DNA of 64,000 nt from Parcubacteria bacterium C7867-008 (GCA_001189215.1 LFCR01000002.1:74677-138676); one strand, 5' to 3'; positions 1 through 64,000 are shown, numbered from the stretch's first letter. Numbers and translations are program-made. Notes: generated from the letters alone by a model not told the origin.

Positions 1-197
1 AGTGGTTCAGCATCCTCGGCAGTTACATGTGCAAAGCCCTCACCAAGAAGATAGATACTGTCATTCAAAGCACCTGCGCCGAGATCAAGTGCAGATTCTT
101 TTTGTTGAACATGTGGCATCGCTTGGACGATTAAACGTCGCGGAGGCTTATCTTTAGTTAGTTCGTAAAAATCCTTCCAGTTCTTCCAAAGACTCAT
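1..197 (-). CDS. class I SAM-dependent methyltransferase, N-terminal part only (gene runs off window start)
   Basis: Reverse-complement of 1-197 translates MSLWKNWKDFYELTKDKPPRRLIVQAMPHVQQKESALDLGAGALNDSIYLLGEGF..., with the glycine-rich LDLGAGAL SAM-binding motif; ATG is the complement of 195-197. Confidence 0.5.
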   Translation of the reverse strand, partial: MSLWKNWKDFYELTKDKPPRRLIVQAMPHVQQKESALDLGAGALNDSIYLLGEGFAHVTAEDAEP

Positions 198-214
198 GGC
201 TGGATTATATCAGT

Positions 215-273
215 GCTGGCAGTCTGGGAAGATGTTGGAACCTTTCTGCAATTTATGCTAGGTTCTGTCCAGA
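215..273 (+). repeat. copy 1 of conserved ~60-nt upstream element (GCTGGCAGTCTGGGAAGATGTTGGAACCTTTCTGCA...TATGCTAGGTTCTGTCCAGA)
   Basis: Near-identical sequence recurs at 824-882, 1272-1304 and 1581-1640; ends ~20 nt before RBS GGAG and ATG at 292. Confidence 0.8.
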
Positions 274-291
274 TTTGCACTGGAGAAACAC

Positions 292-780
292 ATGAGCGAC
301 GAAGCTGAGGCGAGCATCCGTTCATGTGAGGGATGCTCTGCCTGTTGCTACACACATGCAGTCGGAGAAATACAGAAATGGGAGTTCAGTACTTGCACTT
401 CATGCAGTGAAGCGGGTTGCGGAATCTACCCATCGCGGCCCCGTGCGTGCGGTTCATATTTCTGCGCCTGGGCAGTTAACGACATTGGAAACGATGACGA
501 ACGTCCGGATAAGGTAGGTGTGGTGTGCAATACACTATTCACCCGTTTCACCACGGATGATCCGCCTTCAATACTAATGCTGGAAGCATGGCCTGGCGCA
601 CTTGATGAGAGACCGGCACAGGCGCTGTTGGCTCGAATGCTTGCAGAGGGGATATCAGTCCGCACCGGAACACGAGATGGGGCACCACGCTGGCAATACC
701 ATGTTCTCGAACAAACAATGAAACCGTTTGGGCAGATGCTCGAAAAGAACAATCTTAAGGTTGTCTGGCATGATATTTGA
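292..780 (+). CDS. YkgJ-family (UPF0153) putative zinc/iron-chelating Cys-rich protein
   Basis: CEGCSACC (CxxCxxCC) followed by CTSCSEAGCGIYPSRPRACGSYFC, typical of PF03692/YkgJ family; RBS-like GGAG 8 nt upstream. Confidence 0.6.
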   Translation: MSDEAEASIRSCEGCSACCYTHAVGEIQKWEFSTCTSCSEAGCGIYPSRPRACGSYFCAWAVNDIGNDDERPDKVGVVCNTLFTRFTTDDPPSILMLEAWPGALDERPAQALLARMLAEGISVRTGTRDGAPRWQYHVLEQTMKPFGQMLEKNNLKVVWHDI

Positions 781-789
781 ACTCACTCA

Positions 790-818
790 GAGACCGCCTT
801 AGGGCGGTTTCCTTTTAT
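790..818 (+). terminator. rho-independent terminator (GACCGCC-TTAG-GGCGGTT + T-run)
   Basis: GC hairpin followed by TCCTTTTAT immediately after stop of 292..780. Confidence 0.7.
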
Positions 819-823
819 AATAG

Positions 824-882
824 TTGGCAGTCTGGGACAATGTTGGAACCTTTCTGCAATATATGCTAGGTTCTGTCCAGAA
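824..882 (+). repeat. copy 2 of conserved upstream element
   Basis: TTGGCAGTCTGGGACAATGTTGGAACCTTTCTGCAATATATGCTAGGTTCTGTCCAGA; precedes RBS AAGAGGAG and ATG 915. Confidence 0.8.
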
Positions 883-914
883 TGTCCCCACCAAACTCTT
901 AAGAGGAGATACGT

Positions 915-1205
915 ATGTCCAAAGAGCATGAGACGCGAGAAGTAAGGCCAGACGAGGCAGGTGCCATTCGTGATCTCGAAGAAGCTCACGAGAACAACTT
1001 CAGCTTCTCTCTGACCGAGGTTGAACAAGCTACATGCAAGGAATGGATGAAGACCCATGACACTGAGTGCCGTATCCGCGACACGGACACGGCGATCGGT
1101 GGTAGGTGGTCGTTCAATTTTTCCAAGACGACTCTGGGAAATGTGTGCAAGGTCAGCTGCGCATGTGGCCAGGAAAAGAATGTCACTGATTATGGCTGCT
1201 GGTGA
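915..1205 (+). CDS. small Cys-rich hypothetical protein (96 aa, 6 Cys, acidic N-terminal half)
   Basis: ORF with strong RBS AAGAGGAGAT 6 nt upstream; Cys pattern CKEW...ECRI...VCKVSCACG...GCW; no family recognised. Confidence 0.5.
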   Translation: MSKEHETREVRPDEAGAIRDLEEAHENNFSFSLTEVEQATCKEWMKTHDTECRIRDTDTAIGGRWSFNFSKTTLGNVCKVSCACGQEKNVTDYGCW

Positions 1206-1271
1206 ACTGAACAGATAATTCGAGAAGCTGAAAGTACAATACGTACGAGTAGGCTTTTCTCTTTATATATT

Positions 1272-1304
1272 GCTGGCAGTCTGGGACGATGTTGGAACCT
1301 TTTT
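1272..1304 (+). repeat. copy 3 (truncated) of conserved upstream element
   Basis: GCTGGCAGTCTGGGACGATGTTGGAACCTTTT then diverges; overlaps the stop of the minus-strand ORF 1303..1560. Confidence 0.7.
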
Positions 1305-1560
1305 ATGTATTCGGGCTCTTCATAAGCAGGAAAGGCAGCATGAGAAACGGCGCGAACAAACAGTAAATCGGATCAGAAAAATTCAACAATAGGATAAATA
1401 TCACTCCACCTGCTACTAGTGAAACAAGTAATATCAATAAACGGTATGATTTTTGTTTTGCAGCAACCTGTGTTGCAGGAAGTCTTTCCATTATGTTTAG
1501 CACTATGAAAGCAATAGGCCCGCCAACGGCAAACGCGAGAAATCCAAAGCCGAGTAACAT
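1303..1560 (-). CDS. small hydrophobic membrane protein (85 aa), hypothetical
   Basis: ORF-track 1303..1716 trimmed to internal Met (MLLGFGFLAFAVGG...) because the longer form runs through repeat copy 4 and into the next gene; 2-3 predicted TM helices. Confidence 0.4.
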   Translation of the reverse strand: MLLGFGFLAFAVGGPIAFIVLNIMERLPATQVAAKQKSYRLLILLVSLVAGGVIFILLLNFSDPIYCLFAPFLMLPFLLMKSPNT

Positions 1561-1580
1561 ATTTAGATAGTAGCATCCTT

Positions 1581-1640
1581 GCTGGCAGTCTGGGACGATG
1601 TTGGAACCTTTCTGCACCGTATGGTACGTTCTGTCTAGAC
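1581..1640 (+). repeat. copy 4 of conserved upstream element
   Basis: GCTGGCAGTCTGGGACGATGTTGGAACCTTTCTGCACCGTATGGTACGTTCTGTCTAGAC; ends 20 nt before RBS GAGGGG and ATG 1660. Confidence 0.8.
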
Positions 1641-1659
1641 TTATTTGAGGGGAACCAGC

Positions 1660-2127
1660 ATGCAAAAACTCGTCCTTGTGCGTCATGGGGAATACAGCAC
1701 GGTAGACGGCCAACATCTCCTGAACGATGAAGGTCGCCAGCAGATGTCTGTACTTGCAACTAAGCTAAAGGCGTTGATTGGTGGTCAGCGGGCCGTACTG
1801 CACACATCATCTGCACCCCGGGCCACCGCCAGTGCAGCAATCCTTGCAGACGCTCTGGACGTTCCCTGCGAGGAACATCTTGAGCTCTGGTCTGGGGGTG
1901 ACGGCGTGGGTCACTATCCGGATACACACGCCATGGTCTTGCAGATCATGGAGTGGGCGAAGGAGTATGACGTTCTCATTCTCGTCACTCACATGGAGTT
2001 CGTCGAACGGCTGCCCATCAAATTCGCCAACCTCGTCTTCAAGACAGCGATACGCGAGGTGCACATTCCGAAAGGCCATGCCGGTGTCATCGATTGCGAC
2101 ACCAAGCTAATGTCCCAAGTTTCCTGA
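1660..2127 (+). CDS. histidine phosphatase superfamily protein (SixA / phosphoglycerate-mutase-like)
   Basis: N-terminal LVLVRHGE catalytic RHG motif; start moved from TTG 1645 to ATG 1660, which has RBS GAGGGG 7 nt upstream. Confidence 0.6.
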   Translation: MQKLVLVRHGEYSTVDGQHLLNDEGRQQMSVLATKLKALIGGQRAVLHTSSAPRATASAAILADALDVPCEEHLELWSGGDGVGHYPDTHAMVLQIMEWAKEYDVLILVTHMEFVERLPIKFANLVFKTAIREVHIPKGHAGVIDCDTKLMSQVS

Positions 2128-2140
2128 ACACCTACCGCCT

Positions 2141-2188
2141 GAAGAAGCCCGGAGAAATCCATCGCTTCTCCGGGCGGCTTCTTTTTAT
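2141..2188 (+). terminator. rho-independent terminator
   Basis: GAAGAAGCCCGGAGAA...TTCTCCGGGCGGCTTC hairpin followed by TTTTTAT. Confidence 0.7.
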
Positions 2189-2229
2189 ACAAATGATTGC
2201 TGGGAGACTAGGGATCGAACCTTAATTTG

Positions 2230-2300
2230 TCGGGGTGCGGGGAATTGAACCCCGTCTAACTGGTCCCAAACCAGTCGTACTACCGGTATACGACACCCCG
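2230..2300 (-). tRNA. tRNA-Pro (anticodon TGG), no encoded CCA
   Basis: Minus-strand cloverleaf: acceptor CGGGGTG/CACCCCG, anticodon stem ACTGG/CCAGT with loop TTTGGGA, T-arm CGGGG-TTCAATT-CCCCG. Confidence 0.8.
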
Positions 2301-2603
2301 TATGAACGAAAGGACTGCGCGAGGACATGTCCTATGTAAATGCATCCTACCAGATTTTTGATTTTAGCCCACCCAGTTAACGGTGTCTGAATTTTAACCA
2401 TTAAAGTGGCATGTAAAGATATTCACATAACCACTTCTCTTCGCCATTAGTAATGTCTTTATGTGAAGAAGTCTTCATATTCACGACCTTAAATAATACA
2501 GCCTAAATATTAATGATTTCTTGGAAATCTTATAAATCATTCCTGGAGATACTGTCCTTTATCCCCACTGTCCCCCACGTTGTCCACAGTTATACACAAA
2601 TCA

Positions 2604-2630
2604 AAAAGACGGTCTCAGGACCGTCTTTTT
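2604..2630. terminator. bidirectional hairpin terminator (AAAAAGACGGTC-TCAG-GACCGTCTTTTT)
   Basis: Perfect 8-bp GC stem flanked by A-run and T-run; lies just 3' of minus-strand tRNA-Gly. Confidence 0.7.
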
Positions 2631-2639
2631 GATTTTACC

Positions 2640-2713
2640 TGGTGCGGATAGGGAGAATCGAACTCCCGACTCGTCCTTGGCAAGGACGCGTTTTACCACT
2701 AAACCATATCCGC
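2640..2713 (-). tRNA. tRNA-Gly (anticodon GCC), CCA encoded
   Basis: Acceptor GCGGATA/TATCCGC, anticodon stem CGTCC/GGACG with loop TTGCCAA, T-arm GGGAG-TTCGATT-CTCCC, 3' ACCA. Confidence 0.8.
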
Positions 2714-2740
2714 TACAGGGCCGATAATAACACCCCTTCC

Positions 2741-3739
2741 CTACTTTGTCTTCTTGGCGAGGCGTAAAGATGAGTAGTATGCAGCACCAACGAAGATAAG
2801 TCCTGCTGAACCTGTAATGATTTCAGGTACTTCCACAAAGATGCTGGTGAGCATGGCTATAGCAAGTGCCAAAATAGCCCAGTGTGCGCCGTGTTCAAGG
2901 TATACGAGAGCATCAAGTGTCTTACGACGCACCAGATAGACCGTAAGGGATCGTACGAAGTATGCACCGATACCGAGACCAACAACGATGAGAAGAAGCT
3001 CATTGGTGAGGGCAAAAGCACCAACCACACCATCTAGAGAGAAAGCCGCATCGAGTATGTTGAGGTATACGAAGAGGGCTGCACTCCCCGCCCCAATAGA
3101 CTTCTCTGCGCCCTTTGTGAAAGAGTTTGCAACACCCTGAATAACAATGAACAGCACAATGCCAACAACACCAGCAAGAAGAACATTAGCTGAATGATCT
3201 GGCATAAGCAACGCAAGCACAATAAGCACCACAAGACTTATTCCGATCTCTATTGCCTCAATCTTTCCCCACCCTGCCACAATGCGCTCAATAGAACGTA
3301 TCCAGTGGATGTCCTTTCCAACACTAAAGAAGTACTTGAGTGAAACCATGAGCAGGAAGATGCCTCCGAATGCAGAGATTGCATGCCGAGCGCCCTCAAG
3401 TAGATGTCCATATTCATTTGGATTGAAAGCTGCAAGCTGAGCGATCATCCATGGTGACGCACCGACGCTGGCACTCACGATGAGAATTGGTAGCACAAAT
3501 CGTGTACCAAAAACCGCAACAAGTATTCCCCACGTTAGGAAGCGCTTCTGCCACTTCTCATCCATGTTCGCGAGGATCTTTGCATTTACCACCGCATTAT
3601 CGAAAGACAGTGTTACTTCGAGTATTACGAGCAGTGTCGCAATGAAAAATGCCTCCGGACCACCCCACCAAAACACTCCGGCAAGGATTGCAATTGAGAC
3701 AATAACTGGAAGCGCGAATGCGCGAATGGCTGAGTTCAT
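2741..3739 (-). CDS. TerC/DUF475-family integral membrane protein
   Basis: Polytopic membrane protein with EVTLSFDNAVVNA and AFSLDGVVGAF motifs characteristic of TerC-like families. Confidence 0.55.
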   Translation of the reverse strand: MNSAIRAFALPVIVSIAILAGVFWWGGPEAFFIATLLVILEVTLSFDNAVVNAKILANMDEKWQKRFLTWGILVAVFGTRFVLPILIVSASVGASPWMIAQLAAFNPNEYGHLLEGARHAISAFGGIFLLMVSLKYFFSVGKDIHWIRSIERIVAGWGKIEAIEIGISLVVLIVLALLMPDHSANVLLAGVVGIVLFIVIQGVANSFTKGAEKSIGAGSAALFVYLNILDAAFSLDGVVGAFALTNELLLIVVGLGIGAYFVRSLTVYLVRRKTLDALVYLEHGAHWAILALAIAMLTSIFVEVPEIITGSAGLIFVGAAYYSSLRLAKKTK

Positions 3740-3766
3740 TTCCCTACTATACCGTATTCTCTATTG

Positions 3767-3838
3767 TGCTCCCGCCAGGACTCGAACCTGGAACGACTGA
3801 TCCGAAGTCAGTAATGATATCCATTTCACCACGAGAGC
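3767..3838 (-). tRNA. tRNA-Arg (anticodon TCG), no encoded CCA
   Basis: Acceptor GCTCTCG/CGGGAGC, anticodon stem ACTGA/TCAGT with loop CTTCGGA, T-arm CCAGG-TTCGAGT-CCTGG. Confidence 0.75.
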
Positions 3839-3903
3839 GTTCTTGCCTTTGCATACTACGATAGAGCTAGGAGAATGGCGAGTAGCATACTAGTATTTTT
3901 GTA

Positions 3904-5367
3904 ATGAACATGCGCGTTCCAAGTGAGGTGCGAACAGTAGCTGAAGGCCTTAGAGCAGGCGGCTATGAGGCCTATTTGGTCGGTGGCTGTGTACGAGACC
4001 TTTTGCTTGATCGAACCCCTAAAGACTGGGATCTAACTACTGATGCAAAGCCTGAAGATATTCAGCGTCTATTTCCTGAATCCTTCTACGAGAACGACTT
4101 TGGGACGGTGGGAATAAAGACAGAGTCTGAAGACGATCGGTTGGCAGTCATTGAAGTAACCCCCTACCGCACAGAGACTGGATATTCAGATAAACGCCGT
4201 CCTGATGCTGTGGCATTTGGGGATAGTTTGGAAGAAGACCTTGCGCGCCGAGACTTCTCGGTAAACGCTATTGCCTACGATGAATCTAAAGGACAAATCG
4301 TAGATCCGTATCAAGGACAAAAGGACATTGAGCTAAAAGTACTACGTACGGTGGGTATCGCAGCTGATCGGTTTGAAGAAGATGCCCTGCGTCTTATGCG
4401 AGCAGTGCGTTTAGTTGCTGAACTTGAATTTGCCTTAGATGCGGATACTGCTGCAGCAATATTGGAAAAAGGTCCTAATCTTAAGCATGTTTCACGTGAA
4501 AGAATACGGGATGAGTTTGTACGTATTCTTGAGTCTAAACAGCCTATGCAGGCCCTTGTATTGGCTCAGCAGCTTGGAATCCTTGAGTATATCGCCCCTG
4601 AGCTAACCAAAGGTATTGGTATAGAACAGAACCAAGCACACAGCTATGACGTGTTCGGTCATCTTATGCGTGCCTTGCAGCACGCAGCAGATAAAGACTG
4701 GCCTCTTGAATTAAGGCTTTCGGCTGTATTTCATGATGTTTCAAAGCCTGAAACACGTCGTTGGTCCGATGATAAGAAGGACTGGACCTTCCACGGCCAC
4801 GAAGTGGTTGGTGCCCGTACAACAAGAAAAGCGCTTGAAAATATGAGGTTTTCACGTGAAACCATCGAAAAAGTATCGAAATTAGTGCGTTGGCACATGT
4901 TCTTCTCAGACCCTGACCAGATTACTCTTTCAGCTGTTCGTCGAATGATTCGTAATGTTGGCGAGAAAAACATCTGGGATCTTCTAAACCTCCGTATTTG
5001 TGACCGTATTGGCACTGGACGACCTAAGGAACAGCCTTTTAGGTTCCGTAAATATAAAGCAATGGTTGAGGAAGCACTTAGAGACCCAATTTCTGTAGGA
5101 ATGCTTAAAACAGATGGCTCAAGACTTATGAATAAGTTTCACATGAAACCAAGTCCTGAGCTTGGATGGATATTAAACGCCCTTTTGGAGGATGTTTTGG
5201 AGAACCCGGCTCGAAATACTGAGGAGTATCTTGATATTAAGACTAAGGAGCTAATGGCTCTATCCACTGAAAAACTTAAGGAATTGGGGGATTCAGGTAA
5301 GAAAAAGCGAGAGGAGAAAGAATCTGAGGAACTGCAGAAGATACTTGAGAAACACGGAGTAGCATAG
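3904..5367 (+). CDS. cca: CCA-adding tRNA nucleotidyltransferase with HD domain
   Basis: GGCVRDLLLDRTPKDWDLTT polymerase-beta-type NT motif at N-terminus plus HD-domain-like FHDVSKPE; product fits a genome where half the tRNAs lack encoded CCA. Confidence 0.75.
   Translation: MNMRVPSEVRTVAEGLRAGGYEAYLVGGCVRDLLLDRTPKDWDLTTDAKPEDIQRLFPESFYENDFGTVGIKTESEDDRLAVIEVTPYRTETGYSDKRRPDAVAFGDSLEEDLARRDFSVNAIAYDESKGQIVDPYQGQKDIELKVLRTVGIAADRFEEDALRLMRAVRLVAELEFALDADTAAAILEKGPNLKHVSRERIRDEFVRILESKQPMQALVLAQQLGILEYIAPELTKGIGIEQNQAHSYDVFGHLMRALQHAADKDWPLELRLSAVFHDVSKPETRRWSDDKKDWTFHGHEVVGARTTRKALENMRFSRETIEKVSKLVRWHMFFSDPDQITLSAVRRMIRNVGEKNIWDLLNLRICDRIGTGRPKEQPFRFRKYKAMVEEALRDPISVGMLKTDGSRLMNKFHMKPSPELGWILNALLEDVLENPARNTEEYLDIKTKELMALSTEKLKELGDSGKKKREEKESEELQKILEKHGVA
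4490..4501. repeat. palindrome TTTCACGTGAAA (copy a, inside cca ORF)
   Basis: Exact 12-mer palindrome; one of four copies within 1.1 kb. Confidence 0.8.
4850..4861. repeat. palindrome TTTTCACGTGAAAC (copy b, inside cca ORF)
   Basis: 15-mer GTTTTCACGTGAAAC identical to copies c and d. Confidence 0.8.
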
Positions 5368-5368
5368 T

Positions 5369-5380
5369 TTTCACGTGAAA
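5369..5380. repeat. palindrome TTTTCACGTGAAAC (copy c, immediately after cca stop)
   Basis: Starts 1 nt after TAG stop of cca. Confidence 0.8.
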
Positions 5381-5564
5381 CGGGCTTATATAGCCTTAAA
5401 TATAAATATTTAGGGTGTTTCGTGTGGAACCTAAGGTATATAAATAACTAGAGACCCGTAGGGGTCTCTGTTGCGGTCAACCAGGTCTGAAGACAAGGTT
5501 GGGGTTGGGCATTTGGTGAACGTCTTCAAGGAGAAATTTCCCTGGCTAACTTAAAAGAATGCGT

Positions 5565-5576
5565 TTTCACGTGAAA
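5565..5576. repeat. palindrome TTTTCACGTGAAAC (copy d, intergenic)
   Basis: Same 15-mer in 450-nt noncoding gap. Confidence 0.8.
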
Positions 5577-5819
5577 CTTCCGAATCTGACCCATTTATTA
5601 TTCAGGGAATACATCCCGATTATGTTGGTCGATCAGCTTTCAGGTGACAGCGCCTATGATGTTTGAGCACAAAGAGCTCCAAAAGAACTACCGAATCGAG
5701 ATTCGGCAATCCCTTCGCAGGTCTTTGCCGTCTCGTCCTTACGTATCATATATCCATAAAGGACATCGTAAAGGACACAGGAGTGGATAACTTATATAAA
5801 TGTCCTTTATATGTAGTAC

Positions 5820-6584
5820 CTAGAGCGTTATTGAAAGAGGGCAGTGATCTGAACCATATACCGCTGAATGGATTTCAGCTTTCTTTATGTGCTTAACAAA
5901 TTCCTTAGATACAAAGAAATAATCGATACGCCAACCTACATTTCGCTCCCGAGCACGGGTGAGAGTATCCCAGTATGTATACGCATCTGCCTGCTGTGGG
6001 TGGAAGTGTCTGAAAGTATCTACGTATCCCGCCTCAATAACCTCATCAAGCCATTTACGTTCAATCTCTAGGAATCCTGTAGTTTTCTCGTTTTCCTTTG
6101 GGCGAGCCAAATCAATAGGGAAGTGTGCGGTGTTTACATCCCCACAGAACACAACGGGCTTTGATTTTCTAAGTCCTTCACAGAAAGCCAGAAAGTCCTC
6201 GTAATATCGCAGCTTGAAGTCTAGACGCTCTGGGCCACGTCCACCGTTAGGGAAGTAGATATTAAGGAGCCAGAAATCTTCATATTCTGCGCCAATCAGA
6301 CGGCCTTCGTCATCAAACTCTTTAATTCCCATCCCATATATGACAGAGAGTGGTTCAATTCGTGAGTATATTGCTACTCCGCTATAGCCTTTCTTTATCT
6401 TGCAGGGAGAGAAGAATGCTGAGAACCCCCCTAAATTAAGGACATTTTCAGGGAGCTGCTCTGGCTCTGCTTTAACTTCTTGGAAACAGAATATATCTGG
6501 TTTAACTGCCTTAAGAAAGGGTTCCCAGTACCCATTACGCTCAACTGCACGAAGGCCATTAACATTCCACGAGACAATCTTCAT
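5820..6584 (-). CDS. xth: exodeoxyribonuclease III (AP endonuclease, ExoIII/APE1 family)
   Basis: MKIVSWNVNGLRA N-terminus, FCFQE, and C-terminal SDHCP motifs. Confidence 0.85.
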   Translation of the reverse strand: MKIVSWNVNGLRAVERNGYWEPFLKAVKPDIFCFQEVKAEPEQLPENVLNLGGFSAFFSPCKIKKGYSGVAIYSRIEPLSVIYGMGIKEFDDEGRLIGAEYEDFWLLNIYFPNGGRGPERLDFKLRYYEDFLAFCEGLRKSKPVVFCGDVNTAHFPIDLARPKENEKTTGFLEIERKWLDEVIEAGYVDTFRHFHPQQADAYTYWDTLTRARERNVGWRIDYFFVSKEFVKHIKKAEIHSAVYGSDHCPLSITL

Positions 6585-6602
6585 TCGAATATTGTACGAT
6601 AC

Positions 6603-7526
6603 CTATCCCTTACGACGCGAGTGAAACTTCTTATGTACCTCACGTAGGTGAGCATCGGTGACATGCGTGTATATCTGGGTAGTATTTATGGAAGCGTGTC
6701 CCAGCATTTGCTGCACGGAACGTATATCTGCTCCGTTATTTAGGAGATCAGTCGCAAATGAGTGGCGCATGACGTGTGGAGTCACTTTCTTAGTGATACC
6801 TGCCTTAGCTGCATAAATCTTTATCATTCGTTCAATGGAGCGTGGGGTAAGTCGGGTAGGGGTGCGCTTGGAGACCTTTTCTGGGTCTTTGCTCAGCATT
6901 GGGGGCATATTCACAAATAATGCCTCGTCCATATCCTTACGTGCCTTCAGATAGGCTTGGATCGCTGCTTTAGCTTCGTCAGAGAGAAATACCACACGCA
7001 CCTTTTCTCCTTTACCCCGGATAGGGAAGTCGTCTCGTGAAAGATCGAGGTCTGTATTTAAAGAGCAAAGCTCAGAAACACGTAGTCCGGTGGAGAAGAG
7101 GAGCTCAAGAATGGCCTTATCTCTAAGTGATTTCTCATCCGTGCCACTGGCAGAGGTGAGTAACCGATCAAGTTCGGTAGGTGAGATCAGGTCCAAATGG
7201 CGCTCCGGAACCTTGGCGAGCTCAATACGTTCAGGAGATAGGCCTTCAATGCCACGTTTCCGAAGGAATTTAAGGAATGCCCGGAGCGCAATGAGGTAAT
7301 AATTCTGGGTACGGCGTTTCATTGTCCCTGAAACACCTGGCTGGCGATTCAACCAGAGACGGAATTCACGAATTTTCTCTTCTGTTATGTCGGAAACCTC
7401 TTTTATGCCCATTTGGTCAAAGAAACGGCTTAGATAGTGGTCATAGTTCTCAATAGTTTTAACTGCCCGACCACGCTCGATTTCCGTATATTCCAAGAAC
7501 TGACGCTTCCATTCCTCAATATTCAT
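6603..7526 (-). CDS. tyrosine site-specific recombinase, XerC/XerD family
   Basis: C-terminal catalytic region HVMRHSFATDLLNNGADIRSVQQMLGHASINTTQIYTHV with the R...HxxR...Y tetrad. Confidence 0.8.
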   Translation of the reverse strand: MNIEEWKRQFLEYTEIERGRAVKTIENYDHYLSRFFDQMGIKEVSDITEEKIREFRLWLNRQPGVSGTMKRRTQNYYLIALRAFLKFLRKRGIEGLSPERIELAKVPERHLDLISPTELDRLLTSASGTDEKSLRDKAILELLFSTGLRVSELCSLNTDLDLSRDDFPIRGKGEKVRVVFLSDEAKAAIQAYLKARKDMDEALFVNMPPMLSKDPEKVSKRTPTRLTPRSIERMIKIYAAKAGITKKVTPHVMRHSFATDLLNNGADIRSVQQMLGHASINTTQIYTHVTDAHLREVHKKFHSRRKG

Positions 7527-7629
7527 AGGGTACGTATATTGTACGACACAGTGTCTTACAGGCTGGATTGGGGTGGGGAGAGTAAGGACACACTTGCGCG
7601 ATTAATCAAGGTGTGGTAGGATACATTCA

Positions 7630-7896
7630 ATGCTTACGAAACGAGTAAAGACCGCAGTAATCAAGAACGCGGCCCTTCATGATCTAGATACCGGCTCTGC
7701 GTCGGTTCAGGTTGCTATGCTTTCTCGCAAAATAGAGGAGCTAACAACCCACCTTAAGAAGAATCAGAAGGATTTTCATAGTCGTCGTGGTCTTCTTCAA
7801 ATGGTTGCAGACCGTCGCTCACATCTTCGCTACCTAGAGAAGAACAACAAGCGTCAGTACACTTCAATCATCAAGAAGCTCGGTCTCAAGAAGTAA
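7630..7896 (+). CDS. rpsO: 30S ribosomal protein S15
   Basis: GSASVQVAMLSRKIEELTTHLKKNQKDFHSRRGLLQMVADRRSHLRYL matches the S15 signature. Confidence 0.9.
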   Translation: MLTKRVKTAVIKNAALHDLDTGSASVQVAMLSRKIEELTTHLKKNQKDFHSRRGLLQMVADRRSHLRYLEKNNKRQYTSIIKKLGLKK

Positions 7897-7903
7897 GGAC
7901 ACT

Positions 7904-7932
7904 GGCGGGAAATCCCCGCCATTTCCTTTTTC
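7904..7932 (+). terminator. rho-independent terminator after rpsO
   Basis: GGCGGGAAATCCCCGCC hairpin then ATTTCCTTTTTCG. Confidence 0.7.
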
Positions 7933-8025
7933 GTAGCAGTGAAGTGGTAAAATCAATGTAGTAGCGATACGCGCTACCACTTTTTAATAAGAATCTGCGC
8001 GCCCGCGCATCTCTAACAAATTTAT

Positions 8026-8541
8026 ATGGCAGTAATCAAACACCCCGCACAACGGGTAGGAGTATTTATAGATACTCAGAATCTATATCACAGCGCAAAG
8101 CATCTTTATAAATCTCGTGTTAATTTCGCGAATGTTCTTGCAGAAGCAGTGGGGGATCGTATCCTCGTGCGTGCAATTGCATACGTTATAAGCACTGAAA
8201 GCGGTGAAGAGAGTAATTTCTTTGACGCTCTCACAAAGATCGGTATTGAAACGAAGGTTAAAGGTCTTCAAGTGTTCTCAGATGGTGCCAAAAAGGCAGA
8301 CTGGGACGTTGGTCTTGCCATTGATGCAGTTAAACTCGCTCCAAAACTCGACACTATTATCCTTGCAACAGGTGACGGAGACTTTGTTCCCCTCATCGAA
8401 TATCTCGATATGAATATGGGTTGTCAGGTTGAAGTTGTTTCATTTGGAAAATCTTCATCTCAAAAACTTAAGGAAGCGGCACACGCGTTCACCGATATGT
8501 GTGACAATCCAAAGAAGTTTCTCATTGGCGGACGCGGATAA
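8026..8541 (+). CDS. NYN-domain (LabA-like, PIN-like nuclease fold) protein
   Basis: VGVFIDTQNLYHSAK ... ILATGDGDFVPLIEYL pattern of PF01936. Confidence 0.6.
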   Translation: MAVIKHPAQRVGVFIDTQNLYHSAKHLYKSRVNFANVLAEAVGDRILVRAIAYVISTESGEESNFFDALTKIGIETKVKGLQVFSDGAKKADWDVGLAIDAVKLAPKLDTIILATGDGDFVPLIEYLDMNMGCQVEVVSFGKSSSQKLKEAAHAFTDMCDNPKKFLIGGRG

Positions 8542-8607
8542 CATACCCGCATACTCACACGGCGCACGGCTCTTTGGGCCGTGCGCCGTGTACAATGATA
8601 TCTAGCT

Positions 8608-10032
8608 ATGGCTGACGATCCTGCAGCAACACATTCAGATACTTCATCAGACCCCACTCCGTTTATTCGTACCTATGCGAAGGATGTGGCACGCCTTACG
8701 GGTAAGCAACCTGTAGCGGTACATAGAGACACTCCAGAACCTGGTGTGGTATTGCCAACGGTTGATCCAACCCAATCCTTCAACAACGCATCCCCTCGTG
8801 AGTTCCCGCAAGAAGTTATCAGTGTTGGCGCAAGTGACACGGTAGCAAACTTAAATTCAGGAAGCAGTCCTGATCTCTCTAATCGTGAAGTGCGTCGTGA
8901 TGAAATCCTCACGCGCTTGCGTGCGAAGGTAGGAAGGGGAGACGATGAACATGAAATCCATGCTCCAGCACCAACCTATACAACAATTCCGCTTCCGCCA
9001 CCTCCACCTCCTCGAATACCCACTCCGGCGCCTCCGGTTTATATTGCTCCATCAACGCCACCAATTCCTGTACCACCACCTGCACCTCATAAAACACACA
9101 AACAAGCATTCACGTTCTTTGGCCATCACGGAACAAAAGGAGTTGAGAGCGATCCCTCACCATCAAACATTCACACCTTCAAGAGTGATTTCTCTGATCA
9201 CATCGATGATAAGAAGGCCACTACGTTCTCAGTACTAGCTGCGCAGAGCGATAGTAAAGAGAATCTTGCTCATGAACCGAGACCAGCAGTTACATCATCA
9301 AAGAAAAGAAACGTTCAATTTATCCTTGGTGGTATTGCACTGGTTATCTTTACGATAGGCATTGCGGGAGGCACATACTGGTTCGTTGCGCTTCGTACAC
9401 CAAGTACTGGTGTTCCATTTGTTGTTTCATCACTCATCTTTGCGGATGAGAAGGTAGAAATAAACGGTGAGATGGGTGACGAGCTATTGCTTGCGCTTGC
9501 TGCACTAGGACAAGGGCCTTCTGTTAAGGGAAATGTTGTTGTCACTTACGCAGTAACATCAACTGACGGAAAGAGTGGTGTCATAACCGCACCGCAACCA
9601 GGAGGACAGACTATTAAGAAAATGTTCCAGAGTGCTCCAGACATTCTTCTTCGCAACATTAGTGACGAAAGTACTTTCGGTATCGTACAGGCAGGGGAAT
9701 CCAATGCGGCATTCTTTATACTCGATGTGACCTCCTACGAGCGCACCTTCGCTGGCATGCTTGGTTGGGAACCGAAGATCGCTACCGATCTTTCAGTCTT
9801 GTATCCTGCCTACCAAGAAGCACCTATTTCAACCAGTACCCCTCGAGTTACCAGCTCCCCTCGATTTAGTGACTCATCCGTAGCAAACCACGATGTTCGC
9901 ATACTTAAAGACGACTCTGGGAAAACAATCCTTATCTACGGGTACCGCGATAAACAGACACTTATTATCGCTCGTGACGAAGCAGCATTCTCAAGCATAC
10001 TCATCCGTCTAGGCACTGCAGACGGGGAATAA
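8608..10032 (+). CDS. hypothetical single-pass membrane protein with proline-rich cytoplasmic N-terminal region
   Basis: PLPPPPPPRIPTPAPPVYIAPSTPPIPVPPPAP low-complexity tract, then TM helix ILGGIALVIFTIGIAGGTYWFV, then ~230-aa C-terminal domain. Confidence 0.5.
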   Translation: MADDPAATHSDTSSDPTPFIRTYAKDVARLTGKQPVAVHRDTPEPGVVLPTVDPTQSFNNASPREFPQEVISVGASDTVANLNSGSSPDLSNREVRRDEILTRLRAKVGRGDDEHEIHAPAPTYTTIPLPPPPPPRIPTPAPPVYIAPSTPPIPVPPPAPHKTHKQAFTFFGHHGTKGVESDPSPSNIHTFKSDFSDHIDDKKATTFSVLAAQSDSKENLAHEPRPAVTSSKKRNVQFILGGIALVIFTIGIAGGTYWFVALRTPSTGVPFVVSSLIFADEKVEINGEMGDELLLALAALGQGPSVKGNVVVTYAVTSTDGKSGVITAPQPGGQTIKKMFQSAPDILLRNISDESTFGIVQAGESNAAFFILDVTSYERTFAGMLGWEPKIATDLSVLYPAYQEAPISTSTPRVTSSPRFSDSSVANHDVRILKDDSGKTILIYGYRDKQTLIIARDEAAFSSILIRLGTADGE

Positions 10033-10054
10033 ACCCGTGTGCTAGAATGGCGCC

Positions 10055-10411
10055 ATGATTGATACAACCACGTACCGTTCGCGCCTTGAAGAAGAGAAAG
10101 CAAAGCTTGAGAAAGAGCTTCTAAGTGTTGGTAGACGCAATCCTACGAACCCTATGGATTGGGAGCCTGTTCCACAGGAAGTAGGTCAGGAGTCTGATCC
10201 TACAGACCGTGCAGATCTTATAACGCATTTTGAAGACAACACGGCCATTCTTAAGGATCTCGAGATCCGTTATAACCAAGTTGCAGCTGCGATTGATCGC
10301 ATCGACACAAATACGTATGGAGTATGTTCTATTTCAGGTGAAGAGATCGAGGAGGATCGCTTGAATGCAGACCCCGCAGCTACTACCTGTAAGACACATC
10401 TCAATGCCTAA
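10055..10411 (+). CDS. DksA/TraR-family C4-type zinc-finger protein
   Basis: C-terminal YGVCSISGEEIEEDRLNADPAATTCKTH (CxxS...C..C zinc-finger-like) preceded by a coiled-coil region. Confidence 0.55.
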   Translation: MIDTTTYRSRLEEEKAKLEKELLSVGRRNPTNPMDWEPVPQEVGQESDPTDRADLITHFEDNTAILKDLEIRYNQVAAAIDRIDTNTYGVCSISGEEIEEDRLNADPAATTCKTHLNA

Positions 10412-10763
10412 TCCATCTAAGAAATCACGCCTCATTGCACTGATACTGGTGCTCGTAGTTGGTATGTTCGGTGCACACCGATTCTATGTAGGAAAGATTA
10501 AGACTGGTATAGCACAGCTAATCCTCACACTTACATTCTTCGGTGCAGTCATCTCTGGTATTTGGGTATTTATAGACCTCATAATTATTGCCGTTGGATC
10601 CTTTAAGGATGCAGAGGGCCTTGAGGTTAGTGTCTGGGAGCCAGAAACAACAGGCCATAAACCTGATACCACTTCAGAACTCGAAAAGTACGCAGCACTT
10701 CGGGACAAAGGAGTGATAACAGAAGAAGAGTTCCAGGAAAAGAAGAAAACCCTTCTTGGTTAG
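10404..10763 (+). CDS. TM2-domain membrane protein with C-terminal SHOCT domain
   Basis: Start taken at ATG 10404 (overlaps upstream stop by 8 nt) rather than track start 10365; two TM helices with GAHRFY motif; C-terminal LRDKGVITEEEFQEKKKTLL. Confidence 0.55.
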   Translation: MPNPSKKSRLIALILVLVVGMFGAHRFYVGKIKTGIAQLILTLTFFGAVISGIWVFIDLIIIAVGSFKDAEGLEVSVWEPETTGHKPDTTSELEKYAALRDKGVITEEEFQEKKKTLLG

Positions 10764-10775
10764 AGAGAAATAGTA

Positions 10776-10803
10776 AAAGGCCCTCGCAGTGCGAGGGCCT
10801 TTT
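10776..10803. terminator. bidirectional terminator (AAAAGGCCCTCGC-AGT-GCGAGGGCCTTTT)
   Basis: Perfect 9-bp GC stem flanked by A/T runs between convergent genes. Confidence 0.8.
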
Positions 10804-10814
10804 ACTATTGTTTC

Positions 10815-11888
10815 TTACTTAAGTGAACAGTGTGTCATCACCTTACAACCAGAGAAAGGATTCTTTGCGCTACGAACTTCAAAGTGGAGGTGATTACCGG
10901 TTGCCTCACCTGTAGCGCCTACATAGCCGATAAGTTCTCCGGCTGAAACCTTCTCGCCAACAGATGACACATCCTTACTCATGTGTGCGTAGAGAGTTTG
11001 TGAGCCGTTTGCGTGAGAGATAACCACATAACTGCCATATCCACCGTTCCACGCTGCATCAGCCTTAGAAATGATCACGGTGCCTCCAGCTGCTGCATAA
11101 ATAGGAGTTCCTGATGGCGCACCGAGGTCCACACCATTGTTTCCGTGTACTCCCTGGGTAAGAAGTGCTCCTGGAACAGGATTAGTGAAGTATCCAGAGC
11201 CAGCACTTACCGATGTTGTAGCCTTTGCGGTAGTCGTTGTCTTGGTTGTGGTGGTTTTGGTCGTAGTTTTTGCAGGAGCCTTGGTCGCTACAGCACTTAT
11301 TTCACCACCTGGAATAATTATCTGAGAATCTGCCTGGAGGCTTGCATCAGTACCAAGACCATTGAATGTAGCGATTTCTTGCGTATCAGCATTAAATTTC
11401 TTAGCTATCGAAGCAAGTGTCTCACCCTTAGCTACCGTATGCTTTATTCCCGACGTAGGGAGAATAACAAGAGACATACCCGGACGAATGGTGCTCTTAA
11501 TCGTTAGATTGTTGGCCCAAAGGATTGTGTTGGTTGAAACACCAAAGGATTGAGCAATCTTTGAAAGGGAATCACCTTCTTTAACTACATATACGGAAAT
11601 ACTGCCCTTAGGGTCTGCAGCAGTTGCTGAAGAACCACTTGCATCAGGAAGAGTGCCTTCAGGACCACTGCTTGCCATAAGGGCAGAGTCGTTTGAGAGC
11701 GCGAGCTCAACACCACCCTTGGTAGGGTTTGGATCGGTGTTTACCGCAGCCTCAAGGAGTTCGAGGGTAGGGTCATGCAGAATAGGTTGTGACACCTCAT
11801 CAGCGCTTACTTTCCTAAAAGGCCAGAACGCCCCTACTGGGCGTGGAAGGAAATATGCGCCTATTCCAGCGGCAATCAGGACGATCAC
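10815..11888 (-). CDS. LysM-domain M23-family peptidoglycan endopeptidase
   Basis: Two LysM repeats (YVVKEGDSLSKIAQSFGVS, HTVAKGETLASIAKKFNAD) and C-terminal M23 active site GYVGATGEATGNHLHFEV; N-terminal TM anchor. Confidence 0.8.
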   Translation of the reverse strand: MIVLIAAGIGAYFLPRPVGAFWPFRKVSADEVSQPILHDPTLELLEAAVNTDPNPTKGGVELALSNDSALMASSGPEGTLPDASGSSATAADPKGSISVYVVKEGDSLSKIAQSFGVSTNTILWANNLTIKSTIRPGMSLVILPTSGIKHTVAKGETLASIAKKFNADTQEIATFNGLGTDASLQADSQIIIPGGEISAVATKAPAKTTTKTTTTKTTTTAKATTSVSAGSGYFTNPVPGALLTQGVHGNNGVDLGAPSGTPIYAAAGGTVIISKADAAWNGGYGSYVVISHANGSQTLYAHMSKDVSSVGEKVSAGELIGYVGATGEATGNHLHFEVRSAKNPFSGCKVMTHCSLK

Positions 11889-12147
11889 CAGAAGGGATGC
11901 TGCGTATGAGTTCTGACTTGTGCCCGAAGGCTCCTTATCAGAAGAATCAATGAGGAATGAAATACGTGGTGAGGGGAACTTCAGTCAAACTTCAGAATAC
12001 AAAAATGGCTTACCTAGGCCATCTCTTGAGTACATCCATGTCTATCAACCCGGTAAGTATACCGCCCTCGAAGGCTCGGTCAACGGGTTGACAAGGTACC
12101 TGTTGAGAAGGTGAATAAGGCATGAATTGTGACAGAAAGTCAAAATA

Positions 12148-14136
12148 ATGACCTATTATAGGTGGGGAGAGCGTCTTTGCTATAGTGCATTGATGGATCA
12201 CCTGCAGCCTGAGTACGTTTCACATCTAAACCCACGCCAGAAAGAGGCGGTTCTTGCTACCAATGGGCCGGTTTCAGTGCTTGCGGGAGCAGGATCTGGC
12301 AAAACCTCAGTACTCACCACCCGCATATACCATTTAATGCGCCAAGGCGTACCTGCAGATAAGATTCTTGCTGTTACATTCACCAACAAAGCTGCTCGTG
12401 AGATGCGCGAACGCCTCCACGCCAAACTTCCAGACACACCGCTACCGTTTGTAGCCACCTTCCATGGTCTAGGTAGGGAACTGCTTCAAACGTACGGTTC
12501 TGTTATTGGCGTATCCCGTCACTTCACTATTTATGATCGTGATGATTCGAAGAGTGCGATACGAGAAGCACTTAAAGCGCTTGATGTTGATCCTAAAGAG
12601 GTACCGCCTGCTGCAATACTGTCTCGCATATCAAAAGCAAAGAGTGAGGGACAAACACTATCTGCATTTCGTGAGAAACATGGCCGAGAAAGTTTTCGTT
12701 CACGCATAACGGTAGACGTATGGGCACGCTACGATGAAACACTTAAGAAAGAAAAGGCACTCGACTTTGATGATCTCATTGTGCTTCCAGTACATCTGTT
12801 ACGTGATCATCTCGATGTGCGCGCACGCGTGCAGGAACGATTCTCACATTTACATATAGATGAGTATCAAGACACAAATGAGCTGCAAGGAAAACTTGCA
12901 CACTATATTGCGGGTGATCGTAAGAATATATTTGTTGTGGGTGATATCGATCAATCCATTTACACGTGGCGTGGGGCAACGATCGATAATCTTTTAAAGT
13001 TCGAAGAAACCTATCCTGGTGCAAAACATATTGTGCTCGAACATAACTACCGATCCACAGCGACTATCGTTGAAGCATCAAATCAAATCATCGAACGTAA
13101 CAAGAATCGAAAAGATAAACACGCAATCACAAACAACATGAAAGGTGATCGCATTACAATCCACCCTGCAGCCACTGCAGAAGGTGAGGCATTGTGGGTC
13201 GCACGTGAAGCACGTCGATTGATTGAGCGCGGTACAACGCCTGAAGAGATTGCGGTTCTCTATAGAACTAACTTCCAGAGCCGCACACTAGAAGAAGCGT
13301 TCTTGGCATGCTCTGTGCCATATAAGCTTCTAGGTACGCGCTTTTTTGACCGTAAAGAAGTTAAAGACACACTCGCCTGGATACGACTCGCGCTTGATCC
13401 AGATCGCGAATCAGATCGCATGCGTGCAGTGCAGTCACCACCTCGTGGGATAGGCAAAGTAACACTTGGAAAACTTGTGGCAGGGAAGCGTGATGAACTA
13501 CGCGCAGGAGATAAAGCGAAAGTAGACACCTTTGAAGCAGTGGTTGCCTCACTACGTGAACTTGCACAGACCGCACTACCGTCTGTGTTTGTAAAACTTG
13601 TTATTGAAAAGAGTGGCATTGAATCTTCGTTATTAAAGGAAGGTGAGGAAGGACAGGAACGTCTTGAGAACGTAAAAGAACTTGCAACACTAGCGAGTCG
13701 CCATGATGAAATACCGGGTCTCGATGGTATTGCTGCATTCCTTGCAGAAGCCGCACTCGCGGGTGATCAAGATGAGATGGATCGTCCTGAAGGAGAGCGC
13801 AAAGAAAAGAAACCAGGAGTAACACTCATGACCGTGCACGCAGCAAAGGGACTTGAGTTCGATGCAGTGTTTGTTACGGGACTCGAAGAAGGACTCTTCC
13901 CACATGAAGGTATGGGTGGGGAAGAAGAGCGTGACGAGGAAGAAGAACGTCGACTCTTTTATGTTGCAATCACTCGTGCAAAGAAACGACTCTTCCTTAC
14001 GCTCGCTCGCATACGTCGTATCTATGGAACAGACTTCATGTCTGAACCATCACAATTCATTCGTGATATTGATCCTGAACTCACGCACTTCGTTGATGCG
14101 GGTCCGTTCGGTCCAGAGGCTATCATAGAAGCATAA
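12148..14136 (+). CDS. uvrD: UvrD/PcrA-type ATP-dependent DNA helicase (start may be the ATG at 12193)
   Basis: Walker A AGAGSGKT, UvrD motifs TFTNKAAREMRERL, DEYQDTN, VGDIDQSIYTWRGA, and C-terminal FYVAITRAKKRLFLT. Confidence 0.85.
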   Translation: MTYYRWGERLCYSALMDHLQPEYVSHLNPRQKEAVLATNGPVSVLAGAGSGKTSVLTTRIYHLMRQGVPADKILAVTFTNKAAREMRERLHAKLPDTPLPFVATFHGLGRELLQTYGSVIGVSRHFTIYDRDDSKSAIREALKALDVDPKEVPPAAILSRISKAKSEGQTLSAFREKHGRESFRSRITVDVWARYDETLKKEKALDFDDLIVLPVHLLRDHLDVRARVQERFSHLHIDEYQDTNELQGKLAHYIAGDRKNIFVVGDIDQSIYTWRGATIDNLLKFEETYPGAKHIVLEHNYRSTATIVEASNQIIERNKNRKDKHAITNNMKGDRITIHPAATAEGEALWVAREARRLIERGTTPEEIAVLYRTNFQSRTLEEAFLACSVPYKLLGTRFFDRKEVKDTLAWIRLALDPDRESDRMRAVQSPPRGIGKVTLGKLVAGKRDELRAGDKAKVDTFEAVVASLRELAQTALPSVFVKLVIEKSGIESSLLKEGEEGQERLENVKELATLASRHDEIPGLDGIAAFLAEAALAGDQDEMDRPEGERKEKKPGVTLMTVHAAKGLEFDAVFVTGLEEGLFPHEGMGGEEERDEEEERRLFYVAITRAKKRLFLTLARIRRIYGTDFMSEPSQFIRDIDPELTHFVDAGPFGPEAIIEA

Positions 14137-14138
14137 GT

Positions 14139-14924
14139 ATGTTTGCTAAGAAATCACTCGGACAGAACTTTCTCATGCACGCTCAGACGGCGGAGCGTAT
14201 CGTGCAAGCAGCCAAATTACCGGAAGGAGCACTCGTACTCGAAATTGGTCCCGGTACCGGTATGCTTACCCGCGCACTCCTTGCCCAGAATCTAAAAGTC
14301 GTTGCAGTGGAAGCAGACGACACGCTCGCACCTGAGCTTGAAGAGACCTTTGCTCCAGAAATAGCATCGAAGCAATTGAAGATTGTGCATGCGGATATAC
14401 GAAACTTCGATCCAAGCATCATAGAAGGGGAATACCACTTGGTGGCAAACATTCCTTATTACATAACGGGGGAAATCATTCGTTCCTTCCTTACCGCCGG
14501 ACACCAGCCCCGTTCTATGACTCTTTTGGTACAGAAAGAGGTGGCAGAGCGTATTGCACGAAGCAAGAAAGAGAGTCTTCTTTCGCTCTCGGTGAGGGTG
14601 TTTGGCACCCCAGAGTACTGTTTTACCGTGCCCCGGGGCGCATTTCGGCCTGCACCGAACGTTGATTCGGCAGTTTTAGCTATACGAAATATAGATTCTG
14701 AAGCATTTTCAGATAAAAGTAAGGAGAATTACTTCTTTTCCGTTATACGAGCGGGATTTGCACACAAGCGTAAGCGCTTAGCGAAGAATCTTGAGGATGT
14801 GGCATCTGTTGAACAGGTTACGTCCGCATTTGATGCAGCCTCACTGGACAAAAACATTCGTCCGGAAGATCTTTCACTTGAAGATTGGAAGCTACTTACA
14901 CAATCACTTTCAAACAGTTCATAA
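14139..14924 (+). CDS. rsmA: 16S rRNA (adenine1518/1519-N6)-dimethyltransferase
   Basis: FAKKSLGQNFL N-terminus and GPGTGMLT SAM motif. Confidence 0.85.
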   Translation: MFAKKSLGQNFLMHAQTAERIVQAAKLPEGALVLEIGPGTGMLTRALLAQNLKVVAVEADDTLAPELEETFAPEIASKQLKIVHADIRNFDPSIIEGEYHLVANIPYYITGEIIRSFLTAGHQPRSMTLLVQKEVAERIARSKKESLLSLSVRVFGTPEYCFTVPRGAFRPAPNVDSAVLAIRNIDSEAFSDKSKENYFFSVIRAGFAHKRKRLAKNLEDVASVEQVTSAFDAASLDKNIRPEDLSLEDWKLLTQSLSNSS

Positions 14925-14992
14925 CGTATACACACCATATATAGTTGCGCCCTGCTTCACGTGCTGATCATGGTACTATTTATCAAGCAATT

Positions 14993-16006
14993 ATGGCGTT
15001 GTCTGCTCGATCAATCCGCATCATCGCAGCATCAGCACTATCACTAGTGCTTATTGTTGGCGCATACGTTACGTCTGGTCCTATAGATTTTCTTAGGAGT
15101 CGAGTTGCAGACGCGCAGTCTACTGAATCACTCCTTAAGGCATACGCAGCAAAAGATAGTGATGGCGATGCACTTCCAGACTGGCAGGAAGCACTCTACG
15201 GTACTGACCCTAACAATGCGCACTCATTTGATAAGACGCTCACTGATAACGAAGCAGTAAACAAAGGTCTCGTTACCCCAAAGACGTCTGCGGTGGTGCC
15301 AGTTGATCCAGCACTAGATACTCCTGATACTGCTGCTGATGTTCCTGGGAAAGATCCGGCACCAGGCAGTATTACGGACGAGTTTGGAAGACAGTTTTTC
15401 CAAGAATATGTTGCTGCATCTAACGGTGGCCAACTTTCTGAGGAAGATAAGGATGCACTCATTGCAAAACTTCTTGCTCAGTACAGTCAAAAGGCAAGCA
15501 CAGTACTCATTTCAACCTATACCCCCGTATCAGTACGCACATCTTCTGATGTAACAATCACAGAGTATGCGGAGAGTATCGAACAGGTTGTACGTCAGAA
15601 TGATGTACCCCCTGATGCGAGTGATCCGGTAACACTTATGCAAGGATTCTTGGAAGACAGCGATCCTGCTGCATACAAGAAACTTGTTGGCCTTAGTAAG
15701 GCATACTCTGGAATAACAAAAGACCTTCTATCTGTTACCGTGCCTCCGCAACTCGCATCGGAACACCTCGCACTGATTCAGTCTTTTGACACGCTCGCGC
15801 GCTCAACAAAAGCAGTAACAAAATATGAAGATGATCCCCTCGCGGTTCTAGGGTCTCTCTCGCTCCTACAACCAACTGTACATACGCTTATGCTTTCTCT
15901 CCTTACAACTGGTCGTGGAGTTATTGCTGAGAGTGGGGAGCCAAGCGATGGAATGCCAGGTGCACTTATTCTAAAAGTGGTACGTGCCGCAGGAGAACAG
16001 CCATGA
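14993..16006 (+). CDS. hypothetical membrane-anchored exported protein
   Basis: Start moved to ATG 14993 (MALSARSIRIIAASALSLVLIVGAYV signal/anchor); stop overlaps next start (ATGA). Confidence 0.45.
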   Translation: MALSARSIRIIAASALSLVLIVGAYVTSGPIDFLRSRVADAQSTESLLKAYAAKDSDGDALPDWQEALYGTDPNNAHSFDKTLTDNEAVNKGLVTPKTSAVVPVDPALDTPDTAADVPGKDPAPGSITDEFGRQFFQEYVAASNGGQLSEEDKDALIAKLLAQYSQKASTVLISTYTPVSVRTSSDVTITEYAESIEQVVRQNDVPPDASDPVTLMQGFLEDSDPAAYKKLVGLSKAYSGITKDLLSVTVPPQLASEHLALIQSFDTLARSTKAVTKYEDDPLAVLGSLSLLQPTVHTLMLSLLTTGRGVIAESGEPSDGMPGALILKVVRAAGEQP

Positions 16007-17424
16007 GTACAAACCGCCTCCCACGTATAGCGACTGCTGGAATGTGTTTTGCACTTGTCTTAAGTCTTACCTTTGCACCATTCTCATTTAGTACACCGAG
16101 AGCGAGTGCCCAACTTCCTGTTACCGATGCTGCGGTTCTTATTGCACTTACTCCACTTAATGTAAGTGCGGCAACAAGCGCAGAAGGTAACTTCTTTGAT
16201 GCACATATCCGTCCTATTCTTGATGGTCTCGCATGGACTGTAGCAAAAGTAGCAGTTCAATCTCTCACTCGTAGCGTGGTGAACTGGATTAACTCAGGTT
16301 TCCAAGGCTCCCCTGCATTCGTTGGAGACCTTAAGCAGAATCTTCAGGAACTCGGGGATACGGTTGCTGACGACTTTTTTGACTCACTTCAAGATAATAC
16401 GGGTGTAGATGTACGCTCTCCATTCAAAGACCAGGTGACCCAAGCACTTCGTGACAACTACTACCGCACAACGGGTGGATTCTACGGAAGCAACTACGAT
16501 CTAGATCGCTATAGCGATGATCCTGCTGCTTTCGTTAATGGTCACTTTGCGAAGGGTGGTTTTGACGCAATGTTTGCCGCAATGGCACAGGATGAGAACA
16601 CACCACTTGGTGCATACCGCGCAGGACAGGATTCACTTGCGAGAAAGGTTGAAGACTTCCGTGTAAACCGTCTCCACGAACTTACATGGGGCAAAGGATT
16701 CATGTCTTGGCGCGGTAACTGTCTCGTAAAGCAGCCTGCAGGCACTCCTACCTCTCTGCAAAAGAAAGATAGCTGTCTTTCTTATGAGATTAAAACTCCT
16801 GGATCGGTTATTGAAAGCACTCTTGGTATCACCGCATCATCCCCACTTCGTCAGCTTGAACTCGCCGACTCATTCAATGAGATTATCGGTGCACTTGCGG
16901 GTCAGCTTGTTGGACAAATACTTGGTGGTACGGGTCTTTCCGGAGCCTCACAGCCTCGCCCAGGGGGTGGTAGCTCATACTTAGATGAAGCAACTGACCC
17001 TGATCAGTACTCTCAAAACTCAACTAGCCTCGCAAATGGTTTCATTAAGAACGTTAGAGACGAGCAAACACGGACAAAGACCTATCAGAGGGATTGGCAA
17101 ACAGTGCAGTCTGCTGCAGAAGATGCAGGAAGCTGTGTTGACGACAGTGTAGTTCTTGATGCGGTTGAACGATCTAAAGCAGGACTTGAAAAAGCATCTG
17201 CTGCACTATCTGCACTCGACAAGATCAGTGCAAAGATATCGGCCGCTCAGAACTCAACTAACTCCTCAGCAGCACTCACCTCAGTCTCTGCTGAATTCCA
17301 AGAACTTACTTCATCAGGTACGTTTATTACTGCTGGTGAGCAGGTTGAGGCACAGACACAGGCAAGTGATTCAGAGGGTACTCTATACAAGAAACTCACA
17401 GCAACTTGCGGAAGTAAGCGATAA
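16003..17424 (+). CDS. hypothetical secreted protein, first gene of T4SS-like cluster
   Basis: Signal peptide MSTNRLPRIATAGMCFALVLSLTFAPFSFSTPRASA; Ala/Ser-rich C-terminal coiled region; translationally coupled to upstream gene. Confidence 0.45.
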   Translation: MSTNRLPRIATAGMCFALVLSLTFAPFSFSTPRASAQLPVTDAAVLIALTPLNVSAATSAEGNFFDAHIRPILDGLAWTVAKVAVQSLTRSVVNWINSGFQGSPAFVGDLKQNLQELGDTVADDFFDSLQDNTGVDVRSPFKDQVTQALRDNYYRTTGGFYGSNYDLDRYSDDPAAFVNGHFAKGGFDAMFAAMAQDENTPLGAYRAGQDSLARKVEDFRVNRLHELTWGKGFMSWRGNCLVKQPAGTPTSLQKKDSCLSYEIKTPGSVIESTLGITASSPLRQLELADSFNEIIGALAGQLVGQILGGTGLSGASQPRPGGGSSYLDEATDPDQYSQNSTSLANGFIKNVRDEQTRTKTYQRDWQTVQSAAEDAGSCVDDSVVLDAVERSKAGLEKASAALSALDKISAKISAAQNSTNSSAALTSVSAEFQELTSSGTFITAGEQVEAQTQASDSEGTLYKKLTATCGSKR

Positions 17425-17428
17425 CCCT

Positions 17429-19684
17429 ATGCGAATTACATCCCTGATGCTTCGCTCGGTACTCGTTGCAGTTTTATTTGTAGTACTAGTACTCCCCGGG
17501 GTACCTGTACACGCCCAACAACCTGCACCAACAAAGCCTGTTACTCCAGCCGCAGCAACACCTGCTCCTACGGCTGCTCCTACTGCCGCTGGGCAACCTG
17601 CTAAAACATCAGAAAGTCTTGGCGATAAGATAAAGGATGGAGCTGCAGCTGTAGGAGACATTGGTAGTTGTGCCAAAGATTTTGGAAACTGTCTTCTTAA
17701 TGCAGTGGGGAACGCCGTGGGTGGTTTTGCAAACTTTATACTGGCTCTCTCTGGAGTCCTTCTCAACTTTGTAATAGTTAAAACGGTATTCCAGTTCTCA
17801 ACACTTGTTGGTAACTCGCAGGGTCTATTAACCTCATGGGGAATACTGCGTGATCTTGGAAACCTGGTGCTGTTGTTCGGGTTTGTTCTGATGGGGCTCG
17901 GTACTATTTTGGATACGAATAAACTCCCAGACAAAAAAGCAATTCCAATGCTCATAGTCTTTGCAGTTCTTCTGAACTTTAGTCTCTTTGCTGCTGAAGC
18001 GGTTATTGATACATCTAACGTGCTTACATCAGCAATATACGCACAAGCAAACACTAATCCATGTTATTCGGAGGCGTGTGATATTAACGTGGGCCTTGGA
18101 GGAACCATAATGGAGGCAACCGGGCTTTCAACTCTAAACAATGTCCCAACTGACAGCTATTCCAAAAAGGCCAACAAACTTAGTATCATTTTTGGGTTGG
18201 CTGCATTCGCCATAATTGGTAGCGTTGTACTCTTTGCTGCTGCAATAATGCTGGCATTCAGAGCAGTTACACTAACAGGTTTGATAATTATCTCTCCCAT
18301 TGGTTTTGCTGGAATGGCTATTCCTCCACTTAAAAAGTATGCAACACAGTGGTGGAATGCACTTATACATCAAGCATTCTTTGCTCCTCTACTGTTCCTG
18401 TTCATCCTTATAACGCTAAAAGTAACCGAAGGGTTTGCTGCAGGGACTACGAATAAGGGCCTCGCCTCAGCGCTGCTAGCGCAGGGCACATCGGAAATGG
18501 GCATCATTATGGTGTTCATGCTGATCATTGGCGGTCTCGTTGCGTCACTTATGGCTGCAAAGAAGTTTGGCGCCATGGGAGCAGACTATGCGATCAATAC
18601 AGCAGGGAAGGTGGTAGGTGGAGCAACATTCGGTACCGCTGGATTTGTTGGAAGAAGAACTATCGGTGCTGGTTCATTGGCAGCCGCCCGCACCATACGC
18701 TCACAGAGCTGGGGCGCAACAGGGGCTGGTCGCATACTGGCAGGAGTTGCTGACCGGGGCGGGAAGGCAAGTTATGACTTCCGTAAAACGAAGATTGCAG
18801 CTCAAGCTTCTAAGAAAACTAAGATTGACTTTGGCACTCCAGGTAAAACTGCATCTGGTGGCTTTGCCGCAATAGAAAAGAAAGATATCGATAAGAAGAC
18901 TGCATACGCAAAGTCTCTTGAAATGAGTGAGAGCCAGAAGATAGAGAAAGAGAAACTTGGTGCTGCAAAAGAGACTGCTGCAGGTGAGCAGGCCGTTTCT
19001 GTTGTCGACACCAACACACGAAGAGCAGCCGCTGAAGCAACTAAGAAACAAATCAAAGACACTTGGGCTCCTCGCGAGCAACAGCTTAATACCGAGATTG
19101 CTGCTCTTGAAAGCAAGGCAGTAGCAAATGCTGGTGGGGCAGAGGTATCTCGTCTTGATACAGAAATCGCTATTGAAAAACTTAAAGCGCAACGCTTCCA
19201 AGCAACAGGACAGACTACAGAGTGGATGGATGCTGAAAACAAAGTCAAAGCGCTTCAGAAGCAGCGTGCAGAGTTTGTTGATGTTGAAACCAAACTCAAT
19301 GCACTTAGGGATGCAAAGACTACTGAGCTTTCTCAATACGAGGCTCAAATCGCTGTGGTTGATGGGGATCTCGCAAGCATCAGTGCAGAGAGTGCAGCAA
19401 GCGAGACGGCATACAAAGCGAAACTTGATGGAATCGATAAGAGACTCAAGGAGATTGATCCGAAGACTAAACAAGAAAAGTATGCCGAAGGACTTAAGAA
19501 TGATTGGTACGGTGGGTATAGCAGTCGTGAAGCAGCTCGAAAAATTAAGACTGACAACAAGAAGAAGTCTCCAGAGAAAGCACTTCTCGAAGCAATTAAG
19601 GCTCTTGAAGCAAACACTCCTCCTCCAGCAGCACCGCCAGCTCCTGGTTCTCCACCACCCCCTCCTACACCCCCAACTCCGTAA
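17429..19684 (+). CDS. TrbL/VirB6-like polytopic membrane protein with ~350-aa C-terminal coiled-coil/Lys-Ala-Glu-rich extension
   Basis: Start at ATG 17429 (5 nt after upstream stop) instead of track 17156; signal peptide, Pro/Ala-rich linker, then ~6 TM helices in VirB6-like spacing, then long charged coiled-coil and PPAAPPAPGSPPPPPTPPTP tail. Confidence 0.45.
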   Translation: MRITSLMLRSVLVAVLFVVLVLPGVPVHAQQPAPTKPVTPAAATPAPTAAPTAAGQPAKTSESLGDKIKDGAAAVGDIGSCAKDFGNCLLNAVGNAVGGFANFILALSGVLLNFVIVKTVFQFSTLVGNSQGLLTSWGILRDLGNLVLLFGFVLMGLGTILDTNKLPDKKAIPMLIVFAVLLNFSLFAAEAVIDTSNVLTSAIYAQANTNPCYSEACDINVGLGGTIMEATGLSTLNNVPTDSYSKKANKLSIIFGLAAFAIIGSVVLFAAAIMLAFRAVTLTGLIIISPIGFAGMAIPPLKKYATQWWNALIHQAFFAPLLFLFILITLKVTEGFAAGTTNKGLASALLAQGTSEMGIIMVFMLIIGGLVASLMAAKKFGAMGADYAINTAGKVVGGATFGTAGFVGRRTIGAGSLAAARTIRSQSWGATGAGRILAGVADRGGKASYDFRKTKIAAQASKKTKIDFGTPGKTASGGFAAIEKKDIDKKTAYAKSLEMSESQKIEKEKLGAAKETAAGEQAVSVVDTNTRRAAAEATKKQIKDTWAPREQQLNTEIAALESKAVANAGGAEVSRLDTEIAIEKLKAQRFQATGQTTEWMDAENKVKALQKQRAEFVDVETKLNALRDAKTTELSQYEAQIAVVDGDLASISAESAASETAYKAKLDGIDKRLKEIDPKTKQEKYAEGLKNDWYGGYSSREAARKIKTDNKKKSPEKALLEAIKALEANTPPPAAPPAPGSPPPPPTPPTP

Positions 19685-19740
19685 CTAAAGTCACCGTGGA
19701 GTAGTGGTAATTATTCCACTCACGCGCGATACTAAGAGTA

Positions 19741-20937
19741 ATGGGAGAAGAAGAGATCAACATTGATGAGCTCAATCCACAACAGAAGGCTGCCATTCTC
19801 ATGGCAGACCTTCCTGTTCCTGTTCAGAACTTTCTTAGAAGTCCTGAGCGCGACGCCGTATCAATTGAATTAAGTACAAAATATAAACTGCACGCTGATC
19901 AGGCAGGAGTATTCTCTGATGCATATATCTATATGCTCATGGGAATCTACACTCCTGAAGAGTTTGTACAACAACTTCGTCAGGCACAAATACCAGAAGC
20001 TACCGTTCAGGGAATAACCCTTGATCTAAATGAACGTGTGTTTAAGCGCCTTCAGAATGCTGAGCGTACGTACACGCCACCAGCCACGCCCGCACCAGCG
20101 CCAAAACCAGTACCGCCGCCGGTAGTAGTTGCTCCGGTTACTCCAAAGCCGATACAACCAACAGTAATGTCTGCACCAATTGTTCCAAAGCCTGTGCAAC
20201 CTCCTGTAGTTGCTGCTCCAGTCCTTCCAAAACCAGCTGTTACCGCCCCAGCACCACTGGTCGCAAGCATTCCAACCTTTAATCCTGCACTTGGCCCTGT
20301 TCCAACAGAACCAACCCCTACTCCGACACCATTTGCGCCAGTACCTAAAAGCATGCCTGTTATTCCGGTTCAAGGACCAATGCCAGCTGCTGCTCCAGTT
20401 CCACCCCCAGTACCACAAATTCCTGCCTATATTCCACCGTCGCCAGGAGCGACACCTATATATAGTCCGCCAACAGAGGCAGTGCAGCCTGGAGTACGAA
20501 CTATGGCTCACGATATTGAGATGATTAAAGAGGCTGTTGAGCATCCTCATCCTGTACGTCCAGACGTTCCTCCTCAGATATCTTGGCAGCCAAACTCCCC
20601 AGCACGTTCATTCCAGACATCATCTGTACCAAATACTCTTGCTGCACCAAGTATTCATCCGGCTCCAACCGGCGTGCCTATTGCTCCAATACCATCTATG
20701 CCACCGGCTCCAACCATGCCCGCACCTTCAGCACCATTATCTGTTGCGGTCCCACCACAGCACACAGCATCAACGCCTCCGTTACCTCCATCTTCAGCAC
20801 CCGTACCGCACAATCTCCCAACAGAACCAGCAGCGTATCCATGGCAGCAGCAAACACCAGCATCCGTATCAACGGGTCCAGCGAATCCAATCATAAAAGA
20901 GTACAGTGTGGATCCGTATCGTGAGGTCCCTCAGTAG
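19741..20937 (+). CDS. proline-rich low-complexity protein (PxxP/PVxP repeats), hypothetical
   Basis: Globular N-terminal ~115 aa then ~280 aa of P/A/V repeats (PVQPPVVAAPVLPKPAVTAPAPL...); causes many spurious antisense ORFs. Confidence 0.5.
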   Translation: MGEEEINIDELNPQQKAAILMADLPVPVQNFLRSPERDAVSIELSTKYKLHADQAGVFSDAYIYMLMGIYTPEEFVQQLRQAQIPEATVQGITLDLNERVFKRLQNAERTYTPPATPAPAPKPVPPPVVVAPVTPKPIQPTVMSAPIVPKPVQPPVVAAPVLPKPAVTAPAPLVASIPTFNPALGPVPTEPTPTPTPFAPVPKSMPVIPVQGPMPAAAPVPPPVPQIPAYIPPSPGATPIYSPPTEAVQPGVRTMAHDIEMIKEAVEHPHPVRPDVPPQISWQPNSPARSFQTSSVPNTLAAPSIHPAPTGVPIAPIPSMPPAPTMPAPSAPLSVAVPPQHTASTPPLPPSSAPVPHNLPTEPAAYPWQQQTPASVSTGPANPIIKEYSVDPYREVPQ

Positions 20938-20958
20938 GGAACTGATATACTCAAGGTA

Positions 20959-21384
20959 ATGGAGTATCAGGTTCCTCAGTTTATTGAAGTCGAAGATAAG
21001 ATATTTGGTCCTTTCACTCTTCGACAATTCATCTTCGTTGCAGGCGGAGTAGGGTTAAGTGCTGCAATTCTTGTATATGTTCCCCTTATCTTTGCTCTCA
21101 TACTTGTACTTCCTATTGCAGGGATCACCGGGGCACTCGCATTCTACAAAGTAAATAACAAGTCCTTCTTGGATATCATGGAGGCAGGATTCAACTACTA
21201 CACTAAGGAGCGTCTTTATCTTTGGAAGAAAGTTGAGAAGAAGTCTGAAACTCCTGCAATTGTGCAAGTTGCTGCGCCCACACAAGTGGATAGACAAAAG
21301 TTAGGTGTTTCAAGTGATCGTTTGAAAGAACTTGCGTGGTCTCTAGATATCAAGGATCACAATAAGACACCTGATACCTACTAA
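20959..21384 (+). CDS. VirB3-like small two-TM membrane protein
   Basis: 141 aa, hairpin of two TM helices (FIFVAGGVGLSAAILVYVPLIFALILVLPIAGITGALAF) directly upstream of VirB4 gene, as in Gram-positive-type T4SS. Confidence 0.4.
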   Translation: MEYQVPQFIEVEDKIFGPFTLRQFIFVAGGVGLSAAILVYVPLIFALILVLPIAGITGALAFYKVNNKSFLDIMEAGFNYYTKERLYLWKKVEKKSETPAIVQVAAPTQVDRQKLGVSSDRLKELAWSLDIKDHNKTPDTY

Positions 21385-21399
21385 CGTTATAGTTACTGT

Positions 21400-22032
21400 A
21401 TGCCTGCATCTAAACCAGCTCAAGATTTTGTACCTGTATCAGAAGTACGCAGTGGTGTAGTCATCCTGAAAGAGGGGGGCTATCGTGGCATCTTGATGTG
21501 TTCTTCTCTTAACTTCGCACTTAAGTCAGAGGACGAGCAGCGCGCAATAATTGGTGGGTTCCAGAACTTCCTTAACACGCTCGATTTCACCGTGCAGATT
21601 GTGGTGCATTCCCGTAAAACTGACATTCGTCCGTATCTTAATCTCCTAGGTGAACGTCTTCAGCACCAATCGAGTGAACTCATGCGCACTCAACTACGTG
21701 AATACATAAACTTTATTCGAACCTTTATTGAAGGTTCAGAAATCATGACAAAGACCTTCTATGTGGTGGTTCCGTATTCTGTAAGCAGTGCAGCCGTTTC
21801 TGTTAAGGGAGCATTTGCAGGAATAGGGAAGACGCCAAGTGCAGAACCCGTTGCTGATCAGGGCTTCGAGGAGGGTCGAGTGCAGCTTGAACAACGTATG
21901 GCACTCGTGGCTGGCGGTCTTGGCAGTTCAGGTCTACGCGCAATTCCACTTGGTACAGAAGAGATCATCGAACTTCTATACCGTTCATTCAATCTAGGCG
22001 AGATGGATAATCCAATCTCATTCACCGCATAA
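21400..22032 (+). CDS. VirB4/TraE-family ATPase, N-terminal domain (separated from ATPase domain by in-frame TAA)
   Basis: GVVILKEGGYRGILMCSSLNFALKSEDEQRAIIGGFQNFLNTLDFTVQIVVHSRKTDIRPYLNLL resembles the CagE/TrbE/VirB4 N-domain; same reading frame as 22036..23850. Confidence 0.55.
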   Translation: MPASKPAQDFVPVSEVRSGVVILKEGGYRGILMCSSLNFALKSEDEQRAIIGGFQNFLNTLDFTVQIVVHSRKTDIRPYLNLLGERLQHQSSELMRTQLREYINFIRTFIEGSEIMTKTFYVVVPYSVSSAAVSVKGAFAGIGKTPSAEPVADQGFEEGRVQLEQRMALVAGGLGSSGLRAIPLGTEEIIELLYRSFNLGEMDNPISFTA

Positions 22033-22035
22033 TCT

Positions 22036-23850
22036 ATGGCACTACTTGATTTCTTCAACAACAACAAGAAAGATGAGGCACCGGCAATGGCGCCAGTGTT
22101 GCCTAAGGATATTTATGCACAGGGCACACTCGATCTTGCAGACACGATCGCACCCGCAGCACTTAAGGTTGGCTCACGCGAGCTTGAGCTTGGAGAAAAG
22201 GTGGCACGATCGTTCTATACCATTTCATATCCACGCTTCCTTACGGACAGCTGGTTCACCCCCATAATCAATCTCGATAAGGTGTTTGATGTTTCTATAT
22301 TCGTTAGCCCTATTGATACCGCAGATGCGCTCCATAACTTCCAGAGGAAGGTAGCTGAAGTGCAGAGCCAGATTTCAGAAAGGGAAGCAAAGGGTCTTGT
22401 GCGTGATCCAATGCTTGATACGGCATACCAAGACCTTGAAAACCTCCGAGACAACCTACAACAAGCCCAGGAACATCTGTTTGAGGTTGGTTTGTACATA
22501 ACCATGTACGCTTCAAGTAAGGAGGAGCTTGATAAGGTTGAAGGAGATCTTCGCGGCATTCTTGATTCAAAACTCGTATACACCAAGCCTGCGCTCTTCC
22601 AGCAGGAGCAAGGGTTCCGTACCACGCTACCACTTGCCTTAGACCAGTTGAACGTAACAAACAAGCTCAACTCTGCACCGCTTTCTTCTATCTTCCCATT
22701 CGTCTCTTTTGATCTCTCAAGCGATCGAGGAATCCTGTACGGTATAAACCGCCACAACTCATCACTTATTCTTTTCGATCGTTTCTCACTTGAGAACTAC
22801 AACTCGGTTGTGTTCGCAAAGTCTGGCTCTGGAAAGTCCTATGCCGTGAAGCTTGAGATTCTCCGTTCACTCATGTTTGAAACAGACGTTATCGTTATTG
22901 ATCCTGAGCGTGAATACGACAACCTCGCACAGGCTACCGGTGGTAGGGTATTCAATATTTCTCTTTCAAGCGAGAACCATATCAACCCATTTGATCTTCC
23001 GCCGGTTAAGGAGGATGAAAACCCTTCAGATATTCTTCGCAGCACAATCATCAATTTGGTTGGGCTCTTCCGCATCATGCTTGGTGGTCTCAGTCCTGAA
23101 GAAGATGCAATTATCGATCGTGCTATCTCTGAAACCTATGCGCTCAAAGATATTAGTGGGGATGCAGATTTCACCGGTGTAGAGCCACCACTACTTTCAG
23201 ACTTTGAGAACGTACTTTCTGGTATGGAGGGTTCAACATCACTCGTACAGCGCCTCTCTAAGTACACCCGCGGCACGTGGTCTGGATTCCTCAATCAACC
23301 AACGAACGTTGATATCAAGAATCAGTTTGTGGTGTTTTCGGTGCGAGACATGGAAGATGAGCTTAAACCAGTGGCGATGTATATCGTTACGCACTTCATC
23401 TGGAATGCCGTACGCCACGAACTTAAGAAACGCCTTCTTATCATTGATGAGGCATGGTGGATGATGAAGTCTGAAGATACCGCATCATTCCTCTTCAGTA
23501 TTGCGAAACGCGGACGTAAATACTTCCTTGGTCTCTCAACTATCACCCAGGACGTTGAGGACTTCCTTCGCAGTCCATACGGTAAGCCAATTCTTACCAA
23601 CTCCTCTATGCAGCTTCTGCTCAAACAATCTCCAACAACGGTAGATGTACTACAGCAAACATTTAATCTGACAGATGAGGAGAAATTCCTTCTGCTTGAG
23701 TCTGGAGTGGGTGAGGGTCTCTTCTTTGCCGGCCTTAAGCACGCAGCAATTAAAGTTGTTGCTTCCTATACAGAAGACCAGATCATAACCTCAGACCCGT
23801 CCCAGCTACTTCAGATACAGCGTGAAAAATCACGGCAGGAGTCTGCCTAA
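22036..23850 (+). CDS. VirB4/TraE-family T4SS ATPase, ATPase domain
   Basis: Walker A FAKSGSGKSY, Walker B LLIIDEAWWMM, GLSTITQD; length plus preceding ORF about 814 aa, typical of full VirB4. Confidence 0.7.
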   Translation: MALLDFFNNNKKDEAPAMAPVLPKDIYAQGTLDLADTIAPAALKVGSRELELGEKVARSFYTISYPRFLTDSWFTPIINLDKVFDVSIFVSPIDTADALHNFQRKVAEVQSQISEREAKGLVRDPMLDTAYQDLENLRDNLQQAQEHLFEVGLYITMYASSKEELDKVEGDLRGILDSKLVYTKPALFQQEQGFRTTLPLALDQLNVTNKLNSAPLSSIFPFVSFDLSSDRGILYGINRHNSSLILFDRFSLENYNSVVFAKSGSGKSYAVKLEILRSLMFETDVIVIDPEREYDNLAQATGGRVFNISLSSENHINPFDLPPVKEDENPSDILRSTIINLVGLFRIMLGGLSPEEDAIIDRAISETYALKDISGDADFTGVEPPLLSDFENVLSGMEGSTSLVQRLSKYTRGTWSGFLNQPTNVDIKNQFVVFSVRDMEDELKPVAMYIVTHFIWNAVRHELKKRLLIIDEAWWMMKSEDTASFLFSIAKRGRKYFLGLSTITQDVEDFLRSPYGKPILTNSSMQLLLKQSPTTVDVLQQTFNLTDEEKFLLLESGVGEGLFFAGLKHAAIKVVASYTEDQIITSDPSQLLQIQREKSRQESA

Positions 23851-23856
23851 TCCGAT

Positions 23857-24240
23857 ATGGCAGCACAGCCTATCGACAACACGGAACAGCATTTGATGAT
23901 TGGCGCTTCATTCCTTGCAGATACCATTGGTCTTATCCCTGTAATTGGTAACTTTGTTTGGTTTGCCGCGTACGTTTCATTAACACTCTATTTTCTAATA
24001 AAGCTCGGGCCAAGCTATCTCGGGGGGAAGAATTCGGATCAAAAGATGGCCAAAGCCCTTATAACAGGGATTATTGGCGCCATACCAGTAATAGGGAACA
24101 TTGCTCCAGATCTCCTCATTCTGACCGTTACTACATTTCGTATGCACAATAAGGAGGTGGCGGAAGAGGAGCACAAAATGCAGGCAGCAACACAAGCAGC
24201 TAATGATAATGTTCGACGGAACCTATCCCGAGCTGCTTAG
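23857..24240 (+). CDS. small membrane protein with duplicated IPVIGN motif, hypothetical
   Basis: GLIPVIGNFVWFAAYVSLTLYFL and IIGAIPVIGNIAPDLLILTV hydrophobic repeats. Confidence 0.45.
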   Translation: MAAQPIDNTEQHLMIGASFLADTIGLIPVIGNFVWFAAYVSLTLYFLIKLGPSYLGGKNSDQKMAKALITGIIGAIPVIGNIAPDLLILTVTTFRMHNKEVAEEEHKMQAATQAANDNVRRNLSRAA

Positions 24241-24277
24241 CTTCGTACTGGTATAGACGCGTTATACTGTACCTATC

Positions 24278-25264
24278 ATGAAAGCAGGTTTCGTAGTACT
24301 GGCAGCACTTCTTATTGGTCTAAGCGGCACACCTGTACACGCACAGACTGCTGAAATTGGTCAGGACCCTTTGATGGTTTCTATAAGTCCTGATTTCCCA
24401 CGTCCATACGAAGCAGTTACGATAAGTCCTCAAAGTAACCTTATAGATCTAAGTGCCAGCACGGTCAGTGTATCTGTGAACGGAGTACTGATTGAAAAGG
24501 GGAGCGGTACCGCACCCGTACAAATACAAGCTGGTGCCGCTGGTGTCAGGACTGTTGTTACGGTAACTGCCGTGAATAATGGCCAGACATATACGAAAGA
24601 AATAACCATTCGCCCTGCAGATGTGGCACTTATTGTCGAGCCTGTATCGGTAAACCATCCATTCTATCGAGGAGCATCTCTTGTTTCTTCTGAAGGACTG
24701 CTTCGTTTAGTTGCACTTCCAGATCTCCGCACCACATCTGGGGCACCAATTCCCGCATCGAGCCTTGTATATACCTGGCGCAACGGTAGTCAGGTCCTTC
24801 AGGATAATTCGGGTATCGGCAAGTCTGTCCTTACCGCAACTGCGCCGGTACGCTATCGAGATACCACTATTCGTGTAACTGTTGCTACACAAGACAGTAG
24901 TATCGTTGCTGAGGCAACGGCATTCATCTCTCCAACCGTTCCTGTTATTCGTATCTACCAAAACGACCCCCTACTTGGTCCACTCTTTAATTACGCACTG
25001 CCTGCAAAAATAACTATGACTAGTGAGGAACAGACATTCCGTGCTGTTCCATATTACTTCTCCGGCATCCCACTCATGAACTGGACGGTTAACGGTAACC
25101 AGAGTCAATCAGGTAAGGATATTACGGTGCGTTCAAGTGGTTCAGGGACCGGAACAGCACTTGTTGGTTTCAATGCAAAACAGACTGCGTCAGGGGTGAT
25201 TGCTAACAGCTCTCTCAACATTAACTTCGGTGAGAAGAAGTCCCTTGGTATATTTGGCCTATAG
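24278..25264 (+). CDS. secreted beta-rich hypothetical protein
   Basis: Signal peptide MKAGFVVLAALLIGLSGTPVHA; Thr/Val/Ser-rich. Confidence 0.45.
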   Translation: MKAGFVVLAALLIGLSGTPVHAQTAEIGQDPLMVSISPDFPRPYEAVTISPQSNLIDLSASTVSVSVNGVLIEKGSGTAPVQIQAGAAGVRTVVTVTAVNNGQTYTKEITIRPADVALIVEPVSVNHPFYRGASLVSSEGLLRLVALPDLRTTSGAPIPASSLVYTWRNGSQVLQDNSGIGKSVLTATAPVRYRDTTIRVTVATQDSSIVAEATAFISPTVPVIRIYQNDPLLGPLFNYALPAKITMTSEEQTFRAVPYYFSGIPLMNWTVNGNQSQSGKDITVRSSGSGTGTALVGFNAKQTASGVIANSSLNINFGEKKSLGIFGL

Positions 25265-25266
25265 CT

Positions 25267-25893
25267 ATGAAACGCACCACTCTAATTTCAGCATCTTACT
25301 TCCTCCTTAGTGCGGTACTTATTTCAGTACCATCTCTCGTATTCGCGGATGACTCCTTCGTTCCTCTCACGAGTCTTCCTGGTATTCAAGATGTTGTTGG
25401 ATCGCCAACACTACCCGCATTCATAAATAATATTTATAAGTTCCTTATTGGGGGAGCGGCAATCTTGGCAGTGATTGAGATCAGTCGTGCAGGGTTCTCA
25501 ATCATGAATAGCAGTGACAGTATCTCTGCAAACAAGAAGGCTAAGGCACGTATATCTAATGCAATTATCGGACTCGTTCTCGTTCTTTCTCCATACATTG
25601 TGTTTAGCATTATCAATCCAAAGATTCTTGATATTAGTCTTGATTTCAGTCAGCTGAAGTCTGGTGCAACAGATGGAGGGGGTGGGGGTGCAGGGGGAAG
25701 TTCCGCATCATCTACGACTCCTGTTGCTGGTTGTGAGGCATATCCAACTCCAAGTGCTATTGGCGCTGAACAAAGCTGCAACACGGGAGCGGGGTATAAG
25801 CAGATAGATGCTAAGTGTTGCAGGGGGAGTGCAGCAGGAGCAAAATGCTGCGCTATTCCAAAGGGCACTGCTTCCACAACTCCTAAAATTTAG
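25267..25893 (+). CDS. pilin-like (VirB2/TrbC-like) protein with Gly/Cys-rich C-terminal tail
   Basis: Signal peptide, then two hydrophobic helices (FLIGGAAILAVIEISRAGF / AIIGLVLVLSPYIVFSIINP) separated by a short polar loop, then GGGGGAGG and 6-Cys tail. Confidence 0.35.
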   Translation: MKRTTLISASYFLLSAVLISVPSLVFADDSFVPLTSLPGIQDVVGSPTLPAFINNIYKFLIGGAAILAVIEISRAGFSIMNSSDSISANKKAKARISNAIIGLVLVLSPYIVFSIINPKILDISLDFSQLKSGATDGGGGGAGGSSASSTTPVAGCEAYPTPSAIGAEQSCNTGAGYKQIDAKCCRGSAAGAKCCAIPKGTASTTPKI

Positions 25894-25902
25894 TACCAAA
25901 TT

Positions 25903-27123
25903 ATGACTCGACGCATTCTCATCATCGCCGCAGCAATCATAGTCATACTTGGTATTGCAGTTGCAGTCTATTTCTTCTTTTTTGCTTCTAAACCAAGTGA
26001 ACTAATAATTGACACAGATCCATTCGGCAACACAGGTGCTGGAAATATTGATGGTTCTGGCTCATTAATAGAAGGGCAGGGAGCAGGTACGGTAGTTGGT
26101 CCTAACTTTGTACGCATCACTGAAGGCCCCGTAGCACTTGGCGTAGCAGCCGTTGATGTAATGATTCCTGACGTTACGGGTGGTGTAAGCACCACGAGCA
26201 GTAGCACACCACTGGTTCCTGACGTGGCGGTACGGTTCATTGATCGCGCAAGTGGGAACATATACAGCTATGTGACGCATGCTCGTACCCTCACTCGTAT
26301 TTCAAATAAGACACTGCCAGGTATTCAAGAAGCATCATGGGTTCCTGATGGCTCACTCGTATATGCACGTTTCATCACCAGTGACTCAGAGTCTGGAGAA
26401 CATATTGCCACCTATGCACTTCCAGAGAATGGAGAAGGGGGTTACTTTATCGAACAAGATCTTTCTCAAGCGACTGTTGTTGGTTCCACCGGCCTCTTTA
26501 CGCTCGTTACGAGCACAGGTGGTAGTGTAGGCACTATTGCTAAAGCAGACAGTACTGGAGCGAAGACACTCTTCACGTCTCTTATTTCATCTCTCATCGT
26601 CTATCCTTCAACTGGTACGTACTTTGCACACACAAAGGCCTCAAGCCAGACCGATGGATACGGCTTCCAGATAACCAACGGTTCATTTAATCGTGTACTT
26701 GGTCCATTACGTGGCCTCTCACTCCTTCCAAGTCCTTCAGGAAAGTCTCTTCTTTATAATTATGTAAGTGGCGGAGTTACGTACCTCGCAGTTATCGATC
26801 TTGCGAATCGAAACGCAACAGCACTTCCACTCGCTACTCTTAGTGAGAAGTGTGTGTGGGCAAGCGAGGTAACCGTATATTGTGGCGTTCCAACCACACT
26901 GAGTGGCTCAGCAATACCTGAAGATTGGTACCAAGGTGCTACCACCTTCTCAGATCGTATCTGGCGTATTGATATGACCGCTCGTGTCGCTACTCTTGTG
27001 ATTGATCCAACGCAAGTAGCGAAGACCTCTATTGATGCCGTTGCTCTCACCACAGACCCTAAAGAAGATGTGCTTGTGTTCACCGACAAGAGGACGGGCT
27101 CGCTTTGGTTATACGATCTCTAG
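25903..27123 (+). CDS. N-terminally anchored hypothetical protein (likely beta-propeller/surface)
   Basis: TM anchor ILIIAAAIIVILGIAVAVYFFFF; last gene of the plus-strand cluster. Confidence 0.45.
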   Translation: MTRRILIIAAAIIVILGIAVAVYFFFFASKPSELIIDTDPFGNTGAGNIDGSGSLIEGQGAGTVVGPNFVRITEGPVALGVAAVDVMIPDVTGGVSTTSSSTPLVPDVAVRFIDRASGNIYSYVTHARTLTRISNKTLPGIQEASWVPDGSLVYARFITSDSESGEHIATYALPENGEGGYFIEQDLSQATVVGSTGLFTLVTSTGGSVGTIAKADSTGAKTLFTSLISSLIVYPSTGTYFAHTKASSQTDGYGFQITNGSFNRVLGPLRGLSLLPSPSGKSLLYNYVSGGVTYLAVIDLANRNATALPLATLSEKCVWASEVTVYCGVPTTLSGSAIPEDWYQGATTFSDRIWRIDMTARVATLVIDPTQVAKTSIDAVALTTDPKEDVLVFTDKRTGSLWLYDL

Positions 27124-27145
27124 TAGGAGTTAAGAAAAAACCGCT

Positions 27146-27883
27146 CTAAGCGGTTTTTTCTTCTTCAAGTACCACTTGGGGTAGTTTCCGTATAAGAAGT
27201 TCTTGAGCAAGAGTGAATAGGCTTGTGGTGATGAAATAGAGTGCAATTGCTCCAGAAGATACATATGCAATACCACCTATGAAGACCGGTAATAGATATC
27301 GCATCTGAATAGCCATAGTGCGATTGAACTGTTCTGATGTGGTCGCGTTCTTTCCAACCTTTGGAATAGGCATAGCGTACTTAGCCTGAAGGAATTGAGT
27401 TCCTGCCGCAACAACGGCAAGTATCACGTTGTGACTCGTGAGAGTAAAGAAGCCGAGGAACAAGAAGGAAACGGTTTCAGGAACGGCAACAAATGAGTAG
27501 AGCAGGGCAGTATCAACCCCAACGAGCTCACGCTGGAACACAAGATACAGTGCAATAACAACAGGAAGCTGGATAAGCAGCGCAAGAATACTCGAAAAAG
27601 GATTGATCTTGTACTTCTTATAGAGTGCAAACGTCTCTTTTGCCTGAGTTTCCTTATCATCCTTGTATTTCTCCTGTAGTTCCTTGAATTTAGGCTGTAT
27701 AACCTGCATTGCTCGAGAAGTTCGTAGAGCAGAGACCGTAAGAGGGAGGATAGCGAGCTTAACAATGATCGTTACAATGATCACCGCCAGACCCAAATCA
27801 CCGCCCGGGAGTACATCCACGAGCGCAATAAGGAGATTATAAATAGGAACAAATAAGTAGGTGTGGAATAGATTGCCGATCAT
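27146..27883 (-). CDS. yidC: membrane protein insertase YidC/Oxa1 (short form)
   Basis: Five TM helices with conserved IIVKLAILPLT and KINPFSSILALLIQLPV; sits in the rpmH-rnpA-yidC context. Confidence 0.8.
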   Translation of the reverse strand: MIGNLFHTYLFVPIYNLLIALVDVLPGGDLGLAVIIVTIIVKLAILPLTVSALRTSRAMQVIQPKFKELQEKYKDDKETQAKETFALYKKYKINPFSSILALLIQLPVVIALYLVFQRELVGVDTALLYSFVAVPETVSFLFLGFFTLTSHNVILAVVAAGTQFLQAKYAMPIPKVGKNATTSEQFNRTMAIQMRYLLPVFIGGIAYVSSGAIALYFITTSLFTLAQELLIRKLPQVVLEEEKTA

Positions 27884-28218
27884 GTAGGTTCCATAGTACC
27901 GGAAGGGAAGGATTGTTGTAAGAGTGTAGTAAGTTCCACCTCCATTTCAGAGAAAGGGAGTTCGGCTGCCCCGGGTCGTGCATGAATGATTATTACCCTC
28001 CCAGACACACACCAAGGCTTGGTTATGGCCTTAATACGGCGCTTAAGCTGATGCCGGTCCACTGATTTCTTGGCTACCTTCTTAGAAACCACCACCGCAC
28101 CCCCTGAAATAGGGGCAGATTGTATGTAGGCCATAGAAAAATACCGGCTAGCGGTACGTCGCAGGCCGGTATTCTGCTCAAAACCGGCCCTAGGGAGGCG
28201 GTTGGAGCGTGAAAGCAT
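27880..28218 (-). CDS. rnpA: ribonuclease P protein component
   Basis: KKVAKKSVDRHQLKRRIK basic motif; start overlaps rpmH stop. Confidence 0.8.
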   Translation of the reverse strand: MLSRSNRLPRAGFEQNTGLRRTASRYFSMAYIQSAPISGGAVVVSKKVAKKSVDRHQLKRRIKAITKPWCVSGRVIIIHARPGAAELPFSEMEVELTTLLQQSFPSGTMEPT

Positions 28219-28370
28219 TAGCGTACTTTCTTAGAGACAGTAAGGCTGGCACGGCCCTTACGGCGACGTGCGAGGAGCACACGACGTCCGGTAGGGGTAG
28301 CTGAACGAGCACGGAAACCGTGGGTTCGTGCGCGCTTACGCTTCTTTGGCTGGTAGGTGCGCTTAGGCAT
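28218..28370 (-). CDS. rpmH: 50S ribosomal protein L34
   Basis: Reverse-complement translates [50 protein letters not shown]; the ORF-track entry 28190..28384 is a different frame and is spurious. Confidence 0.85.
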
Positions 28371-28376
28371 AGGAAG

Positions 28377-28385
28377 TTATACACA
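28377..28385 (+). promoter_or_regulatory. DnaA box (TTATACACA, 1 mismatch)
   Basis: In rpmH/dnaA divergent intergenic region. Confidence 0.5.
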
Positions 28386-28436
28386 GGATACTAACAGGTT
28401 GCGCTCTGGCGTGCAAGAAAAGCCCTATCTTTGTGG

Positions 28437-28445
28437 TTATCCACA
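28437..28445 (+). promoter_or_regulatory. DnaA box (TTATCCACA, perfect consensus)
   Basis: 23 nt upstream of dnaA ATG; overlaps inverted TGTGGTTAT. Confidence 0.65.
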
Positions 28446-28467
28446 GGCCTGTATACAATGAGCGTAC

Positions 28468-29817
28468 ATGAATCGCTCTGATCCACATGAACTTTGGGAA
28501 TACATTCTGATGCAGGTCGAGTTATCTATATCTGCAGCTAATTTCAACACCTGGTTCAAGTCGAGCAGCATCGTAAAGATAGAGGATGGCATTGTATACA
28601 TTGGTGTTCAGAGCCCCTTCTTCAAAGACTGGTATCAAAAGCATTTTCACACCCTTCTTCTTAAGATAGTGCGTGATGTATCTATTGAGTTCCGTAATAT
28701 TGAGTATCAAATCGTAAAAGATATTGCTCGTAAACCAAAGGAACAGCGTAGTCGTCGTGAGCCAACACCTGAACTTCCTCTCAATGAGTTCTATATCAAC
28801 AAGAGCGATAATCTAAACCCTCGATATACGTTTGATACCTTCGTGGTGGGTTCATTTAATGAGTTAGCTCATACCGCTGCGATGGCAGCCATTGCGCGCC
28901 CTGGTATAACATACAACCCGCTCTTTATTTATGGTGATACCGGACGTGGAAAGACTCACCTTATTCAGTCTATTGGTAACCAGTACAAGAAACAGTATCC
29001 AAATCGTAAGGTGTTCTACCTAACATCTGAGAAGTTCGGTACTGACTATACCGATTCACTCCAGCAGGGAACCGCAAACCGTTTTAAGGAGAAGTATCGT
29101 CAGTATGATCTTCTGATCATGGACGATGTGCAGTTCCTTTCTCGTAAGGAGAAGATGCAGGAAGAACTCTTCCATCTCTTCAACACGCTCTACGACAACA
29201 ACAAGCAGATTGTATTCTCCTCAGATCGTGCACCTATCGCTATTCCAGACATTGCAGACCGTCTTCGTGGACGCTTCGTATCTGGCATGACCGTTGATAT
29301 TGGTGAACCAGACAACGAGTCTCGTATCGCTATCGTACGAAAGAAGGCTGCAATGAACGGTATTACGCTTTCTGATGAAGTGGCTGAATATATCGCTACT
29401 TCAGTAACAGGGTCTATTCGAGAACTGGAGGGCGTACTCAATTCAGTGGTCTGCCATACACAAGTGAAAGGTATTCCACCAGACATTGCAGAGGTTCGTC
29501 AGTCTCTTCGTTCCTTCTCTCGCCCTTCTAAAACAGTATCGGTTAAGCATGTGGTCTCTAAGATTGCTGAGTTCTACGGTATTGAGGAGGAAAGTATCTA
29601 TGAGAAGACTCGTAGAAGGGAAGTAGTACGTCCACGCCAGGTGATTATGTACATTCTTCGTGAAGACTTTAGTGTTTCATACCCAACTATTGGCTCTAAA
29701 CTCGGTGGTAGAGACCACACCACCGTCATTCACTCCTGCGAAAAGGTTAAGAGAGAAGTCGCAGAAGATACTGAGCTCGCAAAAGAGATTCAGGATATTC
29801 GTACCTTGTTAGTCTAG
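28468..29817 (+). CDS. dnaA: chromosomal replication initiator protein DnaA
   Basis: Walker A GDTGRGKTHL, Walker B LLIMDDVQF, sensor and C-terminal DNA-binding helix KLGGRDHTTVIHSCEKV. Confidence 0.9.
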   Translation: MNRSDPHELWEYILMQVELSISAANFNTWFKSSSIVKIEDGIVYIGVQSPFFKDWYQKHFHTLLLKIVRDVSIEFRNIEYQIVKDIARKPKEQRSRREPTPELPLNEFYINKSDNLNPRYTFDTFVVGSFNELAHTAAMAAIARPGITYNPLFIYGDTGRGKTHLIQSIGNQYKKQYPNRKVFYLTSEKFGTDYTDSLQQGTANRFKEKYRQYDLLIMDDVQFLSRKEKMQEELFHLFNTLYDNNKQIVFSSDRAPIAIPDIADRLRGRFVSGMTVDIGEPDNESRIAIVRKKAAMNGITLSDEVAEYIATSVTGSIRELEGVLNSVVCHTQVKGIPPDIAEVRQSLRSFSRPSKTVSVKHVVSKIAEFYGIEEESIYEKTRRREVVRPRQVIMYILREDFSVSYPTIGSKLGGRDHTTVIHSCEKVKREVAEDTELAKEIQDIRTLLV

Positions 29818-30058
29818 TTGTGAATAAAGTCTGGGGATTTCCTGTGGAGATCCTGGAGATAGAGTAGGGAAGAACTATGTGGAGAAGTATCTGACAGACG
29901 TATAATTTTCCCCACCTACCAACCACACTCCGCACTATCCCCAGTAGTTCTCCGCGCCTTTCACACAGCTTGAATGAAACCTGCGTAAGCGTTTGGGACC
30001 GTATATACTAGAGATATCGCTCTTTCCCCAGTGTCCACACCCCTAATAATAAAGAATC

Positions 30059-31159
30059 ATGATTATCAATATAGAAAAAAAAGAATTCTCTGAAGCAGTA
30101 AGTCGCGTGTCTCGATTTGCTGAGAGAAAGTCTGCAACATTACCGGTACTCGCAGGCATCGCTATTGTTGCCGGTGATGATGGTATCAAGCTTCGTGCAA
30201 CGAATCTTGAGACGGGTATTGATTTCAAGATGGGTGGGACTATTGAGCAGCCGGGGGTGGTGGCTCTTCCTGCGGTTACGCTTCGTGAAATAACTAACTC
30301 ATTCTCAGGAACAGGAACAATCAAACTAGAGCACACGGGCGACACCGTCCTTATCTCCTCCTCTGCGGGGCGTAGCGCGCTTAAGACCCTTGCCTACGAA
30401 GATTTCCCCACACTCCCATTCCCTGAAGCTCCTACGGCTAAATTTACGCTTCCAGGAGTATCTATTCGTACACTCGTACTCACTGTTGCTGGTTGTGCGT
30501 CACCTTCTACAGTGCGTCCTGAGCTGGCTAGTGTTCTTCTCTCGGCTGAAGGAGGTTTTGTTAAGGCTGTTGCTACTGATTCGTTCCGTCTTGCTGAGAA
30601 AAAGATTTCCGTAACAGGGTCTGTGGCCCCATTTTCTATACTTATCCCTGCAAAGAATGCGATTGATATCGTACAGACACTTCCCGATACCGATGTGGAG
30701 GTACTTATTGATGAACACCAGTGCGCATTCTCCTGGCCAGGCGGTATTGTTACGACCCGTCTTGTAACGGTTCCATACCCTGACTACACACAGATCATTC
30801 CTAAACAGTTTGTATCTGAAGCAACATTGCTTCGTAAGGACTTTGAAGCTGTACTACGTCGTACTGCAATCTTTTCAGACTCTTTCCAGAAGATTCGTGT
30901 TGGGTTCGCTACTGCAGATAAGAAGATTGCGTTCTCTGCACGTAATAGTGATGTTGGAGAGTCTTCTGAAAGTGTTCCTGCATCACTTTCTGGTGAAGCT
31001 ATTGAGCTTTCATTCAATCATCGCTATCTAGCAGCACCACTATCTCTCGTTAGTTCAGAGAATCTTTCACTATCTGCAGCAGGTATAGGGCGCCCGTTGA
31101 TCATTAAAGGGATAGGAGACAATACGTTCTTGTATCTTGTAATGCCGATGAATCAGTAG
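30059..31159 (+). CDS. dnaN: DNA polymerase III beta subunit (sliding clamp)
   Basis: Directly downstream of dnaA, 366 aa, three-domain clamp pattern ending LVMPMN. Confidence 0.8.
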   Translation: MIINIEKKEFSEAVSRVSRFAERKSATLPVLAGIAIVAGDDGIKLRATNLETGIDFKMGGTIEQPGVVALPAVTLREITNSFSGTGTIKLEHTGDTVLISSSAGRSALKTLAYEDFPTLPFPEAPTAKFTLPGVSIRTLVLTVAGCASPSTVRPELASVLLSAEGGFVKAVATDSFRLAEKKISVTGSVAPFSILIPAKNAIDIVQTLPDTDVEVLIDEHQCAFSWPGGIVTTRLVTVPYPDYTQIIPKQFVSEATLLRKDFEAVLRRTAIFSDSFQKIRVGFATADKKIAFSARNSDVGESSESVPASLSGEAIELSFNHRYLAAPLSLVSSENLSLSAAGIGRPLIIKGIGDNTFLYLVMPMNQ

Positions 31160-31196
31160 TGCGTTTTTCCCACACTCTGTGAAGTAGAATAAATCC

Positions 31197-32159
31197 ATGA
31201 AGGAAACCAGACCCATTTTTTTGATCGCTCTGGTTCTTGTTGCTGTATGTAGTGCTGTTGGGTATTTTTTGTATCAAAAACTATCAACAGACTGTAGATT
31301 TGTTGGCTGTAACGATGCTAATGAGAATACAAACATAGTTTCAACTACTTCACCTAAAATTCCAGAAGTGAAACAAAAAACCGAATGGGAATACCATACC
31401 TATGGTGATTTTAATATTCCTATTCCAAAAGGATGGACTTCGTTTGAAGGAAGTAAAGATGGAGGGTACGGAAGTCTAGCGGTATATTCAAAAACTGATT
31501 CAAGTGATCGTTACGATATAAGACTTATAAAGTCATCAAGATACGTAACTGGCCCGGATGAAGTTGAAGAAGAAGCATTGTTAGACGGAACTATGGTAAA
31601 GGGTGTAATACGTACGTTGCCTGCACTCGGATCGAATGTACATATGTACAAAAACAAAGAAGATCCAACACACAATCTCTATGTCGTGTTTACAACCCGC
31701 GGGGGTTTAGAGATCTCTTACTACACGAAAAGCAGTATTAATGGAAATGATGTTCTGGATAATATATCGTTTGTATCTAATCATTCAACAGAAAATACTG
31801 CTGTTCCGCCAAATCTTGAATATATAGGATCACACTTCAGTCGCGATACAAAGAATGTATATTTTTATGGAAAGATTGTACCAAATGCTGATCCAGCAAC
31901 GTTTTCTGTTATTAAACAAGGGAAGGGTTTAAAAACAATTGTTGCAAAAGATAGTAATTACGTTTTTCAGAATTCACTTTACCAATCGGTTACGACTATA
32001 CCTGGTGCAGATCCAACGACATTCAAGATTTCAACTACTCAGGCTGATTACGCGCATGACCAGTATCACAGCTATAAATATGGTTTATTTCCTGACGCGC
32101 AATCAGAACAAGGGCCGTATGGGTATTATCTTATTGGAAGCCAAATCATATTCGATTAA
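31197..32159 (+). CDS. membrane-anchored hypothetical protein
   Basis: N-terminal TM IFLIALVLVAVCSAVGYFLY; Tyr/Asn-rich extracellular domain. Confidence 0.45.
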   Translation: MKETRPIFLIALVLVAVCSAVGYFLYQKLSTDCRFVGCNDANENTNIVSTTSPKIPEVKQKTEWEYHTYGDFNIPIPKGWTSFEGSKDGGYGSLAVYSKTDSSDRYDIRLIKSSRYVTGPDEVEEEALLDGTMVKGVIRTLPALGSNVHMYKNKEDPTHNLYVVFTTRGGLEISYYTKSSINGNDVLDNISFVSNHSTENTAVPPNLEYIGSHFSRDTKNVYFYGKIVPNADPATFSVIKQGKGLKTIVAKDSNYVFQNSLYQSVTTIPGADPTTFKISTTQADYAHDQYHSYKYGLFPDAQSEQGPYGYYLIGSQIIFD

Positions 32160-32178
32160 GAACTACATATTCATTGGT

Positions 32179-32430
32179 ATGAAAAGCCTTGCAGATCTAC
32201 TACTAAATCACAAAGTACCTGGTGTACGAGACGCACAAATACGACATGCCATTGCTGAGGAGTTGAGTACTCTACTAAATATCACGATTGAACCTAAACA
32301 AGTGAAATATAAAGATGCGGATTTGGTACTTGCGGTACCTCCAGTGGTTAAGTCGGTAATAAAGTTGAGGACAGAAGAGATTATAGAAATACTTAAGAGA
32401 CGAGATATAAGAGTTACAACAATAAAATAA
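32179..32430 (+). CDS. DUF721/DciA-like small protein (83 aa)
   Basis: Position right after dnaN; DADLVLAVPPVVKSVIKLRTEEIIEIL resembles the DUF721 core; start set at ATG 32179. Confidence 0.4.
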   Translation: MKSLADLLLNHKVPGVRDAQIRHAIAEELSTLLNITIEPKQVKYKDADLVLAVPPVVKSVIKLRTEEIIEILKRRDIRVTTIK

Positions 32431-32460
32431 CAGCGGACTAAATGTCCGCTGTTATTTTAT
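32429..32460. terminator. bidirectional terminator (AACAGCGGAC-TAAAT-GTCCGCTGTT)
   Basis: Perfect 10-bp stem followed by ATTTTATTTG; between convergent genes. Confidence 0.8.
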
Positions 32461-32466
32461 TTGTTT

Positions 32467-34671
32467 CTACTGTCCTCCAATATCTGTTCCATCGATACCA
32501 ACTGCTGGGGTTGAAGTCCCGCCTTGAACTGTTGGTGCAAGTTGTGCGCCACCAGCAATCCAGTTGCCGATAGGGTATTCCCAGTATGCATACTGTGCAT
32601 CGCCCACTGAGCTGCCGCCCCCCATAGGATTGTTCTTGTTCACCCAGTACAAGATGTCGTGCATAGAAGAACCATCGGTGTAGATACCACGGAGTGCTGC
32701 AGGCGCACTATCTGCAATTGCAGGAGGTTCAGGGAATACTTCGTTTGGGTACTTGTTAAGTGCGAAGTTCATAACCTCATGCCACATAGGAGCAACAATG
32801 TATCCGGCGATCTCCTTCACCATCGGAGTATTGTCGTTGTTCCCTGCCCAAACACCAATAGCAATCGATGGAGTGTATCCAACGGTCCATGCATCACGTG
32901 ATTCGTTAGTGGTACCGGTCTTAGCAGCCACATCGTAGCCGGGGAAGGTGAATGGATTCACAGGAGGATACTCAGGTTGACGTGCCTGATTATTTGAAAG
33001 CATAGAGGAAATACCATGTGCAATCTCAGGAGCAATAACCTGTTTCGTATCTTCCTTATATTCTTCAAGTGTCTTACCTGTCTTGTCCGTGATGCGAAGG
33101 ATACCGGTTGGGGTGTTGAGTTTACCGTCGTTAGCGAATGCCCCATATGCACCAACAAGATCAAGGAGACGTACTTCAGCAGCACCAAGCGCTAGTGAGA
33201 GACCATAATCTGATGGTTTTCCGAGCGTTGAGATACCCATGTCTTTTGCGAGAGTGAGAACATTAGGAATACCAGTAAGGTACATCGCTTTAACGGCAGG
33301 AACGTTAATAGATTGTGCGAGTGCGGTAGTGAAGGTCATCGGACCACGGAACTTTCCATCATAATTACCCGGTGCGTAACACGGTGCCGTACCATTGAAG
33401 TTATCTGATGGTGAACAGGTGGTTGAGAACTGAGTAGGGAGGTCGAACACGGAAGTGAGAGGTGTGTATCCCTTCTGAAGAGCTGCTGCGTATACGAATG
33501 GTTTGAACGACGAACCTGGCTGACGTTCAGCAAGCGCAATGTTGTAGTTACCATCGATGTTCTTGTCGAAGTAATCTCGTGAACCAACCATGGCGAGGAT
33601 CTGTCCCGTCTTTGGATCAATAGCCACTAACGCTGCGTTACTTGCATTGAACTTCTTTTCATTAATAAGCGCGTACTGATTAACCGTCGTTTCTGCTTGG
33701 TGCTGCAGATCAGCATCGATGGTAGTGAGGACATTAAGACCTTGTGTTGCAACATCGGAACCATACTTGTTTTCAAGATACTGCTCAATATAGAAGACAA
33801 AGTGAGGCGCAAGAATCGTATTGTTCTGCTGGCGACTAAACACGACCACCTCATCCTTTGCTTGCTGATACTGCTCGTCAGTTATATAGCCGAGTTCCTT
33901 CATGCGCTTTAGAACAAGGTTCTTGCGTACATCAAGTGATGCGCGATTGTTGCCGTACGGAGAGTAGTAGGTAGGTAGCTGCGGGATAGCTGCCATGTAT
34001 GCAGCTTCTGCAATATCTAGATCCTTTGCAGACTTCCCAAAGAATGTGCGACTAGCTACTTCAGCGCCATACATAGTTCCTCCGTAGGGGGCTACGTTGA
34101 AATAGAACTCAAGAATTTCCTCCTTGGTATATCGTTGCTCAAACTTAATAGCCAGAATCCACTCTTGCACCTTACGGGTAATAGACTTCTGTCCTGAAAG
34201 AATCGTATTCTTCACCACCTGCTGTGTGATAGTTGAACCACCTTGCGCGAAGGAGAGTTGAGTAATGTCCTTATATATAGAACGTGCGATACCGGTGAAT
34301 GAAATACCCCCATGCTTATAAAAGTCTGAGTCTTCAATAGAAATGGTTGCTTGTTGGAGGTATGGAGAAATATCTGCAAGCGGTACCACATTACGCTTCA
34401 CATCATGGTTTAGGTCGTAGAGAACTGTCTTTCCAGTGCGATCATAGAGTTTTGTGGACTGAGCCACCTTTCTTGAATCAAATGAGTTAAGCGCGGGGAT
34501 TGGAGTAAGAGCCACCCAAAGAATACCGGTGCCCATAATAAACAGAGCAATACCGGCCATAATAAAGGATGCTTTGAGGAGAGGGTGAGGATCTTGGAAG
34601 ACTTCCCTGATACTTCTAGTGCGCGAAGATGAACGTGTGTGACGACGTGACATGGCCTGATAGTAGCACAA
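32467..34671 (-). CDS. class A penicillin-binding protein (transglycosylase + transpeptidase)
   Basis: GT51 motif ISIEDSDFYKHGGISFTGIARS, transpeptidase SxxK/KTG region, N-terminal TM anchor. Confidence 0.85.
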   Translation of the reverse strand: MCYYQAMSRRHTRSSSRTRSIREVFQDPHPLLKASFIMAGIALFIMGTGILWVALTPIPALNSFDSRKVAQSTKLYDRTGKTVLYDLNHDVKRNVVPLADISPYLQQATISIEDSDFYKHGGISFTGIARSIYKDITQLSFAQGGSTITQQVVKNTILSGQKSITRKVQEWILAIKFEQRYTKEEILEFYFNVAPYGGTMYGAEVASRTFFGKSAKDLDIAEAAYMAAIPQLPTYYSPYGNNRASLDVRKNLVLKRMKELGYITDEQYQQAKDEVVVFSRQQNNTILAPHFVFYIEQYLENKYGSDVATQGLNVLTTIDADLQHQAETTVNQYALINEKKFNASNAALVAIDPKTGQILAMVGSRDYFDKNIDGNYNIALAERQPGSSFKPFVYAAALQKGYTPLTSVFDLPTQFSTTCSPSDNFNGTAPCYAPGNYDGKFRGPMTFTTALAQSINVPAVKAMYLTGIPNVLTLAKDMGISTLGKPSDYGLSLALGAAEVRLLDLVGAYGAFANDGKLNTPTGILRITDKTGKTLEEYKEDTKQVIAPEIAHGISSMLSNNQARQPEYPPVNPFTFPGYDVAAKTGTTNESRDAWTVGYTPSIAIGVWAGNNDNTPMVKEIAGYIVAPMWHEVMNFALNKYPNEVFPEPPAIADSAPAALRGIYTDGSSMHDILYWVNKNNPMGGGSSVGDAQYAYWEYPIGNWIAGGAQLAPTVQGGTSTPAVGIDGTDIGGQ

Positions 34672-34672
34672 A

Positions 34673-34711
34673 TAAGACCCTGTCTGGCGTACCAGACAGG
34701 GTCTTATTTTG
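34673..34711. terminator. hairpin terminator (AAGACCCTGTCTGG-CGTA-CCAGACAGGGTCTT + ATTTT)
   Basis: 14-bp perfect stem; 3' of minus-strand acidic ORF, 5' of PBP gene. Confidence 0.75.
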
Positions 34712-34725
34712 AGAAAAAGTCTCTC

Positions 34726-34917
34726 TTAGAAGTCCGTTACAGGAGCTTCGTCGTCATCCTGAACACGCATACCGTGTGCTTCAGGATCTTCCTCATCGAG
34801 CTCATCATCATCCTCTCCAGGGATAACTGGAGCATCAATGACGTCCTCCTCCTCTTCAATAAGTGCTGGATCAATTACCCCTTCCTCACCTTCCACCATT
34901 TCATCTTCGTCGTGCAT
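34726..34917 (-). CDS. small highly acidic protein (63 aa, ~50% Asp/Glu), hypothetical
   Basis: ORF MHDEDEMVEGEEGVIDPALIEEEEDVID...; own terminator downstream; no family recognised. Confidence 0.35.
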   Translation of the reverse strand: MHDEDEMVEGEEGVIDPALIEEEEDVIDAPVIPGEDDDELDEEDPEAHGMRVQDDDEAPVTDF

Positions 34918-35111
34918 AGTAGCTACATTTAAATCTGTTCATGTACCGGTTTGTTCCGGTCAGCCTCTGTATAGTCGTAAACCTTGGGATCTTTTGCAAG
35001 AGTCTTAGTGCAAGCGTGTGGATAAGACCAATACTTTTATTTAGTTCTCTCCTGCAAATGAGCATAATGCAATGCAGTAAATGATGCCTTAATGAAAAGG
35101 CAATAAAGAGA

Positions 35112-35618
35112 TTATGTTCTACGATCAGCCAGACCAGCAATACCAAGAGCAATGGCGTCTAGCTCATCATCAAGGCGCTTCTTCGGGGGAAGGGTGATTA
35201 GATGGGGGATCATTCGAGCAATAGCTGCTTTGTCTGAAGCGCCATACCCAGTAACAGCGAGCTTCACTTGTTGTGGTGCGTATTCTTGAAGAGGAATCTC
35301 TGCAGCGCCTGCTGCGGCCAGTACCGCTCCACGTGCTTCCGCCACACCAATAGCAGTTGTTTTGTTTGAACTAAAGAAGAGTGTCTCAAGTGCAAGAATA
35401 TCTGGATTGTATTCTTGTATTGCATCTGCCGTTGCTTTATAGACAACAGCTAAACGAGACTCCTTCTTACCTTTTGGTGGAATCACACAATCACTCCATA
35501 CGTGTATTGGCTTACTCGCATCTCCTTCAAGCACCGCAATACCTAATCTGTCGTACCCAGGATCAATTGCTAGTACCCGCCGAAGCTTATTCTTCAGTGC
35601 TTTCATACCCACGTGCAT
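35112..35618 (-). CDS. ruvC: crossover junction endodeoxyribonuclease RuvC
   Basis: VLAIDPGYDRLGIAVLEGD N-terminal catalytic Asp motif; downstream of yebC as in the classic yebC-ruvC arrangement. Confidence 0.8.
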   Translation of the reverse strand: MHVGMKALKNKLRRVLAIDPGYDRLGIAVLEGDASKPIHVWSDCVIPPKGKKESRLAVVYKATADAIQEYNPDILALETLFFSSNKTTAIGVAEARGAVLAAAGAAEIPLQEYAPQQVKLAVTGYGASDKAAIARMIPHLITLPPKKRLDDELDAIALGIAGLADRRT

Positions 35619-36144
35619 TCGTTACGACTTCCTGCACGTCCTCATAATCATCAAGAATCTGAAGGATTGTTGTGAGTTTTGTTTCATCGTCTCCAACAAC
35701 ATCCATAAGTGGTTCGTTTGGTGTATACCTGCCATTCGGACTCTTGGTGAATGCCCACAAGGCACTACCTGGGGTACCAAGTTCATACCCATTCTTCGAA
35801 AGGAGGTGTTTCACTTCTTGAGTAGTGCGGTTCTTGTTGTCTGTGAGGGCAGAGACAATGAGCGCTGAGCCCCCCGGTCCATAGAATTCGTACGAGACCG
35901 CATCAAGATCACCCGCTTCCTTCGAGTTGCCCTTAGCAATTGCTCGTTCAATCGTATCCTTCGGCATATTCGCTGCCTTTGCACGGTCTATAGCTGAAAT
36001 AAGGCTGGGTGAAGAAAGATTCCCATTAGCCTTCTTGGATTCAATGGTTATGAACTTTCCAAGGCGAGAAAAGGTCTTTGATTTAGCTGCATCTGCAGCA
36101 CCTTTCTGATGTTTGATCTGTGACCATTTACTGTGTCCTGACAT
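35587..36144 (-). CDS. yebC: YebC/PmpR-family probable transcriptional regulator (short form)
   Basis: MSGHSKWSQIKHQKGAADAAKSKTFSRLGKFITIESKK is the canonical YebC N-terminus. Confidence 0.8.
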   Translation of the reverse strand: MSGHSKWSQIKHQKGAADAAKSKTFSRLGKFITIESKKANGNLSSPSLISAIDRAKAANMPKDTIERAIAKGNSKEAGDLDAVSYEFYGPGGSALIVSALTDNKNRTTQEVKHLLSKNGYELGTPGSALWAFTKSPNGRYTPNEPLMDVVGDDETKLTTILQILDDYEDVQEVVTNARGYESTEE

Positions 36145-36256
36145 GAATTAACTATATCAAAAATGATTGAGGTGCCCAAAGTTCGATCCCTAGCAAGCAA
36201 TACAAATCCTAGAACTTGCTTCAGGTTGAATAACCTGTAAAGTATGAATCGGTTGA

Positions 36257-36332
36257 GGTGGGGTAGCTATAACTGGTAAGAGCGCTGCTTTTCAAGCAGA
36301 ATTCCTGGGTTCGATCCCCAGCTCCACTGCCA
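36257..36332 (+). tRNA. tRNA-Glu (anticodon TTC), CCA encoded
   Basis: Acceptor GGTGGGG/CTCCACT (two G-U pairs), anticodon loop TTTTCAA, T-arm CTGGG-TTCGATC-CCCAG, 3' GCCA. Confidence 0.7.
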
Positions 36333-36521
36333 ACCGTTCTTTAACGATTCTTTTGCGCATAAATGATGCCGTCCATGCTTGGACGGCTCTTATTTTATAA
36401 AAGAATGAAAGTTCCAACATCGCCCAGACGGCAATAATATTGAAGCGGTTTGTAGGAAGTAGATTTATATAGTGGCGCCTGTATACTGCGCCAGGAAACC
36501 AACACGGAGGCTCGAAGGAGC

Positions 36522-37001
36522 ATGGATTACCTAATCATTATACCAATCGAGCCGTTCGGCGAGCGCGATCTTTATCCCGCCGACCAGATGCTCCCTGCCC
36601 ACTGCACCCTTATGCCGTGGTTTGCTTCCAACCGGTTCATGCCAATCGATGATCTGTTGGAATGGGTGGTTGAAAGGGAAGAGCTGTTCCCCATTCAACT
36701 CATCGCTCAAGGCCGCGAGTTTTTCGGTCCAAACAACAACGTACCGGTGTGCGTGCTTACGCCCACCGACAACTTAAAGTTTCTTCACACTACACTACTC
36801 GTAACCTTGGCGCAGATGGGTATTATCCCGAAGTTGCAGTGGGTTGGTGCGGGGTATCGGCCGCACATTTCTGATACACCAACCGCTGTGTTCAAGAACG
36901 GTTTCAACGCCCAACCAAGTGAACTCGTTCTGGTTCGACGCAATGAAGAAGGAGAGAAGGTGGTTATAGGGAAGTATTCCTTCGCACCCAAGTCACTGTA
37001 G
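36522..37001 (+). CDS. 2H phosphoesterase superfamily protein (LigT/ThpR-like)
   Basis: Two H-x-T/S-x motifs (AHCTLMPW and PHISDT) at the spacing seen in 2'-5' RNA ligase-like proteins. Confidence 0.5.
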   Translation: MDYLIIIPIEPFGERDLYPADQMLPAHCTLMPWFASNRFMPIDDLLEWVVEREELFPIQLIAQGREFFGPNNNVPVCVLTPTDNLKFLHTTLLVTLAQMGIIPKLQWVGAGYRPHISDTPTAVFKNGFNAQPSELVLVRRNEEGEKVVIGKYSFAPKSL

Positions 37002-37012
37002 TTCCTAAAGGT

Positions 37013-37046
37013 CTGCCACCCACCTCAAGCGGTGGCATTCTTTTTA
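37013..37046. terminator. bidirectional terminator (TGCCACC...GGTGGCA + TTCTTTTT)
   Basis: Between convergent genes. Confidence 0.65.
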
Positions 37047-37047
37047 T

Positions 37048-38061
37048 CTAGTTACCCAAATACTCTTTTCCTTTTGGTGTAAGAATACGTCCACGAGAAG
37101 ATCGTTCAATAAATCCAAGACGTAGAAGATAAGGCTCATAGAGATTCTCAACCGTATCACTATCTTCATGTAGGGCACTTGCAAGTGCACGAACTCCAGC
37201 AGGACCTCCTTTAAATGAATCACGAAGTGTCTCAAGATAGCGGCGATCGTCTTTGGTGAGACCAAGCGTATCAATACCAAACAAGGTGCATGCCTTGTCA
37301 CAAACGGCTTTCGTAAGAGGGAGATTGTGTACCTGTGCGTAATCACGCACACGTTTAAGAAGAGCATTGGCAACACGAGGTGTTGCACGACTGCGTGCAG
37401 CAATCATATCCACGACACCATCATCAATATCCATGGCGAGTAGGGAAGCGGAACGAGAAACAATGGCACGAAGATCTTCGTCTGAATAGAAATCAAGTTG
37501 ATATACGCCGCCACCGAACCGAGAACGTAGAGGTCCTGAAAGTTGTGCTACTCGTGTGGTTGCGCCAACGAGAGTAAATGGAGGAAGTGAAAGTTCAACA
37601 GTGCGTGCACTTGGCCCTTTGCCTAAAATAATATCGAGTGACCCAGATTCAAGAGCGGGATAGAGAAGTTCTTCAATCTTGCTAGAGAGTTGATGAATCT
37701 CATCGATAAAGAGAACAGTACCTGGTTCAAGATTGGTGAGAATGGCTGCAAGATCTCCCGCGCGCTCAATCGCAACCCCTGATGTGGTCTTAACAGGAGC
37801 CTCAAGTGATTTTCCTATAAGGTGTGCAAGTGTGGTCTTACCAACTCCTGGAGGTCCATAGAACAAAATATGTTCCGGCATGTCTCCACGCATCTTTGCA
37901 GCCTCTAAAACGATATGTACATTGTCCTTCACATGCCCCTGACCCACATATTCATCCCAAACAGAGGGACGAAGTGCTGCATCGAGCGCCTGGTCTCGAA
38001 GCTTGATAGGAAGGTCGGTTTCGTTGGGGGTACTTGACATAAAAACACTGTGTGCTAGCAT
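37048..38061 (-). CDS. ruvB: Holliday junction branch-migration ATPase RuvB
   Basis: Walker A GPPGVGKTTLAHLI, Walker B LFIDEIHQL, winged-helix C-terminus. Confidence 0.9.
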   Translation of the reverse strand: MLAHSVFMSSTPNETDLPIKLRDQALDAALRPSVWDEYVGQGHVKDNVHIVLEAAKMRGDMPEHILFYGPPGVGKTTLAHLIGKSLEAPVKTTSGVAIERAGDLAAILTNLEPGTVLFIDEIHQLSSKIEELLYPALESGSLDIILGKGPSARTVELSLPPFTLVGATTRVAQLSGPLRSRFGGGVYQLDFYSDEDLRAIVSRSASLLAMDIDDGVVDMIAARSRATPRVANALLKRVRDYAQVHNLPLTKAVCDKACTLFGIDTLGLTKDDRRYLETLRDSFKGGPAGVRALASALHEDSDTVENLYEPYLLRLGFIERSSRGRILTPKGKEYLGN

Positions 38062-38283
38062 TGTATCACATGAGGGTTGGCCTCATAAGTACCTTGCCTC
38101 GCGCAAGGTAATTTCTTTTTGTTCCCGCATACCACCCTCTAGGCAAGGCTTGACGGCTTCGGGCGACTCCCCAAGGCTTATCTGGTTCTCACCTCGTAGT
38201 GAGCGCGCTGGATATCCCCTCAGGCGTTTCGACCACCGTCCTATTTATAGGACGGAGTGCCTGGAGGGTAGTGTGCAGGAAAA

Positions 38284-38316
38284 GAAAAACACCGCTTCAA
38301 ACGAAGCGGTGTTTTT
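38284..38316. terminator. terminator (AAAAACACCGCTTC-AAAC-GAAGCGGTGTTTTT)
   Basis: Perfect stem with flanking A/T runs, immediately 3' of pilB. Confidence 0.8.
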
Positions 38317-38319
38317 CTT

Positions 38320-39972
38320 TTAGAAACGAGGTGGATCAACCACTCGGAATACTTCTTCAAGAGTAGTCTGTCCTGCTAATGCTTTTATAATGCCGTCTTG
38401 AGCCATAGTCAGATATCCCTGACGCGTTGCTTGCTTTGCTATATCACTCGCAGACGGTGCACTGCGCAAGAACTCTGCAAGCTCGTCATCCATAAAGATT
38501 GCCTCGTATACACCAACACGACCCTTGTACCCTGTGCCATTAGGACCTTCTGCGCCAACTTGTTCAATAGCTGCTGGAACAAGTGTCTTGTCAGCAAGTG
38601 TAGAGAATACATGAGTGATAAGTTGTTTCTCTTCTTCTGTGGTGGGACGCATAGTGCGCGTCTCAGGATTAAGTGTACGAATGAGGCGCTGTGCCATAGC
38701 AACAGAGACCGCTGATGGAATTGTTTTAGGGTCGATACCAAGATCGAACAAGCGAGGGAATGCACCTGCGGCATCGTTGGTGTGAAGTGTGGTGAACACA
38801 AAGTGTCCGGTGAGCGCTGCCTGCACTGCAACTTCTGCCACTTCTGCATCACGAATTTCTCCCACCATGATCACATCAGGGTCTTGTCTAAGAATAGAAC
38901 GAAGACCTGCGGCAAAGGTGTAATCAGTACCATCGGTTTGAGTCTGCACAATACCGGGAAGGTGATATTCAACCGGGTCTTCAATGGTAATGATTTTTGT
39001 TTCTGGGGTGTGTACTTCCTGTAGGAATGTATAGAGCGTTGTGGTCTTACCAGAGCCGGTAGGTCCAGTGGTAAGAAGCATGCCGTTTGGGCGATGAATC
39101 TCTGTTGCCAAACGAGCAAGGAGTTTCGGATGAATACCAAGATCACCGAATGAATGATTAATCGCATTCGGATCAAGAATACGCATCACAATAGACTCAC
39201 CGTAGTTACCAGGAATAATTGATGTACGTATTTCAATCTCTGTCCCGCGCACAGCGACAGTGAAGCGACCATCTTGTGCACGACTCACCACATTCAACTT
39301 AAGACCTGAAAGAATCTTTATACGTGATTCGAGAAGGCGATAGACGTGTGGATCGAATGAATACGCATCAGTCAGCTGTCCATCAAGACGCATACGCATA
39401 CGAGCAACATTCTCTTCTGGTTCAAAGTGAATGTCTGATGCTTTCATTGCGAGTGCAGCTGATAGTACTTCTTCAAACACATGAGACACCTGTGCAGTAT
39501 TTTTTGCACTGAGTATCTGGTCCAGCTGAGTCTTAAGTCCGGCAACCGTAGAGAGGGAAGTGTCTTCTGCGCTATTGATCGTAAAGGTACCCTCCCTGTC
39601 CTGCTCTGCGTATGAAAGCTCTTTATATTTAGCAAGTCCAAGCGCAAGACTACGTTCTGAAATAAGGAATTGCTCAATGATATATCCTTGTGCATCAAGC
39701 TCGGTAAGAAGCGTACGAGCGGCATCAAGTTCAACACTGCGTAGTGCAATAGATATATGCTTACCGTTTTTATCAAAGGCAACAGCCTGTGCGCTGCGTG
39801 CATCAGCTTCTGGTATGACGCGGAGCGCATCGGCATTTATGGGAATAAGGGATAGATCCGTGTATGGAATACCATACTTTTCCGAGAGGATGCGGGTCAG
39901 GTCTTCCTCCTCCTGCTCACGAAGGTGGGCAAGTTTTTCATTCTCAGCATCGGTATCAAAATGAGCAGGCAT
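38320..39972 (-). CDS. pilB: type IV pilus assembly ATPase PilB (GspE family)
   Basis: Walker A TGPTGSGKTT, Asp/His boxes, GEIRD, N-terminal GspE-N domain. Confidence 0.85.
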   Translation of the reverse strand: MPAHFDTDAENEKLAHLREQEEEDLTRILSEKYGIPYTDLSLIPINADALRVIPEADARSAQAVAFDKNGKHISIALRSVELDAARTLLTELDAQGYIIEQFLISERSLALGLAKYKELSYAEQDREGTFTINSAEDTSLSTVAGLKTQLDQILSAKNTAQVSHVFEEVLSAALAMKASDIHFEPEENVARMRMRLDGQLTDAYSFDPHVYRLLESRIKILSGLKLNVVSRAQDGRFTVAVRGTEIEIRTSIIPGNYGESIVMRILDPNAINHSFGDLGIHPKLLARLATEIHRPNGMLLTTGPTGSGKTTTLYTFLQEVHTPETKIITIEDPVEYHLPGIVQTQTDGTDYTFAAGLRSILRQDPDVIMVGEIRDAEVAEVAVQAALTGHFVFTTLHTNDAAGAFPRLFDLGIDPKTIPSAVSVAMAQRLIRTLNPETRTMRPTTEEEKQLITHVFSTLADKTLVPAAIEQVGAEGPNGTGYKGRVGVYEAIFMDDELAEFLRSAPSASDIAKQATRQGYLTMAQDGIIKALAGQTTLEEVFRVVDPPRF

Positions 39973-40022
39973 ATAGGTGAATACCCGAATAATAGCACCA
40001 CCTTACGGCCCATAACCCCTAT

Positions 40023-40051
40023 TGACTTTTATATATTTATGGGGTATATTT
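40023..40051 (+). promoter_or_regulatory. sigma70-like promoter (TTGACT - 17 nt - TATATT)
   Basis: AT-rich, precedes RBS GAGGAG and ATG 40094 of the GC-rich gene. Confidence 0.5.
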
Positions 40052-40093
40052 GAATCTGAACAAAAACCACTCGAATCTCGAGGAGACCGAGCA

Positions 40094-40972
40094 ATGACCT
40101 TTCGATCGGCCTTTATGGCCTCAATTATTGCGACTATCAGCGTCTTCGGCGCTGGCCAGGCACTGGCGGGCGATCACGCTTCCAACACCTGGTACTACGA
40201 GAAGATCCGGCAACCCGGCGATATGCCGCGCCCGAGCGCCCGCAACCTTCCCCCGACGCCCGCGGCCGGCAAGGTGAACCTCTTTGGTTGCAAGACCAAT
40301 GCGGACGGCGACTGGGAGATCAAGACGAGCTGGTTCGGCGAAAAGTACAACTGCGACTACTTCATCTTCGACGCCTCGGCGGTCCAAGGGAAGGTGACGC
40401 AGCAGCAACTTGTCGCTGCCACACCGGCCGTGCAGACCTCGGTCGTCGATGAGCTCTGCTTCACCGACCGACCGTTCTGCACGCTGCGTTCGGATCAAGA
40501 ACCCCAATATAACGGGAAATACGATCCGTACTACCAGAAGAGCCCGACCGAGTGCGTAGTCGGCGGGCAGACCTGCAAGTGGATCAACACCAAGATCCGC
40601 GGACCGAACTGGAAGCCCGAGGAAGTTCAACAGCAGTTGAGCACCCCGGACCCCTGTCGGTTCGACCGCAAGAACCCTGTCCCCATCGTTTTGATGGAAC
40701 CGGGTGGCGGATATCGGATCGCATGCGCCAGCGAGAAGTATGTCCGTGACATGCACTCGCGGTACGGGCCGGCTTACGGTGTCAGCTATCCGGGCCAATT
40801 CCGCGGCCCGGGCGACATCGGCTTCGGCTTCTACTTCGGGAGCGCCTGGAACTACGGTTCTGGGCGACCCTATCACGAGTATCGCCCGAGTTCGTGGGAC
40901 GGCCCGAGCGTCTGCAGCCGCAATGGCGAGTATCGCCAGAACGGCGGACGCGCCTTCACCAGGGGCTGCTGA
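40094..40972 (+). CDS. secreted Cys-containing hypothetical protein encoded in a GC-rich island
   Basis: Start set at ATG 40094 (MTFRSAFMASIIATISVFGAGQALAG signal peptide); coding region visibly about 60% GC with GC3-rich codons, against about 48% surroundings. Confidence 0.55.
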   Translation: MTFRSAFMASIIATISVFGAGQALAGDHASNTWYYEKIRQPGDMPRPSARNLPPTPAAGKVNLFGCKTNADGDWEIKTSWFGEKYNCDYFIFDASAVQGKVTQQQLVAATPAVQTSVVDELCFTDRPFCTLRSDQEPQYNGKYDPYYQKSPTECVVGGQTCKWINTKIRGPNWKPEEVQQQLSTPDPCRFDRKNPVPIVLMEPGGGYRIACASEKYVRDMHSRYGPAYGVSYPGQFRGPGDIGFGFYFGSAWNYGSGRPYHEYRPSSWDGPSVCSRNGEYRQNGGRAFTRGC

Positions 40973-41007
40973 CAGCAATACTGAACCGCATGGTTCGAAA
41001 CTCAAGG

Positions 41008-41047
41008 TGCCCGTTTCTCCTATCACAGGGGGACGGGCACTTTTTCT
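41008..41047 (+). terminator. GC-rich rho-independent terminator (GTGCCCGT...ACGGGCAC + TTTTTC)
   Basis: Follows stop of GC-rich gene. Confidence 0.7.
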
Positions 41048-41071
41048 ATTCAAGAGTACAATTTCTATACT

Positions 41072-41524
41072 ATGGATTCTGCGCCGAAGAACCTTGGAGA
41101 TCTTGAAGCACTGCAAGCAGAGGCTGCAGAGTTTGCAAAAACACTCTCACCAAATACTGAGTTCGCTACACTCGTTACCCTTTCAGGAGAACTAGGAGCA
41201 GGGAAGACCTCTTTCACCCAAGGTCTTGCTCGTGCACTTGGAATAACAGAATCAATCACCAGCCCGACGTTCGTACTCGAGAAGATATACGAACTTCCCA
41301 AAAAAGCAGCACAAGGATTTGAAAGACTCATACATATAGATGCATATCGTCTGGAGGAAGCTCCAATGCTCAATCCACTTGGCTTCCATGAGTTTATGCG
41401 AGACCCGAAGAACCTAATTGTTCTTGAGTGGCCAGAGCATGTATATGAGGCGGTACGAACTGCACAGTATCAAATCAAACTCGCTGTTGGTGAGGGGAAT
41501 ACTCGAGACATCATATATGCCTAA
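41072..41524 (+). CDS. tsaE: tRNA threonylcarbamoyladenosine biosynthesis protein TsaE
   Basis: P-loop GELGAGKTSFTQGLARALGI and SPTFVLEKIY. Confidence 0.8.
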   Translation: MDSAPKNLGDLEALQAEAAEFAKTLSPNTEFATLVTLSGELGAGKTSFTQGLARALGITESITSPTFVLEKIYELPKKAAQGFERLIHIDAYRLEEAPMLNPLGFHEFMRDPKNLIVLEWPEHVYEAVRTAQYQIKLAVGEGNTRDIIYA

Positions 41525-43928
41525 AGCACCCACAAAGAAAGTTGAGAAGAAAAAGAGACTTGTACTCTTAGATGCGCACGCAATTATTCATCGTGCGTAT
41601 CATGCGCTTCCAGACTTCACTTCTCCGACAGGTGAACCAACAGGCGCACTATACGGATTGTCTTCCATGCTCCTGCGTATCATTCAAGATCTTAAACCAG
41701 ACTATCTTGCGTCTTGTTACGATCTTCCAAAAGCAACATTCCGTCATGAAGCCTATGACGCGTATAAAGGAACACGAGTATCCCTAGACGATGCGCTTGC
41801 AAAGCAACTCAACACATCACGCAAAGTGTTTGAAGCATTTTCAATACCCATCTATGAGAAGGAAGGATTTGAAGCAGATGATATGCTCGGCACTATTTGC
41901 GAGCTTACTCGTGACCAGAAGGATCTTGAAATCATCATTGCGTCTGGAGATATGGACACACTTCAGCTTATCGAGAAGGGGCGTGTAAAGGTATACACCC
42001 TCAAGAAGGGAATAAACGACACCATAATCTACGATGAGAAATCTGTAGAAGAACGTTATGGATTCGCACCAAAGATGGTCGCGGATTATAAGGGCCTGCG
42101 CGGAGATCCGTCCGATAACATCATTGGTATCCCGGGAGTTGGTGAAAAGACCGCAACTGAATTGATTCAGAAGTTTGGAACAATTGAAGATATTTATAAA
42201 AAGCTAAAGAAGAACGAAGCATTGTTCACTGAGCAAGGAATCAAACCGCGTATCGTTGCACTTCTTAAGGAGTACGAAGAAGATGCACTCTTCTCAAAGA
42301 TGCTCACCACTATTCGTATTGATGCACCAATCGTATTCCGTCTCCCGGAAGCTGTGTGGCAAGACGGCAGCGTACTTCCAAAAGTACTTGCACTCTTTGA
42401 TGAGCTTGGATTCCGTACACTGCGTGGTCGTGCACGTGCACTCTTTGAGAAGGGAGACGGGTCTGTTGAAGAAACAGACCCTGAAGTACTGGTAGAGGAG
42501 AAAGATATAGACCCAACACGACTTCAAGAAGCACAGGTGATGGTGTGGCTCCTTGCTTCAGATCTCACCAACCCAACACTGGATGACATTCTCGCGTACA
42601 CAAAAGCACAGACATTCGATGCTGCATATAAAACACTCCAAACAAAGATTGATACTACTGGTCAGTTAGATGAGGTATATCAGAACATAGAAAAACCACT
42701 AGTGCCGGTACTCCGAGCAATGGAAGCACATGGTGTGCTTATTGATCAAGAGGCGCTAGGAACACTCGGGAAAACATATCGTAAAGAACTTGAAGCAGTG
42801 GAGAAACGTATTTTCAAAGTGGTGGGTCACGAGTTCAATATCAGCTCACCAAAACAACTCGGTGATGTTCTCTTTGATGAACTGCAACTCAAGGCACCTG
42901 GATCTAAGGCCCAGAAGAAGACTTCAACAGGGCAGCGTTCTACTAAAGAATCAGAACTTGAGAAGCTACGCGAACACCACCCCATTATTGAAGATATTCT
43001 TGAATACCGTCAGATACAGAAACTTCTGGGTACCTATATAGATAACATCCCACCACTTCTAGATGCTGAGGGTCGAATCCACCCCCAATTCATACAGACC
43101 GGTGCCGTTACTGGCCGCATGGCAACCACAAACCCAAGTATTCAAAACATTCCGATACGTACCGAGCGTGGCCGTGCGATTCGTCACGCATTCATTGCAC
43201 CAAAAGGATTTGAACTCATTGGTCTCGACTACTCCCAGATAGAACTACGTCTTGCTGCAATACTTTCAGGTGATGAGAAGCTTGGTGATATCTTCCGTTC
43301 AGGTAGAGATGTGCATCGTGAAGTTGCTGCTGCAGTCTTCGGAGTAATACCTGAGAATGTAGATCCTGAAATGCGACGCCGTGCAAAGATCATTAACTTC
43401 GGCATTCTATACGGCATGGGCGTTAATGCCCTTAAGGCGCAACTCGGCACGAGCACTAGTGAAGCACAGCAATTCTACGAGGATTATTTCCGTACCTTCA
43501 ATCGTCTCGCAGAATATCTTGAAGAGACACGCGGTGCTGCACGACGCCAAGGTTTCACTGAAACATTGTTTGGTCGTCGTCGAGAATTCTCGGGTATTAA
43601 ATCTTCACTTCCATTTGTACGTGCACAAGCAGAGCGCATGGCGATTAACGCACCAATACAAGGAACACAGGCGGACATCATAAAGATTGCGATGGTGCGC
43701 ATACAACAAATGCTCACTGATGAGAACGCTTTGGAAGACGCGCACATGCTTCTTCAGGTACATGACGAACTAGTGTTTGAGATACGTGAATCGCGTAGTC
43801 GTGAACTGGCGCAGAAGATTCGTGAAATTATGGAGACGGTAGTACCCGAAGATCAGACACTTGGTATACCCCTACTAGCCCAACCGAAGATAGGGAAGAA
43901 CTGGGGAGATATGCAGGCTCTAGACTAG
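41517..43928 (+). CDS. polA: DNA polymerase I (5'-3' exonuclease + polymerase; no obvious 3'-5' exo domain)
   Basis: Start set at ATG 41517 (overlaps tsaE stop by 8 nt); N-terminal 5'-nuclease LVLLDAHAIIHRAYHAL; C-terminal family-A motifs RRRAKIINFGILYGM and QVHDELVFE. Confidence 0.9.
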   Translation: MPKAPTKKVEKKKRLVLLDAHAIIHRAYHALPDFTSPTGEPTGALYGLSSMLLRIIQDLKPDYLASCYDLPKATFRHEAYDAYKGTRVSLDDALAKQLNTSRKVFEAFSIPIYEKEGFEADDMLGTICELTRDQKDLEIIIASGDMDTLQLIEKGRVKVYTLKKGINDTIIYDEKSVEERYGFAPKMVADYKGLRGDPSDNIIGIPGVGEKTATELIQKFGTIEDIYKKLKKNEALFTEQGIKPRIVALLKEYEEDALFSKMLTTIRIDAPIVFRLPEAVWQDGSVLPKVLALFDELGFRTLRGRARALFEKGDGSVEETDPEVLVEEKDIDPTRLQEAQVMVWLLASDLTNPTLDDILAYTKAQTFDAAYKTLQTKIDTTGQLDEVYQNIEKPLVPVLRAMEAHGVLIDQEALGTLGKTYRKELEAVEKRIFKVVGHEFNISSPKQLGDVLFDELQLKAPGSKAQKKTSTGQRSTKESELEKLREHHPIIEDILEYRQIQKLLGTYIDNIPPLLDAEGRIHPQFIQTGAVTGRMATTNPSIQNIPIRTERGRAIRHAFIAPKGFELIGLDYSQIELRLAAILSGDEKLGDIFRSGRDVHREVAAAVFGVIPENVDPEMRRRAKIINFGILYGMGVNALKAQLGTSTSEAQQFYEDYFRTFNRLAEYLEETRGAARRQGFTETLFGRRREFSGIKSSLPFVRAQAERMAINAPIQGTQADIIKIAMVRIQQMLTDENALEDAHMLLQVHDELVFEIRESRSRELAQKIREIMETVVPEDQTLGIPLLAQPKIGKNWGDMQALD

Positions 43929-43988
43929 TCCTTTTCTAGGACAGGAGTATCATTATCTTTGGTGTTAACACTTGTTCGGGGGTGATTT

Positions 43989-44135
43989 ATGACGTCAGTT
44001 CCTGTCTCGAATCAAGCTTCGCATGCCCCGCTCTGGCCAAGAGTTGTGGTCCCGCTGCTGCTGGCTTTGGCAATGTGGGGTTTCGTCGGCGTCGGGTTTG
44101 TGGGCCTCTGGCTCAAAATCCACGGCTAGGATGAG
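43989..44135 (+). CDS. possible 48-aa hydrophobic ORF in second GC-rich fragment (low confidence)
   Basis: ATG 43989 ... TGA 44133-44135, MTSVPVSNQASHAPLWPRVVVPLLLALAMWGFVGVGFGGPLAQNPRLG; GC-rich like the 40.1-41.0 kb island; followed by GC hairpin 44152-44177. Confidence 0.25.
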
Positions 44136-44201
44136 ATCCCGCAACTATTAGAAGGCGCTCCTCACCGGGCGCCTTCAACACGTTCGAGATACAATACGAA
44201 G

Positions 44202-44858
44202 GTGATATATCTTTTCCACGGCTCAGATACAAATAAAGTACGCGCCAAGGCATTCCAGTGGGTGGCAGCTACTCATGCAAAAGCACCAGATGCGTACTAC
44301 GCAAGATTGGACGCGTCGTCAGTTTCACCTGAAGCCTTACAAGAAGCACTTTCAACACAAGGTCTATTCTTTTCTAAAACCCTTATCCTGATCGATGACC
44401 CTTTCTCAGAAAGTGCAGCCGGGGAAGCAGTTCTTGAATCACTTGCTGAACTCGCAACATCTCCTAATGCGGTTGCCATACTTGCACCAAAACTTCTCGC
44501 AACACGATTAAAGAAAATAGAACCGCATGCTGCTAAAGTATTCGAAGTTAACGTAACGGAGAAAAAAGTAGCACGTGGATTTAATAGCGGACTCGTAAAC
44601 GCACTTGGTGAGAAGAATGGTGCAAAACTCTGGCAAGAAATAGAGAAAGCTCGGCGTGTTGGTGATGCGCCTGAAATGATTCATGGACTACTGCACTGGA
44701 AAGCACGGGACATTATGCAGAAAGGGAAGCGTGTGTGGACTCATGAGGAAGCACGAATACTTTCGCGTGATCTTATCGAACTACTTTCAGATTCACGATC
44801 AGGAGACCTCCCACTAAACCTTTCATTGGAACGTTTCGCGCTCTCGCTTCACGTATAG
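44202..44858 (+). CDS. holA: DNA polymerase III delta subunit-like protein (short HolA)
   Basis: MIYLFHGSD N-terminus and overall pattern resemble HolA N-terminal domains; follows polA. Confidence 0.45.
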   Translation: MIYLFHGSDTNKVRAKAFQWVAATHAKAPDAYYARLDASSVSPEALQEALSTQGLFFSKTLILIDDPFSESAAGEAVLESLAELATSPNAVAILAPKLLATRLKKIEPHAAKVFEVNVTEKKVARGFNSGLVNALGEKNGAKLWQEIEKARRVGDAPEMIHGLLHWKARDIMQKGKRVWTHEEARILSRDLIELLSDSRSGDLPLNLSLERFALSLHV

Positions 44859-45044
44859 CCTTTACGCACGACGCCGGAGGTTGGTATCAATAATTTCTTT
44901 CTTCTCCTCCAAGGGCTTGGCTTGTGCTTTGAACGCGTCAAGCTTTTCTTTTGCAGTGCTAGCTTCGCGCGCTTTATCCACTCTTGTATAAAAAGAAGCC
45001 GCCCGATGTTGCTCAGGCGAGCTTCGATCAGGCGGGCAAAATGT

Positions 45045-45326
45045 CTATTTTGGTACTAGCGACGTGCTGACTTCGCGGGGCGTAGAGGTTGTCGCCTTCC
45101 CCGAGATCGTCGGCTCATTCCAGGATGTCTGGCTTGGCTGCAGGCACTTGCTGTAGTAAACGCTGTGTCCTCCGTCACCGAAGCGGTAAACTTTGCAGCC
45201 GTCATGCTCGAACAGCAGGCTTACGGAAATTTGCGTGTTGCTGGATTGCTCTTTGACCAACCCCGGCTTGTCACAACCTGACAGAGCCAAAATACAGGGC
45301 AAGCAGGCGAGAAGAAGCTTTTTCAC
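45045..45326 (-). CDS. small lipoprotein (lipobox LALSGC), hypothetical
   Basis: MKKLLLACLPCILALSGC signal peptide with lipobox; region moderately GC-enriched. Confidence 0.45.
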   Translation of the reverse strand: MKKLLLACLPCILALSGCDKPGLVKEQSSNTQISVSLLFEHDGCKVYRFGDGGHSVYYSKCLQPSQTSWNEPTISGKATTSTPREVSTSLVPK

Positions 45327-45406
45327 GTCTATGTCTCCAGAATTAGTTGAAACGTTAAGGGGCTATTCATAATTAGAATAGCACAATAGATAAATAAGTC
45401 AAATAT

Positions 45407-45482
45407 TGGTCCGCCTACCAGGGCTCGAACCTGGGACCGTCTCCTTAAAAGGGAGCTGCTCTACCAACTGAGCTATAGGCGG
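45407..45482 (-). tRNA. tRNA-Lys (anticodon TTT), CCA encoded
   Basis: Acceptor CCGCCTA/TAGGCGG, D-arm GCTC-AGTTGGTA-GAGC, anticodon loop CTTTTAA, T-arm CCAGG-TTCGAGC-CCTGG. Confidence 0.8.
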
Positions 45483-45512
45483 ATGATTGCACACGCACGC
45501 TTTGTTATACCG

Positions 45513-46475
45513 TTAATACTGATATAGGTCTACCGTCTTTCCGTTCTGATCGAGTAGCTTTATGGCTTCTTTTGAACTCTTCCACAACTCTCCGTATTTA
45601 CGAGACTCGTCGTGGTTCTTGGTGAGTGATCCACGGCCAAGATAGATGCGCCAAGAGTTGCCCCAGAAGCGCTGATCCCCTCGATGAGTATTTAGACAGC
45701 CTTGATAGTTGAGATACGTGTCGATAAATCGATAACATGAGGATGAAAGCCGCTTACCACCTTCGTTCGGAACACTGCAACGATCTACGTTCGAGATAAA
45801 CTCCTCACATCCACCATCTTTATACTCATTCCCCGAGTAAAACTGTTCAAAATCATCTTGTGGATCAGGACAGCTCTGAGAAAGGGAAGGTGAGAATGAT
45901 TTGTTCTGAGTGTAGTATCCAACGCACTGATTCTCTCGGAAAGAAACACCAACAGGTGATTCACCAGTGACAATGATCGCTGAATCATTTGGATGGAGAA
46001 TAATTGGTGCAGTTGCATTGCTTGTTTTTGAAAGCAGCTCCTGTCCAAATGGAATAGTTGCGGTACGGTCATTTGATACCGCAACAAGCTGCCACCCTGA
46101 GATATTTATATTTGGCTCTGCATTGTACCCAGCTTTAATGGTTATATATTCATCATCAGGATCTGTTGCACCCACGTTGCTACCCCAGCTTATGGTCACC
46201 ATTCCTTTATACGGAGATGCTTCGCCAAAAAGTTTTGCATCACGCACATCCTTCTTTAAATTGAAGATTGAGTTCTGAATACTAAAAAGGTCGGAACGCG
46301 CACCTGCGGTATTGAAATCATTTATATCCCCGTATCCTTCCTGCACGGTTCCAACCGTAGTGATGGGTGTTATATATGGTCCTGCAAAGGAGATAGGGTG
46401 ATTGGGACCACCACTAGCGATCCAAACCACAAAGAAGAAGAGGAAGAATCCAAGAATAAATGCTCCGTCGCTCAT
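45513..46475 (-). CDS. N-terminally anchored hypothetical exported protein
   Basis: TM FILGFFLFFFVVWIASGG then Cys-containing extracellular domain. Confidence 0.45.
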   Translation of the reverse strand: MSDGAFILGFFLFFFVVWIASGGPNHPISFAGPYITPITTVGTVQEGYGDINDFNTAGARSDLFSIQNSIFNLKKDVRDAKLFGEASPYKGMVTISWGSNVGATDPDDEYITIKAGYNAEPNINISGWQLVAVSNDRTATIPFGQELLSKTSNATAPIILHPNDSAIIVTGESPVGVSFRENQCVGYYTQNKSFSPSLSQSCPDPQDDFEQFYSGNEYKDGGCEEFISNVDRCSVPNEGGKRLSSSCYRFIDTYLNYQGCLNTHRGDQRFWGNSWRIYLGRGSLTKNHDESRKYGELWKSSKEAIKLLDQNGKTVDLYQY

Positions 46476-46479
46476 GCGC

Positions 46480-47742
46480 CTATGATAGCAGGAGCTTCTC
46501 GAGTTCTTCTGCCACTACTTGTGCATCACTCCATGGTGTTTTCTTGCCATTTGCCTCCATGATGTATGGATCAGTTCCTTTGCCAGTGACTAGTACAGCA
46601 TCACCACCGCGTGCACGAGATAGTGCTTCGTGGATAGCTTCACGACGATCCATGATGATAGTTGGACTGCGCTTCATGCCCGCTGCCATAGCATCCATGA
46701 TGGCCTGAGGATCCTCATCATATGGGTCTTCATTGGCAAGAATCACTTCATCACAGTACTCATCTGCAATACGCCCCATCTCTGGACGTTTCCACGTATC
46801 GCGACCGCCACCCGTATTTCCAAGTACGCACACTTTCCGACGTTCAGGATATGCCTGATACAGCGCTAACAAAGAATCAGGAGTATGTGCGTAATCAACA
46901 ACGGCAAGGAAGTCCTGTCCTCGTTCAATACGTTCTGCACGTCCCGCGATACGTCCGAGATTTCCGAGTGCTTTTGCACTCACCGGAACCGGCACACCAA
47001 CAAATGCAGCAGCTTTAATAGCTGCGAGTGCGTTACGTGCACTAAATGCACCAGGGTGGGGAAGAGATACGTGTGTGTTATCAAACTCAAAGCTTGTGGA
47101 TTGATCCGTTAAGACAAGATTCTCTGCGTCACTTAATGCAAAGGCAATGGAGCGTTCAACCTGAAGTTTCAAGAACCTGCGACCATATTCACCTTCGCTA
47201 TTTGCAATGATTGCTCGCGGTCTCTTTGAAGATCGTGCGAGTGCCGTTCCGAGTCTGAACTTTGCCTGGAAATATTTCTCCATGCTGCCATGAGACTCGA
47301 TGTGCTCCTTTTCAAGATTGGTGAACACAAGCGCGTCGAGAGATAGAAACAAATGACGATACTGCAATGCAGATTCGCTGGTGAGTTCAATCACTGCATG
47401 AGTGGCGCCATCACGTACTGCTTCAGCGAGAAGTTTCTGAATGAATCCACGACCAGGAAGAGTCATCTTGAATTTGTTTGGCCGAGTTGTTTTACCGGTC
47501 TTGAAATGAATCGTACTTGATACCGCTACGGTATACCCAGCCTCTTCAAGAATGGCAGAAAGCATCTCTGTTACAGAAGACTTTCCTTTAGTTCCTGTAA
47601 CACCAATCACCACAAGTTTCTTTGCAGGGAATCCATATCGAATCGCACTGCATAGAGACCAGCCCACGTGATAGGGAATAAGAAGTGCTCGATATAACGA
47701 GCGTGGAAGTATGCGTTCTACCAATCGTTTAAGTGCTCCCAT
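46480..47742 (-). CDS. murE: Mur ligase (MurE-like UDP-MurNAc-tripeptide synthetase)
   Basis: Start set at Met 47742 (1 nt after ruvA stop); P-loop VIGVTGTKGKSS, and DYAHTPDSL typical of MurE. Confidence 0.7.
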   Translation of the reverse strand: MGALKRLVERILPRSLYRALLIPYHVGWSLCSAIRYGFPAKKLVVIGVTGTKGKSSVTEMLSAILEEAGYTVAVSSTIHFKTGKTTRPNKFKMTLPGRGFIQKLLAEAVRDGATHAVIELTSESALQYRHLFLSLDALVFTNLEKEHIESHGSMEKYFQAKFRLGTALARSSKRPRAIIANSEGEYGRRFLKLQVERSIAFALSDAENLVLTDQSTSFEFDNTHVSLPHPGAFSARNALAAIKAAAFVGVPVPVSAKALGNLGRIAGRAERIERGQDFLAVVDYAHTPDSLLALYQAYPERRKVCVLGNTGGGRDTWKRPEMGRIADEYCDEVILANEDPYDEDPQAIMDAMAAGMKRSPTIIMDRREAIHEALSRARGGDAVLVTGKGTDPYIMEANGKKTPWSDAQVVAEELEKLLLS

Positions 47743-47743
47743 A

Positions 47744-48298
47744 TCAACGTGACTTACCAGCAAGTGCAGCCTTGAGGCGCGCATCACGACCCGTAATATG
47801 CATTGGTACATTTCCAACCGCAACACGTGCCTCACGATCCGTGTACCCAAGCGCGACGAGTGTATCAAATACTTCTGAATCAGCATCGTCATGCTTTGCA
47901 TCGGTTGCGGTCACTTTCTCTGAAAGTTCAACTACCAGTTTCTCTGCAGCCTTCTTCCCAAGCCCCACCACACGAGTGAGGTATGAAACGTCACGTGTAG
48001 CAATTGCTGTTTCAAGTGATTCACGAGATGCACGAGAGAATATGGAGAGAGCGGTCTTAGGACCCACTCCAGAAACCGTTAGTAGCTGTTCGAAGAAGTG
48101 ACGGTCTTCTTCCGTAGAGAACCCATATAATTCCACACCGTCCTGCTTAAATGCCATATAGGTCTTTAGACGAACCTGATCTCCAGGGGCGAGCATGTCA
48201 TTGGCCGATAGGTGAACAAAGATACCGAAACCAGCCACCTCCACAATGGCCCCTCCTGGTTCGTTTCCTATAACCACTCCACTGAGCTCGCGAATCAT
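47744..48298 (-). CDS. ruvA: Holliday junction DNA helicase subunit RuvA
   Basis: MIRELSGVVIGNEPGGAIVEVAGFGIFVHLS OB-fold start, and HhH LLTVSGVGPKTALSI. Confidence 0.85.
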   Translation of the reverse strand: MIRELSGVVIGNEPGGAIVEVAGFGIFVHLSANDMLAPGDQVRLKTYMAFKQDGVELYGFSTEEDRHFFEQLLTVSGVGPKTALSIFSRASRESLETAIATRDVSYLTRVVGLGKKAAEKLVVELSEKVTATDAKHDDADSEVFDTLVALGYTDREARVAVGNVPMHITGRDARLKAALAGKSR

Positions 48299-48354
48299 AT
48301 AAGGTATCGTACCATTTGCGTACCGAGACGATATAGCGTACTATCTCCTCACCT

Positions 48355-48624
48355 ATGGCAATCACCGCAAACGCAAAGAAGGCACACCGCGCGTCCCTTA
48401 AGAAGCGCGTATTCAACGTACGTCGCAAGCGCGTCCTTACCAGCACCACTAAGGAAGCTCGTAAGCAGATCGCTCTTAACACTGCTGATGTTGCTACTTC
48501 ACTTTCTGAGGCATACAAGGCTATCGATAAAGCAGCAAAGCGCGGCATCATCAAGAAGAACACCGCGTCTCGCAAGAAGTCTCGTCTTGCACTAGCTCTT
48601 AAGCGCGCAACCGTAAAGGCATAA
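48355..48624 (+). CDS. rpsT: 30S ribosomal protein S20
   Basis: MAITANAKKAHRASLKKRVFNVRRKRVL... Confidence 0.85.
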   Translation: MAITANAKKAHRASLKKRVFNVRRKRVLTSTTKEARKQIALNTADVATSLSEAYKAIDKAAKRGIIKKNTASRKKSRLALALKRATVKA

Positions 48625-48627
48625 GCC

Positions 48628-48670
48628 AAAAGAAAACAGCCCGGGGCAATGCCCCGGGCTGTTTTCTTTT
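48628..48670. terminator. bidirectional terminator (AAAAGAAAACAGCCCGGGG-CAAT-GCCCCGGGCTGTTTTCTTTT)
   Basis: Long perfect stem with A/T flanks. Confidence 0.85.
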
Positions 48671-48672
48671 GG

Positions 48673-50730
48673 CTATCGCTCAAGTCCGCCCCATTCAACC
48701 AAGGTGAATCCAGAACGTGCGAACGGTTTGAATGATTGTGGTTCGGGAAGAGAGGATGGTTTCTCCGAAAGGGGACTCCAGTCTAGGAACACACGCAGTG
48801 TGCTCTGTGGACGAGGAGATACCGTCATAGGAATGAATCGATTCATTTGTTCGGTAGTGAAGAAGGAAAGGCGATAGAACGGACTCTTTGTTTCAAGAAG
48901 CTTGGGGACCCAGAATGAACGCATATCATCCGATTCTTTTGCAGTGAGTCCAATCTTATTGAGTTCAGTACTCATAACCGTATCCAACTCATCACGAGTG
49001 ACCACAAACCCTTTCTTTTCGATTGGATAGGTTCCGTTTGCATGACCAGACCAGTAGATATATGGGTATGTCTTTGTCTTGCAGGCATCTTTTGCATACT
49101 CAGAACCAATCCTGTTGGTGTCTAGCGCAGCACAATCCGTGTACTCAGACTGAAGGTCTGTGAGTGAGCCATCTGGATGTGCGAGAACATTCCAACCGTT
49201 GTGATAGCTCGGAATATCAACATGGAATGAAGGAAGGCGAGGGAAGGAGAGTGTTACCTTGGTTGGGGTCTCTGGGTAGAGATACACCACCGGCTTACCG
49301 CAACCACCCCCACCAAGATACGTATGCTCAGCAATTCCCACCCATCGTCCCCATGGATCCTTGAAGAACATGATTGGATTCTGTTGAGCATACTTTTCGT
49401 ATTCAGTTGGCACGCGTATTGGGTCAGCAATTACGCGCGTGCCCTCAGGAGTAAACGTATCCGAGACATACGAATACGCATCATAGGTTTGCTTCAAATA
49501 GTGTTCAGTTTGGATAAGAGAAGTTCCTTTGCCTGGAGCAAACGTATATAGCTCTGCACCTTTCCAACTTCTACCCGTATCTACAAGATCAGACTCAAGA
49601 ATGTTTTTCACAGTGTAGCTCCACGAACTATTTGTCGTACCACATCCAAGAGGGAAGATATTTCCATAGGTTGCGTACATCGAAGGGACACTGTTGCCAG
49701 GTGAGACTTCTAGCTCACTGTATGAATCTTGATATCCGTCAGGTGTGGCAGGTTTGGTTGCAGTAGGGAGTAAATAGCTCTCGAAGCCTTTGAAACTAAG
49801 ATGGTAGGCGAATGAATTGCCGGCACTATCTTGAGCCACAAGAATCGTCGACTCACCGATTGCGTCTCGTAAAGTCTTTGTGTATGTCGCGAAGTCTATG
49901 CCAACCGGAGGTATTTCAGACATATTGAACTCTTCATCGGGAACAATATCCTCAACATCAATCTTTAGTGTATACAGCGAGAGCCCAGAAACTAATTCAG
50001 ATTGAATCTGTCTGCCGAACGATGCAGTGGTGGTTGAGAACTGCCGAACAAGACTAAGGGTGAAGACATCATTGATTGGAATAATTGCTGGGAAGTGCAC
50101 CGGAAGTGCATCAACACCGGTCACTACCTTTGGATTAACAAAACCAGGATTCGGGACCAGACCGAGTTTATCGTCATGGAGAACAAAGGTCTTATAGTCC
50201 TTCGTTGCAAATGTGTAGTAGGAAGGCAATTCAGGACCATCTGAGGGATACTCTGCGATCACAAGATGATACCCAGCATATTTCCCTGAAGGGATAATTC
50301 CATCTTCGAAGTATGAAATATATTCGCCAAGATGTGACGGATATTCAGGATCAACGTATGTTTCCATGAAAATGCCGTATCGGTCTGAGCTAACAGGAAA
50401 CGGTTCTTTTGCGAGGAGTGCCTGCACTCGAACGAGTTCTGTCGCTGCTATTGCAGCATCATATGGGATGTAGTTCTCATCACCCGTAGAAATCTCTCTA
50501 GGAGGACGGACACCTGTTGGAACTTCTATAGGTACGCTAACTATAGGAGAAGAACCTCGCATCTGGACCGCAACGTATGCGCCAATGCCAAGCACGATTA
50601 GTACTACAGCGATTGCCACCACACGAATAACCAAAACACGTTTGCTAAGAGGAGGTGTCTGAATTTCAGGAGAAACAGGCTGTTCGATCGGTTCAAGTGT
50701 TGGTTCCATATCACGACTATAGCACCGCAT
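48673..50730 (-). CDS. large N-terminally anchored hypothetical exported protein (685 aa)
   Basis: TM VLVIRVVAIAVVLIVLGIGAYVAV; Trp/Tyr-rich; no family recognised. Confidence 0.5.
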   Translation of the reverse strand: MRCYSRDMEPTLEPIEQPVSPEIQTPPLSKRVLVIRVVAIAVVLIVLGIGAYVAVQMRGSSPIVSVPIEVPTGVRPPREISTGDENYIPYDAAIAATELVRVQALLAKEPFPVSSDRYGIFMETYVDPEYPSHLGEYISYFEDGIIPSGKYAGYHLVIAEYPSDGPELPSYYTFATKDYKTFVLHDDKLGLVPNPGFVNPKVVTGVDALPVHFPAIIPINDVFTLSLVRQFSTTTASFGRQIQSELVSGLSLYTLKIDVEDIVPDEEFNMSEIPPVGIDFATYTKTLRDAIGESTILVAQDSAGNSFAYHLSFKGFESYLLPTATKPATPDGYQDSYSELEVSPGNSVPSMYATYGNIFPLGCGTTNSSWSYTVKNILESDLVDTGRSWKGAELYTFAPGKGTSLIQTEHYLKQTYDAYSYVSDTFTPEGTRVIADPIRVPTEYEKYAQQNPIMFFKDPWGRWVGIAEHTYLGGGGCGKPVVYLYPETPTKVTLSFPRLPSFHVDIPSYHNGWNVLAHPDGSLTDLQSEYTDCAALDTNRIGSEYAKDACKTKTYPYIYWSGHANGTYPIEKKGFVVTRDELDTVMSTELNKIGLTAKESDDMRSFWVPKLLETKSPFYRLSFFTTEQMNRFIPMTVSPRPQSTLRVFLDWSPLSEKPSSLPEPQSFKPFARSGFTLVEWGGLER

Positions 50731-50770
50731 ATGTACGGTTTACCCTACGTTCACTATGGGGTGTGTGATT

Positions 50771-50845
50771 TGGTGCTCCCGGCAGGAATCGAACCTACAT
50801 CGTATCCTCCGCAAGGATATGTCCTATCCATTGAACGACGGGAGC
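50771..50845 (-). tRNA. tRNA-Arg (anticodon read as GCG; could be misread ACG/CCG), CCA encoded
   Basis: Acceptor GCTCCCG/CGGGAGC, anticodon stem TATCC/GGATA with loop TTGCGGA, T-arm GTAGG-TTCGATT-CCTGC. Confidence 0.6.
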
Positions 50846-50913
50846 AGTGAGAGACAAACAAAAAATGTTCGTCCCGTGCTGACTGTATCGTCTGAGAGCC
50901 CTATTTGCAAGAA

Positions 50914-51429
50914 TTAATGACGGAGCAGGTGCGTGATGCGATCGATCAATGAGTTTTCATGCATGCCCTCTGGAAGATGTTGTGAGACATACTCATATAC
51001 CTCAAGAGGATCATGATCGATGATCGGTATATAGATGTGTGGCGCAAAGAAGTGATTCGTCTTTATGGAGAGAGCAGGAGGGAGTGCATTGTCTATGTAT
51101 TCAAGTACTGAGAAGTCCACCATGTCCTTATAGAGGTACAAACTATTGTCTATACCCACGCCAGTATCATAAATAGCGAAGCGGTGGGTGCGTGGGTGCT
51201 TCGCTGCAGATAGACCAAGTGCTCCTGCTGCTGCAATAACAAGCAGACCGAGTAAGAGGTTGTTAAAGAGAATGCAGGCAACTGCTGCAGCAATTGCAAT
51301 GATACCGAGTGCCCAGTACCAATCTGCTCCTTTCTCTTCGAACACGTATTCCATTCCAAACCACTCGAATAGAGGCGTGTGAGGCATGTTCGTATGATAG
51401 CACTGCGCGCGCTCTTGAAGCGCGCGCAT
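50914..51429 (-). CDS. hypothetical membrane protein
   Basis: Two TM helices (WYWALGIIAIAAAVACILFNNLLLGLLVIAAAGALGL). Confidence 0.4.
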   Translation of the reverse strand: MRALQERAQCYHTNMPHTPLFEWFGMEYVFEEKGADWYWALGIIAIAAAVACILFNNLLLGLLVIAAAGALGLSAAKHPRTHRFAIYDTGVGIDNSLYLYKDMVDFSVLEYIDNALPPALSIKTNHFFAPHIYIPIIDHDPLEVYEYVSQHLPEGMHENSLIDRITHLLRH

Positions 51430-51452
51430 GTGTATGTAGCACTATGTTTGTG

Positions 51453-51539
51453 CGGAGGGGGAGAGATTCGAACTCTCGGTCCCCGTAAAGAGACTCCTGT
51501 TTTCAAGACAGGTGCAATCGACCACTCTGCCACCCCTCC
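51453..51539 (-). tRNA. tRNA-Ser (anticodon TGA), long variable arm, no full CCA
   Basis: Acceptor GGAGGGG/CCCCTCC, anticodon stem CCTGT/ACAGG with loop CTTGAAA, extra arm, T-arm GAGAG-TTCGAAT-CTCTC. Confidence 0.75.
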
Positions 51540-51646
51540 GTATCTTCCACGTATGAACGTGGTACGCGCATACTACCCTCATCTGTGTTCTAAATCCAGT
51601 ACTTGAGTGCGTGGTGGAGAACAGGTGTGTTTGCTAGGATACCTAT

Positions 51647-52405
51647 ATGAAATATCTCGGCATAGATTACGGCACCAAGAAAGTGGGTCTGGCCCTCTCA
51701 GACGATGGGGGTTCTATGGGATTTCCACACAGTGTTATGCCCAATGACACACGCCTGTTCGACGTGATTGTACATCTAATTGCCAAGGAAAAGGTTGAAG
51801 CAGTGGTGATGGGGGAGTCCCGAGATTTCTCTGGAGCAGAGAATCCCGTAGCGCAGGAGGCACGTGCATTTGCTACGCGTCTTGTTGAAGCAGGTACCCC
51901 CGTGCACTTCGAGCCTGAGATGCTAACCACCCAAGAAGCCCGTAGAGATTTTGAAGGAGTACGTACGAACGGACATTCAATTGTTGATTCCTCAGCAGCA
52001 GCACTTATCCTCACAAGTTTTCTTTCCCGCACACCTGCACCCACACTTGTTGAAGAAGTTCCTACTAGCAAGCCACAGATTTCAATAGATGATTTTCTCA
52101 AGATTGAAGTGAAGATGGGTGTGGTCCGTACGGCTGAACGAGTTGAGGACACAGACAAACTTCTTCGTCTCACCGTGGATTTCAATGAACCTGCTGGACC
52201 CCGTCAGATTGTTTCGGGTATCGCTATGTATGTTGAGACACCAGAATCATTGGTTGGTAGACAACTCGCATTTGTTACAAACTTGAAGCCACGCACCATT
52301 AAAGGTCTAGAGTCTAACGGTATGCTCTTTGCTGTTGGAGAAGGGGATACGTTTGCGTTTGTAACCCCAGATCGTGAAGTACCGCCCGGTACTGCCGCAC
52401 ACTAA
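51647..52405 (+). CDS. RuvX/YqgF Holliday-junction-resolvase-like domain fused to C-terminal tRNA-binding (Myf/CsaA/EMAP-type) domain
   Basis: N-terminus MKYLGIDYGTKKVGLALSDD (YqgF); C-terminus KLLRLTVDFNEPAGPRQIVSGIAMYV...FVTNLKPRTIKGLESNGMLFAVGEG matches the tRNA-binding OB domain PF01588. Confidence 0.6.
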   Translation: MKYLGIDYGTKKVGLALSDDGGSMGFPHSVMPNDTRLFDVIVHLIAKEKVEAVVMGESRDFSGAENPVAQEARAFATRLVEAGTPVHFEPEMLTTQEARRDFEGVRTNGHSIVDSSAAALILTSFLSRTPAPTLVEEVPTSKPQISIDDFLKIEVKMGVVRTAERVEDTDKLLRLTVDFNEPAGPRQIVSGIAMYVETPESLVGRQLAFVTNLKPRTIKGLESNGMLFAVGEGDTFAFVTPDREVPPGTAAH

Positions 52406-52466
52406 TTCATATTTGTAGGTATAACGTTGTGCCAACTGTCCACTCGGCGCGCTATACTAGGCGGTA

Positions 52467-53552
52467 ATGAAGCATTCGCTTGCACACTTCGCACGTATTG
52501 AGTTCGCTCCTCCGGATTATCTTGCGCTACCCACTGCAGGGATGGATATATCAGCGAGTGGTATTAAGACGGTAATGCTTAAAGAGCGCCTCCATGGACT
52601 TGAGGTATCAGCGATATCTGAAGAACGTCTTCCTGCTGGAGTGATTCAGAACGGTGAGATTGCAGATCACGTCACCCTCACAAAAGCCTTGGCAGTAGTT
52701 GCCGCACGTCACGGTATACGCCGAGCAAATATCACGCTCCCAGAAGCGCGCGGGTATCTATTCGAAGCTGACGCAACAGGGAAAAGCAGAAAGTTCTGGC
52801 GCACCAGCGTTGAACAGCATCTTGATGAGTATGTACCGCTCCCTCCTGCTGAAGTGGCATTTGATGTTGCACCACTCACCGTGAAGGGTGATGAGGTGCA
52901 CGTGGTTGGTATTGGATACGCACGCCGTGTTGCAGATGCTGCGGTGCAAGTATTTGAAGATGCGGGCATCGAGGTGCGCGCACTTGAAAGTGAAACGTTT
53001 GCGCTTCCACGAGCGATCCTTCCACACGGAGACACAGAAACCGTAATGGTTATTGATATTGGTAAGACCACAACCAAACTTCTAGTGGTGTCTCACCGAC
53101 TTCCACGTTTTGCAACAACACTTGATGTGGGAGGACATGCTCTTACTCTCGCCGTACAGAAACACTTTGGGGTTACCGAGGAAGAAGCAAAGCGTGTGAA
53201 AGCAGAACAAGGTTTGGTGGCAGGTGCAGAGAATGCGGAGTACCAGGCAGCAATGCTTTCAACCGTATCGGTTATTCGCGAAGAGATCGTTCGGCGTCTT
53301 GATTACTGGCAGAGTAGGGCAGGACAGATTCCTGCGCATGAGCCGGTAACCCGCGCGATTCTAGTCGGAGGTAATGCAACGGTACGCGGTCTTCCAGAGT
53401 ATCTTGGTGCCTCACTCAAGATTCCGGTTGAACTTGGGGATATATTCAAGAACCTCGCATCACGTGACGAGTGGTTACCCCCAATTGATTACATGGAATC
53501 ACTAGCCTATGGCACTGCAGTAGGGCTCGCACTACGAGAACATGTCGACTGA
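52467..53552 (+). CDS. pilM: type IV pilus assembly protein PilM (actin-like ATPase)
   Basis: Actin-fold phosphate motifs (VIDIGKTTTKLLVV, ILVGGNATVRGLPEYL); followed by two single-TM genes. Confidence 0.65.
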   Translation: MKHSLAHFARIEFAPPDYLALPTAGMDISASGIKTVMLKERLHGLEVSAISEERLPAGVIQNGEIADHVTLTKALAVVAARHGIRRANITLPEARGYLFEADATGKSRKFWRTSVEQHLDEYVPLPPAEVAFDVAPLTVKGDEVHVVGIGYARRVADAAVQVFEDAGIEVRALESETFALPRAILPHGDTETVMVIDIGKTTTKLLVVSHRLPRFATTLDVGGHALTLAVQKHFGVTEEEAKRVKAEQGLVAGAENAEYQAAMLSTVSVIREEIVRRLDYWQSRAGQIPAHEPVTRAILVGGNATVRGLPEYLGASLKIPVELGDIFKNLASRDEWLPPIDYMESLAYGTAVGLALREHVD

Positions 53553-54102
53553 ACTCACTAATCTTCTTACGCGTTCACATGCAAAAGCGTTTAAGCGTGA
53601 TTATCTTCTGCGTGTCGCAGCATTTGCATTGTTCATGTTTATCGTACTTATTGTGATTCATGGTCTGCTACTGGTACCAAGCTACATGTATGCACATACA
53701 GAAACAGTGAGGCAGACAAAGCAGCTCGCAGGTCTCGATGCGAGCCTTCAGACGTCAGAAGAGAAGGAGGTTCGTGCGCGTCTATCAAGTCTTACCGATA
53801 ACGTAACGTATCTAAATCGCCTTGCTACCACTACGGCTGCGAGTGACGTGGTGCGCAGACTTCTTGAAGTTCCACGGGGAGGTATTCAACTCTCTGGTTT
53901 CACGTATGCACCTGCTGGTGCTAAAGATAGTGCACGTATGACACTTTCAGGTGTTGCTGCCTCAAGAGATACACTACGAGCATATGCATTAGCTCTTGGG
54001 CAACTTCCGTTTGTTACGAATGCTGATCTCCCAATCAGTGCCTATGCAAAGGAAGTTGAGATTCCATTCACCATCACCCTTACGGGAACTCTAAAGCCAT
54101 GA
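53542..54102 (+). CDS. pilN: PilN-like single-TM protein
   Basis: N-terminal TM then coiled region; overlaps pilM stop. Confidence 0.45.
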   Translation: MSTELTNLLTRSHAKAFKRDYLLRVAAFALFMFIVLIVIHGLLLVPSYMYAHTETVRQTKQLAGLDASLQTSEEKEVRARLSSLTDNVTYLNRLATTTAASDVVRRLLEVPRGGIQLSGFTYAPAGAKDSARMTLSGVAASRDTLRAYALALGQLPFVTNADLPISAYAKEVEIPFTITLTGTLKP

Positions 54103-54641
54103 AAAAGCCTCTAACACACCTCATCATAGCTGGCATACTCCTGCTCATTGCAGTAGGAGCGTACGGAGTCTGGTTCGTAATGGTTGATACTGAGAATGCT
54201 AAAGCTCGTGCACTTGCTACAGAAATTGAAACAAAGAGCCAAGATGCGTCACGCATCGCTGAGGCAAAAGCAGCTCTTGCTGCACTCGCTCTGAATGAGA
54301 CCGCTGTCTCCTCACACTTCATATCACCAAATGATGTGGTGCCGTTTCTCGGTAGCTTGGGCAGTACCGGTGCAGCACTTGGTTCTAAAGTGGATGTGGT
54401 GTCTGTGGGTGCAGACCCTGTTAGCTCAGGGCAGGGACATCTCACGCTCTCCATTCGTATTACCGGCAGCTTCGATGCCGTACTTCGTACCCTTGGAGCA
54501 TTTGAATACGCACCATACGATGTTTCGCTCTCAAACCTTTCTTTTGATAGAAGTGGAGAATCTGGTTGGTCCGCAGCGGTAACACTGAGGGTGGGTACCG
54601 GACCGGTAGCAGCAAAACCACCTGTAAAACCAGCATCATGA
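54099..54641 (+). CDS. pilO: PilO-like single-TM protein
   Basis: N-terminal TM plus coiled region; ATGA overlap with pilN. Confidence 0.45.
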   Translation: MKKPLTHLIIAGILLLIAVGAYGVWFVMVDTENAKARALATEIETKSQDASRIAEAKAALAALALNETAVSSHFISPNDVVPFLGSLGSTGAALGSKVDVVSVGADPVSSGQGHLTLSIRITGSFDAVLRTLGAFEYAPYDVSLSNLSFDRSGESGWSAAVTLRVGTGPVAAKPPVKPAS

Positions 54642-54976
54642 AACTGACCCTTCCTAAATTCTCAAAGAACTCTGCCGGTGCATTTAAGTATGGCGACCGT
54701 CTTAACCCATCACGCGATTGGTTTATACTCGTCACTATTTTTGTAGTACTTCTTCTTGCGAGCCTTGCTTGGAATGTATGGCTCTTTGATCGTGTAACCA
54801 AAGGTGATGCAATAGGAAACGCCTCTGCACCCGCGCCACTTAACCCCGCATCCATTGATTCTGTGCAGGCATTGTTCGAAGCGAGAGCGATAAAAGAAAC
54901 TGACTACAAGAACACTCATTTTGTAGACCCTTCCGTATCTAGTGCCCCTAGTGCTAGTGTTGAAGTGCCCCTATAG
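54638..54976 (+). CDS. small single-TM protein (possible PilP-like), hypothetical
   Basis: Start at ATG 54638 overlapping pilO stop; TM WFILVTIFVVLLLASLAWNVWLF. Confidence 0.4.
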   Translation: MKLTLPKFSKNSAGAFKYGDRLNPSRDWFILVTIFVVLLLASLAWNVWLFDRVTKGDAIGNASAPAPLNPASIDSVQALFEARAIKETDYKNTHFVDPSVSSAPSASVEVPL

Positions 54977-55041
54977 CTCAATGGATAGAGCAGGAGACTT
55001 CTAAGCTCTTGATCTAGGTTCGATTCCTGGTGGGGGCACCA
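54967..55041 (+). tRNA. tRNA-Arg (anticodon TCT), CCA encoded
   Basis: Acceptor GCCCCTA/TGGGGGC, D-arm GCTC-AATGGATA-GAGC, anticodon loop CTTCTAA, T-arm CTAGG-TTCGATT-CCTGG, 3' ACCA. Confidence 0.8.
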
Positions 55042-55114
55042 TTGACCGATTTTCAATAGAGTGTTTGAATCCATCCAGACGTTTTCACCTGTTACCCGTT
55101 GAAAGGGGTTAAGA

Positions 55115-55585
55115 ATGGTCACGCTCGATAGGCTTCAAGATATCGCAGATCGTACTGCGAGCCTTTTTGTCGGCAAGAATCAGCTTGTACGGCATGGATT
55201 GCTCATGGCCGCGGAAGATGCTTCTTGGCACGCGGAAGAAGGGTTTCGATATGCCTCATTGGCTGGCACTCCCTTCGCTGATACGCTTGCCCAACTGACC
55301 AGGAATTCTTTGGATGGTATCGAGATCGATCTCGTCGATGTCGACAACATTCCCATACACAGACACATGAAGAGTGACATCACGCTGGTTGTACTGCCGG
55401 ACTCCATGGGCCAGGGCTGGTTTGAACTGAATCGTCGGTGGAACAGAATCTACCAGAATCAGGTCATCACTCTTCCGAAGGGCGCGCTGCACGGGTTCAC
55501 CTCGATGAATCCAAACACCCGACTTGGTCTGCTCGGCTTCAACTACCCGCCGATCGGAGATGATGACACGATATTCCTCTCGTAG
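55115..55585 (+). CDS. hypothetical protein (possible cupin-like)
   Basis: ORF between two tRNAs with own terminator; slightly GC-enriched; no confident family. Confidence 0.4.
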   Translation: MVTLDRLQDIADRTASLFVGKNQLVRHGLLMAAEDASWHAEEGFRYASLAGTPFADTLAQLTRNSLDGIEIDLVDVDNIPIHRHMKSDITLVVLPDSMGQGWFELNRRWNRIYQNQVITLPKGALHGFTSMNPNTRLGLLGFNYPPIGDDDTIFLS

Positions 55586-55608
55586 ATCGGACACCGCTAC
55601 ACGAGAAA

Positions 55609-55650
55609 GGAGGGCAGTCGCTTGCGACTAGCCCTCTTTTTCTTTTCCAC
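55609..55650 (+). terminator. rho-independent terminator (nested hairpin AGGGC...GCCCT + TTTTTCTTTT)
   Basis: Directly after the 55115..55585 ORF. Confidence 0.65.
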
Positions 55651-55690
55651 AAAAGAAAACACCCAGGAGTACTCCTGGGTGTTTTCTTTC
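55651..55690. terminator. bidirectional terminator (AAAAGAAAACACCCAGGAG-T-ACTCCTGGGTGTTTTCTTTC)
   Basis: Perfect long stem; 3' of minus-strand tRNA-Val. Confidence 0.8.
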
Positions 55691-55693
55691 TAG

Positions 55694-55766
55694 TGCGGGC
55701 TGAGGGACTTGAACCCCCGACCATTCGAGTGTAAATCGAGTGCTCTACCAACTGAGCTAAGCCCGC
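55694..55766 (-). tRNA. tRNA-Val (anticodon TAC), no encoded CCA
   Basis: Acceptor GCGGGCT/AGCCCGC, D-arm GCTC-AGTTGGTA-GAGC, anticodon loop TTTACAC, T-arm GGGGG-TTCAAGT-CCCTC. Confidence 0.8.
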
Positions 55767-55824
55767 CTACCAGCTACCATACCGCATACCAGGGTTTTTT
55801 TGAAGTATGTGCTAGGGTACCGAT

Positions 55825-56556
55825 ATGAATCTCCCCGTTATTTATGAAGACGACGCCATTGTGGCAATAGATAAGCCGATCGGTGTGATGACACATCCGG
55901 ATGGTCATTCTACAGATGAAACCGTTAGTGACTGGTTTGCTAAGCACTATCCAGCCTCTGCAGAGGTGGGGGAAACACAGCGCCTGCAGAATGGTACTGA
56001 GATACTTCGTGCAGGTATCGTGCATCGTCTGGACCGCGACACTTCAGGTGTGATGATTCTCACCAAGACTCCCGAAGCGCACGCTTTCTATAAAGAAGCA
56101 TTCCAGGAACATTCAATACAGAAAACCTATCTTGCGTTTGTGTACGGAACAATGAAAGAAGAGAAGGGAACCATCAATCTCCCTATCGGGCGTTCTGCCA
56201 CAGACTTCCGTTTGCGTTCCGCACAGCGTGGTTCGAAAGGATTACGCCGTGACGCAATCACGCATTATCAAGTGGTGGGGGACATTGGCACACACTCTCT
56301 TATCAAAGCGATGCCACAGACCGGACGCACCCATCAGATTCGTGTGCACCTGAAGGCAGTGCACCACCCAATCGTGTGCGATCCACTCTACGCCCCTAAC
56401 CAGAAATGCGATCTTGGTTTCAAGCGACTAGGGCTTCATGCATACAAGCTTGAGCTACCGTTATTGTCTGGTGAATCAATTACTATTACCGCACCCGTAC
56501 CACTAGAGCTACAAGCTGCTATAGCAATGTTTCCGAATACTGAAGACCTTCTTTAA
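55825..56556 (+). CDS. RluA-family pseudouridine synthase
   Basis: Catalytic HRLDRDTSGVMILTK motif. Confidence 0.8.
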   Translation: MNLPVIYEDDAIVAIDKPIGVMTHPDGHSTDETVSDWFAKHYPASAEVGETQRLQNGTEILRAGIVHRLDRDTSGVMILTKTPEAHAFYKEAFQEHSIQKTYLAFVYGTMKEEKGTINLPIGRSATDFRLRSAQRGSKGLRRDAITHYQVVGDIGTHSLIKAMPQTGRTHQIRVHLKAVHHPIVCDPLYAPNQKCDLGFKRLGLHAYKLELPLLSGESITITAPVPLELQAAIAMFPNTEDLL

Positions 56557-56613
56557 AAGAGGGAGGCGACGACCGTGGTGGTCGCCGCCTCAAACGAACT
56601 TGCGCCATCTTGC

Positions 56614-57279
56614 TCACCCTAAGGCTCGCAGGTACTCCACTGCCTTAACAACTGCCTGTTCTCGATGATTTAGCTTGTCTTCCTTTTCATGAGGAGGAAA
56701 TTGTTCACCAATTCCCATGAGCAGACCCCAACTGTCGACAAACATGAGGGATGCAAACGGGAACCCTTCAATACGCATCTGGTCTGGTTGTTCCAGTACG
56801 TGACCATCGAGAGAACCTTCGAACATGACGGGCTCAACGATCGTGCCATCTTCGTTGAGTATGGTCATGGCAAGAACCGTACGCGCTTGGATGGTTCGGT
56901 CTTCGCCGGTGAGTGTGATCATCTGCGCGATGGCGTAGCTGATGATCTCTTCATCGCCCATGCGGGTCTCACCATCCCGCCAGCGTCGAACGAAGATACC
57001 TGGCGCTCCACCTAACGCCTTGATAAAGAAGCCGGTGTCGTCCGAGAGGATGAAGACCCGCTTTCCAACAAGAGCAGGATGTCCTAGAAGCGCCCTGGCA
57101 TATGCTCGCACCTTGATCTCAGCGTTCTGGCCAAGATTCGTTCCGGTCTCCTGAACATCGGTCTCGCAGCCGAGATCCTCAGGAGATAGAACCTCGAACC
57201 CGAGATGCTCGAGGATGCTTCGCATCTCCAGGATCTTGCCCGGATTACTGGTTGCGTATAGTAAGGTGTTTTGGGACAT
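56614..57279 (-). CDS. rdgB: non-canonical purine NTP pyrophosphatase (RdgB/Ham1 family)
   Basis: LLYATSNPGKILEMRSIL N-terminus and DTGFFIKALGGAPGIF. Confidence 0.7.
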   Translation of the reverse strand: MSQNTLLYATSNPGKILEMRSILEHLGFEVLSPEDLGCETDVQETGTNLGQNAEIKVRAYARALLGHPALVGKRVFILSDDTGFFIKALGGAPGIFVRRWRDGETRMGDEEIISYAIAQMITLTGEDRTIQARTVLAMTILNEDGTIVEPVMFEGSLDGHVLEQPDQMRIEGFPFASLMFVDSWGLLMGIGEQFPPHEKEDKLNHREQAVVKAVEYLRALG

Positions 57280-57367
57280 GATTTACTCCGTGAATGGGTC
57301 CACAGGGATACTATACCGTCCAGAGAAAGCGTCTAGTTTTGCTTTTATACAGGCCGTGTGGTAGATT

Positions 57368-57949
57368 TTGCCTACTATGAATTCCGTTATAACTCCCGTA
57401 AAGACGGCGGAGCGCACCAGCCTTGGTATCCGCCCAGGTGACACTGTACGTGTACACCAGAACATTGTTGAGAAGGGTAAGACCCGAACTCAGGTGTTCG
57501 AAGGTCTCGTTATTGCTGTAAAGCACGGCACTGAGGCAGGTGCTTCGTTCACCGTCCGCGCAACCCTTTCAGGTGTTGGTGTTGAGCGTATTTTCCCACT
57601 CTTCGCTCCATTTATCTCTAAAATCGAGATCGTGCGCCGTTCTAAGGTTCGTCGCGCTAAGCTTTACTTCATCCGTGAGAAGGTTGCTCGTGAGGTACGT
57701 CGTCAGCTTCGCAACATGCGCATGGTAAAGATGTCTACCGACGACTTCAAGGAGGAAGAGATTCCTGCTGAAGCAGCACCTGTAGAAGTCGAGGAAGTAA
57801 TGGAGATGGATCCAGCACAGACTTCAGAAGGTGCAGACATGACTCCTGCAGAAGAGGAAGTAGGTACACCTGAAGCTCCTGTTGTTGAGGAAATGTCAGT
57901 TGATGCTCCTACAGAGGAACCAGCAGTTGAAGAAGAGAAAGCTGCGTAA
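57368..57949 (+). CDS. rplS: 50S ribosomal protein L19 with acidic C-terminal extension (start possibly ATG 57377)
   Basis: RPGDTVRVHQNIVEKGKTRTQVFEGLVIAVKHGTEAGASFTVR ... KLYFIREKVAREVRR, then ~70 aa E/A/V-rich tail. Confidence 0.85.
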   Translation: MPTMNSVITPVKTAERTSLGIRPGDTVRVHQNIVEKGKTRTQVFEGLVIAVKHGTEAGASFTVRATLSGVGVERIFPLFAPFISKIEIVRRSKVRRAKLYFIREKVAREVRRQLRNMRMVKMSTDDFKEEEIPAEAAPVEVEEVMEMDPAQTSEGADMTPAEEEVGTPEAPVVEEMSVDAPTEEPAVEEEKAA

Positions 57950-57957
57950 GCTTTGAT

Positions 57958-57993
57958 AAAAAGAAAGGGCCGCTCTAAGCGGCCCTTTCTTTT
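57958..57993 (+). terminator. rho-independent terminator (AAAGAAAGGGCCGC-TCTAA-GCGGCCCTTTCTTTTT)
   Basis: After rplS. Confidence 0.85.
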
Positions 57994-58039
57994 TATCTTT
58001 TCATTCCGTATAGTGGAAAAATCCCGTGAGGGAACACCT

Positions 58040-58121
58040 GCCCAGGTGTTGAAATTGGTAGACAAGCATCCTTGAGGTGGATGTGCCGCAAGGCGTGGAG
58101 GTTCAAGTCCTCTCCTGGGCA
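58040..58121 (+). tRNA. tRNA-Leu (anticodon GAG), long variable arm, incomplete CCA (ACCG)
   Basis: Acceptor GCCCAGG/CCTGGGC, anticodon stem CATCC/GGATG with loop TTGAGGT, extra arm TGCCGCAAGGCGT, T-arm GGAGG-TTCAAGT-CCTCT. Confidence 0.8.
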
Positions 58122-58131
58122 CCGAAAACAT

Positions 58132-58707
58132 ATGCCTACACTGTATACAGGAAAGGGCGATGGCGGTACGACGAAGACATTCGGTTGTGATCAACAGCGC
58201 ATATCAAAAGCAACCGAGCTGCCAGAAGCGCTTGGTACGTTAGATGAACTCAACTCATTCCTTGGATTAGCAAAGATTCGTGCAAAACAGGTGCAAGATT
58301 CTAGTCTCCAGGTAGGAAAGAAATCATATTCAATATCCGCAATCCTTCGCGATGTGCAGGAAACACTCTTTATCGTTCAGGCAGAAGTTGCGGGAGCACC
58401 AAAGAAAGTAGGGAAGGTGAAGGTAACGCATGTAGAGAAGTTGATTGCGGCGGTAGAAGGAGAGATTCCTCCCGTAGTGTCCTTCTCCATTGCAGGAGGT
58501 ACTGAAGTGTCTGCGCTTCTTGATGTTGCACGTACGCTTGCACGCCGTGCAGAGCGTCGTGTGGTGGCGGTGCATGAGCTTGAACTACGAACTCTCTCAC
58601 CACACACTCGTGCGTATCTCAATCGTCTTTCCTCTCTTTTATTTGCACTTGCTCGTCTCGCAAATCATAAATCAGGCGTCGTAGAAGAGAATCCAACATA
58701 TCGATAA
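58132..58707 (+). CDS. PduO-type ATP:cob(I)alamin adenosyltransferase-family protein
   Basis: Start set at ATG 58132; MPTLYTGKGDGGTT and TLDELNSFLG match the PduO/MMAB N-terminal signature. Confidence 0.55.
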   Translation: MPTLYTGKGDGGTTKTFGCDQQRISKATELPEALGTLDELNSFLGLAKIRAKQVQDSSLQVGKKSYSISAILRDVQETLFIVQAEVAGAPKKVGKVKVTHVEKLIAAVEGEIPPVVSFSIAGGTEVSALLDVARTLARRAERRVVAVHELELRTLSPHTRAYLNRLSSLLFALARLANHKSGVVEENPTYR

Positions 58708-58740
58708 TCCGTCTCCCGTGGTATAAGAGTTCAGTGCGCT

Positions 58741-58830
58741 ACATGGCGGCTATGGTGTAACGGTTAACACTACAGGTTGTGGCTCTGTGTATTGTTCGGG
58801 CGAACTCTCACAACAGCTTAGGAGGCGATC
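58741..58830 (+). promoter_or_regulatory. highly structured 5' leader (nested hairpins) upstream of radical-SAM gene
   Basis: GTGTAACGGTTAACAC imperfect palindrome; GTTGTG...CACAAC stem enclosing GTTCG-GGC-CGAAC hairpin; ends at RBS AGGAGG and ATG 58831. Confidence 0.45.
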
Positions 58831-60267
58831 ATGAGAGAAAAAACGGATGCGTTCTCACACGCCACCGATGCTCTTTCACAACTTGGCATTCCAAAAATTC
58901 TTGAAGCGCTTCGAGCTACCGGTATATCCGTTCGACGTTCTGATATGGGTGGAAGTCACTCGGTGGTAACCTACCCGCCACTGCATGCACTCAGAAAGAC
59001 TGAGTCACCAGCAGTGACGTATGGAAAGACCACGAGTCTGTACATCCACATCCCGTTCTGTGAAAGTGTGTGTACGTTCTGCCACTACGTCGTTCAGCAC
59101 TATCGTGGTAACCGCGAATCTGCTGCGCGTCAGAGTGTAGTGTCCGGATATATGCACGCACTAAACATCGAGATGAACAGTTGGGCGCATGAACTCGGTA
59201 CGACTGGTACGACTATCACATCAATCTATATCGGTGGCGGAACACCACTGGTGCTGGAAACGCATCAACTGGTTGATCTGCTCGACATGATTAGGTTGAA
59301 GTTTAAGGTGGCTGAAGGCGCGGATATCTGCGTCGAAGCCAGCCCTCTCACCATCACTGCTACCGACGGCCTCGCTAAACTGCAAACATTGAGACAGCAC
59401 GGGGTCACGCGCCTCAGTTTCGGTGTGCAATCCCTCGATAATGAAGTTTTGCTTCGTGCCGGTCGCGGATATGAGCGGGCAACCGCCATTCGTGCCTGCA
59501 TGATTGCAGCGCAAGTTTTCGACAACTGGAATATAGATCTCATACAGTCCCTGTACAAAGGGACTTCGGATGAGATCTGGGAGAATCTTCAAGCGATCGA
59601 TCAAGTACGACCACCACACGTCACCTGGTACCACGGTAGGTTCATGGACCGACCGCAAGGCCACTGGCGTAATGAGCCGAACATGCAGAAGGGCTTCGAG
59701 AATGATCAGCAAACCCTCTTCGGACGGATGCTGATCTGGCAGGAACTTGCACAGATGGGATACCGTCAGATCGACGGGAATCGCTTTGTGCTGGGTGAGC
59801 GCTTCGTTGACCCTTTCAAGAAGACTCGTACTTCAGTCACCAGTGATCTGCTCGGACTCGGAGTCTCAGCCTACTCTCACGTAGGTTCGCAGTCTCATGA
59901 GCCCGGTGGTCTATTCTTCCGTAATACGACAAAGACTCCAGACTACGTGAACAGACTGGAGACAGGCTTCAATCCGATTGAATCAGGATTCACGTTTGAT
60001 CCTGATGAACATCTTGCGGCATCGTATGTCGTAGGGCTACGGACCGGGAGACTACCTTTTCAGGCGCATGTGTACGCGTCTGAGGTAGCAGTGTCCTATT
60101 ACGACCGGTTGATACATGAGCTCAGCAAAGTAAAGGTGTTGGAGCTTGTGAATTCAGACTCGGGCACGATGATCAGATTGTCGGAGCTCGGAAGGTTATT
60201 TGAGGACGAGATACTCGCGCTCTTCTACAGTCCTCGTGTTTTAGAGCTCCTGGCTCCAGCTAAGTAG
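58831..60267 (+). CDS. radical SAM protein, HemN/HemW (oxygen-independent coproporphyrinogen oxidase-like) family
   Basis: LYIHIPFCESVCTFCHY (CxxxCxxC) radical-SAM cluster motif plus HemN-like C-terminal domain. Confidence 0.75.
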   Translation: MREKTDAFSHATDALSQLGIPKILEALRATGISVRRSDMGGSHSVVTYPPLHALRKTESPAVTYGKTTSLYIHIPFCESVCTFCHYVVQHYRGNRESAARQSVVSGYMHALNIEMNSWAHELGTTGTTITSIYIGGGTPLVLETHQLVDLLDMIRLKFKVAEGADICVEASPLTITATDGLAKLQTLRQHGVTRLSFGVQSLDNEVLLRAGRGYERATAIRACMIAAQVFDNWNIDLIQSLYKGTSDEIWENLQAIDQVRPPHVTWYHGRFMDRPQGHWRNEPNMQKGFENDQQTLFGRMLIWQELAQMGYRQIDGNRFVLGERFVDPFKKTRTSVTSDLLGLGVSAYSHVGSQSHEPGGLFFRNTTKTPDYVNRLETGFNPIESGFTFDPDEHLAASYVVGLRTGRLPFQAHVYASEVAVSYYDRLIHELSKVKVLELVNSDSGTMIRLSELGRLFEDEILALFYSPRVLELLAPAK

Positions 60268-60404
60268 TTTTTATGGCCACCGCGGTTGTACCGCGGTGGC
60301 CAACTGTTTTATATTTCAAGTAAGTAAACCTTAGCGAGGTTGCGACTTGGATTCTCTAACGTATACTGCGTCCCGGACAATCATGTTCTGAGGGGAAACC
60401 TCCA

Positions 60405-60962
60405 ATGGCTAAACTACTTATGGGGCTTGGTACCCTTCAGCTGCATGGCCTGCAGACCACGCTGTATAGGTGGCTTCAAGCCAACTCGATGATGAACAGA
60501 GACATTTCACCGCCGCTACAGGCATACTGCAACTGTACGCTTGGAACTAATTTCGAACCCGAGCGTGTTCGTTCCTTGCGGGATGCGCTCGCAACAGAGT
60601 TTGTTGACGTGTTCCAAGAAGAGGGACTTGTAGCACGGGCCGATGCACCATTCTGCGTCAAAACACAGCAACAGGATGGATACACGACACTTCTACTACC
60701 GCTTGAAAGTAAGCTGCTGCAGAGTGTTCGCAAACGTTTGCGGGAATACCTGTCTCGTGAGTGGGGATTCCGTGTTCATGATGGCGATCATCCGGCGAGC
60801 ATAACGCTTGTACATAATATTCCGGCTACTGCTGACGAGCAGATCATGGAACTGTGTGCGATGCTCGTATGGCCGGACTTTGTCACGTTCACTTCGGCAG
60901 CGATATATACGGGAGGGAAGCAATACAAGCGTTTTGGCCAGATCCCGTTCAAAACCCAATAG
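60405..60962 (+). CDS. hypothetical protein
   Basis: ORF with own downstream intergenic; no family recognised; start uncertain. Confidence 0.35.
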   Translation: MAKLLMGLGTLQLHGLQTTLYRWLQANSMMNRDISPPLQAYCNCTLGTNFEPERVRSLRDALATEFVDVFQEEGLVARADAPFCVKTQQQDGYTTLLLPLESKLLQSVRKRLREYLSREWGFRVHDGDHPASITLVHNIPATADEQIMELCAMLVWPDFVTFTSAAIYTGGKQYKRFGQIPFKTQ

Positions 60963-61024
60963 GTTATATATAGATTGAAAGGTAAACGGGGGTCTGCGGA
61001 CCCTCGTTTTGCTATACTGCCACC

Positions 61025-61414
61025 ATGAAATCATTTATAGAGGAATTCAAGAAGTTCGCCCTACGCGGCAATGTCATAGATCTGGCAATCGGTGTTGTGA
61101 TTGGTACTGCATTCAGCAATATCACCAATTCGTTAGTCACTAACATCATCACACCACCCTTAGGTCTCTTGCTGGGACAGGTAGACTTTAAGGACCTTGT
61201 TCTTAATCTTGGAGGTACGGTTGAAATTAAATACGGTCTCTTCCTTCAGTCCGTTCTCGATTTCGTCATCATCGCATTGGTACTCTTCGTGCTGATTCGT
61301 CTCATAAATCGTATTGCTAATAAGAAGGCCGAAGATATGCCTGAAGCAAGTAAGTCTCCTGAGCTCCAGGTGCTAGAACAGATTCGTGATTCAATTGGTC
61401 ATCCAAAACTGTAA
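61025..61414 (+). CDS. mscL: large-conductance mechanosensitive channel
   Basis: MKSFIEEFKKFALRGNVIDLAIGVVIGTAF N-terminus and second TM helix. Confidence 0.85.
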   Translation: MKSFIEEFKKFALRGNVIDLAIGVVIGTAFSNITNSLVTNIITPPLGLLLGQVDFKDLVLNLGGTVEIKYGLFLQSVLDFVIIALVLFVLIRLINRIANKKAEDMPEASKSPELQVLEQIRDSIGHPKL

Positions 61415-61420
61415 TCAGGT

Positions 61421-62101
61421 ATGAAAAATCTCCTAATAGGCATTGCGCTCGTTGTACTGATTGGCGTTGGTGCATTCGTATACCGCAGTGCAATGGAACG
61501 CCCGAAAGTTGCACTACCAATAGGAGGTGAGAAGGCCTGTACCCTTGAGGCAAAGATTTGTCCTGATGGAAGTGGTGTTGGTCGTACTGGTCCAAATTGT
61601 GAGTTTGCTGCGTGTGCACTTCCAAATGCTGAAGATGCACAGATCGGAATTTCCTTTGTGATACCGGATGGCTTCGTTGCGAACCCAGATGCGATTGGAG
61701 CAGATACTTCACTACGTGCGGTCTTTGATTCAAAGACCATCAAGTCCGGTGGAGTTCCTGATTCACTTATCATTCGTCGCTACGGTGTCCCAGCAGGGAA
61801 GACTGGGAATGACGTGATACTGGCAAATACCGTACATGAATCATCAGGCATTCAGGCTGCCTCAATGAAAGAATTTGAGCCGGTGATCATAAATGGAAAT
61901 ACATTCCAAACAATAACGGTTGAGCGTTTTGAAGCACTGGTGCACACAGAATACTATCTCGTACGCACAAATGATGTGCTCCGCTTTGAGGTAGTGGAAC
62001 GTGAGGTGAATAATTGGACAGACCCTAATCTCAAGGTTATGAAACTGCCATCGCATCAAGCGTTACAAAATCTCCTGGTAACTCTACAGAGTACCAAGTA
62101 A
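61421..62101 (+). CDS. secreted hypothetical protein
   Basis: Signal peptide MKNLLIGIALVVLIGVGAFVY; 4 Cys near N-terminus. Confidence 0.45.
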   Translation: MKNLLIGIALVVLIGVGAFVYRSAMERPKVALPIGGEKACTLEAKICPDGSGVGRTGPNCEFAACALPNAEDAQIGISFVIPDGFVANPDAIGADTSLRAVFDSKTIKSGGVPDSLIIRRYGVPAGKTGNDVILANTVHESSGIQAASMKEFEPVIINGNTFQTITVERFEALVHTEYYLVRTNDVLRFEVVEREVNNWTDPNLKVMKLPSHQALQNLLVTLQSTK

Positions 62102-62135
62102 AGAAAAGCCCGGTCTAGCGACCGGGCTTTTCTTA
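62099..62135. terminator. bidirectional terminator (AAAGAAAAGCCCGGTC-TAGC-GACCGGGCTTTTCTTAT)
   Basis: Between convergent genes. Confidence 0.85.
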
Positions 62136-62876
62136 TCCTGCGATTTGTATAACCACAAACAGTACTAATGCACCCAACAGGGTCATGACTGTTGTAAGGA
62201 TGCGCGGGTGATTGTGGTGACTCTCAGGCAAGAGATCTGATGCTCCAATGTAGAGGAAGAATCCTGCAAATGTTGAAAGGATAATCGCGAGTGCGCCTTC
62301 CGGTACTGTGATAAAGAGTGTGGCAATTGCACCAAGAAGCGGGGCAGCAGCATCAGCTAGTAACCACCTAAATGCTTCTTTGCGAGAACCCCCATTCTTA
62401 AGAACAAGGTTTACGGTATTGATACCGTCAGAGAAATCATGCGTCAGTACTGCCGCCGCTACCACTGCACCAACCGCAGGAGATACTTGGAATGCAAGAC
62501 CAATAGCGAATCCATCAAGGAAGCTGTGACTTGAAAGACTGCCTGCACCAATGATGCCGCGACGAGTGCTGTGGTGTGCATGTACATGTCCATCGTCACC
62601 GTCATTGTGTGCGTGAAGCAGAATCACGCGATCCAGAATCATGTATGCAAAGAAGCCAATTGCCGTGAACGTGATGAGTGTGCCTGGCTCGAAGAATGTA
62701 GCGCCAAGCTCAAGCGATTCTGGGATGAGGTCGAAGAACGCAACTGCCAGGACAGCTCCGGCCGAGAACCCAAGAATAAGGTGGAGCTTATCTTTGAGTT
62801 TCAAAGCCAAGCTGCCACCGATAAAGGTGGCCACAGAGGCAGCGAGGGCAACGAGTAGTATTGGTAGGGATTCCAT
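62133..62876 (-). CDS. zupT: ZIP-family divalent metal transporter (ZupT-like)
   Basis: His-rich loop HAHNDGDDGHVHAHHS and conserved HSFLDGFAIGLAF helix. Confidence 0.8.
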   Translation of the reverse strand: MESLPILLVALAASVATFIGGSLALKLKDKLHLILGFSAGAVLAVAFFDLIPESLELGATFFEPGTLITFTAIGFFAYMILDRVILLHAHNDGDDGHVHAHHSTRRGIIGAGSLSSHSFLDGFAIGLAFQVSPAVGAVVAAAVLTHDFSDGINTVNLVLKNGGSRKEAFRWLLADAAAPLLGAIATLFITVPEGALAIILSTFAGFFLYIGASDLLPESHHNHPRILTTVMTLLGALVLFVVIQIAG

Positions 62877-62954
62877 TTTGTAAGTATATAACTTCTCAAA
62901 CGACTACGGCTATAAGTGCTACCATTAGCCTAATCAGTAGTAATTAATATACCT

Positions 62955-63764
62955 ATGCCCGAATCATTACCAGAGACCATTGTGCGCGCATCTCGCCCTG
63001 TCCGTTATGCGGCAGCCGCTGCGCTCACGGTGCTCGCCCTGTTCCTCCTCGTTAAGACGTTTGATGCTATAGACCAGTTTGGTACGGGTCCTAACCGTCC
63101 TATTAACAGCATTACAGTGTCTGGTGAAGGAAAGAGTACATCTATTCCAAACATTGCACAGATAACCTTCACCGTGCAGGAGACTGCAGCAAGTGTTAAG
63201 GATGCGCAGGATGCTGCAACAAAGCGAACGAATGATTCACTCGCTGCAATGAAGACTATGGGAATTGAAGAGAAGGATATTAAGACTCTTGGATACAATG
63301 TGTATCCTCAGTATGAGAACCGCGCGATGGCTCCTTGTTACCCAGGTAGCGCATGCCCAACGCAGTCCAATAAGATCTCTGGATACCAGGTATCTCAGAC
63401 CGTACAAGTAAAAGTACGTGACACTGCGAAGGCAGGTGACGTGCTTCAGCAGCTCGGCACCTTTGGTGTACAGAACATCTCAGGACCAGACTTCATGCTT
63501 GATGATGACAGCACCGTTACCGATGAGGCACGTGCTGAAGCAATTAAGGATGCTCGTGAAAAGGCAGAGCTTCTTGCTAAGCAGCTCCACGTTCGTCTTG
63601 GTGATGTGATCAGCTTCTCTGAGGGAGGAGGTTACTACCCAATGTACAGCGGCTATGCAAAGGGAGGTGTTGCTATGGATGCTGCAGTGGCTCCATCACC
63701 ATCACTTCCGGTAGGGGAGAACGAAACAAATGTAACGGTTCAGGTTACGTACGAGATTCGCTAA
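62955..63764 (+). CDS. SIMPL-domain (DUF541) periplasmic/secreted protein
   Basis: N-terminal TM/signal then the SIMPL pattern (ITVSGEGKST...AKLLAKQLHVRLGDVISFSEGG). Confidence 0.6.
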   Translation: MPESLPETIVRASRPVRYAAAAALTVLALFLLVKTFDAIDQFGTGPNRPINSITVSGEGKSTSIPNIAQITFTVQETAASVKDAQDAATKRTNDSLAAMKTMGIEEKDIKTLGYNVYPQYENRAMAPCYPGSACPTQSNKISGYQVSQTVQVKVRDTAKAGDVLQQLGTFGVQNISGPDFMLDDDSTVTDEARAEAIKDAREKAELLAKQLHVRLGDVISFSEGGGYYPMYSGYAKGGVAMDAAVAPSPSLPVGENETNVTVQVTYEIR

Positions 63765-63783
63765 ATAACAAAATCTCTGTGAC

Positions 63784-63812
63784 AAAGCCACGCGGTTTTC
63801 CTGCGTGGCTTT
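63784..63812 (+). terminator. rho-independent terminator (AAAGCCACGC-GGTTTTCCT-GCGTGGCTTT)
   Basis: After SIMPL gene. Confidence 0.7.
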
Positions 63813-64000
63813 GCTCATTTGACACCCTAAAACCCTGTAGTAATATAGGAATATATAAGAGCCCCCGGGGCTTTTTTATTTAGACCACCATGAATTCATT
63901 CATCAGCTATCTCATTCACTGCAGTCTTCATTGCGGGCCTTGACTACCTCTTCACCCAAGGAGTCAGCCAGCTCATCGTTCGCTAATTTTAGCAACGTTA

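Follow-up and report, generated by a model that had tools for sequence, protein, structure and literature searches.

Two adjacent open reading frames in a T4SS gene cluster of Parcubacteria bacterium C7867-008, hereafter ORF1 and ORF2, are very probably two genuine, separately translated genes that jointly do the job of a single VirB4 polypeptide. They were analysed within a window of 64,000 nucleotides (GCA_001189215.1, LFCR01000002.1:74677-138676; positions are counted from its first letter), for which an initial annotation had offered three explanations of the stop codon between them: a nonsense mutation of recent origin or an error in sequencing, a VirB4 naturally divided into two subunits, or programmed termination-reinitiation or readthrough. 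The two-subunit VirB4 is strongly supported, whereas mutation or error, and readthrough as a conserved mechanism, are refuted. The two-gene layout is itself already known, having been reported as widespread in Patescibacteria (PMC12102498).

Table 1. The ORF1/ORF2 pair and its gene neighbourhood, in window coordinates.
Feature	Position	Strand	Basis
Large polytopic protein of the same T4SS cluster, tentative, with weak TrbL/VirB6 similarity	17156..19684	+	PF04610, E 2.7e-4, 21.2 bits (below the cut-off of 25.9)
Small membrane protein of the PrgI family (VirB3-like), immediately upstream of ORF1	20959..21384	+	PF12666, E 1e-09, 39.2 bits (cut-off 27)
ORF1, stand-alone TrsD/TraD-like ('TraC-like', PF26593) protein, 210 aa; ATG at 21400, TAA at 22030-22032	21400..22032	+	Coordinates: sequence; assignment: homologue lengths, NCBIfam, hhalign, Foldseek
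Junction TAA-TCT-ATG: ORF1 stop, 3-nt spacer (TCT, 22033-22035), ORF2 start	22030..22038	+	Sequence
ORF2, VirB4-like ATPase subunit of the T4SS, 604 aa, with the second part of its N-terminal domain and the P-loop C-terminal domain; ATG at 22036, TAA at 23848-23850	22036..23850	+	Coordinates: sequence
Walker A motif, A-K-S-G-S-G-K-S, ORF2 residues 261-268	22816..22839	+	Translation; aligned to clostridial VirB4 GIPGSGKS
Walker B motif, L-L-I-I-D-E, ORF2 residues 467-472	23434..23451	+	Translation; aligned to clostridial VirB4 IIAVDE
Candidate T4SS pilin (VirB2-like), same cluster	25267..25893	+	PF18895 (T4SS_pilin), E 8.5e-6, 26.2 bits (just below the cut-off of 26.6)
dnaA	28468..29817		

Coordinates and translation bear out the layout that had been described for the junction: both ORFs are read in frame 1, and only the TAA and one further codon precede the ATG of ORF2. 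Two adjacent ORFs share a frame by chance in one case out of three, and the 3-nt spacer is ordinary, since neighbouring genes on the same strand in the window are separated by 2-56 nt (spacers of 2, 6, 9, 15 and 21 nt among them) and 12 of 79 relatives have a spacer of exactly 3 nt. The cluster to which the pair belongs (Table 1) ends ~1.3 kb upstream of dnaA and dnaN; its location is chromosomal and origin-proximal.

By profile and fold, ORF1 is the counterpart of the first ~245 residues, or N-terminal module, of fused VirB4 ATPases, encoded as a subunit of its own. It matches the NCBIfam model NF045971 (CD1110-family VirB4-like ATPase) at positions 2-122 (E 8e-5) and the NCBIfam Mycoplasma VirB4 model at positions 104-233 (E 4e-7), and hhalign places a profile built from 44 members of its family on residues 63-235 of the 866-aa, fused VirB4-like protein encoded by a C. 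sporogenes plasmid (98.3%, E 2e-14). For ORF1 as modelled by AlphaFold (pLDDT 81), the top 14 matches in a Foldseek comparison with the PDB are all TrwK/VirB4 of R388, with E-values at the level of noise beyond them. These NCBIfam, hhalign and Foldseek matches to a small, stand-alone protein encoded directly upstream of a VirB4-like ATPase uphold the earlier reading of ORF1 as a VirB4 N-terminal domain. A Pfam search of ORF1 with E-values up to 10 gave no match, in a copy of the database that possibly lacks the PF26593 model; in precomputed annotation, PF26593 (TraC-like) is assigned to the protein identical to ORF1 and to every homologue listed, and these labels were used for the assignment together with the NCBIfam, hhalign and Foldseek results.

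ORF1 is only remotely related to the staphylococcal TrsD/TraD proteins and does not belong to their subfamily, because its match to the NCBIfam TrsD/TraD model (NF041427), although colinear, reaches 19.8 bits (E 5.6e-4) where the curated cut-off is 200, and the hhalign comparison of its family with pSK41-like TraD, colinear over 166 columns, has an E-value of 9e-4 and a probability of only 23%. The best 120 ORF1 homologues listed (70-100% identity) are all stand-alone proteins of 181-214 aa, and none of the best 150 representatives at 50% clustering (115-443 aa, down to 36% identity) is a fusion.

ORF2 has the family score, the P-loop motor with Walker A and B motifs and the T4SS gene context of VirB4/TraC-type ATPases. 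It scores 383 bits against NF045971, above the curated cut-off of 325, over positions 182-728 of the 752 in the model; it matches Pfam P-loop_TraG (E 2e-24), its residues 230-586 match the VirB4 C-terminal domain of PDB entry 4AG5 (E 2e-42), and in BLASTP it aligns to residues 283-842 of the fused C. sporogenes-plasmid VirB4 (E 8e-39). The designation of ORF2 as the ATPase domain is confirmed by the NF045971 and 4AG5 matches and by the Walker motifs. The two ORFs are strictly colinear with fused VirB4s and complement each other along them, neither overlapping nor leaving a segment out, so that the description of the pair as a canonical VirB4 of ~814 aa stands as far as joint colinearity with the full-length protein is concerned, but not as a single chain: N-module and ATPase are two cistrons, with a TAA in between, and not one polypeptide.

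A similar order of secondary-structure elements, together with weak secondary BLAST hits, had raised the idea of an internal duplication. ORF1 and the N-terminal ~235 residues of ORF2 were accordingly considered as tandem repeats and rejected as such, with a profile-profile probability of 0.2% and secondary BLAST hits that are mutually inconsistent.

The comparison of orthologous VirB4 genes, fused versus split, that the initial annotation had proposed was carried out on 80 loci from different species, 79 of which contain both halves. The 44-sequence alignment held no stretch conserved enough for a genome scan, and a narrower alignment of 12 sequences was used instead, which skews the 80 loci towards Paceibacteria-type lineages, at 50-72% identity. 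In all 79 related Patescibacteria species the gene is split, with a stop-terminated ORF1 of 206-223 aa followed by an ATG-started ORF2 whose N-terminus (MALLDFF in C7867-008) conforms to a conserved M-[AGS]-[LI]-[LF]-D-F peptide. The junction itself varies: spacer lengths extend from -4 to 442 nt (at most 12 nt in 62 relatives, longer in 17), 1 nt (TAATATG) being the commonest; the stop codon of ORF1 is TAA in 53 relatives, TGA in 18 and TAG in eight; and ORF2 is in the same frame as ORF1 in 30, shifted by +1 in 34 and by +2 in 15. The sister genome C7867-007, at 91% identity, keeps the gene order PrgI, ORF1, ORF2 and reads TAA-ACCGT-ATG, a 5-nt spacer that places the ORFs out of frame. Against this genome, with synonymous sites near saturation, dN/dS is 0.029 for ORF1 and 0.019 for ORF2, and both genes are under strong purifying selection.

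Against this background, there is practically no probability left that a once-single virB4 was recently broken by a nonsense mutation, or only looks broken through a sequencing or assembly error, in which case ORF1 would be a decaying fragment or its stop codon an artefact. Such an event would agree with two ORFs that lie in frame and only TAA plus one codon apart, and a short duplication has recently split or fused the gene elsewhere, as between C. botulinum pCBG (split) and the C. sporogenes plasmid (fused; 98% DNA identity); yet it is refuted by an identical split, with ORF1 intact, in every one of the 79 related species, by dN/dS values of 0.02-0.03 in the face of near synonymous saturation, by the conservation of the ATG and N-terminal peptide of ORF2, and by ORF1 homologues that, among those listed, are all stand-alone. 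A pseudogene was likewise rejected, as neither relaxed selection nor a disruption limited to one lineage is seen.

Very improbable, too, is a programmed readthrough or recoding event at the TAA of ORF1 that would yield a full-length fusion VirB4, perhaps beside the two separate products. The in-frame layout in the window would permit the fusion, as would that of the 30 relatives with the same frame relation, but frame 0 is not enriched, and the other 49 of 79, the sister genome included, have ORF2 in a different frame from ORF1. The identity of the stop codon changes, and so does the spacer, up to several hundred nucleotides. Folding of the RNA at 21990-22110 and comparison with shuffled sequences revealed no stable or unusual structure at or after the stop (MFE z = -1.1), and the stop context is TAA-T, with which termination in E. 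coli is most efficient. Neither of the features expected of a recoding site, a conserved in-frame relation and a stimulatory RNA structure or conserved stop context, was found at the junction, and readthrough as a conserved mechanism is refuted. Because frame, spacer and stop codon all vary among the relatives, the in-frame layout in C7867-008, although real, is a coincidence that goes no further than chance.

For the two-gene reading, the spacing suggests that ORF2 is plausibly translated by ordinary coupling to ORF1, that is, by termination-reinitiation. The stop and start codons lie within a few nucleotides of each other, as in coupled cistrons, and no ribosome-binding site of its own precedes ORF2: a Shine-Dalgarno motif is absent upstream of it, as it is for most genes of the window, where a Shine-Dalgarno-like motif precedes only 11 of 54 long ORFs (background 10%). 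The T4SS genes of the window are tightly packed, and in a genome largely without Shine-Dalgarno sites a tight stop-start junction would lead to coupling of the ordinary kind. Such coupling cannot be obligatory, since 17 of the 79 relatives exceed 12 nt and some have spacers of 30-442 nt. What the initial annotation had called programmed termination-reinitiation is plausible in this ordinary form, but as nothing special to this pair. A promoter of its own for ORF2 was considered and rejected; the CATAAT over the stop codon lies only 2 nt from the ATG, too close for a leaderless -10 box, and is unconserved in the relatives.

Split VirB4 genes of the same architecture are found on plasmids of Bacillota. 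Like ORF1 and ORF2, TrsD/TrsE of pGO1 and TraD/TraE of pSK41-type plasmids consist of a gene for ~200-230 aa before one for an ATPase of ~600-670 aa; on a pSK41-like staphylococcal plasmid (MPF_FATA), a traD of 227 aa lies directly upstream of a TraE of 670 aa, with a spacer of 20 nt. The staphylococcal pair shares the breakpoint with ORF1/ORF2, at approximately residue 247 of fused VirB4, although sequence similarity is remote, and it serves plasmid conjugation with a relaxase and a coupling protein, whereas the cluster described here is chromosomal, near dnaA, and includes a pilin-like gene. The split pairs of Bacillota megaplasmids (Pontibacillus sp. ALD_SL1, C. perfringens pJFP838A and C. 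botulinum pCBG) also have the order PrgI, N-module gene, ATPase gene, and among plasmids it is the Pontibacillus pair that both halves match best, with 30% identity for ORF1 (2e-14) and 34% for ORF2 (5e-109). Their N-module proteins are longer than ORF1 (257-312 aa) and their junctions differ, two having an 11-nt overlap and that of C. perfringens a 130-nt spacer with a clear GGAGG. The fused VirB4s of Bacillota (the CD1110 family and the 866-aa C. sporogenes-plasmid protein) have the same domain content and order, but as a single polypeptide; the same is true of TrwK/VirB4 of R388, which shares the fold of ORF1 at a structural-alignment identity of only 14-19%.

Mapped on the fused clostridial protein, the ATPase gene of each split plasmid pair (staphylococcal, Pontibacillus, C. 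perfringens and C. botulinum) starts at approximately residue 243-248, and because this start recurs in every case compared, the cut falls at a single domain boundary inside the N-terminal domain of VirB4, at approximately residue 245-250 of fused homologues. The split is old, being common to the sampled Paceibacteria-type Patescibacteria and to Bacillota plasmids, and may go back either to one ancient fission or to recurrent fissions at a permissive linker. In Clostridium plasmids, fission and fusion of VirB4 are ongoing: the difference between the split gene of C. botulinum pCBG and the fused gene of the C. sporogenes plasmid is a short duplication within an A-rich tract.

Among the T4SS components of Patescibacteria, homologues of TrsD are the most abundant, with 2,272 counted, 1,664 of them adjoining virB4 (Quiñonero-Coronel et al. 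2025, PMC12102498). According to this study, TrsD is remotely homologous to the N-terminus of VirB4, one TrsD homologue is essential in Ca. Southlakia epibionticum ML1, and the T4SS of Patescibacteria often lies near the replication origin. Guglielmini et al. 2014 do not mention TrsD in their main text, so the 2025 paper is the sole source cited for the homology of this protein to the VirB4 N-terminus. The published Patescibacteria T4SS gene set (PMC12102498; Wang et al. 2023 for Ca. Southlakia epibionticum ML1) comprises a TrsD homologue, VirB4, PrgI/VirB3, VirB6 and VirB2-like pilins, as does the cluster described here; with its TrsD homologue next to virB4 and its origin-proximal position, C7867-008 is one more instance of that arrangement, with no substantive difference.

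The likeliest model is one in which the ORF1 and ORF2 proteins reassemble non-covalently, with ORF1 acting as a detachable N-terminal subunit that would link PrgI and the membrane to the hexameric motor formed by ORF2. In R388, the N-terminal domain of VirB4 (residues 15-400) is wrapped by VirB3 and also mediates VirB4 dimerisation (PMC9259494); ORF1 would occupy the corresponding membrane-proximal face, and the gene for the VirB3-like PrgI adjoins its own. As a hexameric ATPase, ORF2 would drive both the assembly of the chromosomal, origin-proximal T4SS and secretion through it, in an epibiont-type bacterium. It is improbable that ORF1 is instead an independent accessory T4SS protein, for example a regulator or an adaptor for other partners, which shares only its ancestry with the VirB4 N-terminus. 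TrsD homologues reported from Gracilibacteria as not adjacent to virB4 (PMC12102498), C-terminal extensions in some members of the family, to a maximum of 443 aa, and the long spacers of some relatives would suit such a role; strict colinearity and complementarity to fused VirB4s, the conserved adjacency of PrgI, ORF1 and ORF2, and an ORF2 that by itself is without the first ~245 residues of fused homologues all argue against it.

A further step beyond the detachable-subunit model, which we consider rather unlikely, is that the separateness of the N-module may be exploited functionally, for instance by loading ORF1 sub-stoichiometrically or on only some of the ATPase protomers. By analogy, the N-terminal domains of central and outer VirB4 copies in R388 contact different partners.

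In summary, the junction between ORF1 and ORF2 should not be annotated as a pseudogene, a frameshift or a recoding site, and for "hypothetical proteins" of the ORF1 type encoded beside virB4 in Patescibacteria, a suitable label is detached N-terminal module of VirB4 (TrsD/TraD-like). Relative to the published text consulted, the analysis adds that the junction is free in both spacing and frame and that a breakpoint at approximately residue 245-250 is common to Patescibacteria, Bacilli, Clostridia and staphylococcal plasmids; neither the variable junction nor the common breakpoint changes the current view of type IV secretion. If partial loading of ORF1 were true, it would constitute an assembly switch for the T4SSs of monoderms and Patescibacteria, and the tight stop-start junction would be a device that sets the ratio of ORF1 to ORF2 in a genome almost without Shine-Dalgarno sites.

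Among the relatives compared at the junction between ORF1 (the stand-alone TrsD/TraD-like N-terminal VirB4 module) and ORF2 (the VirB4-like ATPase), a subgroup of loci labeled mostly Kaiserbacteria or Paceibacterota (L027, L028, L030, L035, L036 and L045) separates the ORF1 stop from the ORF2 ATG by an AT-rich spacer of 31-39 nt in place of the tight junction; it carries repeated TTTAAA(T/C)ATTTAAA-like motifs and may act as an internal promoter or be some other insert. Long spacers occur in a few other relatives (442 nt in L053, 291 nt in L056, 156 nt in L068 and 116 nt in L052). In L034 and L061, two MAGs from one project with isolate names starting with MFD, ORF2 terminates prematurely, at 126 aa and 239 aa, respectively; no other ORF2 lying wholly within its contig is disrupted. 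These truncations probably stem from indel errors or mark true pseudogenes. As for ORF1, eight representatives of its family (P0140, P0147, P0167, P0170, P0192, P0196, P0202 and P0211) are 340-443 aa long and, since the homologous region lies at their N-terminus, therefore have C-terminal extensions.

Outside Patescibacteria, the top match for ORF1 and ORF2 alike is the megaplasmid of Pontibacillus sp. ALD_SL1 (L081, 351556-360149), whose locus also includes a pilin-like gene of the Mbov_0395 family and a large gene for a DD-metalloendopeptidase; for a member of Bacillota, this system looks unusually close to the Patescibacteria type IV secretion system (T4SS). VirB4 of Clostridium botulinum pCBG is split into products of 257 aa and 620 aa with an 11-nt overlap, whereas a 98% identical C. 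sporogenes plasmid has a single fused gene for 866 aa. The two (compared over L082:4481-4680 and L085:3966-4140) differ by a short duplication within an A-rich GGAGGAAAAAAAGAAT tract. Either the gene was recently split or fused at the domain boundary where ORF1 and ORF2 divide, or the difference is a sequencing error.

The T4SS gene cluster of the window (17156..27123) lies directly upstream of dnaA and dnaN, near the likely replication origin, in agreement with the origin-proximal placement described for Patescibacteria T4SSs (PMC12102498). Four of its genes have no or marginal Pfam assignment: two gave no match, one a sub-threshold DUF4112 and one a Cadherin-like beta-sandwich domain.

Positions of features in and around the T4SS cluster and of example promoter-like motifs
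Feature	Position	Strand	Remark
-10-like hexamer, examples	upstream of 19741, 20959, 21400, 24278, 28468, 52467, 61025	+	
-10-like hexamer, examples	upstream of 3739, 6584, 7526, 62876	-	
dnaA	28468..29817		just downstream of T4SS cluster
dnaN	30059..31159		beyond dnaA
Cluster genes with no or marginal Pfam assignment	19741..20937, 23857..24240, 24278..25264, 25903..27123		candidate lineage-specific T4SS components

A Shine-Dalgarno motif precedes 11 of the 54 long ORFs in the window, against a background of 10%, indicating a genome poor in such sites. In place of such a motif, many window genes have a -10-like hexamer (TATACT, TACAAT, TATAGT or GATACT), with about 6-9 nt between its end and the ATG. 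This pattern suggests that leaderless or near-leaderless transcripts are widespread in C7867-008.
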